A stretch of DNA of 63,975 nucleotides, counting the filler, from Collodictyon triciliatum (lineage: Eukaryota): NCBI GenBank assembly GCA_043381765.1. It is 16 parts of 16 records of this genome, joined end to end, with 100 filler letters (N's around TTAATTAATTAA, not from the genome) between each part and the next. Parts side by side here need not be neighbours in the genome. Positions count along the whole stretch, not along the records: positions 8,019 to 11,927 come from JBHJMP010006727.1; 15 more parts are not named here. One strand, given 5' to 3'. Each line of letters starts with the position of its first letter. Positions within the stretch are counted from its first letter, which is position 1. The translations under genes were made by a program, and so were the position numbers. The notes below the pieces were generated by a model that did not search any database, was not told the origin of the DNA, and saw only the letters and a list, made by a program, of their open reading frames with translations. Of this stretch, positions 1 to 63,975 are shown in pieces.

Positions 1-489
1 ATTAGTATCATTATTAGTATCATTATTAGTATCATTATTAGTATCATTATTAGTATCATTATTAGTATCATTATTAGTATCATTATTAGTATCATTATTA
101 GTATCAGTATCAGTATCAGTATCAGTATCGGTATCATTATTAGTATCAGTATCAGTATTAGTATCGGTATCAGTATCAGTATTAGTATCAGTATCAGTAT
201 CAGTATCAGTATTAGTATCAGTATCAGTATTAGTATCGGTATCAGTATCAGTATCGGTATTAGTATTAGTATCAGTATCGGTATTAGTATCAGTATTAGT
301 ATCAGTATCAGTATCAGTATTAGTATTAGTATTAGTATTAGTATTAGTATTAGTATCAGTATCAGTATTAGTATTAGTATCAGGGTCAGTATCAGTATCA
401 GTATCAGTATCAGTATCAGTATCAGTATCAGTATCAGTATCAGTATTAGTATCAGTATCAGTATTAGTATCAATATCAGGGTCAGTATT
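1..489. repeat. Degenerate satellite built from ATTAGT/ATCAGT/ATCGGT hexamers and (ATTAGTATCATT)n
   Basis: Directly visible tandem array at the scaffold start. Confidence 0.95.
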
Positions 490-1343
490 CCAAAGAAAAC
501 CAAAACTCCAATGTTCCAAAGCCTTTACATGCATTTTTCATATGTTTCGTTTATTTTTAAACCCATTAGCGCCTAATTGGCTTAACATGAATCAGCCGAC
601 ATCCCCTTTTTCTTTTTCTTTTCTATCACAAGTTTCGTTTTTCTACCGAAGATATTTATTTATTTAAGGTTTTTTAGGGACTGAATTTTTCAAAGGAATT
701 AATGCAAAAGACTTATTTTTTTTTCCGACAAGCGCATTCACACTGAGGATACGAAAGCCGTGGATGCACAGAGACATTTGTAGTGCGATGCAGCACAAGG
801 ATGATCTGTTTGCCTTCTACGGGGTCGGATTCCACAGCCGCGGAGAAGAACGATGCCGTCCAAGTTTATCGAGGAAGGACGATGGCACGTCGCAGCAGGT
901 CGCGTTCGCCTGTTTTCACAGAGACCCGAACCGGATTCCCACCTTCACCCCAGACAATCGATTGCTGCCGCGCAAAACGCGTGTGCAACTGGACAAAAGT
1001 AAAATGCTGAAAAAGACAACCAGAATAGAAAGTGAGACCCAGGGACAAAAAAAAAAGAAAAGAATTATGTGGGATATACGGAATATAGATCAGACGATCA
1101 AGTAAAAAGAAAGAAAAGAAAAGAATAGACGAAGCGTAGTCCGAGTCACCAGAGTTCCATATGACTTAACCCCCTACATCACACCCATTTTGACTCTACA
1201 TCCCTTTTCATTTCCATTGCAGCCTGTAGGAGGCTGCCTCCGGAGCACAACTTGCAAAGCAGGACACTACCTATCAAAACATCACACCACAAAATAGGCC
1301 AGAATCCGACAGGCAGGGACGATATCCCCACCAACACCATACA

Positions 1344-3032
1344 ATGCCCTCAGCCCTGCAGAATGTTGTTGTCATCTGTGCAGTGTTTGTTTTAGCTCTT
1401 TGGGCTGTATTGGGGCAGCGTGGCTTTGACGCTTGGCCAAAATGGACTGTGGAGAAAGTCGTGCAGGCTTTGAAAGTAGTTCCCTTGAATCGACAAACTC
1501 TCGCAGGAAAAGTTCTCAACGACTCTGCTCTTGTATCACGGCTTGGAATAAGGAGGCTTAGGTACAAAAATCACACAGTGCCGCTCAGGAAGTGGGATGT
1601 TCGCCCTGTTGGCGAGCCGCCGTGTATTGTCATCAGCTTCTACAATGGGAATGAACAACGAAGACGGGCTCTTCGAGAGACTTGGCTGACTTGGACAAAA
1701 GGCTCGTGTCTGAAATATCGCTTCGTGGGTGACCCGGGTCGGCTTCCCCACGAACATAAAAGCGTATTTATCTTTTAACTTAATATATTTATTTCAAGCC
1801 GCCAGTCTATATGCCTTCGTTGAGAACAGAGTTTTCTTTGTTTTTTTTGTTTTTTGTTTTTTGTTTTTATTTGTTATTTATTATTATTATTATTATTATT
1901 ATTGTTGTTGTTGTTGTATTTTTCGATTAATTGAATAATAATACAAAAGTAAATAATAGCATTCTAAAATTTTAAGACACACAAAATGCATGATTATCAA
2001 TTAATTTTTAGGTTCAATGGCACCCTGAGCGTGAAAAAGAATTGGCTGAGCAAAATATGTTTCACGACATGTTTTTTGTTCCAGGTATGAATTATTATAT
2101 CTACTTACTACAACTTGTGGTCTATAGCTGCAGAATCCTTAATGATACTGAACTAGCGTATGGTTAATTTAAGCTCATTTTCGTTCTTTCCATGTAATAT
2201 TCATTATTGGGTTCTAAGGACGAGTGGGGTGGTCGACAGATATGACAAAAAGAACGGTAGCTTTTATGGAATATGCCGAAGACAATTACAATTACGGTAC
2301 GTGTCTTTTTTTTTCCAAATTAAAAGAGGATGCTCTTTTCTTTTCTTGCACAGAATACAAACACACATCTAATGGTGAATTAATATCTTTTATCCCTGAA
2401 CAAAAAAAAATTAATCACAGATTATTTTCTGATGGTTGATACCGATTTCTTTCTCTGCTATCATCGACTGATTCGAGAATTGGCCCACGCTCCAAGGACG
2501 AAGTATGTAGTGGGGAAAGTGTGGTGTCGCTCTAGGATTGGCACATGCTTTGACGAACAGTTTATCATCATGACTCGTGATGTTGTCAGGAATATAATAG
2601 TAATGAAGAAGACAGTGGGATTAGACACTCGATGTGCTACTGGTCAATCCATTGTGCTGTGGACTCAGGAAGCCGGCGTTCATTATTTTCATGATGAAAG
2701 AATTACATCTCAGCCACATAATAACCCTAACGTAATAACAATTAAAACGGCATGTTTAATTATTTTTTTTCCTCTTAAGATGTCTTTCAAACTGCTTAAT
2801 AATATCTTGTCTAATGTGATTTATGCGTCAGGGATTGAAGTTTCGGATTGATGTTTGCAAAAAAAACATCGGGCTTCATCATGCAAATGTTACGCATATA
2901 TATCAAATTTGGAACAAGGAACTAGAAGAGCCGTCTAATCAGATTGATAAGGAGATGCACATAATCCCACCGCTGGACCGACACTGCCCATTCCAACCTG
3001 CTATGGTTGTTGATGCATGCTTTAGGCCTTAA
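1344..3032 (+). CDS. Type II membrane beta-1,3-galactosyltransferase-like protein (GT31), about 5 exons
   Basis: N-terminal signal anchor; VISFYNGNEQRRRALRETW...YRFVGD; LAEQNMFHDMFFV; YFLMVDTDFF DxD motif. GT-AG exons at about 1344-1763, 2012-2084, 2219-2296, 2422-2731, 2832-3032. Confidence 0.8.
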
Positions 3033-3353
3033 AACGCTCGACGCTTAATTTTTCTTTTACTTAACAATTAGAACAAAACCATATCTATTTGAAGCCCTCT
3101 TCGATAACAAAAAAAAATCTCCTATATGTCTGCTTCTTTCGGGTCGCCTGTACATACAAAAGAAAATATGTTTGAAGGCATACTCAATACCTTTCCTGAT
3201 GACGATGGTAATGACGATGGTAACGATGGTGAAGATGGTGTTAATAATAATAAGAATAATAATAAGAATAATAATAAGAATAATAATAAGAATAATAATT
3301 AGAATAATAATAATAATACCTTGATGATTGACAAACAAAGATATTGAATATGC

Positions 3354-3826
3354 TAAGCTCGTATATTTACGGTCTGAAGAGCCTTTGCAATGAGTCCTTC
3401 AGCCCTGCGATATCTTGTTTACCCGTATTTCAGTTGTGGCGGTTGTTGTGCCATCACCCGGTGCAAATATAAATTCATCTTGGTTTTCTGCACTTTCTGA
3501 ATCATATATCGCATATAAATATATCCTAACACGAAATTAGGTGCTCCAACACATTGTTTGATCATTACATTTATATATTCCAGATGCGATTGAGTGATCT
3601 GCATTCCCGATTAAGTGCGGATGCGCCAAAAAACCAAACACAACTTTCAATGCATATTTCCCAGAGCGTCAGAGACAAGCAAACGTTGACTTTTGAAAGG
3701 AAGAATGAAAAATTGCAGAAAACATGCGCGCCGGAGCGGCTTTGACAAGGAAGCTGCGGTCTGCCATCAACGAGAGCCGTTTGGGTGCGCTGGCCGGGCG
3801 GGCCTCTGTGCTCGACGCCAGAACCT
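3354..3826 (-). CDS. 3' exons of an unidentified gene convergent with GT31 (partial)
   Basis: On the minus strand a polypyrimidine tract plus CAG precedes VLASSTEARPASAPKRLSLM...; further small exons end in AEGLIAKALQTVNIRA*. Confidence 0.4.
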
Positions 3827-3909
3827 GAGGGGAGAGGAAAAAGAAAAAAGAAAAAGAAAAAAGAAAAAAGAAAAAAGAAAAAAGAAAAAAGAAAAAAGAA
3901 AAAAGAAAA

Positions 3910-4009
3910 NNNNNNNNNNNNNNNNNNNNNNNNNNNNNNNNNNNNNNNNNNNNTTAATTAATTAANNNNNNNNNNNNNNNNNNNNNNNNNNNNNNNNNNN
4001 NNNNNNNNN
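3910..4009. other. Artificial scaffold-joining spacer N44-TTAATTAATTAA-N44. First of 15; the others start at 7919, 11928, 15936, 19954, 23962, 27967, 31970, 35973, 39978, 43976, 47978, 51980, 55980, 59979
   Basis: Identical 100-nt spacer with stops in all six frames recurs about every 4 kb. Confidence 0.99.
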
Positions 4010-4105
<96 letters not shown>

Positions 4106-4112
4106 TGAATAG

Positions 4113-6225
4113 GATATCGAGCGGATTCGCCAAATCTCTATTGAATATCACCATGTAAAGAATGCCCAGAAAGAGCCCGAGATGGAAATATGTATTCAGG
4201 TGAGTCCTACATATTCTCTCATCAACTAATGACTTCTCTTTATTTATGTATACTAAATCTATTGATAAGTGTCGGGATAAGAGGGGTCATAAACCTTGTG
4301 AAAATGTTAATGCTAATTTTTTTTTTTTTTTTTTTTTGTCGACGCCAGAGAGCATCATCGGTAATTTTCCAGTATAATCTAGAAATTCCTATGGAATGGT
4401 GGAATGTGATGTTTGAGCTTTGCTATAGAGGGTACGCACTGATTCACTTGCTGATTACCCGTTTAGAAAAAAATTTTTTTTTTAAAAGCCCGACTATTTC
4501 ATTTCTTATCTCGCCAAAACCAAGCGGGACTTATTATGGTTTGTATCGAGAAGAAATACATCCGGTAAAGGCGCATCTGACACAAATATCAAATAGGCCG
4601 GATGAGATCATGAGTGTAAAGACATTCTACTCACAGGCGTTTAAACCACATGTTTGTCTTAATCACTCAACTATATTCGCACCTTACAAAAAAAATATGG
4701 AGGAATACGTCGGTATTACGTACATTTAGATTAATTTTGGATTTTTTTTCGGGTAGAAGAAAGAAGAGATTCCAATGGAGATGCTCTTATCGATGAGAGC
4801 TAATCTCATTCAAGAGTTTCTCGCACTTCGCAAAGATATTCCAGCAGCGTGTACAGCACAGGCGTGAGTATTTAATTTTTATATATTTTAAGAATCATCC
4901 GACTGTACTCCCTCATCACATATAGTTGATTTATGTGCCTTCATTAATCTCTGCACAAAGATGAGCATGTACACGGTACACTCCCATGCCAGATAGGTTT
5001 TGGTTGAATAATTATATTATGATATACTAATTTTCCCGAATCCAAAGAGCTGAAGGACATATCTTCTTGAGTGTTATATCCCAGCCTCCTCCACCAATCG
5101 TCGTTCGGGTTTATGCCATTAGAGATGTATTTTTTATTTATTTATATATTATTATTATTATTATTTATTATTATTATTACTATTACCATTAAATTCAAAA
5201 TCATATTAGTTTATCATCTAGAAACATTTTCATGTATCAATTATTTTATCGTCCCATCAGAGAATCTTTCACACAATTTTTTAACTCCAATAAGAAAATT
5301 AATTTTGCACTTTCTACATAGCCCCATTTCGAGCCAGATTTCGAAGTGCAAATGCAGTCACCAGGGGCTCAGTTGATTGGAAATATAGACGCTTTCTTAC
5401 TTCATGATAACTTTGACGCTCGTAACCAATTGATCAATTATTAAACTTCTTTTTTTTTTTTTTTAGTGAAAATTGTTGAATTAATCTTGAATGAAAAAAA
5501 ATCTCCAATCTGAAAATATTATCTAGCAGTTGTAATGTACAATAAAACAAAATAAATATAGATATACTGGCATCTGTTCCAGTGAACTCTATGAATATTG
5601 GAAGTTTTCCTGGTCTTAGGTTACCTCCAAATTTCTCCACGAGAATGAACAAAACATATATCCTCTTTATCGGATTCGCATTCTATGATGTAAGAATAAA
5701 CCTGAGTTTGTTCAGTTTTCTTTTATTCTTTCTCTCTGTCATGTCTTGCTTCCACTTCCTTATCTCTTTAATCTTTTTTACTTTTATCTTTCTCTTTCTC
5801 TTTCTCTTTCTCTTTCTCTTTCTCTTTCTCTTTCTCTTTCTCTTTCTCTTTCTCTTTCTCTTTCTCTTTCTCTTTCTCTTTCTCGTTCTCTTTCTCGTTC
5901 TCTTTCTCTTTCTTCTTCCCTTTCTTTTCTTAACTTTATCCAAGGGAAGTGTCTTTTTATTTACTTTTCTATTGTCATCTACCATGTCTTCAACAAACTG
6001 TTTCCTCAAATCGTGAAGAAATAAACCACCACTGATATATCTATCTCCTCTTTCATCTACGCATCGAGTAGGATAGACTCACCATTCTGGCAGCGGTTTC
6101 CAACCCCTTTATCACCATCACAAACATCAGTGAGGCACCCTCTGCGCAAGCCAAGCTTATATGGGGCTCCTTTCACACTGGGGAGGACCAGGTGATTCAC
6201 TAGTGCACTCGTTAAACTAAACGGC

Positions 6226-6317
<92 letters not shown>

Positions 6318-7612
6318 TTCTCAAGCTGTTGTCTCCAGGGTATTGTGCATTGGGACGCACTGGTTCCATATTTCACCTCATACTTTGAGCGAACAACTTC
6401 TGTGAATCAGATCAGCCGTCCCATGGTCCAACGGGACATTCTGTTTCTATTTTGTAAAGTAAAGAACAGAGCCACTCTTTCTTGGAACGAGTTTAAGGAA
6501 CTGTGGTCTTGGTTTACAAAAGTTGCCGATACTTGCCACAAAGTAAGATATTCCTCTTGGCCATGTTGATGGTATTCATCCCATGTTTGAGTTTTATCCA
6601 ACCTAGATTCATTTTCTTCTCTTTTCGTTTATGTGCACAACCTAGCGCCTGGGTGACCGTTGGTTGGCAAAAGTGGAGTAAGTCGGCACCAGTGAATCTT
6701 TATCAAATGCACCGAGCGAATTCAGCCGCATCTGACCCTTGATTCTTATTCATTAGAGGCTGCGACCATTACCTCGTGGATGGGTTTTTGGGGAGGGCAG
6801 AAACAGAGCTTTGTCTGCAAGGCCATCCACCAGGCACCTTCGTGATTCGATTCAGGTGTGAATCCATATTGTGTTTGCTAAGTCCATATGGTGGAGAGGA
6901 CCGCAAGTCACCGCGAGTATCACCCATGTGTAAATCATTCAGCCATACATATTCGATTCACCAACTATATGCGACCTTTAGCGATGGCAAACCCCAGGCG
7001 TTGGTGGCCTCCTTTGTGTCGCAAGACGGTCGTGTTGAGCATAAGCTGATCGAACAGAAGAGCTTTGAGGGAGGCCGCACCTTAGACGATATCATTAACA
7101 TCGACCTTATAGCGTTCTTGCGTTGTAAGATTCCTCCGTTCCTCCAATTATTTTTTTTTTATCTTTTATATATTCGTTCTCCCTTCTCAGGTTTTTTTTT
7201 TTAAAAAAAAAATAACAAGTATCTATCTTATCGTGGAAGGGAGTATCTTTGTCTGGTACCATACATATCATAGGAATAGCTCTATATATTTGGACAATAT
7301 GAGGCTCTCGCCAAAACTATGATTATGATTATTGTCGTTTATATTATTATGGTTATTCTTTGAATCGAATAAAGGGGGAAAAAACATTGGTATCATTATT
7401 CTCAATTAAAAGAAAAAGTAGCATCAATAACCCCTCTCCATTTTTCGTCACCATTGATGCGCCTTGAAAGTAAGAAGGGATGCAGGTCTATGCTTATCTA
7501 ACTGCACCTTTTGCTAGTCCTCCTGACGCCAAACGGCCCGGTACCGGCAATCAACGCTTTCCGGGCGTGCACCAACCAACCAAACAGGCACGGGAATCAA
7601 GGCTACATTTAA
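4113..7612 (+). CDS. STAT-family transcription factor, Dictyostelium-like (DNA-binding domain, linker, SH2, C-terminal tyrosine); 5' truncated
   Basis: Spliced translation: FLSVISQPPPPIVV (start of DNA-binding domain), AVSNPFITITN, WNEFKELWSWF linker, SH2 GFLGRAETELCLQGHPPGTFVIRFSD; last exon 7518-7612 ends HGNQGYI*. Confidence 0.88.
7358..7384 (+). mobile_element. Ultra-short retroposon family B copy, intronic in STAT
   Basis: Exact CTTTGAATCGAATAAAGG followed by a G/A tail; TSD not clear. Confidence 0.65.
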
Positions 7613-7845
7613 ATCTCCAACCACCGAGCCGCCTTCACAGCATGGACACGAGAATCCCAACCGCGGTGGGGAACCTTGCCTTGCCCATGGCGCCATAGTC
7701 AAGCAATAAATACCATGAAGATAAAAAAAACAAAAAACAAAAAACAAAACAGAAAACAGACGAATATAAAAAGGATAATTAAAAGATACAAGACATGACT
7801 TCAGGATTGCGGCCATCCAAGATAGAGTAAATTGCGGGTGATTTT

Positions 7846-7918
<73 letters not shown>

Positions 7919-8159
7919 NNNNNNNNNNNNNNNNNNNNNNNNNNNNNNNNNNNNNNNNNNNNTTAATTAATTAANNNNNNNNNNNNNNNNNNNNNNNNNN
8001 NNNNNNNNNNNNNNNNNNGTTGTTTTTTTTTTTTTTTATAATAAAAAAAAAAAAAAAAAAAATGAGGATAAGATTGAATTCATATTATTAGAGGGGGGGG
8101 GGGGGGGCTGATTTTATAAATGGCCTAATATAGAAACTACGAAAAAAAAAGAGGATAAA

Positions 8160-9587
8160 CCTTTCCATGTTTCAATAGCAGGGAGTATTGCACCAGCCAT
8201 TTCGACAGCAAACAGCCGAGTGCCCATCTATGAAAGTAGATCCAAATTAAATATCAGAATATATACGATATGAACATCAAGGCAAGGGTATAGACACGAT
8301 GTGGTAATGTTTTTTTTTTTTTTGAAAAAAAAAACACCAATACATACTTTTGAATTTCTTCCCATCTTTCGTAAAAATACAGAGTAGCGTTGGTATACAT
8401 TATCCGCATCGATTATTTGCAAGAGCGAATTGACCAATTCAGAAGTGAATGCTCTGTGTTGTGAAAAATATAATGTCATCCTTCAGAAGAAGAAAAAAAA
8501 AGTACTTTGAATCGAATAAAGGGAAAAAAAAAGAAGAAAAAAAAAGTAAACTTGTAAGCAATAAAATAAAATGGAATAACGATTGTTACCACAACCACGT
8601 AATTAATCAATATGAGCAAATAGGTATTCAAATAGTCTATTTCTATACAATCATGAATAACCTCAATTCTGCTCTCTCTGGTGATTTTACGCTGATATGA
8701 TGAATAAGTGCAGTCAACGGTTCAACAAAGTCTTGATTGCCTCCTAGTTTCCTACACAGGCATACATATTTTCTACTTTGAGAGGACACTTACAAAATAA
8801 AATAAAATAAAATAAAATAAAATAAAATAAAATAAAATAAAATAAAATAAAATAAAATAAAACGAAACGAAACATGACAAGACAAGACACAAGAAAATAC
8901 ACAGAAAATTACCTGATCATTTTCAGAGCATTCTGTCGGGATTCATTCAGATCTTTGAACTCATTACTGCTTTTAAAGTTCATAAACACACCAGAAAGTA
9001 ACGCTTTCAAGATGTTTCTCAAAGTTTCCTTAGGTATTCCATGTTTTTCATCCAAAAGACTCTCAAGACACGTATAGCACAGCATACTGACTGTTTCTGG
9101 TGCCGAAAATAGCAAATAATTGGTCAACTTTTAATATAAAATGAATTTTCATGAATAAAGCAAAAAGCCCTGGACTATCTTACTTTCAATACTCTGCCTA
9201 CGCTTGGTTGGTTGCCTATGTCGGTTAATTATACATCAGCATAGATTTATCCTATAATATTTGAAGTATAAATACGAAGCTATACCCATCTTCAGTCTTT
9301 ACCAACGACAGTTCAACCAGTGTATCTATGCATGTCAATACAGAATCTGGATATGCAGATAACGGAAAAGATGCCAGAAGTCCATGTATAGCCACAATCG
9401 ACGAGTCACAAAGCTTCTTGAAAACTTTCGGGTCCTCACTCTGCATTTAATCAATTAATTGATCTTGCGCCAATATATGATGGTTTCATGCAGTTCATTC
9501 ATCTGTTTGATTTTTTCCCTTGAACTTATTTGTAGAAAGAATGAAACAAACTTGGGAGCTTTCGATGTCTTGGTCATCCTGGCCGAT

Positions 9588-9649
<62 letters not shown>

Positions 9650-10989
9650 TCATTAATGGATCCATTTATGAATCAACGAATAGAATGCAAAAGTGTCCAT
9701 TAACCAATATTATATTGTACTATGTTTGAACCCAGGCACGAATTTATGTAAACAAAACTGTGTAAAATTACATATACATCTACACCAATATATACGACAT
9801 AATGCCATAAAAAAGGACAAAAAAAAAAAAACACAGAAGTTGTCAATGTCCATATCCATTAGGTTTGTTTACTTGGCTTTGACTCGTGCTGAAGCTCGAA
9901 CTTAGACTGTCATCCTCATCAGTAGTCGTAGTAGTAGTAGCCTTCCTTTTCTTTCCTTGACTTTTCTTTCTCTTTTTCTTCTCCACTAAATTTGCAAATA
10001 TAAAATAATATATACACGAGACGTATCATAGATTTGTACATCATATAAAGTAAACCTGGTGCTGCGGAATTTCGGAGCACAACACAAAGGTTCTTCAGTG
10101 CTTGTCTGAACATGATTGGATGAAATATCTGGTAGGATACGCTTCCTGGCAAGCGAACAAAATTGATGTATGCACACGCAGAAATGCCGGCTAATCCAGT
10201 ATTTTTATCGTCTTGTAAACATCGATGGAAAAGCAGAAGCACAGCTCTTGACGGAACTCTCTCACAGATGGACTGCAGGTATGGCGTGCAATCTGATTAC
10301 AGAGGAGGGTTTATGTGGGCATAAAACATGCGAGTATTCTTGGGCAATATATTGGACCACTCGTTCTACTCTTTAGAGACATATTGTATTATCAAGGGAG
10401 TTCAAGGATGACACATGCATCTGCTTTGCATTTTTTGATTTATTCTAAAATACGAATTGAAAGAATATAATTTCATCTCATCGTTATGGAGATAAAGGGG
10501 CGCTTTGAACCTTGTGTATGAAGGGAGGCTTCGAGATAATCCGACAGATCCTCAATCCATGGCCGAAGTTCAGAAGCATCAAGACCGAGCATTTGTTTTA
10601 CAGTTTCCCGACCCTCTGCGCTCAGTGATTCTCTGATAAACTATAAACGCATGCAAAACAGTCGATATCAAGAAAAGAAAACAAAGGAAAACAAAGGAAA
10701 ACAAAGGAAAACAAAGGAAAACAAAGGAAAACAAAGGAAACTAGAGAATTTGAGCTTTTTTAAGTAATGAATTTAAATAAATTATATTCAAGAGGAAAAA
10801 AATATGAGTACAGTTGGATGAGGAAAAGACTGTGACGCAACCAATAGAGTCCTATATGTCCTGAATAGAACAGTCATAAAAGCAGGAGGGGATTGTATTC
10901 ACCTCCTCCAACTCAGCAGTGTTGATTGTTGGGAGCGAAAACTGTGAAAACTTCTGGACGATGACTTCTGTATCCTCTGCATCCTCCAT
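8160..10989 (-). CDS. NCAPD3: Condensin II HEAT subunit CAP-D3, N-terminal part (3' truncated)
   Basis: SACAYINFVRLPGSVSYQIFHPIMFRQALKNL resembles the conserved CAP-D3 N-terminal motif (PGS...FHP.MF); ATG at 10989 (MEDAEDTEVI); multiple GT-AG exons. Confidence 0.78.
8505..8530 (+). mobile_element. Ultra-short retroposon family B copy with 18-bp TSD
   Basis: CTTTGAATCGAATAAAGGG(A)n flanked by AAGAAGAAAAAAAAAGTA at 8487-8504 and 8531-8548. Confidence 0.85.
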
Positions 10990-11665
10990 CTTGGATTTGG
11001 TTTCTTATGTGCCTGTGGTATATATGTGTAAGCTTTTTCTGACTTTACGGTCGAAGTGGGCCACTTTCTCACATTTTCGTTAAGCTCTAAGCGGGTAACT
11101 TTAGAAAGAAAACAACTTATTTTTACTCGTTAAGAAAATATTTAGATAACTTCATTGTTCTGAAGCTTCTATGAATGAAAAGTGAAAGTGATTCGTGCTG
11201 CTCTGGGCGGGTTGATTCTTGTGTGATAACTCTGCAGCGGACTCGAAGATCGAGCAGTGTAAGAGAGCAATAAAAGTAACGAGCTGGAAGACAGCAGTAT
11301 TTTAGGTGGTACTGCCATCACAGCACATGGTCATGCATAACGACCGGGGCAGTGGAAGTCGTCTTCTAGTGTTGAGACTGAGTTCTGCTGGGTTGCCAAC
11401 GCACGGTTTTGGAAGATCACAGACGCAAGTGTGAATTGTTTTCTGGCGGTTTATAAAGGCAGACTTCACAATAGAGAGAACGACCCCGAGAGAGGGTGAG
11501 ACGAACAGCGTGTAGGTCTTCGTAGTCGCTATACAGCATGAGGTGCTGGCATGGGATTCACGCAATTACAAAACATCCAAGTTTTTCTGTCTGTTGGAGA
11601 TCACTAAAAGGAAGAAAAATAAAATATTATTATATACGTTCAGCTTCTCACATAAGTAAGCAAAA

Positions 11666-11747
11666 GACACTGTGGCCGAGTGGTTAAGGCGACAGACTCG
11701 AAATCTGTTGGGTTCTGCCCGCGCAGGTTCAAATCCTGCCAGTGTCG
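11666..11747 (+). tRNA. tRNA-Ser, anticodon CGA
   Basis: GACACTG/CAGTGTC acceptor stem, TGGCCGAGTGG A-box, ACAGA-CTCGAAA-TCTGT anticodon arm, long variable arm, GGTTCAAATCC T-arm, T-run just downstream. Confidence 0.97.
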
Positions 11748-12095
11748 GTTGTTTTTGGCCTATTGGCGTCCTTGTTGGATATATATTTTTTTTGTCGCTT
11801 TCGCAATCATGCTTCTGCTGCTCCTCCTTTGCTGCCCAGGCCAGAACGCAAAAAGATGGTGGGATTTCATTCAGTTATAACCACCTTATAGAGCATATAT
11901 AACTTTTTTAAATGAAAACAAATGATTNNNNNNNNNNNNNNNNNNNNNNNNNNNNNNNNNNNNNNNNNNNNTTAATTAATTAANNNNNNNNNNNNNNNNN
12001 NNNNNNNNNNNNNNNNNNNNNNNNNNNATATATGGTATGAATGCAGGGAAATAAGTTATCGGTCAGTCCTCGAGAAATAGAAAAAGGACGTAAAG

Positions 12096-12137
12096 TGACA
12101 TCATATATATATTAATATTACTATATATATGATGTCA
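12096..12137. repeat. 42-bp palindromic element, copy 1 (TGACATCAT...ATGATGTCA)
   Basis: Near-perfect palindrome, 39/42 identical to 23772-23813; abuts the likely acceptor AG at 12137-12138. Confidence 0.85.
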
Positions 12138-12138
12138 G

Positions 12139-14061
12139 CTACACCCCGTTTCTCAACCAGCAAGTCTGGGACGATCCTGCCGAGTCGATCTTTTGCGAGA
12201 CGTTTATTGCCTCCTCCGAAGATGACAACTCTGCCCAGAACACAAACTACAGCCCGTAAGTTCGCATCCAGCCAACTCCACACAGGCGTCCGTCTTTCTT
12301 GCACTTCCGCACACAGTAAAAGCCGTCTCAGTATGTAATCCCCTTCCACAATCAACAGAAACCAAAGCTTGTCTGATTCAAACAGCCCGGCATTTGTGCA
12401 GAGCGACTCATCTTCCCCCGTCGCTTTGTCTACGCACATCAACCCCAATTCGCTTCTGCTCCAGACACAGCACCACACCCAAAACACCTTCGACTACGCA
12501 GAGCAGCAAAGCGTCCACACACAATCCTTCTATTCTCCTCTGGGCAACACATCACCCTCGCTGGGCTTGACCTGTCATCAAACTCCTCAGCACATCACCC
12601 CGCCTACACATTCCCTCTTCTGTCTGCCTTCAGGTGGACTCTCAGCGCCCAAGCCCGAAACTCCTTCGCAAAGCTCGCCCTTCGGATCGGCAGCGCCATA
12701 TGTCTCACACAGCAGGACCCCCAGCTCAGGCATCGACAAGAAGGAGGATAGGTACTTATGTCCGTCAAAACGATCCATCCCCCAATCGCTGATATCCCTA
12801 ACAAGTCTGGTGTTTGCACACACGAATACACTTGCACTTAAAACTCTTGATTTCTTGTAAACTCACCAAATCAATCAAATGCAGGAAAATGCGCAATCGC
12901 CTAAGTGCGCAAAAGTCCCGACAAAAGAAGGAAGACGCACTCCTGGAATGCAAAATCAAGGTCGAATATCTAGAGCGATGCAACGCAAACCTCCAGAAAG
13001 AAAACGACCAACTCCGAGCAGAAAACATGTACCTAAAAGAGGAGCTGCGTTCCGTGCGTGGAGGATTTGCGAAGGTAGACTCATTAAGACAAGGAGGCGT
13101 TGTATTCGAGACGCAGCCTCAGAGCCATGCAATGCCGCCAGCCGTTCCAAACCACAGCACCCAAGAGACACTGCCCACCAGCGCCTCCATGGCCCCCAGA
13201 ATGCCAAGCTACAGCATCGCTTCACTCATGATGGGGCTGAACCGCGGGGCGCTCTTGATGATTGTGCTGTCTGTGGGCGTGATGGTGACGCTGGTGACTA
13301 GTCCGTACGGCCCCACAGTGGACCCATCTCAGATGGCCGGGCTGAATCTGGACAGGAATTTACATGGGTATGTGTTCTTTGAAACAGAGTAACATCTATG
13401 CATCTGTAGAGTGCGACTTTATTTGTATACATATCTGTTTCAAGATGACCCTTGTATGCATCTACAGAATACATGCCATGCTATCAAGCCAAAAATTGTT
13501 GCTAACGCAATTGATCACCCGCACCCGTTCAGATTCCGTTCTCGGCAAATATTGACCATCGACAAAAGCGCCATCCCTGCATACATGTTTGTCGACGCCT
13601 CTCCTCCTTTTGCAATTTTCATTCGAGAGGTCACATCATGGCTCTCGTGTTCGTGCCTATCGTGATAATAGACTCTGACCTGAAACACTTCCTCCCAATA
13701 CAGAGATGGAGTGAGACTGCCGGGGCCGAGCGCAGAAGGACAGCCATCCGACCTCAGCTGCGAAGCGCCCGTGTCAGCCGAAGGGAGTGTGGATGAGTTT
13801 CCGGCTGCGCCAATAGACGAAACCAACCAGAACAGCCGCCCGCAGGATGCTCTGCACGACAGTCTCGGGCTGAGACAGAAGAACGCGTGGGTCAAGGAAG
13901 ATGATGCTGGTGAGGATGCAGATGTGGAGGATAACGCGGATATCGATGATGGTGTAAATGTGATTGGTGACGGGCCAGAAACCGCGCAGCATGAGGTTAT
14001 TCGGCATAAGCAGAATCTCTACAACCACCGCAGAATATCTCTTCATGCGAGTGACGACTGA
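12139..14061 (+). CDS. Membrane-anchored bZIP transcription factor (ATF6/CREB3/bZIP28-like layout); 5' end and distal exons uncertain
   Basis: DR|KMRNRLSAQKSRQKK basic region plus leucine zipper, then hydrophobic GALLMIVLSVGVMVTLVT segment; introns 12256-12358 and 12752-12884 are phase-consistent. Confidence 0.85.
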
Positions 14062-15378
14062 TATCCTGCTGCGAGCGCTGACAATCGGATGAGAATCTCG
14101 CGTGTGTGTCCAGCGAAGTCCACGGAAGAGCCCGCCGGCCTGCTTCTCTGGCGTGTGATTATAAACGAGCTGAACCGAAAAGCTAAAGGAAATGTGCGCG
14201 AAAAAATAAACAATTTATTTTCCGGAATTAGACTATTTATTTGTATCCTTCTCTTCACATCGCCAATTAAATCCATCAGCCACAACAGGCTCGGATTAAA
14301 AAGTCAGACCTACAAACCCGCGGCAAGCAGGACGGCTGATCTGGTTGGGGCTGGGATGAAGGCTGAGGCCGCATTCGCGCAGTCTGCAGGGTTACTTGGT
14401 CTTGGTCTAGGAGCGGGAGATGAGCGCTTGGCTAGCGAAAGAAAAAAAAAAGGAAGAAAGATATAATCATCAGCCGTTTTAAATCCTGGTTCGCAAAATC
14501 AGTATTCCTCTGACTCACTTGCAGGTTTATCACGGCACATTCATTTCTTCGCACGTGTCATCTTAATACTCATTTTTGTTTGCTGTTTAGAACTGTTTTG
14601 TTTTTCAATCATTACATTTTCTCATTTTACGGGAGGGCATAATCGACTGTAAATGTTCCTGCGAAATTGTCTTTTCGAAGGGCGAAATGATTAAATCAGT
14701 CTGCCTTTGGACAGGGTTGCTACTGACAGTAATGTATGTTGGACTTTGTGACGATTCATGTCTATTGTGTCACCCATATATAGGGGCATCATCGAGCGAT
14801 ATCTGCTTATTCCTTGGTCGAAGTAAACACACAACTTTTCACCGCNNNNNNNNNNNNNNNNNNNNNNNNNNNNNNNNNNNNNNNNNNNNNNNNNNNNNNN
14901 NNNNNNNNNNNNNNNNNNNNNNNNNNNNNNNNNNNNNNNNNNNNNNNNNNNNNNNNNNNNNNNNNNNNNNNNNNNNNNNNNNNNNNNNNNNNNNNNNNNN
15001 NNNNNNNNNNNNNNNNNNNNNNNNNNNNNNNNNNNNNNNNNNNNNNNNNNNNNNNNNNNNNNNNNNNNNNNNNNNNNNNNNNNNNNNNNNNNNNNNNNNN
15101 NNNNNNNNNNNNNNNNNNNNNNNNNNNNNNNNNNNNNNNNNNNNNNNNNNNNNNNNNNNNNNNNNNNNNNNNNNNNNNNNNNNNNNNNNNNNNNNNNNNN
15201 NNNNNNNNNNNNNNNNNNNNNNNNNNNNNNNNNNNNNNNNNNNNNNNNNNNNNNNNNNNNNNNNNNNNNNNNNNNNNNNNNNNNNNNNNNNNNNNNNNNN
15301 NNNNNNNNNNNNNNNNNNNNNNNNNNNNNNNNNNNNNNNNNNNNNNNNNNNNNNNNNNNNNNNNNNNNNNNNNNNNNN

Positions 15379-15935
15379 TCCAGATGGGTGGGAAAACAAC
15401 CAGGATAATCACCTGCTACATGTCACTTCATATGGCTGGCCTCCGAACAAGAATGGGAGAGTTCGAGCAACTCACTAAGGAGCTTGACACCCCTCATACA
15501 ATCATATGTGGAGACTTAAACGCAGTCCTTGACCCAGAGCTAGAATGGATAGGCGTGTCCACAAGACAAGACAAGCCATTCATCAACTGGGTCAATCAAC
15601 ATAATCTACATGACACATGGACTACTCTCTACCCGAATCTGCTTGGAGCTACGTACAGGCGTCAAACAAGAAGCGGCCCGACGTGGAGCAGAATTGACTG
15701 GTTCCTGTGCAATACCGAGACGCCGCTCTGGTTCAAATGAATGCACACATTCGATAAGAACCTATCGGACCACAGTGCTATAGTGTCGTTCCTAGACACA
15801 GCTGGAGGAAAACCAGCATCTCCGAAGCGTTTCGATTGGAGAGCATACAACGACCCGGAAGCTGTAGAAGAAATCAGTCACAGTCTGAGGTCTCACTTCA
15901 ACACGCCAGAGGATGAACCGATAGACGCCGACTGG
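15379..15935 (+). mobile_element. Degenerate non-LTR retrotransposon (L1/Tx1-like) APE endonuclease fragment
   Basis: IICGDLN, HNLHDTW, SRIDWFL and SDHSAI motifs; in-frame TGA at 15738-15740. Confidence 0.9.
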
Positions 15936-16035
15936 NNNNNNNNNNNNNNNNNNNNNNNNNNNNNNNNNNNNNNNNNNNNTTAATTAATTAANNNNNNNNN
16001 NNNNNNNNNNNNNNNNNNNNNNNNNNNNNNNNNNN

Positions 16036-16153
16036 TGTATGTATGTATGTATGTATGTATGTATGTATGTATGTATGTATGTATGTATGTATGTATGTAT
16101 GTATGTATGTATGTATGTATGTATGTATGTATGTATGTATGTATGTATATATG

Positions 16154-16187
<34 letters not shown>

Positions 16188-16224
16188 TGTATGTATGTAT
16201 GTATGTATGTATGTATGTATGTAT
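16036..16224. repeat. (TGTA)n microsatellite; representative of many others, e.g. (TTA)n, (GT)n, (CAAA)n, (TCTA)n, (GAGT)n, often at scaffold ends
   Basis: Direct inspection. Confidence 0.97.
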
Positions 16225-16603
16225 GGCTATGTTGCGAGAAGCCCTTTCATCTTAATACTCTGGTTGCACCCACACAATTTGTCGAGATTCAAATATGGTT
16301 CCAGGGGTATTACCTGAACCACACATCACGGCCGATAGCCGGTGGACACTCTGAACGTACGGCAATAATTTTTTCTTTTTGTGTGGTTGCCATTTCTCTT
16401 TGCCTCGTGCACTATCTTGTCCTCCAAAGTATGTGAGCTGGCAAACACTTCTTATGTACATAAAGCAAAAACTATATAACAAAACAAAAAACAAAAAACG
16501 AAAAAAAACATAAACAAACAGCAGTCCAGAATCGAAGATGTATTCGTGAGGCTAACTTCTTCCACTTACGAATCGACTCTTGTTGACCTAAGCCGGCCCA
16601 GAG

Positions 16604-19485
<2,882 letters not shown>

Positions 19486-20445
19486 CGCTTGCGACGGCCG
19501 AATAATAAAATGAAATAAAAGTTTACAAAGAGATAGAAAGAGAGTAACAAGCGATGGAAGTTGTTCGGGGCTTCTGTGCTCTGCTGGCTTCTACTATTCT
19601 GACTGTTGTGTTTGTGAATATGTGCTTCTTTGGTTATCTCCTCTTTTTTTTTTCTCGCCCCTGCGATCGCCGTACAGATGTCCAATACAGTGGCACAACA
19701 AGTGAGGCGGTTGAAAGGAGAATCATTTTTCAGTCCAGGCACGAAAACTCGAGTGATAAAATTGGTCGTTTTTTTTTTTTAGAGATAAATTTTTTATATC
19801 AGTCTATATCTCTTTCAGCAGGTGACATAGATGCGCATGATATACTCAACGAGGACAAGACATTCCGTGATTGGTTCAGTTTCCTTTGTTCTTGCTTTTG
19901 AATAAAAAGAGACACTACGTTTATGCGTGCTTGCCTCCGTTTTGCATGACCTGNNNNNNNNNNNNNNNNNNNNNNNNNNNNNNNNNNNNNNNNNNNNTTA
20001 ATTAATTAANNNNNNNNNNNNNNNNNNNNNNNNNNNNNNNNNNNNNNNNNNNNTTTTTTTTTTTTTTGTATTGTTTTTTTTTTTTTTTTTTTTTTTTGGT
20101 ATTGAATGCCACCTGGTTCATCTCATAAAACCAAAGTCTTATCAGAGCTTCTGTGGTGATACTGGTCAATACTGTTTGCAAAACCCTCTTCCCCTTAAAG
20201 CAATAATTATTTGCATGGGCTAATTTTGAATTTTTTTTTTTTTTTTGAAAAACAATTGTTCATGGCCATAAAAAAAATGAATCCATAGTCCAAATAGATG
20301 AACAAAAAAAAATCTCGATAAGAATAATATTGTTGGTTGTTCCTTCGAACGATAGATATACTTATAAGAAAACATGATTTCTTTCTTTATTTTCGCTTCA
20401 GTCATTGCTCATATCCTATTTTTGGTTTATTTAAGGTTCAAAGAG

Positions 20446-22310
20446 TCACTTTTGGAAAAAGTATAGGGGGCGGCTGAATCCTTCGCTAGTCTCACTTTTT
20501 GTTTGCACAATCCTTGCAGGTTGAAAACCGATATCTTGTTGGAGATACTCTCCAAACATATCTGGCTTCAGCTTGATTTCCTTCATCGTTTTCTTCATAT
20601 TCTATTGACAGAGACAGAGTCGGTGAAAATAAAGCCGTAAATCCAGTGTATTTTCTCCTAGGGGGTTCCCTGTTTCCTTTGTTGAGAGATGCGGAAAAGT
20701 GTCATTTCTGATTTCAAACTTACTGGAGTCATGTTCCCTTTCTTTTCGTAAGACTTCCACAGCTGGGGTTCCAGTACTAGAACTCCTCCTTTGTTTAGCG
20801 AGGCGTACATTTTTCGAAACAATCGCTTAAGTCCAATATCTCCCCAATTAAGATGTACCCATTTTGTTAGACTTAAACTATACATGAAAATATCAAATAA
20901 TTAGCGATAGATTAAAAGAAAAAATAAAAGAGTCATTAAAGTGGGTGAGGAAACAATCATTTAATACTGTTATAAGAATATAAACGAAAATCTTAATTTT
21001 AATGGAAAAATAAGAGAAAAAAAGGGAGTTAAGGGCGCGGGTGACATCTTAATTAAGAGCGTCCAATATTTACCAGAGAATGACATCGAATTTCTGGTCT
21101 GGTTCTTCCACTTCAACAAAATTCCCGTGTCGGAATAACACGTTGTGTGGAAACCGACTGAACTTTGATGATAACGGTTCAGATGAGGCACCCGAAGCTC
21201 CATCGCATGCAACATTAGATGGCGTAGAGCCAACCATGGGAACGGATTTTATCAAGGAAAACTTTTCCAACACCTCTCTTGGAATCGGACCAAATGTCAA
21301 GGCGAAGGAGATAGGAAACTCATCATACGACTTTGCCAAGTCAGAGACTTTCAGTGTCTGCAAGAAGCGTCGCGCCCGAGCGATCAGCTTATCGTCAATG
21401 TCCAACCCAAGCATCGATTTGCATCTGAATTTGTGGGCTGCATTTTTTTAATGGATGTATATTCAGTTGCTAATACTATATGGTAACTATGTTGATTGAT
21501 ACAGTAGTGGCGGTGATTCGAAGTATAAATATGAAATATATATAAAAAGAAACAAAAACATACAAAGTAATATAAAATCTTTGAATCGAATAAAGGAAAA
21601 AATAAACTAATATAAAATAAGTGCCTTTTTTCTTTCCCTTAATTTAGTAATAAGTTTAAAAGAAAATATTTTAGCATATTGGAAGGTAGTAGCTAAAAGA
21701 GTGAATTTGTATATTCATCTTGTCATCACCAATTGCCAAAGTAAGGCGACCATCATTGCAGCCTATGTCTAACACATCTTTTCCTTCCAACATACTCGAA
21801 TCAAGATACTATATCACATGCAGTTTAAATGCAACCAATCAGTTGGGTGGAATAGAAATAACATTTGGCACAAATATCTGTATGTCTGTTCTTTTCATCC
21901 CTTCATTACGGGGAACGAATGGCACAATAAGCATGACAACAGACCTGAAGGCGAGGGTCTTCAGAGTCTGGCTTGTTTCTATAGTTGTAATAGCCGGGAT
22001 AGTTTCCGTACTGATATAAAGGTTTCTTGTGCGGCTTTTGAGGGTCCTGGACTGAACCGTCTTCTTGACGATCGACCATGGAGGCGTCCAACTGGAGGGA
22101 CAGATTTCCTCTCCGCCCTTTCTGCTTCATTCTTTTAAAGTCTCGGGTTGGTCGCGAACCTCTGTGATCCTGAAAGTCCCTGTGAAGTGGCTTCGCACTC
22201 GCACCCAGGGATCGTTCTGCCTTGGCTTCCTCCTTCTGTTGTGTGGATTCGTCACAGGCGTCAGAGTCGCGCTTCCTTTTTGTGACTGGAGCCCCATCAG
22301 ACGCGTCCAT
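20446..22310 (-). CDS. MEPCE: Bin3/MePCE-type RNA methylphosphate capping methyltransferase
   Basis: YQYGNYPGYYNYR...DPRL, VLDIGCNDG, LGLDIDDKLI, LSLTKWVHLNWGD.GL, LVLEPQ.WKSY, GFSRPLYLFQK*. Confidence 0.93.
21579..21603 (+). mobile_element. Ultra-short retroposon family B copy, intronic in MePCE
   Basis: Exact 18-mer plus A-tail; TSD AAA(G/C)TAATATAAAAT at 21564-21578 and 21604-21618 (14/15 match). Confidence 0.82.
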
Positions 22311-23769
22311 GTTCTTGCTTTTTTGATTGTATGTGTGTAAGTTTATTGCGATGATGTTCTTTTTTTTTTTTTTGGCCTGTTTTTCTTACATTCTGTCTTG
22401 ATTCTGTTGTTGAGCGAGCAAGTTTCACAAAGCCAACAAACCGAGGCCAAAGCCCGAAATTATGTACCATATATAATATGTGGTATATAATACAACGTAC
22501 TAAAATTTGCAAACTATATTTCTTTTGTGCCTTTTTTGTCTTTCTTCAATGAAAGCTACAAATAACGAGCGCGAGCTATTGTCGCTAGATGAACATATTT
22601 TTTTTCTTGTTTTTTCATTGCAAATGAAGGTATACGCACAGCGGAAACAAAACACTCTTTGCGACTGCTCTGCCCCATCTTTTATCTTCGTGCGGACGCG
22701 TTGGACAATGGGCTTGGCAAGATGTCTTTTGTTGTGCGACTCTGGTGGGTGCAAGGTGCTTCGGCCCTAGTGGCAAGTGGGCGGCCGTTTGACAGACTAT
22801 TCCAAACATGGACTAGGACATTAACGAGCGGCCGATGTTGAGAATCGCTTTTTTACGCCAAATGAAGAAGCGAATGTTCTAGAAGACCGGCCAAATCCAT
22901 TCGGAGCGAGGCTCAGCCCGAATGAGATATAGACATTCTCCTATTTGCGGATGAATTTAAATGAATTTTTTCTCGGATGGGTTATATTTCCATCGAAAAG
23001 CTCAAATATTTTCTATATGTGGACAGAAACAGGGGAAAGAGTGACAGGAAAAAATACAATTGGAATGAACCATATTTCTCGCAATCTCTTAGACCGAAGA
23101 AGCCTTGGCTGCGCATTGTCTGTGACAAACTGATTTTTGTTCGCAGGGAGATCAGTCGCAACAAGCAACCAGAACATTGTAAAACATTGGAAAAAAGTAA
23201 AAGAAAAATTATGAAAGAATCCGAGGGAATCCATTCAGTTTTTGTATGTCGGAGCCACAAGGAGCTTAAATAGCTACAGATTCTCCCAACAACTTTCAGA
23301 CAAACAGATGACGATTTCATCAAAGTGCTCCCGCGGGACAATCAGAACCTAGACGGAGAGCATTTAAATAAGAGTCTGTGTTCGTGGGTTTTTTTTCTTA
23401 ACCACGACATGCCAGGATTCCCAATTGTGCCACACTTTGATTCAACTTGGTACTATGATACAGCCAGTCTCCTGGGCCAACTTTCCTCGCGTTATATGAA
23501 AGTCTCGTCCGCAAAAACAAAGAGCTTAAGCCCGCGCAAAACATAAAATAGTCAAAAGTGAATCAACAGTATCAAACCAAGGGGGGCATGTTCAGGAGTT
23601 GCTGTGCAGCCGGCCATTCACTTTATTCCCTTTTATTTGCTACATTCAAAGCTTTGTTGCAGCACCAAAAATCGAGTGGAGTGAATAAAAGTCCCCCTCT
23701 TTTTTTTTTTTTAACAAGGCCACTTGTGTGTTTATAAAATACTACAGCTAAACGCATACACCCATTTAT

Positions 23770-23815
23770 TATGACATCATTTATATATTAATATTAATAT
23801 ATAAATGATGTCATA
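23770..23815. repeat. Perfect 46-bp palindrome containing copy 2 of the 42-bp element
   Basis: TATGACATCATTTATATATTAATATTAATATATAAATGATGTCATA equals its own reverse complement. Confidence 0.92.
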
Positions 23816-23828
23816 TTACTTACGACAG

Positions 23829-23947
23829 CCTAAAAAACCTGATAATGGATGGCTTCACCCTGGTGAATTACACTTTCCAGTCGCAGCGGTTCGAAGCCAC
23901 GCGTATTGGGGCAGACGGACAAATACTTCCTGACCGACAGAGGCCGC
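23829..23947 (+). CDS. Probable internal exon of an unidentified gene
   Basis: Flanked by ...ACGACAG and GTATGT; open frame LKNLIMDGFTLVNYTFQSQRFEATRIGADGQILPDRQRP. Confidence 0.45.
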
Positions 23948-24308
23948 GTATGTGGACAGCGNNNNNNNNNNNNNNNNNNNNNNNNNNNNNNNNNNNNNNN
24001 NNNNNTTAATTAATTAANNNNNNNNNNNNNNNNNNNNNNNNNNNNNNNNNNNNNNNNNNNNCAAACAAACAAACAAACAAACAAACAAACAAACAAACAA
24101 ACAAACAAACAAACAAACAAACAAACAAACAAACAAACAAGCAAACAAACAAACAAACAAGCAAACAAACAAACAAACAAGCAAACAAACAAACAAACAA
24201 ACAAACAAACAAACAAACAAACAAACAAACAAACAAACAAACAAAAACCCATGTTGCGCTAATACTTAAAAGTGGGGCTTGCCTTTAGTTTAATTACAAA
24301 GGCGGGTC

Positions 24309-26277
24309 ATGGGGAATCAACACCCTTCGCGGCGCAATCGAAGACAAGGAGGCGACTCATCTATGAGTTTAAATCCTGTCACTTTCAGAAGTTGGCGTCG
24401 ACCGAGTGTCTTTGCACAAGAACCAGATCAACTCGCACAGTACAAAAACTCTACTCGCCTCGACTTCGTCTGCAGTGGGCTTCATTCTCTCCCAGAGCAC
24501 ATAACCTCTTTTACAAATATGAAGGAACTTAATCTTGACCATAACCAGTTTTCAAAACTACCTGCTTTCTTCTCTCTCCTGACACATCTGTGCTGGTTAT
24601 CCATCTCCACAAATCACTTGTCGGTCGCCCCGGAGGAGATTTCATCCTTGATATTGCTGACCTCATTGCAACTAAACAACAATATGTTCTCTTGCTTACC
24701 CTCTGGGATTTCTTTACTGACAAACCTGAAGCAGCTATACCTTCACAGGAACAAACTAGTTAGTCTCCCAGAGCAAGCATCTCAGTTGATTTCCTTGAGA
24801 ACTTTGTTACTTGATTGTAATTGCTTCGCTTCCATACCCAACTGTGTTATGGATTTAACACAAATGGATGCTTTATCTGTCAATTATAATATACTGACAC
24901 ATTTACCAGCAACAATATCTAATTTGAGTCGATTGCATAGTCTGTCACTGAGTGGTAATTTGATATCTGAACTTCCTCAAGAGATGTCCACACTTACACG
25001 ACTACACACTTTGAACTTTGAGTATAATCAAATAGTTGATCTGCCATTGGAATTATCTTCTCTTCAATGCATCACCGAATGGAAACTTAAAAATAATAGA
25101 TTCTCTATACTTCCTGAGGCAATTATTTGCAATCCCCTCATCAGACAGATCGATGCACAAGACAACATGATTCAGCATATACCAACAGGAATCTCAAATT
25201 TGGGTCTTTTGTACGGCATAAAATTATTTAATAATCCGGTATGTGTCTTACTTTATACAAACATATTCTATACTATTACTCATTCCACGGACAGTTTAGA
25301 GTGTTACAAAAATGTCAAACCCTTAATATCTTCGCCATCACGCCCAGATTACGAAGCTTCCAGAGGAAATCACCTGGTTGAATTATCTGACTTACCTGGA
25401 GATATCTTTTATGGGACGTGTGTCAATAGAATGTATTCCTATTGGAATAAAGTCATCGCCATGCTGGGACCGAGGAGCTTACCAGATATCAGTATCACAG
25501 CTAAAAAAATTTGAGTTTTTTTACCACCCTTATCACCCCCAAGAGGGAATTATCAACATCGATGGTTTTATGGAAAAATGGAAGGGGTTTAAATCCCTTT
25601 ACTTGGTTGAAAATAAGGTTGTTTGATTGGTTTTCAATATTTAGTACCTTAACTATTTCTATTTCTCCCCTTTTTTTTTTCCCATTTTGAATCCACAGCG
25701 TTTTCATATTGTAGCGTCCTAAACTAGGTGTTCGCGATTGCATGAAACATCGGTAAATTAAATTCAATTACTTTTTTCTCACTCAGATATCGAGCATACC
25801 AGAGTCAATCACACTTTTAACAAATTTAGAAAACTTGAACCTGAGATCAAATCACGTATTTTTATTATTTTTTTTTTTGTTAAACCTTTAACATATATCT
25901 TTTTAAGCAAAACGAATGAAATCATATGCTTCGAATTTCTTTTTCTTTTTTTTTTTTAATGGTAGTTATGATACTAAATTTGAGACTGGCTCTCTTCTCT
26001 CGCATAAAAAAGCTCTCGAGTTTACCAATTCAATTGTTCAAAATGACTCAGCTAATAATGTTGGATATATCACTAAACCAAGTTTGTCAAATTAAGTTTT
26101 TTTTTTTTTTTTTTTATAATTCAACAATACGCTTTTTTTTCTTGCAAGTACATAAATCTTGGCAATTTTTAAACAAAATTTAAGAGTCTTGATCATTCTG
26201 GTTTTTATAATACGCGCACCTCTATTTTTTTTTTTTATTAGATTGTGAGCATAGCAGATTTTGAGTCGACAATTTAG
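24309..26277 (+). CDS. Leucine-rich repeat protein (23-aa LRRs), about 5 exons
   Basis: About 11 LxxLxLxxNxL repeats in exon 1 ending FNNP|GTATGT; further LRR exons near 25349, 25787, 26012, 26242. Confidence 0.88.
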
Positions 26278-26376
26278 TATAGGAAGCTATGAATAACTAT
26301 CGAAGGGGGTTGTCGTTAAATGGAGTGAAACATCGGCTTGCGACAATAAATAATGTCAATCAGTTTATTGAAGGAT

Positions 26377-26413
26377 TTTTTTCTCCTTTATTCGATTCAA
26401 AGTGTAGCGAGGT
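26377..26413 (-). mobile_element. Retroposon family B copy (37 bp) with perfect 15-bp TSD
   Basis: Minus strand reads ACCTCGCTACACTTTGAATCGAATAAAGGAG(A)n; AGTTTATTGAAGGAT at 26362-26376 and 26414-26428. Confidence 0.9.
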
Positions 26414-27636
26414 AGTTTATTGAAGGATAATACTTTTATACTGTAATATAACTATTTACTGTCGAAGCACAATAATATGCCACAAGTTACCAATTAACAG
26501 AGGCAGTGAAGTGCCCTTTCTGTTTACCTGCTTCTCATTACCTGCTCCATATATCCTTTAATTTCTGTACTTTCTCAGTTTGCAAACAACACTTTCTTGT
26601 GGTTTTTTAAAAGAAAAAATTCATAAAAAAATCCTATAATTTAGACAACATTCATATCATAAATCGGTCGCTGGCTAATGCGCGTCTGCAAGATAGAAAA
26701 TAGTCTTGTGATACTACTGATAATGAAATATAATCAGAAGGATATGCATGCCCTTTTTTTTTTCTTTTCATGAGCAGTATGTCCAGTATATTTTCACATG
26801 CGAAAAGCCCACCCAAAGGCGAACGCAGCATTTCATTTGACTTATTGCAGATAAATCAACACAGAGTCTATTGCATCAGATTGAGACACAACACCCTTTT
26901 GCGCCTTACAGGCATAAATGAGCTACTGCACTAGTAGTAATACCCATTCGATACTTTCTTTCTCTTTTTTCCTCTTCTTTCTCATCCGCCTCTGCCTTTC
27001 TGTTCTTCCTTTTTCTTCAATGAACAACCTTCAATCGGGAAAAAGGGCGGAGCTGAGCAAAAACAAGACGAAAAAAAAAAAAACCCCCCCCGCAAGCGAT
27101 AACAAAGTAGTATGAAGCCACTCACACAAGCTGTTTTTTTTTTTTTTTTTTTTTACTGACTGCTGTCACAGCCCCAACGCCACCAAGTAGTCTCGGGCTG
27201 AGTCCAAACTTTCTCTTTGCACATCAAACAAACAAGCACTTTGCCCGATGACGTTTCGTGCGGCGATTGACGTCACTATCTGATGTCACAACAAACAAGG
27301 ACACCCAGAAATCAGCCTCACTCCCACCACACGGAAGAAGCAAACAAGAGGAATACTTACTACCGAGGCCACCAAACGACGAACAATACGCGCAACTGAG
27401 TCGGAGACGAAGCACGGACACACGCTCTGGTTATGCTTGCGAGCGTCGCTACAAAACCAAAGACGGGCCTCCTCAGAACAAGGCCTCTCAGTGTCAACCC
27501 ATGCTTCCTCCCACGTTATCCCTGCCGTATTATAAAGTCGACTAGCGTCGTTATACTCGGCAATCTTTTTGTGCTGTTATGACTCACCAACACATGAGTT
27601 GCTGACCGCAATCACAATAGTTCTTTTGGAACACGC

Positions 27637-27767
27637 ATGGCGTTGAAAGGAGTCCGCGTCCTTGAGTTGGCTGGCTTAGCACCAGTGCCCTTCTGTGGGA
27701 TGGTTCTCGCAGACTTCGGAGCCGATGTGGTCCGCGTGGACAGAGTTGGAGCGGCTGATCTTGACGG
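27637..27767 (+). CDS. AMACR: Alpha-methylacyl-CoA racemase / CoA-transferase III, first exon only
   Basis: [36 protein letters not shown] followed by a GT donor. Confidence 0.9.
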
Positions 27768-30700
27768 GTATCAGGCCATTGCTTGTCTTTCTTCTTTCCT
27801 TCCGTACTCTCCTATTATACATTTATTTTCCTCCTGGCTCTCTACAGCCAAATCCAGCGACTGCGTATGTGCTCCAGCCATACATGTCACCCCCTTTTTT
27901 TTTTTTTTTTTTTTTTTGTGGTTTTGTTTTTGCTCTTCAGATTTTTTACGCCTTCGGACCCTTTTTNNNNNNNNNNNNNNNNNNNNNNNNNNNNNNNNNN
28001 NNNNNNNNNNTTAATTAATTAANNNNNNNNNNNNNNNNNNNNNNNNNNNNNNNNNNNNNNNNNNNNTTTAGTGTAGTAATTAATTCAACTATAAATATAT
28101 GTATGTTTTTTTGGAGTCTATTCGACAATTCAAGAGCATTATTCTTGCGGAATCCACTATTGCCTTTGTTGCAGGAGTTGTGCAGTATGCCAGCTATTGC
28201 TTGTAATATGCTGGATGTAAAATGTGAATTGATCAATAAAAACGGTTTCTAAAGTTTAACAATTCAATATAAAAAAAGAACGTAGTAAATATCAAAACAG
28301 TAAATAGAGTAACCGCTTCTTGATCACGCAGATTTCTTCCTCTTCGATGGTTGCAAGTGTTCGAACGAACAATTAATGTTGCGAATTGTCTTATTATTTA
28401 AAAATTATGTCATCTCGCATGTATTAAAAATCGATTCTCCGATAGAATTTGTTATTATAAAATTACATGATTACATTTCCGGTGCCGAATGATCAGCTTC
28501 AGTCGCAGGGATGCAGTCATTACAGATAAACTTTTCCTCCCCTTTTGGCCATAGCTCAACCATTTACTCTATCCTATGGACAGTGAGGGTCATTTAGGTA
28601 TCGCTTATAATAGCATGACTAATAAAAGTACATATTGTCATATATTTTGATACGGCCTGCGATTAATAAAACTAAACAATGGTAATAAAAAGATAATGGT
28701 AGATAACTCATCACTTACCCTTACTCATAGCGATTCCCCGAGCACAATAAACGATGAGTTGCTTAGTCTGTTATCCTGATAGTATGCTCCCAGACATGTT
28801 AAATTGACGGCAGCTTCGCTTGATAAAAAAAAAATTTTGAGGGAAGGCATATAATTATTATATTGATCAGAATATGTTGTATTTTTTCACTAGTACGTAA
28901 ATCCCATAAAAAGCCTGAGTTGAGAAGAGCTAGGCAAAAAGATCAAAATAACTGAAATGATGGCAAGTATGTGGCTAAATGAGATGTACTTGATGTTTGC
29001 ATCTTTGGGAAAATCCGTCCAAGAGAGTGCGATGTGGACAACAGAGTAACTAATGTCTCAGTCGCCGTCATGCCCGTGAAGATTATCTCAAGCTGCACGT
29101 GACGGGATTAGAGTCCAATATACACCATAAATAATAATAAAACTGAAGCTATAGCTATGAAGATAAAATAATAAAGTGAATATGGTGATTTGGGTAGCTC
29201 AGAATGTGTGGATGCATGGCCAAAAATTCTCTGCTACAGGAAGCTCCACAACTTGAATAGTCCCAGTTTCTTCTCGGCTTACAGGTTGCTGTATAAATGG
29301 ACCTGACAAAATTGACACACAAAATAAGAAAACTTGAATTCTTAATCATATGGATACGCAATTGAGTTTTCAATAGTTTTTTTGAGTTGTGGGATGATGA
29401 GTAATGGTAGAACCAGATATTAAACAAGGCAAGGACTAAGCCAAACACATATAGGTTTGTTGGAAGGAATCGTTTTGTGTCCTTGCTTGTATCTTTTATA
29501 GTTTGTATTATTTCCTAGCATCCGATAGACTACCCCTCTCTCGATAAAGTCTTTTGGCTTTTTGAAATAAGATATCAATTTGAAACAAAATATCAAACTT
29601 GCTTAAGGTTTAAACCTTTGCCTTTATAAAAAAAAATAAAGTTATGTTTTCATGTTGGTTTCTTCAGTTTGCTTGGCATATGTTGATATTGTTGTTTGTG
29701 TGGTAAAAAGAATGAGTGTCCAAGCAAAAGGATTCGATAGATCAGTTGTGTTGTGCCAGTCTTTTGCTTTTGTTCTTGACTGTCTGTGTGCTTTCGTTGG
29801 TGGAATTGTGCTTGTTGAGTGATCTGCTATGTGCACAAGTGAGCCGGTTTTTTTTTTAAAGGCTCGGAACAAGGTTTTTTGTGTCGCATATAATGTGTTA
29901 CTTATTTTTATATTGAAGTACAAAGACATAGGTAAATTGTTTTTTCTTGTAAGAAATTTTAGTCGAGCAGAGAAATCCAAAGCAAAAAAACATAAGAAAG
30001 TGATGGACGGAGCGAAGGGGAAAAAATGGGGCTAGTGTCTTGGATATCTGAATAAGCGGGTTAGTGATTGTCTTCAAAGTAAACATAGCTAGGAATATGA
30101 AAATGAATGCAGATATTGCAAGCCATTCCACCTTTTCCATCACACTGTCAATCCTCCATCGATTTTTCATTTTTTTTTTTTAGTAACGGCCTTTGAACAG
30201 AGGGAAATATTACAACTGCACATAATAAGATGTGTCTATGGAAGGTATATTAATCCTGTCACATCAACATGAACATTAACATTCACATTCACATATCAAA
30301 AAACAAAAGCACCAGAATATCGTATTGTATTAATTGAAGAGAAAAGCACATTGTGCACATCAAATGGCCCACATATCGACCTTATCCATTCGGATATCCG
30401 ATGGAAAGGGATGCAGTCCGTGACCTAAAAAACCAGTAAATCAAAGCACTTTGATATATTTCACTGATTGTTGTTGCTCTTGAAAGCACTGCTGGCACAT
30501 ATGCTATTGGAATCCAAAGTCTAGTTTGCTAGCTTCTTCCTTCTTTTCTTTCTTTTCTTCAATAGTTTATTGATCAAACACATCGCCAAATATGAATACT
30601 GTTTCTTTTTTAATGTATGTTTTTTTTGAAAAGGCTGATATTTGATGCGGGGTTAATTGACGCGGGCCTTTCGAGTATCTTTACTTACTTATTTTAATGG

Positions 30701-31494
30701 CTTACAAAACCCAACACAAAGCAAAGGCTTATGCTATAACCTTGCTTTTTTTTTACTTTACAAAGGTATACATGATATTATTGGATATTCTGTAAAAATA
30801 AGAACTTATTAGATCACTGCTACGAATTTTTTTTTTGTAAGTTACTGATCTCACACTGTCGTTGAGGTCTATGTGGCACATTAATTTTTTCCGTTTATAT
30901 TTTGTTAAAAGAAAGTGTTTTATTATGATTCTACAGCCCGCCATAGTTGTTGCACCTTGGTTGAAAGCACGAGCGCGTTTTGGATTCACATGCAGGTCGG
31001 TGTAATATAGAAACAAAAATTAAGACTCATCTAAATATATCTATGTGGGTCGAGCTTCATACAATCCTTAAAAACTGTAAATACCAAGGGCCCTGACCTA
31101 AATTCAATCCGAGGCCTAACTTCCGGCAAAGTCCAAGTGTCGCGACTGATTTAAATCAGACAATGAATGGGTAACCAGTAGACGCAACATGTGAAAGTCG
31201 CTAATTTTATCTAAAAAAAAGAACTTTCCATTTGGATATAATGCTGTATTTGATTTTTTTGTATTATTGTTTGATTTTGAATGCCTTTTGCCCGTGCTAA
31301 ATATATGTATATGAACTATGCTGACGCACTACAACTCAGTTCCTGAGTAACCTCATTCCACCATTTGATGCAAAGCTCTGTTTAAGTGCATCGTTCAAAG
31401 AATCTATCGCGTTCGATTAATTTATTTGATCCACGAAGCCGAAGTCAAAGCCAATGTACTTTGCTAATAAACCCATCTTACTGGGCCATTCTTT

Positions 31495-31969
31495 GCTATT
31501 TTTATTTTGTTTATTTTTATTTGCGTGTGGACATGAAGTTCCTGTCTCCAAGGTGCCAGCCTTCTTTGGCATGGACGCTATTTGGTGGCCGGTTGGCGGA
31601 GAAGTAGTCGGTAATCAGGAATTGCATCCTGCGGTTTGGCCTGTAACCTGGGTTTTGTGCTTCCATGAGGAGATACAAGACGAGGTTTAATATCTTTCTC
31701 AGCTTCTTTCCACGTGTCTCTTCTCACAGGGTCTGAGTAGTAGAGAACGTGCAGGTGGTGAAGAAAGCTGTTGAGGAAAGAGATTTGTATGATGTCATTC
31801 AGCCTGTTATTAGGAATGGGTGGCTGGTTGTTGAATCTTACTTTGCGTGATTATATGCATGCTATCCACATAGTCCATAGCAAATGGCCTCACATTACTG
31901 CCCAGAAATGTTTTTGCATCTGGATGCAGCTGTTGCAGAGGCCCAAATATCGCCTGGATTGGGCCAACA
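31495..31969 (-). mobile_element. LINE family A 3' end (degenerate ORF2 C-terminus plus A-rich tail)
   Basis: Minus-strand HFWAVM*GHLLWTMWIA motif typical of L1/Tx1 ORF2 ends; shares CAGGATGCAATTCCTGAT...CTACTTCTCCGCCA with 44763-44932; A-rich tail. Confidence 0.75.
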
Positions 31970-32180
31970 NNNNNNNNNNNNNNNNNNNNNNNNNNNNNNN
32001 NNNNNNNNNNNNNTTAATTAATTAANNNNNNNNNNNNNNNNNNNNNNNNNNNNNNNNNNNNNNNNNNNNTTTTTTTTTTTTTTGTTTTTTGTTTTTTGTT
32101 TTTTGTTTTTTGTTTTTTGTTTTTTGTTTTTTGTTTTTTGTTTTTGTTTTGTTTTTGTTTTTCAACTTATATTCTGCGCA

Positions 32181-32506
32181 GCGCATTCCTATGTATATGA
32201 TGGGATTGAAGACGAGGGCGATGGAAGGCCAAGTCGAGGGAGGTCACAGCAGGAACGGCAGGATATCAACCGGTCACATCAACAAGATACCCATCCGACA
32301 TCGCCATCCTACGTGTTTCAACTCAAGAGGTCATCCGAAAACCAACATCCGTCGGTAATTCAAAAGCATAGTCAACATCCTCAAAAACAAGCTGTGGATA
32401 TCCCCATCGCTGGACATCAATATACACGCAGCAACCAAGTTAGACACAACGTTCCTCTGCCTATGGCGCATGGCACCGCTCAGAAATCACGTTCGTTTTC
32501 GGTTTA
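32181..32506 (+). CDS. Probable exon of an unidentified low-complexity protein
   Basis: Higher-GC open frame after a T-rich tract and CAG: AHSYVYDGIEDEGDGRPSRGRSQQ... Confidence 0.35.
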
Positions 32507-33666
32507 CTTGTTTCGCGTAATTTTTTGATTATGTTTTCGTGTTACCTTCTCATGACAAACTAGCCATCATATCCAGAGACCGACTAATGTATGCTCTTAA
32601 ATTAATTTTTTAAAAATTGGCACACTTACTGCGGTCGCTTTTTTCAGTGGACCCGCTTCTATTTTCTTCACTAGAGCAGAAATACCGAGTTTGTTGATTT
32701 TTTTGATTGACTACAATATATTTCCACAATTAATTGCCAATGCCTTTCAAGGGGAGAAAATAAAAACAAGACAGCTCCAAGCATCACAAACCTCGTCACA
32801 TTTTAACTCATAGCCGAACATCTTCTCTGACAAAATATAAGACTGTAAACTCCTACATATTATAGAGTCGTTCCAAGAAAGTCTAGTTGGTTTTGAAGCC
32901 GCCTGGACTTCTTACTCGGGAGCATCCTTGGCTACATTTGCAATCTTTCTGCTATCATATCAATAAATAAATATAAGAATAACCGTCCTTTGATTATTTG
33001 GCTTTTTGGTTTTTATTAAAGATTTCTTTTAACAAGATGTTATTATTTATCAATCACGGAATCAGGCAGGTTCTCCGGATTCTGCCGATTTTCACGAAAT
33101 GAAGATGATGCTGCTTGGACATTTTTTCAATCGAGCTTATATCGTTTAAAAAGTAGTTTAACCCTGAAAGTTGTAGCGTTGGGAAATGTAAGGACAAGGC
33201 TTACTATCGTTCAGTAAAGTTTTTTTTTTTTTTGTTTTCTTTTGTTTTTGGGCCCTGTGTCACTAATTTTTAAAATAATTGTCACAAGTAAACGGATTTA
33301 AGCGTCTAAATCTTCGCTCGGATGAGGGTGCACTCACAGCATTTCTAATATGCAAAACAACTTTTCCACAGAAATTGGTCCGTTTGATAAAATTGCTGTG
33401 GTATTAATTCTATGTTGAAGGAATCTTTTCGGTGACTTCGCAATGGTATATTTTATCGTACTGCTTTGCCTATGAAGCAGACTATCCTTTCTTACATATT
33501 CATCGCGTATAAGAAATCTGCGGTCACAAAGGATACGTTGGACTGCAACAATCGCACGAAAAAAAAAAATGTACAAGCAAAATTTTGAACTGCAAAGACT
33601 GTTTAACTGATCGGTTCTTGATTTTATATCTTTCCTTTTGTTTAAGGGGATGATGTGATGAAGCAT

Positions 33667-35530
33667 TCAATAAATCTCGACACAGTCCTTTGATCGATTC
33701 ACCAAGTAAAATTGACCCGTGCTGCTGTAGGCAACTCCGACTGGTGAAGAGATCTTCAGCGCGTTCAAATACGTTCCATCGTAACCGCAGAAAGTCACAG
33801 TGTCATTTCCGTAGTCACTTAGAATAAATCCACAATTCGGACCTCGCCCAAGATATACCTCGCCCTCAATGTTGATAGGAATGGAATCTTTGAGGACCCC
33901 GTCTCTGGTTATTACATGGACATGGGTACCCGACACACAAGCAACCAAGAGCTCATTTCGGTCGTTGACTGTGATTCCCTGAACATGATCCAGACTCTCC
34001 GGTATATCAGACGTCGATCCTTTGAAGGTGGCTAACAAGTCCCCATCCCCAGAGAATTTATAAATGCAAAGGGCATCCTCATCTGTGACATAAAACATTC
34101 CGATTGTATCGAAGGCGACATACTGCGGTTTGATAAGTGGAAGTTTGGGGGGATCCGGGATAATATATTTTAAGCGGATATGATTTTCGCTCCAGATACC
34201 AATCAAAGGATTAGATTTACAAACAACCACGATGCGATCCCCTCTGAGGGATATTGCCACGCCAGTGGCCCTACATTCTGACACACCGGGGTATTTAAGA
34301 TCTAGCGTGCCATGGAACTCGAGCGATGGGGAGAAAATCTGGACTCTATCATTGTTGTAATCTGCTATGTATACCATATTTGTGCGGGGGTGGATGGCAA
34401 TCCCCTCGGGGCTCATGAAAAAGCCAGGTTTCCTTCCATAAGAACCGACTGTTAGGATTGGCTCTCGAATATCACTAACCGGTCGAGTGATTTTCTCAAA
34501 GCCCGTATAGATGCACTTTTCTGCTAGAAATGATGCGTCTTGCGATGTACATTCAGACATCCATGCCGGGATTAATGCGACAGAATCCACCGTGATGTAG
34601 TCTGGTGAATTCAACATCGATGCCTCTGCAGAAGCAGTTTGGAAAATATCGAAAAGAGACAAAATTTGGTGATGTTTTTGCAAGCTCAAAGCAAGATAAT
34701 TACTTGATGCAGCTTCGGTAGGTACGCGCGAGAGTGTCTTAGAAAGGCCACCAAGAGATCTTTTGTGGAAACGGAGCAGAGTGGACACTTGACCTTCTAT
34801 GACTGTGGCCGATTTGATCGAGCGCATTCGAATACTTCTGATCTGCTTGGCTTCTACGATTAGCAGCAGAAAAGGTATTGCAGTTTGTTTGATGATTTTT
34901 TTCCTTCTTACTTTCCCATATCGAAAGATGTGGTAATTAAAAATAGGTCCTCTACGCTAAAATTCGGTTTGTATCTATTGTATAGAAACGAATACCCCTT
35001 CTAGTATACAAAATAGAATTTGACCTGCGCAATGAAAGCTGTCTCATATTCTCCTAGAGATAGAAAAATCTCTTCGAATGCTCTGGAAATCGATTTGTCA
35101 GTCTCTTCAAAGTATTCGCACACCTAGAGTGTGTGTTTCCTTAGCTTGGTTGATGAACGAAACAAAATAAAACGTGCACAATATGGGCTGACACTTTCAA
35201 AACAAGACTGTGCTTACGTCATGATGATAGATGATGGATGATAGATGATGGATGGTAGAAGATGGATGATGGATGGTAGATGATGGATGATGGATGGTAG
35301 ATGGTAGATGGTAGATGGTAGATGATAGATGGTAGATGATAGATGATAGATGATAGATGATGGATGATAGATGATGGATGATAGATGATAGATGATAGGT
35401 CATAGGTCATAGGTCATAGATCATCAAAAATACAAAATAGGTGTAATCAAAACAATACCGACTCAATGCCAACGTCATGTAAAGCAACAGCCTCCTTTGC
35501 TTGAAATCTTTCAGCAACAGAAAATTCCAT
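33667..35530 (-). CDS. Coiled-coil plus NHL-repeat beta-propeller protein (TRIM-NHL-like C-terminal part)
   Basis: GSYGRKPGFFMSPEGIAIHP...YIADYNNDRVQIF and PQYVAFD...YVTD NHL repeats; upstream helical exons near 35024-35125 and 35459-35530. Confidence 0.85.
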
Positions 35531-36260
35531 CTAGTGTAGTATTGTCGATTTAATACGGCAGGTGTTCTTTCGACCCGAAGCTATGGAGCTCATAAAATGA
35601 AAACTGCGAAAAAAAGGCTGGAAGGGGCTGTCCTATACCTTGGCATTTTTTTTGTTAAGCTGGACTATGAAAATAGGAATTGCCCTTCGTTATTGAAACT
35701 TTTTTTTTTTTTTTTTTAGAAATGAAAAAACTTGTATTTTGGCAAAACTCACACATCAGGATGATGGAACAATTTTGCGTGTCCGATCAGCCTTTGGCGC
35801 TTTTTTTTCTTTTTCTTTTTCTTTTTCTTTTTTGTTCCTGTTTCTGTTTTGTTCCTTTTTTGTTTTTTATTTTTATTTCTATTTCTATTTCTATTTATAT
35901 TTATATTTATATTTATATTTATATTTATATTTATATTTATATTTATATTTATATTTATATTTATATTTATATNNNNNNNNNNNNNNNNNNNNNNNNNNNN
36001 NNNNNNNNNNNNNNNNTTAATTAATTAANNNNNNNNNNNNNNNNNNNNNNNNNNNNNNNNNNNNNNNNNNNNAAAAAAAAAAAAAAAAAAAAAAAAAACA
36101 AAAAAAACAAACAAACAAAAAAACAAAACAAAACAAAACAAAAAAAAAAAAAAAAAAACAAAACAAAACAAGCATACTTTTATCAAATATTTATATATCA
36201 TAATTTAGAAAACGACGATTTCTTCTATTACCTCCAAAAAATTAATCTCAATTGCTACAG

Positions 36261-37334
36261 GAAAAGTGGACTCGTACCTTGAAAGAAACAGCAGCCTTAT
36301 CGGTGCAGAGAATGTGGAGATTACGTAAAGCGAAAGGCCCATCATTCTTTCTTCGACAGAAGGTATACCGCATCGTTCTGGGGGGCCGAATCAATAACCC
36401 ATGACATTTCTATTTCATTTAAACATCGCTGATATTTCGACGGAGAAGGATATGATAATTATTTTTTTTTATTTAGAGTGTATAAATCATATCAATCAAA
36501 TAGGCTACGAGTGCCTTACACGACTGGAAGGAAGCCAGACGCTCTTATGCTGCTTTTCTTGACAAAAATGACGTCAAAGTCCAGGTTTGCATATCATCAC
36601 ACTTACCTTTGTCCTTTTGTTTCATATTCTCACATGTAATGCGGCGGTTCATGCCTACACATCCTTTACCTTTATGACTTCCCTTCTCTTTCCCTTCCCT
36701 ATCATATCCCTTCTATATTGTATCCTCCCTTTCTTCTCCATCTCAGTCAATATCCGGGCCCCGCCTTCCTCCTTTGATATCCGGCGCTTTCAGATTTTAA
36801 ACATAATGCAATAGCTTCAACCGCTCGTCGAGCAGCTGGTGGGCGATTTCCAGCTACTCTCGGCAAAGATGGAAGTGATGGAGGCACAGATGAACCGCGT
36901 ATTTTTTTTTTAACTTTTCTTACACCCATCCGATTTTTCATATAAATATCGGTTATGTTACTTTCCACTATTTTTTTGTTTCCTTTTCAATATACTTAAT
37001 ATCTATTGATCTGTTCCATCTATTGAAAAATATCCACATCATCACATCATCACATCATCACATCATCACATCATCACATCATCACATCATCACATCATCA
37101 CATCATCACCACGATGCATAGATGGAGTCTGTCCTCAGCAAACTCGAGAATGTGGTTCCGCCTTCGGCCCAGCGGCAGCTGAATGTAGAGGGAGGCGAAG
37201 GTGAACACGGAGCCGGCCTGGAAGACCACGAATCGCTCGGCAGCTCCAAAGAACAGCCAGATGTCGCATCCACAAGCAAGTCTACCGCTGTCCATAGGAG
37301 ACGAAGCAATATGGTGCGGTGACTCGTCTGCAAC

Positions 37335-37365
<31 letters not shown>

Positions 37366-37675
37366 ACAAAAACAAAAAAAAAAACAAAAACAAAAACAAA
37401 AACAAAAACAAAAACAAAAACAAAAACAAAAACAAAAACAAAAACAAAAAAAAAAAACAAAAAAAAAAGACAAAAAAAAAAGACAAAAAAAAGACAAAAA
37501 AAGACAAAAAAAGACAAAAAAAGACAAAAAAGACAAAAAAAGACAAGAAAGACAAAAAAGACAAGAAAGACAAAAAAGACAAAACAAAAAACCGTCTTAG
37601 TAACTTATTCTTTCGATCGACTTGAATGGTTGTGCACTCGCCAATAGGTTCGACCGAAGAAGCTCACTGCAATAA
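36261..37675 (+). CDS. C-terminus resembling a small-conductance Ca2+-activated K+ channel (calmodulin-binding helices plus coiled coil); 5' truncated
   Basis: Exons EKWTRTLKETAALSVQRMWRLRK...FLRQK|ATSALHDWKEARR...|LQPLVEQLVGDFQLLSAKMEVMEAQMNR|MESVLSKLE resemble the SK CaMBD layout; the pore region is not in the window. Confidence 0.5.
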
Positions 37676-38429
37676 CAAACAAGGTTCATCCGGCCCCACC
37701 ATCTTTCGGTAATCCACCAACTGATGCAGCAGCCAACATGCTGAGAGAGCACCGTTCTTATGATTGAAATAGTGCACGACAAGCTTTTGTTCTCTACATC
37801 TGTTTATTGTTGATGCCTTTTTTCTTCCTTTTTTTTTCTTCTTAGTATACATTTTAAAATCGACACCACGTTGACTTTGGCTTTGTATCTGACGGCGATT
37901 TGATGGGTTCTTAGTCTCTGCCCAGAAGGACTCGTGATGCGGAAGTCCTTTGCATCGGCATCACACTAACTCTCCTTCTCCCTTCCATTGATTGTAAAGA
38001 AATTGATACACACCACTTTCTGCCTTTTTATTTTTATTCGCTCTCCTCCAACCATAGTGATGTTCTACAAATACATCACAAACACGATAATCCACGCCTA
38101 TGATTATATTTTTCTTTCTCTCGTGGACGGGCCCGACACACCTCCACCATCTTTCTCCTTTCTTGATTTTTTTTTGAATAATAACGAAAATTATAATTAT
38201 TCCTTACTCAAACTGAAGAGCAGTATAGTCACCCAAAGATACATGCAACTCTTTGAAGTAAAACACCAATAAACGAAGAAGAAGAAAAAAAAAAGAAAAA
38301 GAAAAGAAAAAGGAAACAAACACGACGCAGAATAGAATCGAACACCAAGGTAATGCTGACTGCCACAAAAGAATTTCTAGACGATGCAGTCGAATCTTTT
38401 CGTTTATGCGATGCCAGTAATTAAAGACA

Positions 38430-38574
38430 CTACTTGTCTTTTCCTCGCTTGGCAAGAAGCTCGTATCGCGCAACGTTCTTCGCATACAGGTTGCGGAGCG
38501 GACGCAGTTTCAATGTTTGAATGCAACTATGTAAGAAAATGAAGCAGGAAAGATGCCGATTTACTACTTTACCC

Positions 38575-38623
<49 letters not shown>

Positions 38624-38993
38624 GGATGATGATTGCAAGAATAAATTCTGAAAAATTAGTCACATGTCTGGAATTTTGACGATATGGATTTTTTGTGTAA
38701 AATATATAACACAGACGACAGCACTTCCAAGGGATACACCACATATATATATATTTTATTATTATCATTATTTTTTATGTAGAAGATAATAGAAAAGAAG
38801 GAGAACCTGTGGTAACGCACGGGATCTTCTCGCTCGAGATAGCGCAATAGACGACGGCGACGGCCAATCATAAGCATCATTCCACGGCGTGTGCTGAAAT
38901 CCTTTTTGTGCTCGTTCAAATGTTTTGTGATGGCAGCAATACGAGCAGTGTAAATCGCAACTATAAAAATTAACTTATTAACATGCTTTTGTC

Positions 38994-39090
<97 letters not shown>

Positions 39091-39838
39091 ATATCTTTCT
39101 TTCTCCCTCTTCTATATAACAATAAAACACGTTTCAAACGGCTGGTACAGACTTTATCAAATGCAGACACAATGCAGGCCATAGACCGAGTGTTTGGATA
39201 GGGGTAACTTAAAAAAAAGAAGAAGAAAGAAATGGAGCGATATTCAACCTTGCACTTCCGTGCGTCCTGTATCTTGTTCGTTCGTCCCAAACTTTGTGAG
39301 AGCCTCCTTGACAATCTTGCGCTTGGGGAGATTCTCTCGCTCCTGTTTGCGACGAGCAAATAATAAGCATTATCACGAGGGTAGATGAGAAAGCAAAGCA
39401 ATCTGGTTATACACACTTTCGCACTATCAACTACATAAATTTAAAACCTGTACCATGACAATCCTATTAAGATAAATGAAGCGTATGACAAACCTTAAAG
39501 ATCGGCCAGAATTCCTTTGGAATACCAGATTGCTCCAACTCCTCATCTTTGAATCCTTGCATCAAGGCAAGACGCATTCTACAAGCAAAGAACACGCCAT
39601 ATTATTGGCTTCTTTTACTTAACACCCGATGATTTTTCTTTCTATGATTCTCATTATTTATAAGAAGTATAAATATGTATATATATATGCTTTAGACGTG
39701 CCTATAGCCAGTCACTTTCACTGTTGGCCACGGAACGCGTTCCTCTTCGTATGGGTTCACAAAGCCCGGCGCATAATCGAGCGGGTGTGTATTGAAGCTC
39801 GTGTATCCAGAAGGCGGAGGCGGGAGTTTAGATGAGCC
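38430..39838 (-). CDS. MRPS15: Mitochondrial ribosomal protein uS15m (5' truncated)
   Basis: [58 protein letters not shown], with an N-terminal extension. Confidence 0.92.
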
Positions 39839-40412
39839 TGAGAAGAGCGTAGTTACAATAGCAGGGGGCCAAGAGGAAAGAGAGATAAATAATGGGCAGA
39901 ACAGAAGAAAAGAAATAGCTAGACAAAAAAAAAAAAAAAAAAAAAAGGGAAAAAAGGGGGAAAAAAGAGGGAGAAAANNNNNNNNNNNNNNNNNNNNNNN
40001 NNNNNNNNNNNNNNNNNNNNNTTAATTAATTAANNNNNNNNNNNNNNNNNNNNNNNNNNNNNNNNNNNNNNNNNNNNTTCTTTTCTTTTCTATTCTTTTC
40101 TATTCTTTTCTATTCTTTTCTATTCTTTTCTATTCTTTTCTATTCTTTTCTATTCTTTTCTATTCTTTTCTTTTCTTTTCTTTTCTGTTTGTTCACTTTT
40201 GTATTTACAAAATTATTTTTAATTATTTACGTGCTAATAAAACTAGAATGTACGAATAATGTATCATATTATTCTATTTTATTTTAATGGGCAACTTTTT
40301 CTACTTACTATCATATATTTATTTATTCGCGTATTTACATGCATGCTATCTCTATTGACCAATCATGTCGCGAAGAATCTGCAGACACATTCAACTCATC
40401 CAATTAACGTAG

Positions 40413-40808
40413 CCAAAACCACCTCAACCTTGTCGTTGTAAATCAAGAAATCCTCTTCTTCAACGAACGCGACGGCCCTTACTTCCCAACTCTCCGTCTC
40501 TTGCATAAGTGTATGAACCAACCCTGAATTCAATTATGACGACCAATTTCAAGAGTCATATAAACCGGCGCAATTTTCATTCACAATCATAATTTTTTTT
40601 TGTTATCATTACTTGTGATAACAATGTACTATTTCTTTTAATACAAGCTATATGCATATCTAGTCGCATACGCAAGGCACTCATAAAAAAAAACTTACTC
40701 CCAACCCATTCTCATCTTCTCTACACACACAGACCCACACATGCTTCCACACATGCGAGTGGACCGTGGCGCAATAAAGTTTGTTATGTCGGGAGCAAAC
40801 ATCATGTG
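40413..40808 (+). CDS. MCTS1: MCT-1/Tma20 translation reinitiation factor, two internal exons
   Basis: [57 protein letters not shown]. Confidence 0.95.
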
Positions 40809-41565
40809 NNNNNNNNNNNNNNNNNNNNNNNNNNNNNNNNNNNNNNNNNNNNNNNNNNNNNNNNNNNNNNNNNNNNNNNNNNNNNNNNNNNNNNNNNNNN
40901 NNNNNNNNNNNNNNNNNNNNNNNNNNNNNNNNNNNNNNNNNNNNNNNNNNNNNNNNNNNNNNNNNNNNNNNNNNNNNNNNNNNNNNNNNNNNNNNNNNNN
41001 NNNNNNNNNNNNNNNNNNNNNNNNNNNNNNNNNNNNNNNNNNNNNNNNNNNNNNNNNNNNNNNNNNNNNNNNNNNNNNNNNNNNNNNNNNNNNNNNNNNN
41101 NNNNNNNNNNNNNNNNNNNNNNNNNNNNNNNNNNNNNNNNNNNNNNNNNNNNNNNNNNNNNNNNNNNNNNNNNNNNNNNNNNNNNNNNNNNNNNNNNNNN
41201 NNNNNNNNNNNNNNNNNNNNNNNNNNNNNNNNNNNNNNNNNNNNNNNNNNNNNNNNNNNNNNNNNNNNNNNNNNNNNNNNNNNNNNNNNNNNNNNNNNNN
41301 NNNNNNNNNNNNNNNNNNNNNNNNNNNNNNNNNNNNNNNNNNNNNNNNNNNNNNNNNNNNNNNNNNNNNNNNNNNNNNNNNNNNNNNNNNNNNNNNNNNN
41401 NNNNNNNNNNNNNNNNNNNNNNNNNNNNNNNNNNNNNNNNNNNNNNNNNNNNNNNNNNNNNNNNNNNNNNNNNNNNNNNNNNNNNNNNNNNNNNNNNNNN
41501 NNNNNNNNNNNNNNNNNNNNNNNNNNNNNNNNNNNNNNNNNNNNNNNNNNNNNNNNNNNNNNNNN

Positions 41566-43745
41566 GGAAGCAGCTGTGACTCGCAAGAGCCGAAACCGAT
41601 GCGGTAACCTTCTCCCTGCGCAAAGGCCCTCATAATGACGCTATCGTGGTCTTCAATGAAGCGGCGGACTTCCCCACTCGGCAAGGTGATTGGCTTTGTT
41701 CCACGCCACGCCAACTCCAACATGCTTCCGTAGCTATCTTCAGCCTGATTGTATTGCGAGTGAGACTTTGCGGTGCCCATGATTTTCTTTCACATACCTC
41801 AATACAAGAAAACATGTGCCAAAGAACATTATAAGCCACATCGCTGTGGCAATTCCACAACATGAAACGTTACATCTCCGCTGATGGTCCCTGTTCCAAG
41901 CAAATCTCCGGCGTTCATGTTGCAGCCATTGACGCAATGATGGGTGAGCTGTTGTGTGATGCTCCAATATGTGTTGCGCATGTTGCTGCGGCAGACAACG
42001 TGAGGCTCCTCCAGCTGAGGCGTCTTGATTGCAACCTAAAACGAGGCAGTAAATAAATGACTGAGTGCCGATGGAAAAGCTCACAAAAAAGGATTACATA
42101 CAAAATTCCAAAAAAAAAACAAAAAAAACAAAAAAAACAAAAAAAACAAAAAAAACAAAAAAAACAAAAAAAACAAAAAAACAAAGGAAATGATTCGGGA
42201 CTGCAAACAGTCGTTGCATTTTGTTTTCCTTAAGATTTCCATTCCCCATATACGAATTCAAGAAAAAAGAAAACAGCCATGTGGAGAGCCAAAAACACAA
42301 GAATAGTTCCCACATGCCAACATAAGAAAGAAACCTCGAGATTTATGTCGTATGCATTGGGCCCGGACTCTTGCAAATAGGGCAGAGGGGTCGGATTCTG
42401 AGGCTCATTTGACACAAGGAAGGGCTCCAAAGCATCAAGCGTCACAACCCACGGGGAAATAGTCGTGCCAAAGTTCTTTCCAAGGAAGGGGCCCAAAGGA
42501 ACTTTGTGAACAGAATAAATATATCAGATCCTTGTTGGCCAATAGAAAAAAGAAAATAAAAGAAAAGTTTTTTTTGACTTCAGGTGGATATCGCAGTAAT
42601 TAGAAGAAAAAAGTACCGTATTCCCATTTTTGAATATCACGCGCTGTGATGTATATTTGTGAAGGAACATCATATAACAAAGGTACTTTAGAGGGTCTTC
42701 AGCAAATAACGCGCATGAAATGAGAGCCAGTAAATCTCACAGTTATATGGACGAAGGATAAAATCCTACCGCTCCAATCATTCAAGATAACAATTCCAAA
42801 TATATGGTCTTTGGCTGCGGTAATGGGGATAGGATCGCCAAGATTATTTCCAGGACCCACGAAGAACCCCTATATACAGCGAGGATTATTGTTGACCAAA
42901 AATATCATAGTTTGAAACAATATAAATACCCGAGTGTTTTTGCTCTATAATGCGCGTGGCGGGATATCTCTTTAATCATCAAAATGTATACAGAACGACG
43001 TCGGTTGATAATGAACGAAATATCAGACCATTTCGAGTTCAAAGTCCAACTGACGCGATGGCCCGAACGAAGGAGCCGGTGCATCGTCAGCTTTTGTTTG
43101 GCCCCGAGGACGACGAACGGGAGTCTGTGACACTACCACAGAGGATGAGCGGCCGTGATAGCCGACGGGCAAATGAAGCCTGTAATCAGAAAACATAGCG
43201 ATGATAAAGTGACTGAAATGAAGTGACTGGTACACTTGCTGAAGGATTGAATCGATGACACTCAGCATATTTCCATACATGATAGTGTATTCTAAAGAAG
43301 GAAATGACGGAGAAAAAAAAGAAAGAAATAAAGAAGAACCAGTTGGGCATCAAGGCATTTTCTTTTCCTCGAAACATAATCCCAACGTTGCTAGCGTGAC
43401 TCTTGGAGGCGTAGAAGTCTGTATAATCACCAATCCTAGCTGGAAGATGCATCTTGACCTGAATAAATCATTGGGTAATTTTAAGATTATGAAGTTAACT
43501 TGGTAGTGCCTTCGCTATTTCATACATAGCCACATTTGAAATGGAGATATGGCTATGGCATATAGGAGGGGCTATGATGGCAAATTGCTGTGTGAACAAC
43601 CTGATCGAGTGGAATTAAAGCCTGCTGACGAATGGCTTGGTTATCGCGCAGGGTTGGGCATTCTTGGGAAAGAAGAGCGGTTAAAGCAGAACGCACCTCA
43701 GTCCAGACAGCACGACCGGCACCCATCAAAGGGTTGAGAACAGGC
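41566..43745 (-). CDS. FAH: Fumarylacetoacetase (partial, many exons)
   Basis: [83 protein letters not shown]. Confidence 0.97.
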
Positions 43746-44762
43746 TATGATTATTTTGGGTCAATCAGGGCTTTTCTATTTGATCCACTCATGCCTCGAG
43801 CATCACTTTAGATAACGCACTCAATCTTAGTCCTTTTTTTTCATATGATTCGTTTGTTGCAGGTCGTCATAAATTAATTGTATGTATGTATGTATGTATG
43901 TATGTATGTATGTATGTATGTATGTATGTATGTATGTATGTATGTATGTATGTATGTATGTATGTATGTATGTATNNNNNNNNNNNNNNNNNNNNNNNNN
44001 NNNNNNNNNNNNNNNNNNNTTAATTAATTAANNNNNNNNNNNNNNNNNNNNNNNNNNNNNNNNNNNNNNNNNNNNTCCTCTTCCTCTTCCTCTTCCTCTT
44101 CCTCTTCCTCTTCCTCTTCCTCTTCCTCTTCCTCTTCCTCTTCCTCTTCCTCTTCCTCTTCCTCTTCCTCTTTTGTTTGACTTTGATTTCGGATATTATC
44201 ACCGAAGTGTTCCACTTTAATTTTTAGGATGTGGTAAAGCAACTCTGTGGAAATGCTATAGCTAAGTAACTTAATGCCCAATTGCCTTTTGTTTGGAACT
44301 GAAAGTTCTGAATTCCACCAAATTCATAATTGTATGTTTTATAAAAACCATGATTTTTATGCGGAGAAAACGAATACACTCAAACTGGAAAACTATGTTC
44401 AATAAACATATTGACTATCTTCCTAAGCGCGCCCTCATTCAGTGCTATTTTGACTGGAAACAGAGAGCTTCGGAAAATCGTTGCAATATGTCTCCCATCT
44501 CGTTTCAACCCTTGCTACACATGAAATCAATCAAGAAGCTCTGTTCCCTGTCTGACTGACTCACCATTATTTTCCACCCAGAGACACTATCACATTGGTC
44601 GTTTTGCCCGTGTCAGCTTCGCATCATGCGCACTTTTTTCGGTCCCTAAAATTGCTCAATCTTCTGAACTTATAATCGAGGATTATTTAGTTCAAAATAA
44701 TATATGAGTTGCGTCTTTTTAGCCCATATTGAGTAAAAAAAATTGTTTATGCAAGCAAAACA

Positions 44763-44932
44763 GGCAAGCACAAGACCCGCTACAGGCCAAACCACAGGAT
44801 GCAATTCCTGATAACTGGCTACTTCTCCGCCACCCGGCCACCAAGAAGCATCCATGCAAACGATGTCTAGCAAACCAAAGCCAACACCTCCGCCATCCTG
44901 CACAAAATTGAAAGGAAGAATGATAAAAAAAA
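44763..44932 (+). mobile_element. 5'-truncated LINE family A copy with poly(A) and 14-bp TSD
   Basis: TSD ATGCAAGCAAAACA at 44749-44762 and 44933-44946; similar to about 31570-31660 (minus) and 55222-55293. Confidence 0.88.
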
Positions 44933-45002
44933 ATGCAAGCAAAACATAGCAACATCAATAATAGGGATGATATGATATAGAATATAATCCCATAATGTCT
45001 AA

Positions 45003-45136
45003 CCTTTTTTTTTCCTTTATTCAATTCAAATTGCAGCGGGGTTATGCCATACAAATTGGCGGGATGGGAGTGCATGGTAGAGAACAAACACGAGTAGGAG
45101 AAGACACTACCGTGGAGAGGCTAGCACTGGAAAGAA
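45003..45136 (-). mobile_element. Longest retroposon family B copy (134 bp) with 14-bp TSD
   Basis: TSD CCCATAATGTCTAA at 44989-45002 and 45137-45150; 3' end ACCCCGCTGCAATTTGAATTGAATAAAGG(A)n matches the 26377 copy. Confidence 0.85.
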
Positions 45137-48100
45137 CCCATAATGTCTAATCTTCATCCAAATCATAGTCGAAACCTAGTAGAGCCTCAAACCAAAGAAC
45201 TTTCGTTACTCAAGAATTAATGCAATCGCTGATACGTCAATCAAAATTGGATGTCTGATACCTAAATTATGACTATTTCGTTTACTCGCATTAATGCATA
45301 CTTTTGAGGAACTGAAAGGGAATAATGAATGAAAAACATATGCCCTTTGGAAGAAAATTTTCGAGTATTCGATTCATTTGTGGGTGAAGCGCACAAAACC
45401 ATCCATTAAGGCCCCTCGCACGGCAATGTCTTACCTTAATAAAATGATAGCATGATCTTTATTGAATTTTTTCTGATAAATAAATTCGAAACGACTGTAT
45501 TTCATGCGAGAGCAAAATTTGTAGCACTTTCGGGGACATTTTCCTTTCTTTTCTGTAGGCTCTGCACGATGATATTTTCAGAAGTGGGGTGTGAGCACTT
45601 ACGAGAGAGAAAAAAAAAACATACTTGATACAATCAGAAGTATCTTCATATGAGCAAAAATTGCAGGATTCGGTGTTTCGAATGGCGTACAAAACTTAAT
45701 GAGATTAAATCTTGGTATAAATTACGGTTGGAAAAGAACGCATATATGAGCTCTTTGGAATCACCAGAGGCCGCACAAGCTACAAGCCGGTGGGTGAGGA
45801 GATTTGATTTTTATTATTACGTATCCCTGTCACGGTAAGACATATATTGTGGAATTTAAAATGCGTATCGTTTTTGTTACATGTCGCCAAATTTATGAGC
45901 AAGCTTTATAAACTAGTCATTGTTGAGACACAAATACCAAAATTGTAGAGGATTGATGGATACATTTCTGTTGTTCATATAAATATTGTAGCTTCTGAAA
46001 CTATTTGACCTTTCTAGCAACCAGCTTTTGTCGCTATGATGGTTCCATTGACTTCATAGATAGTGAGTAAAAGTATCATGTTACTGCGAGAAGCATCGCA
46101 CATGGCTGGACTTCCTGGTCTTCATATTGATAGCAATTAGGTGTAACTCCATTTTATTTTTTTGTAAGGGAAATAAGCTTGCCAAGATGCGTACAGGTAG
46201 AGGAGCTTATACTGCAAATCACAGTGCTAACGAATTTGGAAACATTCCTTGCAGTCGACAACGACGGCTAAGTGAACGTAACATGAGCCCCACGAGGCCT
46301 TTCAAACCTTTCATGCTATAGCGATGAGACTTCTTGGATAAGGCATAGTACAAATGGCAGTGCCCCCAAAATTCGGAGCTCTATGACCCTGCAAGCGACG
46401 TGATCACTCATAATCTTTCTCGCGCTATAATTATCGAACACTTCCAGCACATTTCCTACATGTTGGAACTGTAGCAGAAACCCGTAAGACTGGAGAGTTA
46501 TGAAGAGCTGCTAACCCAGGTAGTAACTATACTCACTGCGCCTTGGGCAGTTTTTGATGATACCACCGAAGTCCCAGTCCCCCGAGAAATAAATAAATAA
46601 AAAAAAACCTAGTACCCAGGCTACTATCTCGCGATAAGTTGGCACATACTTCGAGCACAGACCTCGACATGTGAGGGACATTGATGGGCAAGAGCAACTC
46701 TGGGCTGTTCTACAATATTTAGTCGAGGAATGAACCTGCTCCGAAGGTTGCTAATAACAATTAATACCTGAAACTTACAATCCTTGCTATGGATACTTCT
46801 GTAAATTTTGCAAGCTCAAGCAATACTCGTATTAGATTATATACATCACCCATAATCTGCGATTATATTTTCTTCTAAAAAATGAAAGCGATGAATCTCA
46901 GTAAATACGCAAGTATCGTAACTTCATTTGGGTTCTGTGACCATAAAATCGACGATGATATTAAATAGCAGGCCTGACAAACATGTGAGAAGCCGCCAGC
47001 GCGAAGCTTTGAACCAAAAAAAATGAGAATATTTTGGGTCTAAAAGGAGAATATTCACACATGTACCGCCAGAAAAAAAACGAAAAACTACAGAGTTAAA
47101 GCTATTCACATCCTTAGTGACTTTGCGCATCAGATACAATTAAAAGGCATGATCATTTGTGGAATATAATATAAACTTCAAAACATTCTGCGATACTATT
47201 AAAAAAAATGTTTGCAAGAATAAAACCAATATAATTATAGTCCATCAATTCATTCACAATCAATTTGCGTGGGTTCTCTGTAAAGCACATATAAAACAAA
47301 TATTCCAAAAGCGAAGCACCACTTTATTTGTATCATTCAACGGATATGGATCCAAATAAATACTTATTCAATGAATTATTCAAAACTTGAGCCTAATTTA
47401 TCTATGCAGAAAATTTTACATATAAAGGGTTTTACATGGAAGAATAAAGACCTCAAACACGGGGCAGAATTCTATCGAATCACCTGGCCTCCAAAGAATC
47501 GCGCCTGTGCAAATGAAACATCCACGAGCAACCACCGACACCCGGCGATGGGGCTCAGGCTTCCGTTGCGTAAAACCTCCGAGGTACCACCTGACTAAAA
47601 GTGTGTCAAAAACGCCTGCGAAAGACACTAGAGACTAGCCCAGATGAAGCAAAGTAACAATATTTTTTTTTATTCTAAAAGTCTTAGCTGTTGAGCCCGT
47701 CTCAACAATCTTTCATTCAACCATCAGGCAAGTAGTTCCAAAGTAGATGGGGATGTGTGGGAGATAGAAAAAGAAAAACAGGGATAAAGGGGAAAAAAAC
47801 GGAAAAGAGAGGTCCTTGAGGCTTGATAAGAGACGCATGGATTTCTTTTGGGGACGCGTGATAGTGTCCCGCGAGCATGAAAAAAAAAAAGGGACGGGTG
47901 ATATTGATTGGATGGAGGAGGGGGAATACTGCTTTGATGGCGCAAGCTGTCGAAAAGGATGGTGAAAAGAGAAGTGANNNNNNNNNNNNNNNNNNNNNNN
48001 NNNNNNNNNNNNNNNNNNNNNTTAATTAATTAANNNNNNNNNNNNNNNNNNNNNNNNNNNNNNNNNNNNNNNNNNNNAAAAAAAAAAAAAACAAAAACAA

Positions 48101-48217
48101 AAACAAAAACAAAAACAAAAACAAAAACAAAAACAAAAACAAAAACAAAAACAAAAACAAAAACAAAAACAAAAACAAAAAATACAGTAAGGCAGGCGAT
48201 GCTATCTAAACAGGAAC

Positions 48218-51200
48218 CTCTCCAAAACTTCCAGAGCCGATGAGCTCCAGAAGTTTGACTTCATCCACGTCTATGGCAATATGTAGATGTCTTGTTCTTT
48301 CTTCAAATTTGTTCCTCTTGCGGGAAAGATAAAGAAAATATGAAGCTGTCACGATCAACAGAATTCCCACACCGACCGAAATTCCGATAATAATGCTAAT
48401 GCCTTTGAAAAAAAAAGGCGCGTTATATTTGAAGTTAGAGTATTGGATAAAAAAAAAAAGGGCATGGGTTAAAATTTTGAAAAAAATACTTCAGTCTTCC
48501 AAAGAATAATTCCTCGTTATCATAATTTACAATTATTAGATAAATAAAATAATAACTAGGTGGCGATGCATCATCCTTGTGACATTCTTTCTATAATAAA
48601 AACAAAGAAAGTATTATTTATCGTCTGCATACTAATACGAGAGGTTCAAAAAATCAATTGGTATCCAAAGTTGTCAAGATGTAATTTTAAGAAAAACCTC
48701 AGTAGAATCGGGTTTGCATCGTTCACAACTAATTTTTGAGGAATTATAGTAGTAATTTGGGCGACATTGGCAGCCATCCAAGGCATCATATGCCGCAGAA
48801 CCCGGACATGCTTTTTGTTTTAATTATTTTTATTTATGAAACTTGGTGGAATGCAGATAGCTCTAATTTCTCTAAAATTTATATTATAGCAACATAACAT
48901 GCATGTGAAATATTTAAGTACCTATATGTTTGGCTATGAAGCCAGACCTTTTTTCAGATGAATTCCTACTTTTTGCAGAATATAGCGTGACAGTGAATCC
49001 TCCATTGGGATTGTTAATCAACTCACTGGCTCCATATCCTTCAAATTTAGTCACAAAGTCATCGGCTGGACTGAATCCAGTTTTTTCAACGTATACGCTA
49101 GAAGTAAATATTAATTTTTTTTTGAAAAAAAACATGTCAAAGCCTATGACAGACATCTAAGGTGATGATGGATCGTTCGGACTAGATTACACAACACTCA
49201 CGCATCGTCACTAGTTAAGTTGTAACTCAATTGAATGAAGGTGGAGTTTAGAACACTCCATCGACAACTTCGGCCAGGACTATATCCCACAGGCCCACTC
49301 CCATCTCCAAATGAAGACATACTTCCATTTCCAATTATAATAAGAGCGGGGTCGAAGGAACAGAATCCTACCATATATGAAGCATTTTTTACATTAAAAG
49401 TAATGCAGGGGTAGTTAAATCATCCATAACTGGATATGCACATATATGCCAGATTTGTAACATTTCGTATGTAAGAGACCTGGTCGTTGTGAAATCACGA
49501 TGTTTTGTAGTGCCACCCCATTGGACCCTCCAAATAGGATGATTTTATCTCCAAAGTTCACTCCACTATGTCCTTGTAGATTTGCTTGGAATTGGCCAAC
49601 GAGAGGTATCCACTGAAGAGATTCTATATATTTGTCGGTTATAAATTCCGGATTAATATTTCTATTGGGATTATTATTGTTATTTATTATTTGTGTGTTC
49701 AACTGGTTAGAATGATCTGGGGACACAAACCGTAATCTAAATACCAGTATCGATCTCCAGTATTCCCATTTGACGTAATCCCGCCATGGATTACTGCACT
49801 TTTGGACGATGGAACCCATGCAAAATTCGATAGACCTTGAGGATAGCCGATAGTTGTGGCCTTAACCCATGAGAAAGAACCTGTTTGATTTATAGAGGTT
49901 GAGTAATTAAGAACAATAAATATCGTGACGAACTATGAATGAACTCTTACTTGGATCAAAACAGTTTAATTCTGATGAGACCTTTCCGCCTGATGTTACA
50001 CCGCCAAATATACAAAACCTGCTACGGTCGAAGAAACCATAGCTCGAAATCAACTTCGACTATGCCCAATATAGTAAAAATTTGCATTATTTATTTAATT
50101 TTAATAGCCCCCACCCCGCGCGCGCTTGATTTAGTATGCATATGTATTTATTGACGTATGCACATATAAATCAAATTGAAGGTTTTTTATATAAAGAAAA
50201 TGCATTAGATAATATACTTACTGGACCGTTGATAGTTCCTATACCGATTATTCTTTTCTCTGATAGAGATATTTTAAATACTGTGCTGAAGTCTTCGTCA
50301 ATCGACATGGATGCGGGAATCTAAATATGAAATATGCATTTTCTTTTGGAATTCGACTAAAGTGCTCACAAATTAAAATATTCATAATTTTTTTAATCTG
50401 ACATCCCTGAGCAGAATACGATTGTTACCTGCCCTCCCCAAAGCCAGGCAGTGTCCCGGTCTATTCCAACGGCAAAGTTATATCGCTGAAATATGTTTTG
50501 AGCCGGGCTCAAATCATTTGCGGTCATAAATATCTCCCACTCCAAATTTTCTTGAATATTATGAGATGAAAGAAAGATCAGGAACGATGTTTATGACCAG
50601 GAGCTAAGATGCATGATATATCATCCTAAATACTTGGAATTTTAAGAGTATGATTTCAAGTTGTAATATCCTTAGTAAAATAAAATTGAAATCAATAAAG
50701 TATGAAAAAAAAAAACCTAGGGAGAAGGTCCAAATAGAACTATTGGATGGGTCCTCTTGCATTCCACCAATTATGAATATTCTATCATTAAAATGAAGCA
50801 TTCCCATGTGAGAGCGCTGTTCAGGAAAATTTGCAGCCATAGTATCAGGAGACAATAAGGTCCACTTGTTTGTATCTGATAGAAATCGATTTAAAAGGTG
50901 TGCCATGAGGTCTTGTTCCTCTTCAATTTTAAGAAAATATCGACATTTTTACACAAAAACTAATAAATTAACATAGACCATGTTTCATACAAAAGGGAAA
51001 AAATACCGATGTTATATTTCCAAAGGTCATTCAGAAATGATACCCCTGGTCTACAACTTCGTCCTCCAAATATTAATAGCTCAGAATTTGAAACTCCCAC
51101 TATTCCATTTCCATGTCTGAACACGGGCGAATGACTATTGACCCCTGCACGAAGCATAAGAGTATCTGTATAGGATTGGAGTGAATTTCTCGATAGAATG

Positions 51201-51747
51201 GTGGTATTTTGGTATACTATTAATTAACATGCAGTACAAGTTATTCTTAATACTGTTAAATTATTTCAAAGTAACAATGAACGCAAACTTAGGTCAATAA
51301 TCCAAATATCGTTTCCAAAACATTCTGATAGTGTCGCGAAGCCGCTTGATAAGAAAAAACGATCACGGAAATATGTTCCTAGGCCGCCATACTTCGGCGG
51401 GGGTGTATGAAAGACAGAAATGCCAGTATCGAAAGTTTCGCTTTCAACTACATTCCATTTCCATGTGTCTATTTCGTATTGCAGTAGAATAATTAGAGCA
51501 TTAATGAAGGAAAGAAAATAAAGCCATAATTTATTTATCTTTTTAAAAAGAATAAAGGAACCAAAAGTTACCGAAGTCAATCATGAGAAGATCTGATAAG
51601 GATGTTTGGCCATACAAACCACCATATATGTATGCTTTTGACCCTGCACTAGCATATTGCGACTTTTGTCTCCTTAGAAAAGATGTAGGTGCATATACAC
51701 AAGACTTTTCAGATGACAGGTAAACCAGCTTCCAAGTATTTGATTCT
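48218..51747 (-). CDS. Single-pass receptor kinase: Kelch-repeat ectodomain, Cys-rich module, TM, start of a TKL/tyrosine kinase domain (both ends truncated)
   Basis: Kelch motifs AYIYGG...LSDL, LLIFGG...LNDLWKY, IFIIGG, IILFGG; ACPGSAAYDALDGCQCRPNYYY...CERC; TM GISIIIGISVGVGILLIVTASYFLYL-SRKR; IDVDEVKLLELIGSGSFGE glycine-rich loop. Confidence 0.85.
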
Positions 51748-52079
51748 ATTAGTAGGGATTTCTTTAATCTCATGTACATTAGATATTCATTGGATTTCGA
51801 TGAAAAATTTCAATTCACTGCATTGTTATGGAAGAGATGAAAGATGAAAGAGGAAAGATGAAAGATGAAAGATGAAAGATGAAAGATGAAAGATGAAAGA
51901 TGAAAGATGAAAGATGAAAGATGAAAGATGAAAGATGAAAGATGAAAGATGAAAGAGAAGGAGAAGGAGAGAAAGAGAANNNNNNNNNNNNNNNNNNNNN
52001 NNNNNNNNNNNNNNNNNNNNNNNTTAATTAATTAANNNNNNNNNNNNNNNNNNNNNNNNNNNNNNNNNNNNNNNNNNNN

Positions 52080-52148
52080 TTTGTCACAAGAACCAGCTCC
52101 CTGCAAAGTTTACGGTCATGGGCAAAAAGTGTCCAAAGCGCATCCTCA
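52080..52148 (+). repeat. 69-nt exact terminal direct repeat (second copy at 55911-55979)
   Basis: First and last 69 nt of this scaffold are identical. Confidence 0.97.
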
Positions 52149-53090
52149 AAGAGCGTCCGCCAGCCGCGAACAACGAAGATAAGTAAAAGCCCACAAAAGA
52201 ATACACCCGCCAAGCAGACAAGCAGCAACGGGGTCAAGGAACCCAAGGCCAGGCAACAACTGAGCCCGCAAGACTCACAGCAGATACGCGTATTCAGCGA
52301 CAGCGACAATGACATTGAAGGAAATCTCGGTTCGTCTTCAGAATCCTCGCACTCGAGCCCTCCACCGCCAACACCGGACAAGCCCGCACATCGCAAGACC
52401 AAAGAGCAGCGCACCTCCAAACCCCGAAAGAAATCCCCCCTTAAACTACCCATTTAGACTGAAGTGAATATAGTTAACATAGGAAGCATCAAGGCAGTCT
52501 TCGTTACTTATCCGAAAGGATACTCCAAAGCGAAGGCAACACAAGAACCAGCGCCCACCAAAGACAGTCCGTTTACGCTACCCCAGCCCGTTGCACCGAG
52601 AACCAAGGAGCAAGAGCAAATACCACAAGTCGAATCCAAGCTTGGAATTTCACACACTAAAGACAGTCCGAGCAAGCAGGAGCGTATGTTACTAAAACCA
52701 CAAACGCGTATCCATACTCCGGTTAAGCAAAGTCCACTGCCGGCCTCGCATGGTCCCGATGCCAGGGACGGTCAAGCGCCACTTCCGAAAATACCAGACA
52801 AACAACGATGTATCGCTTTTTGTCTGAGTCGCCCAGCAAGAAACGCAAGGAAAGTGACCCGTTGTCCCCTCAAAAGACTCATCCAGTGGAATGAAATAGG
52901 ATGTAAACCTTGTCTGAGATAGAGGGTTGAAAAGACTCGTAGGAATCGATTTGAGAATAACTGCAATGTGGGTACTTTCATCGACCCGACAACTTCATCC
53001 ACTCTTCTGTCAGTCTCGAATGCAACCAGAAATCGCGTTGGAGCTGATTCACCTCGGGTAAAATAGTCTGCATGTGAGAACTCTCTCCTT
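52080..53090 (+). mobile_element. Continuation of a degenerate LINE ORF1-like region (low complexity, K/P/Q/S-rich, with stops)
   Basis: Continues 55330-55979 through the terminal overlap; intronless, higher GC, A/C-rich sense strand. Right boundary approximate. Confidence 0.55.
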
Positions 53091-53898
53091 TCTAGGTTCT
53101 TTTTTCTTTTTTTCTTTTTTCCACCCAAAACAAACAACCTCCAACCACACAATCCGGGATTTTCCCTGTCTTGCCCACATTACATTTCTTGTTCTAGAAG
53201 CGAAGGCGGTTTCTTCGGCTTTGTTTTATGTAAATAAGCTGTTGGAAAAAAACAAAAATAGATATTTTCAAATTTTTTGTTTCATATTCTAAATTTTTTT
53301 TGGTCGTCTTAAAGATGCTTGAGATGACTTATAATACACAGATTGTCGACCTTCAGTTAATGCCGTTCAGGCTTTGGAGAGATGTCATGAACATCACTAT
53401 ATACTCAAATCATGATCCTAAAGCCCGCCTTCCTCACTCCCAATTGTTTACTATATGAATTTATTAAAGTTCGGTTACGACTTTTTCAGCAGAGAATCCA
53501 CGCAATATTATTTGGCTAATGTTAGTAGCATTACTGGTTGCATCTTTTAACGCGTTAGCTTTGCAGTTCTTTTATAACTAACTTTATCCGAGGGAACATG
53601 TATGAACATGTGACTTCTATTCTTATCAAGGAAACAACAATATATTGAAGCATTAGGTTAATGCAATTGCTGTAACAAATCATCATTACCAGAATTAAAA
53701 AACCAACTTTAAGCTTGAATTTAACGTCCTATATAGAATGGATTACTGAATTATGCCTCAAAATTAACAATTTTTGCTAAATCAATGTTGTGCCTCACAC
53801 CCGCGATGAGTGTATATTATATAGGGTGAAATTTGAATCTAATTGTTATTCCAGTCGTCAATTTTTTTCTAACAATCTATCAAACAATTTTCAGGGTC

Positions 53899-55012
53899 AT
53901 GTCTTCGATCTGGTTAATACCGATAATGATTACTTTTTTAGTTTTTGGTTCTCTAGGCTATTTAAACTGTATGCTATCAAGTACAAGTAACCCTCTGAAG
54001 GACTCATGGGATGCGAGTGCCCATAAATATCTACCACATAATATTGACTATTATGGTTCTGATCTTCACTTAAAGGGGAGTGATGAAGTCAACCTTGACC
54101 ATAGAAGATTAAGCGATGAAGATTTATTGGAACGTATTGTTGACTGCCGCTCTGAATATCCTTCAGTCATTTATTACAATTGTGTTCCAAAGTGTGGCTC
54201 ATCCAGCATGAGGAAGTACATTGAGAATAATTCAAAATTATCACAGTTGGGGAACAAACCATTTTCAAAAAACTCATATATTCCCAGTTCAACCAAGGAA
54301 CACCCGATCAAGAACCCTTACGAATTGTATATATCGGAGGAAGAGAAGAAATACAGAATCCAGGAAATTTTGGAGAAGAAGCCAGCCATATTTGATAGTC
54401 ATACGGCGTACATATCTTACTTACCTGTGAATGCTCATAGTACTTTTACTGGATACGGCGATATAGCCTACTTCAATGTAGTCAGGGATCCCCTAGAGAG
54501 ATTATTGTCGTTTAAATCCTTTCAGTGCCGAAGATTCGGAGAGTTATGTAATAGCACATTAATCAGCGTCATGAGGTCTCATCGAAATGTCCAGATGACT
54601 TATATTTGCGGTCATCAAGAAGAATGCTTAGCTAGAGATGAAGATTCTCTCTATATTGCTAAAGTTAGGCTTATAACTAGCTACAGTTTTGTAGGAATAA
54701 CAGAACATTTACCCGAAACAGTCAAAGTTCTGAGGAAAATTTTTCCAGACTTCTTTATCGAGGTTAGAAATCGTGCACTACTATCAACACATTGTGCCTT
54801 TTTTGAAAAAATGTTTTCTTATTTTTATAAATTTCCGACAGGACTACGACGGGTTCAGAGAAAACGTAGGTAGGACTACTTCCAGCAAAGCCACCGAGAT
54901 ATCCCCGGAAGATTTAAATCGATTTCAAGAGATCAACAAGATTGATATTCTATTTTACGAATTTGCCAAAAAAGCTTTTGATAGGAAACTGAAAATCTGT
55001 AAACTGAAATAA
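53899..55012 (+). CDS. Heparan-sulfate 2-O / uronyl 2-O-sulfotransferase-like Golgi protein, 2 exons
   Basis: Signal anchor MSSIWLIPIMITFLVFGSLGYL; 5'-PSB YNCVPKCGSSS; 3'-PB VVRDPLERLLS; YICGH..EC; VGITE; intron 54763-54841. Confidence 0.88.
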
Positions 55013-55221
55013 AAACAAAATATGCGTATATGAAAAAATTCCTGTAATATAGAAGCCTTTTTACATGAAAATCCTCGCTCTTTATACATTTCGTCAACAG
55101 AGGAAAAACAAACAAACATCAATATATAAATGGTACGCATTGCGTTCGACTAAAACGGTTAAATGTTTTTTTCAATGGAAATAAAATTATTCTTCCCTAG
55201 AATATCAGGTGCTGTCTTCGA

Positions 55222-55293
55222 GCAAACGATGGCTAGCGAACCAAAGTCAACATCTTTACCATCCTGCACAAAATTGAAAGGCAGAATATAAAA
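55222..55293 (+). mobile_element. Short LINE family A 3' end with 18-bp TSD (2 mismatches)
   Basis: CCATCCTGCACAAAATTGAAAGG shared with the 44763 copy; ATCAGGTG(CT/TA)GTCTTCGA at 55204-55221 and 55294-55311. Confidence 0.85.
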
Positions 55294-55329
55294 ATCAGGT
55301 GTAGTCTTCGAAGTAAAATAAAAAATTTA

Positions 55330-55979
55330 CTGCATCGCCCGCGCCTGATGGAAAATACGAGCCGAGATGGGGAGAAGGCGCATGCCGCAACCTGTCGAAG
55401 GCTTTGCAAGTTTCAGCCAGCTCTTCTGGTTCCAACGCTGAGGCGGAAAAACCCCTCGAGTTGCGTGCAAGTCCAAGAAGACCCATGCAAGGAAGCCGCC
55501 TGCAAGTCTGTCTGAGCGGAAAGTATTTTTGCACGGGGTCGAGCAAGTCGTTTACAATAAGAACAAGGCTATAGGCTAACAGATGCACTCACCTCCTTCT
55601 TGAAAGCGAACAAACTTTGGGAAGAGTCCATCCAATTACGCTTACCGGACAGCAGAGGCCTTTTCCTGATCGCCTTCCGCACTGAAGAAAACGCCCGAAA
55701 GCTTCTGGAACTGAGGCAGGTAAGTTTGATCGATACTACGATCAGCTTCGCTAGAAGTAAACCAACAGAGACCTCGGTGATGCTCTACCAACTACCGCTG
55801 GACGTGTGACCGCAAATCCTTCGTGAGGAGCTGAAGCCGTTCAGACCGACCCACGTGGAGATCAAAAAAAGACAATGGCTTCTTCACAGACACGGCCGTG
55901 GTGAAGCTTCTTTGTCACAAGAACCAGCTCCCTGCAAAGTTTACGGTCATGGGCAAAAAGTGTCCAAAGCGCATCCTCA
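55330..55979 (+). mobile_element. Degenerate Tx1/L1-like ORF1 (RRM-like) fragment
   Basis: GLFLIAFRTEENARKLL...VMLYQLPLDV*PQILREELKPF...(frameshift)NGFFTDTAVVKL...LPAKFTVMG resembles Tx1-type ORF1; contains a stop and a frameshift. Confidence 0.65.
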
Positions 55980-56343
55980 NNNNNNNNNNNNNNNNNNNNN
56001 NNNNNNNNNNNNNNNNNNNNNNNTTAATTAATTAANNNNNNNNNNNNNNNNNNNNNNNNNNNNNNNNNNNNNNNNNNNNGCACACAAGTTCTGCACAAGT
56101 CGTCTTCTCTGAAAAATCCGCCGGCCTTTGCGGGATATTTAACCTCGTCTTGTCGAAATCCTTGCTCCTCTTTTTTTATTCTCAAAGTACTTTCTGATCT
56201 CTGTGTGCGCAACCCCACCATTCTGACTCGAGTGAATCTGTCCTGTGTGATTGTTAAGTCCGCTCATAAAACAAATAAATTATGTGTATTGTATTGACAC
56301 CCAGCCAGTCTACCCATATATACAGCCGCCAGAATCTGTCCAG

Positions 56344-57523
56344 ATGTCCGATTATCTCACACCTGCCCAAGTGGATGCGCTTTTGGAAGAAGTCCTGAAT
56401 CTCTCTGGTGATGATGATATTGCCAGTCTAAAAGGATCCACATCTCTGGATCTCTGTGGCAACGGTCTGTCATCTGTGCCGCCTGGTGTTTTTCTGTTGA
56501 CTGGTCTGATAATATTGGATCTTGGTGGCAATAAGTTGTCATCACTACCTGCACAAATATCATGTTTGACTGGTCTTAGTGAACTTCATGTTGCTGGCAA
56601 TAAGCTGCCATCACTACCTGCACACATATCGTGTTTGACTGGTCTCATAGAACTTTATGTCCGTGACAATCAGCTGTCATCGCTACCTGCACAAATATCG
56701 TGTTTGACTGGTCTCACAGCATTGGATCTTGCTGTCAATGAGCTGTCGTCACTACCTGCGCAAATATCGTGTTTGACTGGTCTCAGTATACTTAGTGTTG
56801 GAAGCAATCAGTTGTCATCGCTACCTGCACAAATATCGTGTTTGACTGGTCTGGAAGTACTTTCTGTTGGTGACAATCAGTTGTCGTCGCTACCTGCACA
56901 AATATCGTGTTTGACTGGTCTCACAATACTTGATGTTTATAACAATCCGGTATATTTTTATTCATATATTGTATTACTATTTATGTTTAAAAGAAAATGA
57001 CTGACAACAACACACACAGATGGAGGAGCTTCCAGCACAGATCACAGCACTCACAAATCTGAAAGAACTGTATATCCAAAATGGTGAAGGCCAAATTATA
57101 ATAAAGAGAGCCCCGCGTGGCATCTCAAATCTCCCCTGCTGGGACAACACAGAAGACTCTTGGGGCGGGATTAGCTTTGCTGACGCCCTCAGAAAGCTGG
57201 AGCTGTATGATGCAGAGAATAGACCAGCAGTAAAAACCCCTGCTAAAAACACGCTTGCTGCTGGCAGTAGAGTGGGAGCTGCTCGCGGACCTGTAGAAGC
57301 CCCAGAAGATGCGGTGGTCCGAAAGCTGGAAGAGGCCAAGCGAGCTGAAGAAGGACAGCAGGGTCTAGAAGCCGAAAAAGAGGTTAAAATGCACATTAAA
57401 TCTCCTGTTGTCACATACCAGACTAAAATACGCTCTGCAAGACTTAATAAGAAAATTAACAGACACACTACATCCAAACGAGCTCGACGTTCCATCCAGG
57501 TACGAAAAAGGAACAACACATAA
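56344..57523 (+). CDS. LRR protein with seven 23-aa repeats encoded by 69-bp units; 3' end uncertain
   Basis: Repeats NxLSSLPAQISCLTGL; intron after YNNP (56950-57019); exon 2 MEELPAQITALTNLKELYI. Confidence 0.88.
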
Positions 57524-59978
57524 TAATACAATGATGTACTGACCATCAGTCCCCAGATCAATCAAAGACAGACTACAAACCATTTGCAAAGGGAGACGTG
57601 TTCCCATTGCACATATCCAGCACAGAAGAGTAGGGATAGCCATTGCGCCATCACAAACGTTTCAGTATATATATGATTGGGTCTAACTCAACCTCTTGGG
57701 CAGGGCCGACACCTTCAAGGTCAGCAGTGCCGATGGCGACTTCTGCATCGATAAAACACAAGCAAAGCTTCTTGGGCAGGGAAGCTGCGGAAACGCCTCG
57801 CCAAAAGGTAACTCATCTAAAGTTACTTATGATTCGTAAGACCAGGCCCACTTGTTCCTGTGCGGTGTTATCTTATTATTCCGACTGAGACATTTTCCTC
57901 TTTTACCAGACCAACAGAAGAGGAGAGACAGACTGGCCGAGAAGGAAGAGGACATCCCTCACGAAGACCCGAGCGAGGAGCCTGCAGACCCCGTTGATAT
58001 ACTTGTTTAGTCTTATTCTTTCCTCTTTTTTTTCGTGTACAAATAAAAAAAAGGCTTTGTGGATAACGAATTGCGAATGTTTTCAGAATGAACAAGAGCC
58101 CAATGTCACGGAGGCAGAAGTCAATGCCTGTCTCAGTGGAGGCCTCTGCGGCCTCTGCTTCAGCAACTACAGCAACCCGTGCTACCTGCCGTGCCAGCAC
58201 GTATTCTGTTCCGACTGTATCAAGAAAGCCATCATCGCGTCAAAGGAAGCACCGCCTTTCAGATGCCCATTCTGCGCCGAGCCTGTATATGTAGATGAAG
58301 ACACGGTTGGTGGGTTAAAAGCTTATGATTATGACGCAGCTTGCTTAGGAGGCCTGAACGCGGGCCTCAAAGATAGTGCAGACAACGCGGACGCCCCGGT
58401 GCTCAGATGCAAAGGCAAGACGAGGGGTGTCAGATGTACCGAAGATGCGACCCACTACTGCGTGAAGTGTGGAGAAGAAGGCACCTTCTGCGAAAAGCAT
58501 GGCGACGTGCACATGGACGCATATGATGAAAGCCATATAATTAAGTAAGCGATTTCATTTGGTTGACACATTTTTTTTTATCCATTCAGTCTTGAACAAT
58601 ACCTTTCGATAGCCGCCTGAAGTCATTATACTCAATCCGAATCAAAAAGACCCATAGAACTAGGAACCCTTCCGACTGCCAAAAAGACGGAAAACTGCCT
58701 GATTCACAAGGCCATTCCAATCGGATTCTTCTGCCCTTCCTGCCCCGAATCTCCTCTGAAGTGTGCTGAATGCGCATTGGAGGACCGTAAACACCTGGAC
58801 GAGCACAGGAGACTCGGCGATCAGAGATTCGACATTCACGCTGCCATCACCACTAAAATCCGTGAGCTCCGGACAGCAGAAGGAAGACTAGCACCAAACA
58901 TCGAATCTGTCGAGGAGAAAATACAAAAAGTAAAACGCTGCGAATGTCATTTATATCTCAACTACCTGAACTCATAGCAAAATTGTGTTTGAACTCTGGT
59001 CAAATCCTCGTAAATATCCAGGTCAGCACGAACTACCAACAAAGAACAACGGAGCTGGATAACTTCATAAAGATATTAGAGGCACAAGTCGATCGATTCA
59101 AAGCCGAGTCCAGGAAAGAGGTTAGTATAAACGCGAAAGCATCGTATCGAAACATTTTGCAATCATGAGGGAGAAGAGTTTAGCGCGCCATTTTTTCTGT
59201 ATGTAAGAAAATTAAAATTCAAATTGAAATGACAAATAATAAAACTACCCAGCTCGATGCGCTGAACCGATCCATCCTTGAGCCGCTTGAGGTATCGAAA
59301 GAGAAGCTCGAATGCGAGATGCGCCGAATCCGCACTGCCAAGCAAACCCTGCGCAAGGTCCTTGAAAAGCCCGAAGGCGAGCGCTCCCTGATCCAGATGG
59401 GCAACGCACTGCGCTTCGCCAACCAAGTTCTTTATTCCAAATACAACACGCCCATCGAAATCGCCCCATTTAGCATCGTCTCGAGAGACCAGCGATTCAT
59501 CCTGGACGAGCTCAAGAAGCTGAACGAGACGTTCATGTTTGGCCTGAGCACTACGGAGATAGAAGCAGAAGGATCAGTGACAGAAGAGGTCGAGACGGAG
59601 ACAGAAGCGCTTCACTCGATCACTGCCTCACCTGAAAGCATCCAAGAACTCCCGAACATTACTGCCGACTCGTCGACTGGTGATGCCCGAATCGAGTGTC
59701 CGTGGGCGGTTTGCGTGCATCCACAGAACGGTAACATCTATGTGACGGACGAAGATTCGCAAAAAGTCCATATCTTTAGTGATGACCTCAGCCATGTTTC
59801 ATCCCACCACACCGGACTCGTCATCCCGAAGGCTCTTCACGGGCCAAGAGGAATCGCCATCTCCAACGACGGTCTCATCGCGGTTGCAGACTGCGAAGGC
59901 CACTCTGTGAAGCTCTTCACCGACCAGCTCACGCTTGTCAAGACCATCGGCGGAAAGAAGGGTAAGGAGGACGGCCAG
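57422..59978 (+). CDS. TRIM-like RING - B-box - B-box - coiled coil - NHL protein (3' truncated; may be joined to the upstream LRR)
   Basis: RING CGLC...LPCQHVFCSDC...CPFC; B-box ATHYCVKC...FCEKH...H; B-box CLIH...FFCPSC...CAEC...H..H; NHL PWAVCVHP.NGNIYVTD, PRGIAIS...AVAD. Confidence 0.88.
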
Positions 59979-60129
59979 NNNNNNNNNNNNNNNNNNNNNN
60001 NNNNNNNNNNNNNNNNNNNNNNTTAATTAATTAANNNNNNNNNNNNNNNNNNNNNNNNNNNNNNNNNNNNNNNNNNNNTATTATTATTTATTATTATTAT
60101 TTATTATTATTATTTATTATTATTATTTA

Positions 60130-60210
<81 letters not shown>

Positions 60211-60908
60211 TATTATTATTTATTATTATTTATTATTATTATTTATTATTATTATTTATTATTATTATTTATTATTATTATTTATTATTATTATTTTGAA
60301 AGACTTGTGATTTGCATATTGATACAGCGTCATGATAGTCAAATGTTTCCATTATTTAGAAAACACGAAGTCACTATCTCTGGTTATTTCAAAAAAATAC
60401 TAATGAATGAATGAATGAATAGTCTACGGCGATCACATGGCGTACCCATCATACTTGATCACCTATCGTCACTAGCAAGCTGGGAAGGACACCCCACCAT
60501 GCATTGTGATATCAAGAAGAAAAAAAAAACGACGCTGATATACAGACACCTGCGTATCAGATTGCATAAAAATGAAGAAAAAGAAAAGCGTGCACAGTTC
60601 TCTGTTTGACCGGCTGCACGGGTATGCCACAAGGAAAAGGTCGTCGAAGACACTAATGATTCTTGTGAATTTTTTTTCATCGCCCTCTCCATTTTTGACT
60701 TTTCGCTTTCTTTTTGTTTTCTTTTTGTTTTCTTTTTGCTTTCTTTTTGTTTTCTTTTTGTTTTCTTTTTGTTTTCTTTTTGTTTTCTTTTTGTTTTCTT
60801 TTTGTTTTCTTTTTGCTTTCTTTTTGCTTTTTGTTTCTTTGCTGTGTATGTGTGTGTGTGTGTTTTCTTGTTTATGTTTATTACTAGGGCGAGCACGCTG
60901 GCAGCGAG

Positions 60909-63617
60909 CTATGACTTGCGCCTCTGGGGCTTGGCTGCGTCCCTGGACGTCTTCGAGAAGCTGCCTTGCCTTGGTTTCGGGCTGTGGGGTTTTCCGCCTA
61001 CGGCGTTTCGCGCTGATTTCTTTGCCACGCCAGATAGGGTCTGTTTCAGCTTTGTTGCTGGGAACCCTGTCTTGGCTGCAGTCTTCCCGTATGTAGAGTC
61101 CGGCTTGGATGGGGTGAATCTGCTGTTTGGGGTTGGCTTCCTTCCTTGCTTGAAGGATGTGCTTGTGTTTGTGCTTGTGCTTGTGCTTGTGCTTGTGCTT
61201 GTGCTTGTGCTTGTGCTTGTGCTTGTGCTTGTATTTTTGCTTGGTATCGATTGCGAAGCAGATGATTTCGGCGTCATCCGGTAATACTTTGGCCTTCTTG
61301 GAAGTCGCGATTCTGGCGCTTTAGGTTTTGTCTGGAGTTGCTTCTCTAACGTGTCGATGGGTATGGGCGAAGCCTTCATCAAGGAATCAAGCGGTCTGTT
61401 CTGCTCGTTGAATCTCTAGGCGATTTTTAAGTAATACGTCGTCAGAGAGTATTGTCTGCAATGATTGTTTGCTTGGATGAGTCTGGTACCTTGATTGTAT
61501 CAGCCAGGGCAGTTTCTTGCTTGGTGACAAAGGAAACGGCGTGGCCGATGTTTCCTGCTCTGGCAACTCTTCCAATACGATGAATGTAATCCACTGTTGA
61601 TTTGGGAAAGTCAAAGAGAATTGCACCGTATATCTAGGGCAAGTTTGTTAATAAATAGGATTATGCTTTGATTTGAATAAAGGGGGAGGGGGAAAAATGA
61701 ATGGGGTTATGCTAGATTGTACAAAAGGAATATATGATATCCCGTTTGATTTAAGGCAATACACTTACATCAGGTATATCCAATCCCCGAGAGGCAATAT
61801 CCGTGCAGACTAGGATGTTTGTCGTCCCATCGGAAAATGCTTTGAGTGAGATTTTCCTCAACTATTAACATTAGAAAATCGGTTTGGGATACTCAGTATT
61901 CAAAAAAAAAAAAAAAGTACATCTTAAAGAGGAGAGCAAAGAAAAGGACCAGGGGCATGTCTAAATTTTCGTCTTTAAGAAGGAAAAAAAAAAAAAAAAA
62001 AAAAAACAGCGGGGTACCTTCATAGGCATATCTCCGTACATGCCTATAGTGGGGTATTTACTTTCTTCAAGAAAATAACATGTTGATTGAGCACTCGGTA
62101 TAGTATTACAGAAGATAATTACTTTCTTATCTTTGAATTTTTCCATCCAGAACAAAAGCTCATCTATTGTTGTGGAATAAATACGTGAATTGATGAGGAG
62201 ACATACTTGAGTGAGTGTTTGGTTGATAGTATTATAAATAAATAAATCTTAATTCCTTTATGCTTCGTCTTCAGGACGTAGGCTGTTGGAATATAAATAT
62301 CTAACCATGCTTCTTGTTAGGAAGGACAGGAATAAATTTTTGATTAAGCGTAGCAACTGGTCGATGCAGCATATCACTTTTGATGATTTCTACGTTCTAT
62401 AATTGAAATTAAGCACGGGAGCATGAATTTAAAAAAATGCATGTAACATACCAGCGATTAAAAAAATTGTAAATGTATATATTGACACAGGAACATAATG
62501 TGTGAACTATAAATCACTGGAATGTAACGAAATAATTGACACAAATTATTGAGTAGAAATGACTCACTGGGAATGAATTCTTTACATAATCTGTTACTTT
62601 ACTAATTAGAGTGGCAGTAACATATACGACTTGAATTCTTTTTGGATCTTCACTAACGATGAGCTATTCATAATACTTCAGGTGAATGAAATTCAAAGAT
62701 AGGTATTCGACTAAAACTAGAGAAACAAAACCTCTTGAGAAGAAATGATGGGATATGTTAAAGTATTCCACCTTTAGTATGTCAGTAATTTTGTTTAGTT
62801 CGTATTCATAGCCCTCAGATGTTTGAAATTCGGCTTCATCCACGACTATATATTTTAAGTCCGAGAAGAATAATCTTCCTATAAGGAAAGATATTATTAA
62901 AATACGTATAACCATGTCGTTCCAGTATTCATATAGTCAAATAAAAGAAATCGCCAGTTTTATCAATTGAATAATATTAAAGGGTATATGTACTCTTTTC
63001 ATGTAGTCTCAAGAGTTTTGCTGTTGTTCCAAAGATGATATCGGCTGTGGGTATATCGATAGAGTCGATTGCCAAGTCATTTCTTCTCCCAAAGGCAGTT
63101 CCGATAGTTAAGTTTGTAAAAGAAGACATTTTCTTTGCTTCTGTCTGTGACAAAATTTCAAAATAGTTTATATGTATCCTTTTATCACAAGAGGATGATT
63201 TATTCTTGCAATAGATAAAGTTATTTGAGATGAAAACACTAAACTTACGTACGCTTGTTGGCATAAGTATAGATTAGGCACAATTACAAGTCCTTTAGGT
63301 CGATAGGGACGTCTTGGGCTTTCGTCAGCAACCATGGCGAGTTGATTGAGTATAGGTAAGCTATATGCGAGGGTTTTTCCACTTCCTACATTGCGATTTT
63401 TATGAGATAAACCTACCATAGTTCATCCTCATGTGAAAAACTTTGAACCGAATAAGGAATGAGTGGGTCAACTCCTCAATGAGAAAATAAATATTACAAA
63501 GCATCTATTGTACATAAGAGCGGTTTATCTGAAATGATAATCAGGAAAAGAACCTGTTTCTGCTGCTATAATCGCATTTTGTCCTTGTAATAGACGTGGT
63601 ATGCTAAGTTTCTGTAT
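60909..63617 (-). CDS. DEAD-box RNA helicase, DDX28/RH39-like (5' truncated)
   Basis: IQKLSIP...[49 protein letters not shown]; basic low-complexity tail. Confidence 0.9.
61666..61695 (+). mobile_element. Older family B copy, intronic, with a decayed TSD
   Basis: CTTTGATTTGAATAAAGG plus purine tail; flanks AATAAATAGGATTATG / AATGAATGGGGTTATG (13/16). Confidence 0.65.
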
Positions 63618-63975
63618 ACATTTGATTAAAAAGTAGTAGCGTCGTATGTTTTGGCAGAATTGATTGGATTTATCAATGTAAAAACAGACGTAATATCCCG
63701 GTGGAATAATATATTTTAAAAAGAAAGAAACGACCGCAATAAGTGTCATCAGATATTCGACTTACTTTTTTTCTTCTTTTTCAAAAAAAAAAAAAAACAG
63801 AGAGGGAGAGAGAAGACAGAGAGAGAGAGAGAGAAGACAGAGAGAGAGAGAGAGAAGACAGAGAGAGAGAGAAGACAGAGAGTGAGTGAGTGAGTGAGTG
63901 AGTGAGTGAGTGAGTGAGTGAGTGAGTGAGTGAGTGAGTGAGTGAGTGAGTGAGTGAGTGAGTGAGTGAGTGAGT

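Follow-up and report, generated by a model that had tools for sequence, protein, structure and literature searches.

Very short A-tailed inserts with a recurring 5′ edge in Collodictyon triciliatum are probably 5′-truncated tails of an L1-like LINE

The DNA analyzed in this study, hereafter the window, is a stretch of 63,975 nucleotides from Collodictyon triciliatum (assembly GCA_043381765.1). It consists of 16 pieces of approximately 3.9 kb each, which are separated by spacers of the form N44-TTAATTAATTAA-N44; internal runs of N occur inside two of the 16 pieces. Microsatellite and minisatellite arrays lie at many piece ends (for example 1-489, 16036-16225, 24062-24245, 43879-43975 and 60079-60296) and probably account for the breaks in the assembly. 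LRR, NHL, RING, bZIP and sulfotransferase domains are encoded in the window, a repertoire that looks like that of an animal. On the third scaffold, a minus-strand gene is defined by a spliced X1 contig, which connects 8453 with 8662 across CT..AC ends, and by eight further CT..AC joints and one TT..AC joint. A tRNA-Ser(CGA) gene is located at 11666-11747 (+), and many metagenome contigs match this scaffold only there, with 90-95% identity. Two freshwater-metagenome runs (X3 and X5) each contain one contig that matches the window with zero differences, at 9258-9481 and 10567-10706. Because these matches are free of differences, intronic parts included, they suggest a freshwater habitat for the organism.

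The subject of this study is an 18-mer, CTTTGAATCGAATAAAGG, which harbors the polyadenylation signal AATAAA. Searching the window identified exact copies at 7358 (+), 8505 (+), 21579 (+) and 26385 (-), copies with two mismatches at 45014 (-) and 61666 (+), and a copy with three mismatches at 63441 (+). An earlier note on this DNA had listed the same seven sites on six scaffolds, and the list holds: across the whole window, seven matches were found at three or fewer mismatches compared with 0.13 expected, none of 100 shuffled sequences attained seven, and the copies are spread over six of the 16 pieces, which corresponds to seven copies per 61 kb. The A or purine tail that the note had reported behind the motif is likewise present as an A or G/A tail of 8-12 nt in six of the seven copies, the copy at 63441 being the one without a tail. 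When the flanks of the copies were compared within the window, no mutual similarity was observed except for microsatellites; therefore, the insertions are independent. The copies and their target-site duplications (TSDs) are as follows.

8487 to 8504, plus strand: left TSD of the micro-insert at 8505, AAGAAGAAAAAAAAAGTA, identical to 8531-8548 at 18 of 18 positions and ending at CTTTG.
8505 to 8530, plus strand: micro-insert of 26 nt in total, consisting of the exact 18-mer (8505-8522) and a G/A tail (8523-8530).
8531 to 8548, plus strand: right TSD of the same micro-insert, the 18/18 repeat.
21568 to 21618, plus strand: micro-insert at 21579 with its TSDs, namely TSD TAATATAAAAT (21568-21578), exact 18-mer (21579-21596), tail AAAAAATAAAC (21597-21607) and TSD (21608-21618); the TSD adjoins CTTTG and is exact over 11 nt, or 14/15 with one mismatch if extended.
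26362 to 26428, minus strand: insert of 37 nt (26377-26413) between copies of the 15-nt exact TSD ATCCTTCAATAAACT (26414-26428 and 26362-26376); it contains 11 nt of probable LINE 3′UTR, ACCTCGCTACA, then the 18-mer, then the tail AGAAAAAA, and the TSD thus lies 11 nt upstream of CTTTG.
44989 to 45150, minus strand: insert of 134 nt (45003-45136) with the 14-nt exact TSD TTAGACATTATGGG, 105 nt upstream of CTTTG; it contains the probable last codons of a LINE ORF2 (..FFPVLASPR, then stop), a 3′UTR of approximately 95 nt, the 18-mer with two mismatches and an A9 tail.
61650 to 61711, plus strand: older insert, with the 18-mer at two mismatches (61666-61683), a G-rich tail (61684-61695) and, beside CTTTG, a degenerate TSD (61650-61665 and 61696-61711) that matches at only 13 of 16 positions and is weak, 6.6% of random positions doing equally well.
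7358 to 7384, plus strand: exact 18-mer with the tail GGGAAAAAA; although the motif is exact, no TSD was found in the flanks, and the LINE homology ends at CTTTG.
63441 to 63458, plus strand: decayed copy matching at 15 of 18 positions, with only a gapped 13/15 repeat and without an A tail; its membership in the family is doubtful.

The copies were described in the earlier note as mostly intronic, and an intronic position is shown for two of the seven and likely for a third. According to the X1 joint, the insert at 8505 lies inside an intron of 208 nt (8454-8661) and is antisense to the gene. An empty-site comparison with X1, X2, X3 and X5 contigs over 8019-11927 yielded no DNA contig that covers this intron. 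The copy at 61666 separates two consecutive Helicase_C exon pieces, 61442-61633 (-) and 61751-61861 (-), in a minus-strand DEAD-box gene and is therefore intronic and antisense as well. For the copy at 63441, which is flanked by the DEAD exon of the same gene at 63168-63422 (-) and by an upstream open frame at 63525-63761 (-) and is likewise antisense to the gene, an intronic position is likely.

To be accepted as products of retroposition, the copies should be flanked by direct repeats more often than the AT-rich background, and the earlier note had proposed this comparison. Our control counted exact repeats of at least 11 nt shared by the 160 nt ahead of an 18-nt site and the 20 nt that follow it, and it was applied to 5000 random window positions, tandem repeats included. 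Exact TSDs of this length flank four of the seven copies compared with 157 of the 5000 random positions (3.1%; binomial P = 3e-5). The note had counted direct repeats at five copies; four of these are exact over 11-18 bp, but the fifth, at 61666, is the weak repeat described above. A blind scan of the window for A-tailed, TSD-flanked inserts of 70 nt or less produced 17 raw hits, of which 14 fall inside two tandem arrays; two of the three sites left outside the arrays belong to the 18-mer family, and the reversed-sequence control produced no sites outside arrays. The third is a 48-nt A-tailed segment at 1053-1126 (+) with the 13-nt direct repeat AAAAGAAAAGAAT on either side, which may be either a micro-retrocopy of unrelated origin or a chance product of low-complexity sequence. 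With regard to a nick-site preference of the TT/AAAA type, the TSDs mostly begin with A, and the five sites yield no consensus.

The source of the 18-mer was sought by scanning metagenome contigs, in which 35 loci were identified. One of them, L008, has an A10 tail and reads ...CTCGCTACA-18-mer-A10; the other 34 are tail-less, occur in unrelated contexts and were taken as chance matches rather than as copies of the family. In alignments, the upstream part of L008 is 92.4% identical to the copy at 45014 over 132 nt, and L008 is 97.4% identical to the copy at 26385 over 38 nt. L008 carries at least 418 nt of element sequence, including the final 107 aa of an ORF that terminates approximately 95 nt upstream of the tail, again with FFPVLASPR, and the copy at 45014 starts within the last codons of this ORF. 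In three copies (26385, 45014 and L008), the 18-mer is therefore contiguous with a LINE 3′UTR. The genome-contig and viral-contig collections contained no match to the 18-mer followed by RRAAAA and none to a 24-mer from the LINE ORF end.

The identity of the ORF was examined through its relatives. The 107-aa fragment alone has no Pfam match, but its peptide matches two metagenome proteins, P0001 and P0002 (E = 1e-19 and 7e-17; 46-50% identity), and P0002 bears the domain PF13966 zf-RVT (34.1 bits against a cut-off of 27.5). A word search of P0002 against longer proteins found none, whereas an exhaustive search identified 16 related representatives, with 31% identity to P0002 for distant relatives. 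All four of the long relatives (1226-1339 aa) contain Exo_endo_phos, RVT_1 and zf-RVT. For the protein P0010, the closest solved relative is human LINE-1 ORF2p (E = 3.4e-57), and R2 proteins score approximately 1e-23. The endonuclease and reverse transcriptase (RT) domains of the element, which we call family A, are known from distant relatives only, the family A ORF in hand being the last 107 aa. On this chain of homology, the 18-mer is very probably the final 18 nt of the 3′UTR of a poly(A)-tailed, L1-like LINE. Extension of the long copies, which the earlier note had suggested, thus led to the 3′UTR end of a LINE: because 26385, 45014 and L008 run upstream into a shared 3′UTR and ORF end, the micro-inserts would be extreme 5′-truncated LINE copies, and by homology the source is a LINE rather than a separate tiny element. 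The inserts, which had been described as a micro-retroposon family, are better named the shortest class of 5′-truncated LINE copies. A processed pseudogene of a cellular mRNA does not fit, since the upstream sequence runs into the end of the LINE ORF2.

Other LINE debris was observed in the window. A C-terminal ORF2 fragment of a second LINE family is present at 31587-31907 (-), ends in ..ITDYFSANRPPNS.. and has 34-40% amino acid identity to P0001 and P0002; its A-rich tail lies at approximately 31490-31530, and the fragment runs off the scaffold end. A second copy of this family, 5′-truncated to 170 nt, with the 14-nt TSD ATGCAAGCAAAACA and an A9 tail, is located at 44749-44946 (+), approximately 60 nt from the family A insert at 45003-45136 and on the opposite strand. 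A third LINE-like fragment at 44364-44567 (+) is 63% identical to the coding part of L008 over 211 nt, with an A8 run at approximately 44738-44745. Therefore, three LINE-tail insertions are clustered within approximately 800 nt. In addition, contigs from X1 and X2, which are 94-97% similar to the gene on the third scaffold, depart from it at 10102 into ...CCTGCACAAAATTGAAAG, a second-family LINE tail, and a paralogue or allele of this gene seems to carry a LINE-tail insertion in its transcribed sequence. The terminal modules of LINE families A and B and a third fragment have a mean column identity of 59%, a weak value that is dominated by the A-rich end and was not taken as evidence.

In the family A copies, an A tail, TSDs of variable sequence and length, and variable 5′ ends are all present, as expected from the signature of target-primed reverse transcription that the earlier note had recognized. 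The copies arose by staggered cuts of the target and A-tailed insertion, their template being an RNA whose end lies in the LINE 3′UTR, and we infer that the family A ORF2 protein made them via target-primed reverse transcription. The ORF2 protein would nick the target, prime on the poly(A) tail and reverse-transcribe from the 3′ end, and most events would halt early, leaving 5′-truncated copies between TSDs of 11-18 bp. The shortest class would then consist of the terminal 18 nt and a tail of 8-12 nt.

What distinguishes the shortest class is its 5′ edge. Three of the five TSD-defined inserts (8505, 21579 and 61666) begin exactly at the C of CTTTG, and the LINE homology ends at this C in 8505, 21579, 61666, 7358 and 63441 (alignment A1). 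The element-derived parts of the five TSD-defined inserts are 18, 18, 18, 29 and 123 nt long. Under a fitted memoryless (geometric) model of truncation, the probability that at least three of five copies stop at the first position is 6.6e-4, a value computed post hoc from five TSD-defined copies in 61 kb of small scaffolds. The claim that the three short TSD-defined copies share the CTTTG start is thus borne out, with the qualification that the third, 61666, is defined by its weak TSD, and we take the edge as real in the present sample of five. The parent reads ...GCTACA ahead of CTTTG, and the last three bases of the TSDs are GTA, AAT and ATG; therefore, junction microhomology is at most 1 nt at the three exact junctions, none of which contains filler bases. 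Because the tail lengths vary, the stop is set by sequence and not by the distance from the priming site.

Could ordinary, unpatterned 5′ truncation produce this edge? The motif was defined from the shortest copies, and the shared CTTTG could be a small-sample coincidence, in which case the inserts would form a family of LINE tails truncated in the ordinary way. This explanation draws on the small number of TSD-defined copies and the post hoc nature of the test, on the longer copies (+11 nt, +105 nt and +400 nt or more), which show that truncation points vary, and on the loose description of possible hotspots for L1-mobilized SVA elements (PMC10681720). Against it stands the probability obtained under the geometric model. 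Under higher stop rates, copies of 7-17 nt should outnumber those with the full 18-mer 2- to 50-fold. The 7-mer ATAAAGG has 16 sites in the window, six of which belong to family members that retain the complete 18-mer; among the other ten, an A run is present only at 47784, where the flanks are of low complexity. Therefore, there is no crowd of copies shorter than the 18-mer, and together with the copy extended by 105 nt, the missing copies of 7-17 nt exclude a pile-up caused by high stop rates. We regard a coincidence of ordinary truncation as unlikely, and the stop at ACA/CUUUG appears to be non-random.

RNA structure does not explain the edge. The earlier note had associated it with a hairpin, CUUUG-AAUCGAA-UAAAG, but folding does not support this proposal: the 26-nt insert RNA has a minimum free energy (MFE) of 0 kcal/mol (z = +0.84), and each of the 200 shuffled sequences folds at least equally well. 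LINE 3′ ends of 61 nt and 108 nt (z = -0.02 and +0.65, respectively) are no more structured than their shuffles, and folding revealed no stable conserved 3′-terminal recognition hairpin of the type found in stringent LINEs. A search of the LINE end of L008 for ribozyme and RNA families returned four weak matches only (E = 3.3-6.7), far under the gathering scores.

Two routes to a fixed edge may be considered. In the first, the template would be a 3′-terminal piece of RNA whose 5′ end is discrete, and RT would run off this piece before jumping across to the upstream end of the target; the piece could be a 3′ cleavage product ending at ACA/CUUUG, made for example by small-RNA-guided slicing or by a nuclease that trims the RNA back as far as the bound ORF2 protein. 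In the second, RT would be let go early at a fixed template position. We lean slightly toward run-off on a discrete-ended fragment because the three junctions are exact, filler-free and have microhomology of at most 1 nt; early release at a fixed position is about as likely. Template jumping and end joining are discussed as mechanisms for the attachment of L1 5′ ends, and a jump is proposed for R2 and L1 (PMC2912911). Tentatively, then, the terminal 18 nt of the LINE together with poly(A) may be defined by a discrete template or by a fixed RT checkpoint and may be retroposed repeatedly as a unit of approximately 26 bp.

A micro-SINE would also create a common 5′ end. In this explanation, the inserts derive from their own RNA of approximately 18 nt plus poly(A), either a separate transcription unit or a stable processed product, which shares the LINE tail and is mobilized in trans. 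Three identical exact 5′ ends with TSDs, two more copies whose homology ends at this base, the clean junctions and the lack of tail copies of 7-17 nt in the ATAAAGG search all agree with such a source, although seven copies are a small sample. However, 18 nt is too short for any known pol III internal promoter. No promoter head of the tRNA, 7SL or 5S type was detected in the 18-nt unit, which has no significant Rfam match; at gathering scores, Rfam identified one genuine tRNA-Ser in the whole window and nothing at the 18-mer family, and the LINE end of L008 likewise belongs to no Rfam family. Moreover, because the 18-mer is contiguous with the LINE 3′UTR in three copies, a separate source gene is unnecessary. 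We consider a micro-SINE rather improbable, and we retain the terminal segment of the LINE itself as the preferred source. It is scarcely credible that the inserts arose without retroposition, as a conserved regulatory or terminator motif or as templated DNA-repair or filler insertions: AATAAA within the motif and the lack of a TSD at 7358 would fit, but TSDs variable in sequence and length at four of the seven copies, the A tails and the continuity with the LINE ORF end and 3′UTR do not, and a host-gene poly(A) signal would be senseless in copies that lie antisense in introns.

In kind, the system is a known one, an L1-like LINE family with 5′-truncated copies; the shortness of the inserts and their exact common 5′ end are unusual. 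Like the "dead on arrival" copies of the L1 clade, the inserts have poly(A), AATAAA at the 3′ extreme, TSDs of 11-18 bp and variable 5′ ends, and the element shares the zf-RVT-type ORF2 C-terminus; its distant full-length relatives have the layout of APE endonuclease and RT and best match human L1 ORF2p. They differ from L1-clade copies in that the inserts of 26-30 nt scarcely exceed their TSDs, three to five of the seven copies share one end base, and the exact CTTTG junctions lack microhomology beyond 1 nt. Some SINEs carry a 3′ tail taken from a partner LINE, as eel UnaSINE1 does from UnaL2; SINEs have a pol III promoter head and a length of approximately 100-500 nt. The present inserts resemble tail-borrowing SINEs in being short non-coding units with a LINE 3′ end, presumably copied by LINE RT; however, they are headless, and a structured 3′ recognition stem is unsupported by folding.

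Three further comparisons may be drawn. Platy-1, which is described as the shortest primate SINE at approximately 100 bp (PMC4864456), is also a very small retroposon moved by L1-type machinery, but it is about four times longer and a full-length unit of its own, whereas the present inserts are a LINE sub-fragment. In human SVA elements, "potential" 5′-truncation hotspots occur hundreds of nucleotides from the tail (PMC10681720); these are likewise L1-driven, non-uniform truncation points, but the preferred end in family A is only 18 nt from the tail. Twister variants in Schistosoma provide ribozyme-defined RNA ends in non-LTR elements (PMC8501958), and such ribozyme-ended elements would yield a discrete template end, although the family A 3′ end matches no ribozyme family. 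The 18-mer motif and its reverse complement are absent from the searchable literature. Among the titles found in searches on very short insertions and truncation hotspots, none reported recurrent LINE-tail inserts of approximately 26 bp, which does not prove that such a report is lacking.

To our knowledge, inserts of 26-30 bp fall under the reporting size of repeat finders. If the density observed here holds genome-wide, a sizeable class of intronic LINE-derived insertions would be unannotated and would be misread as unique sequence or as indels. If the sharp stop is real, it would mark either a place where the LINE RNA is cleaved or the position at which RT has to release the bound 3′ end, and we know of no L1-like element outside mammals in which either has been mapped. 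If the terminal 18 nt are indeed set by a discrete template or an RT checkpoint, they would constitute, with their tail, the smallest recurrent retroposon unit described, which would be present perhaps about once per 10 kb genome-wide and would be invisible to standard annotation.
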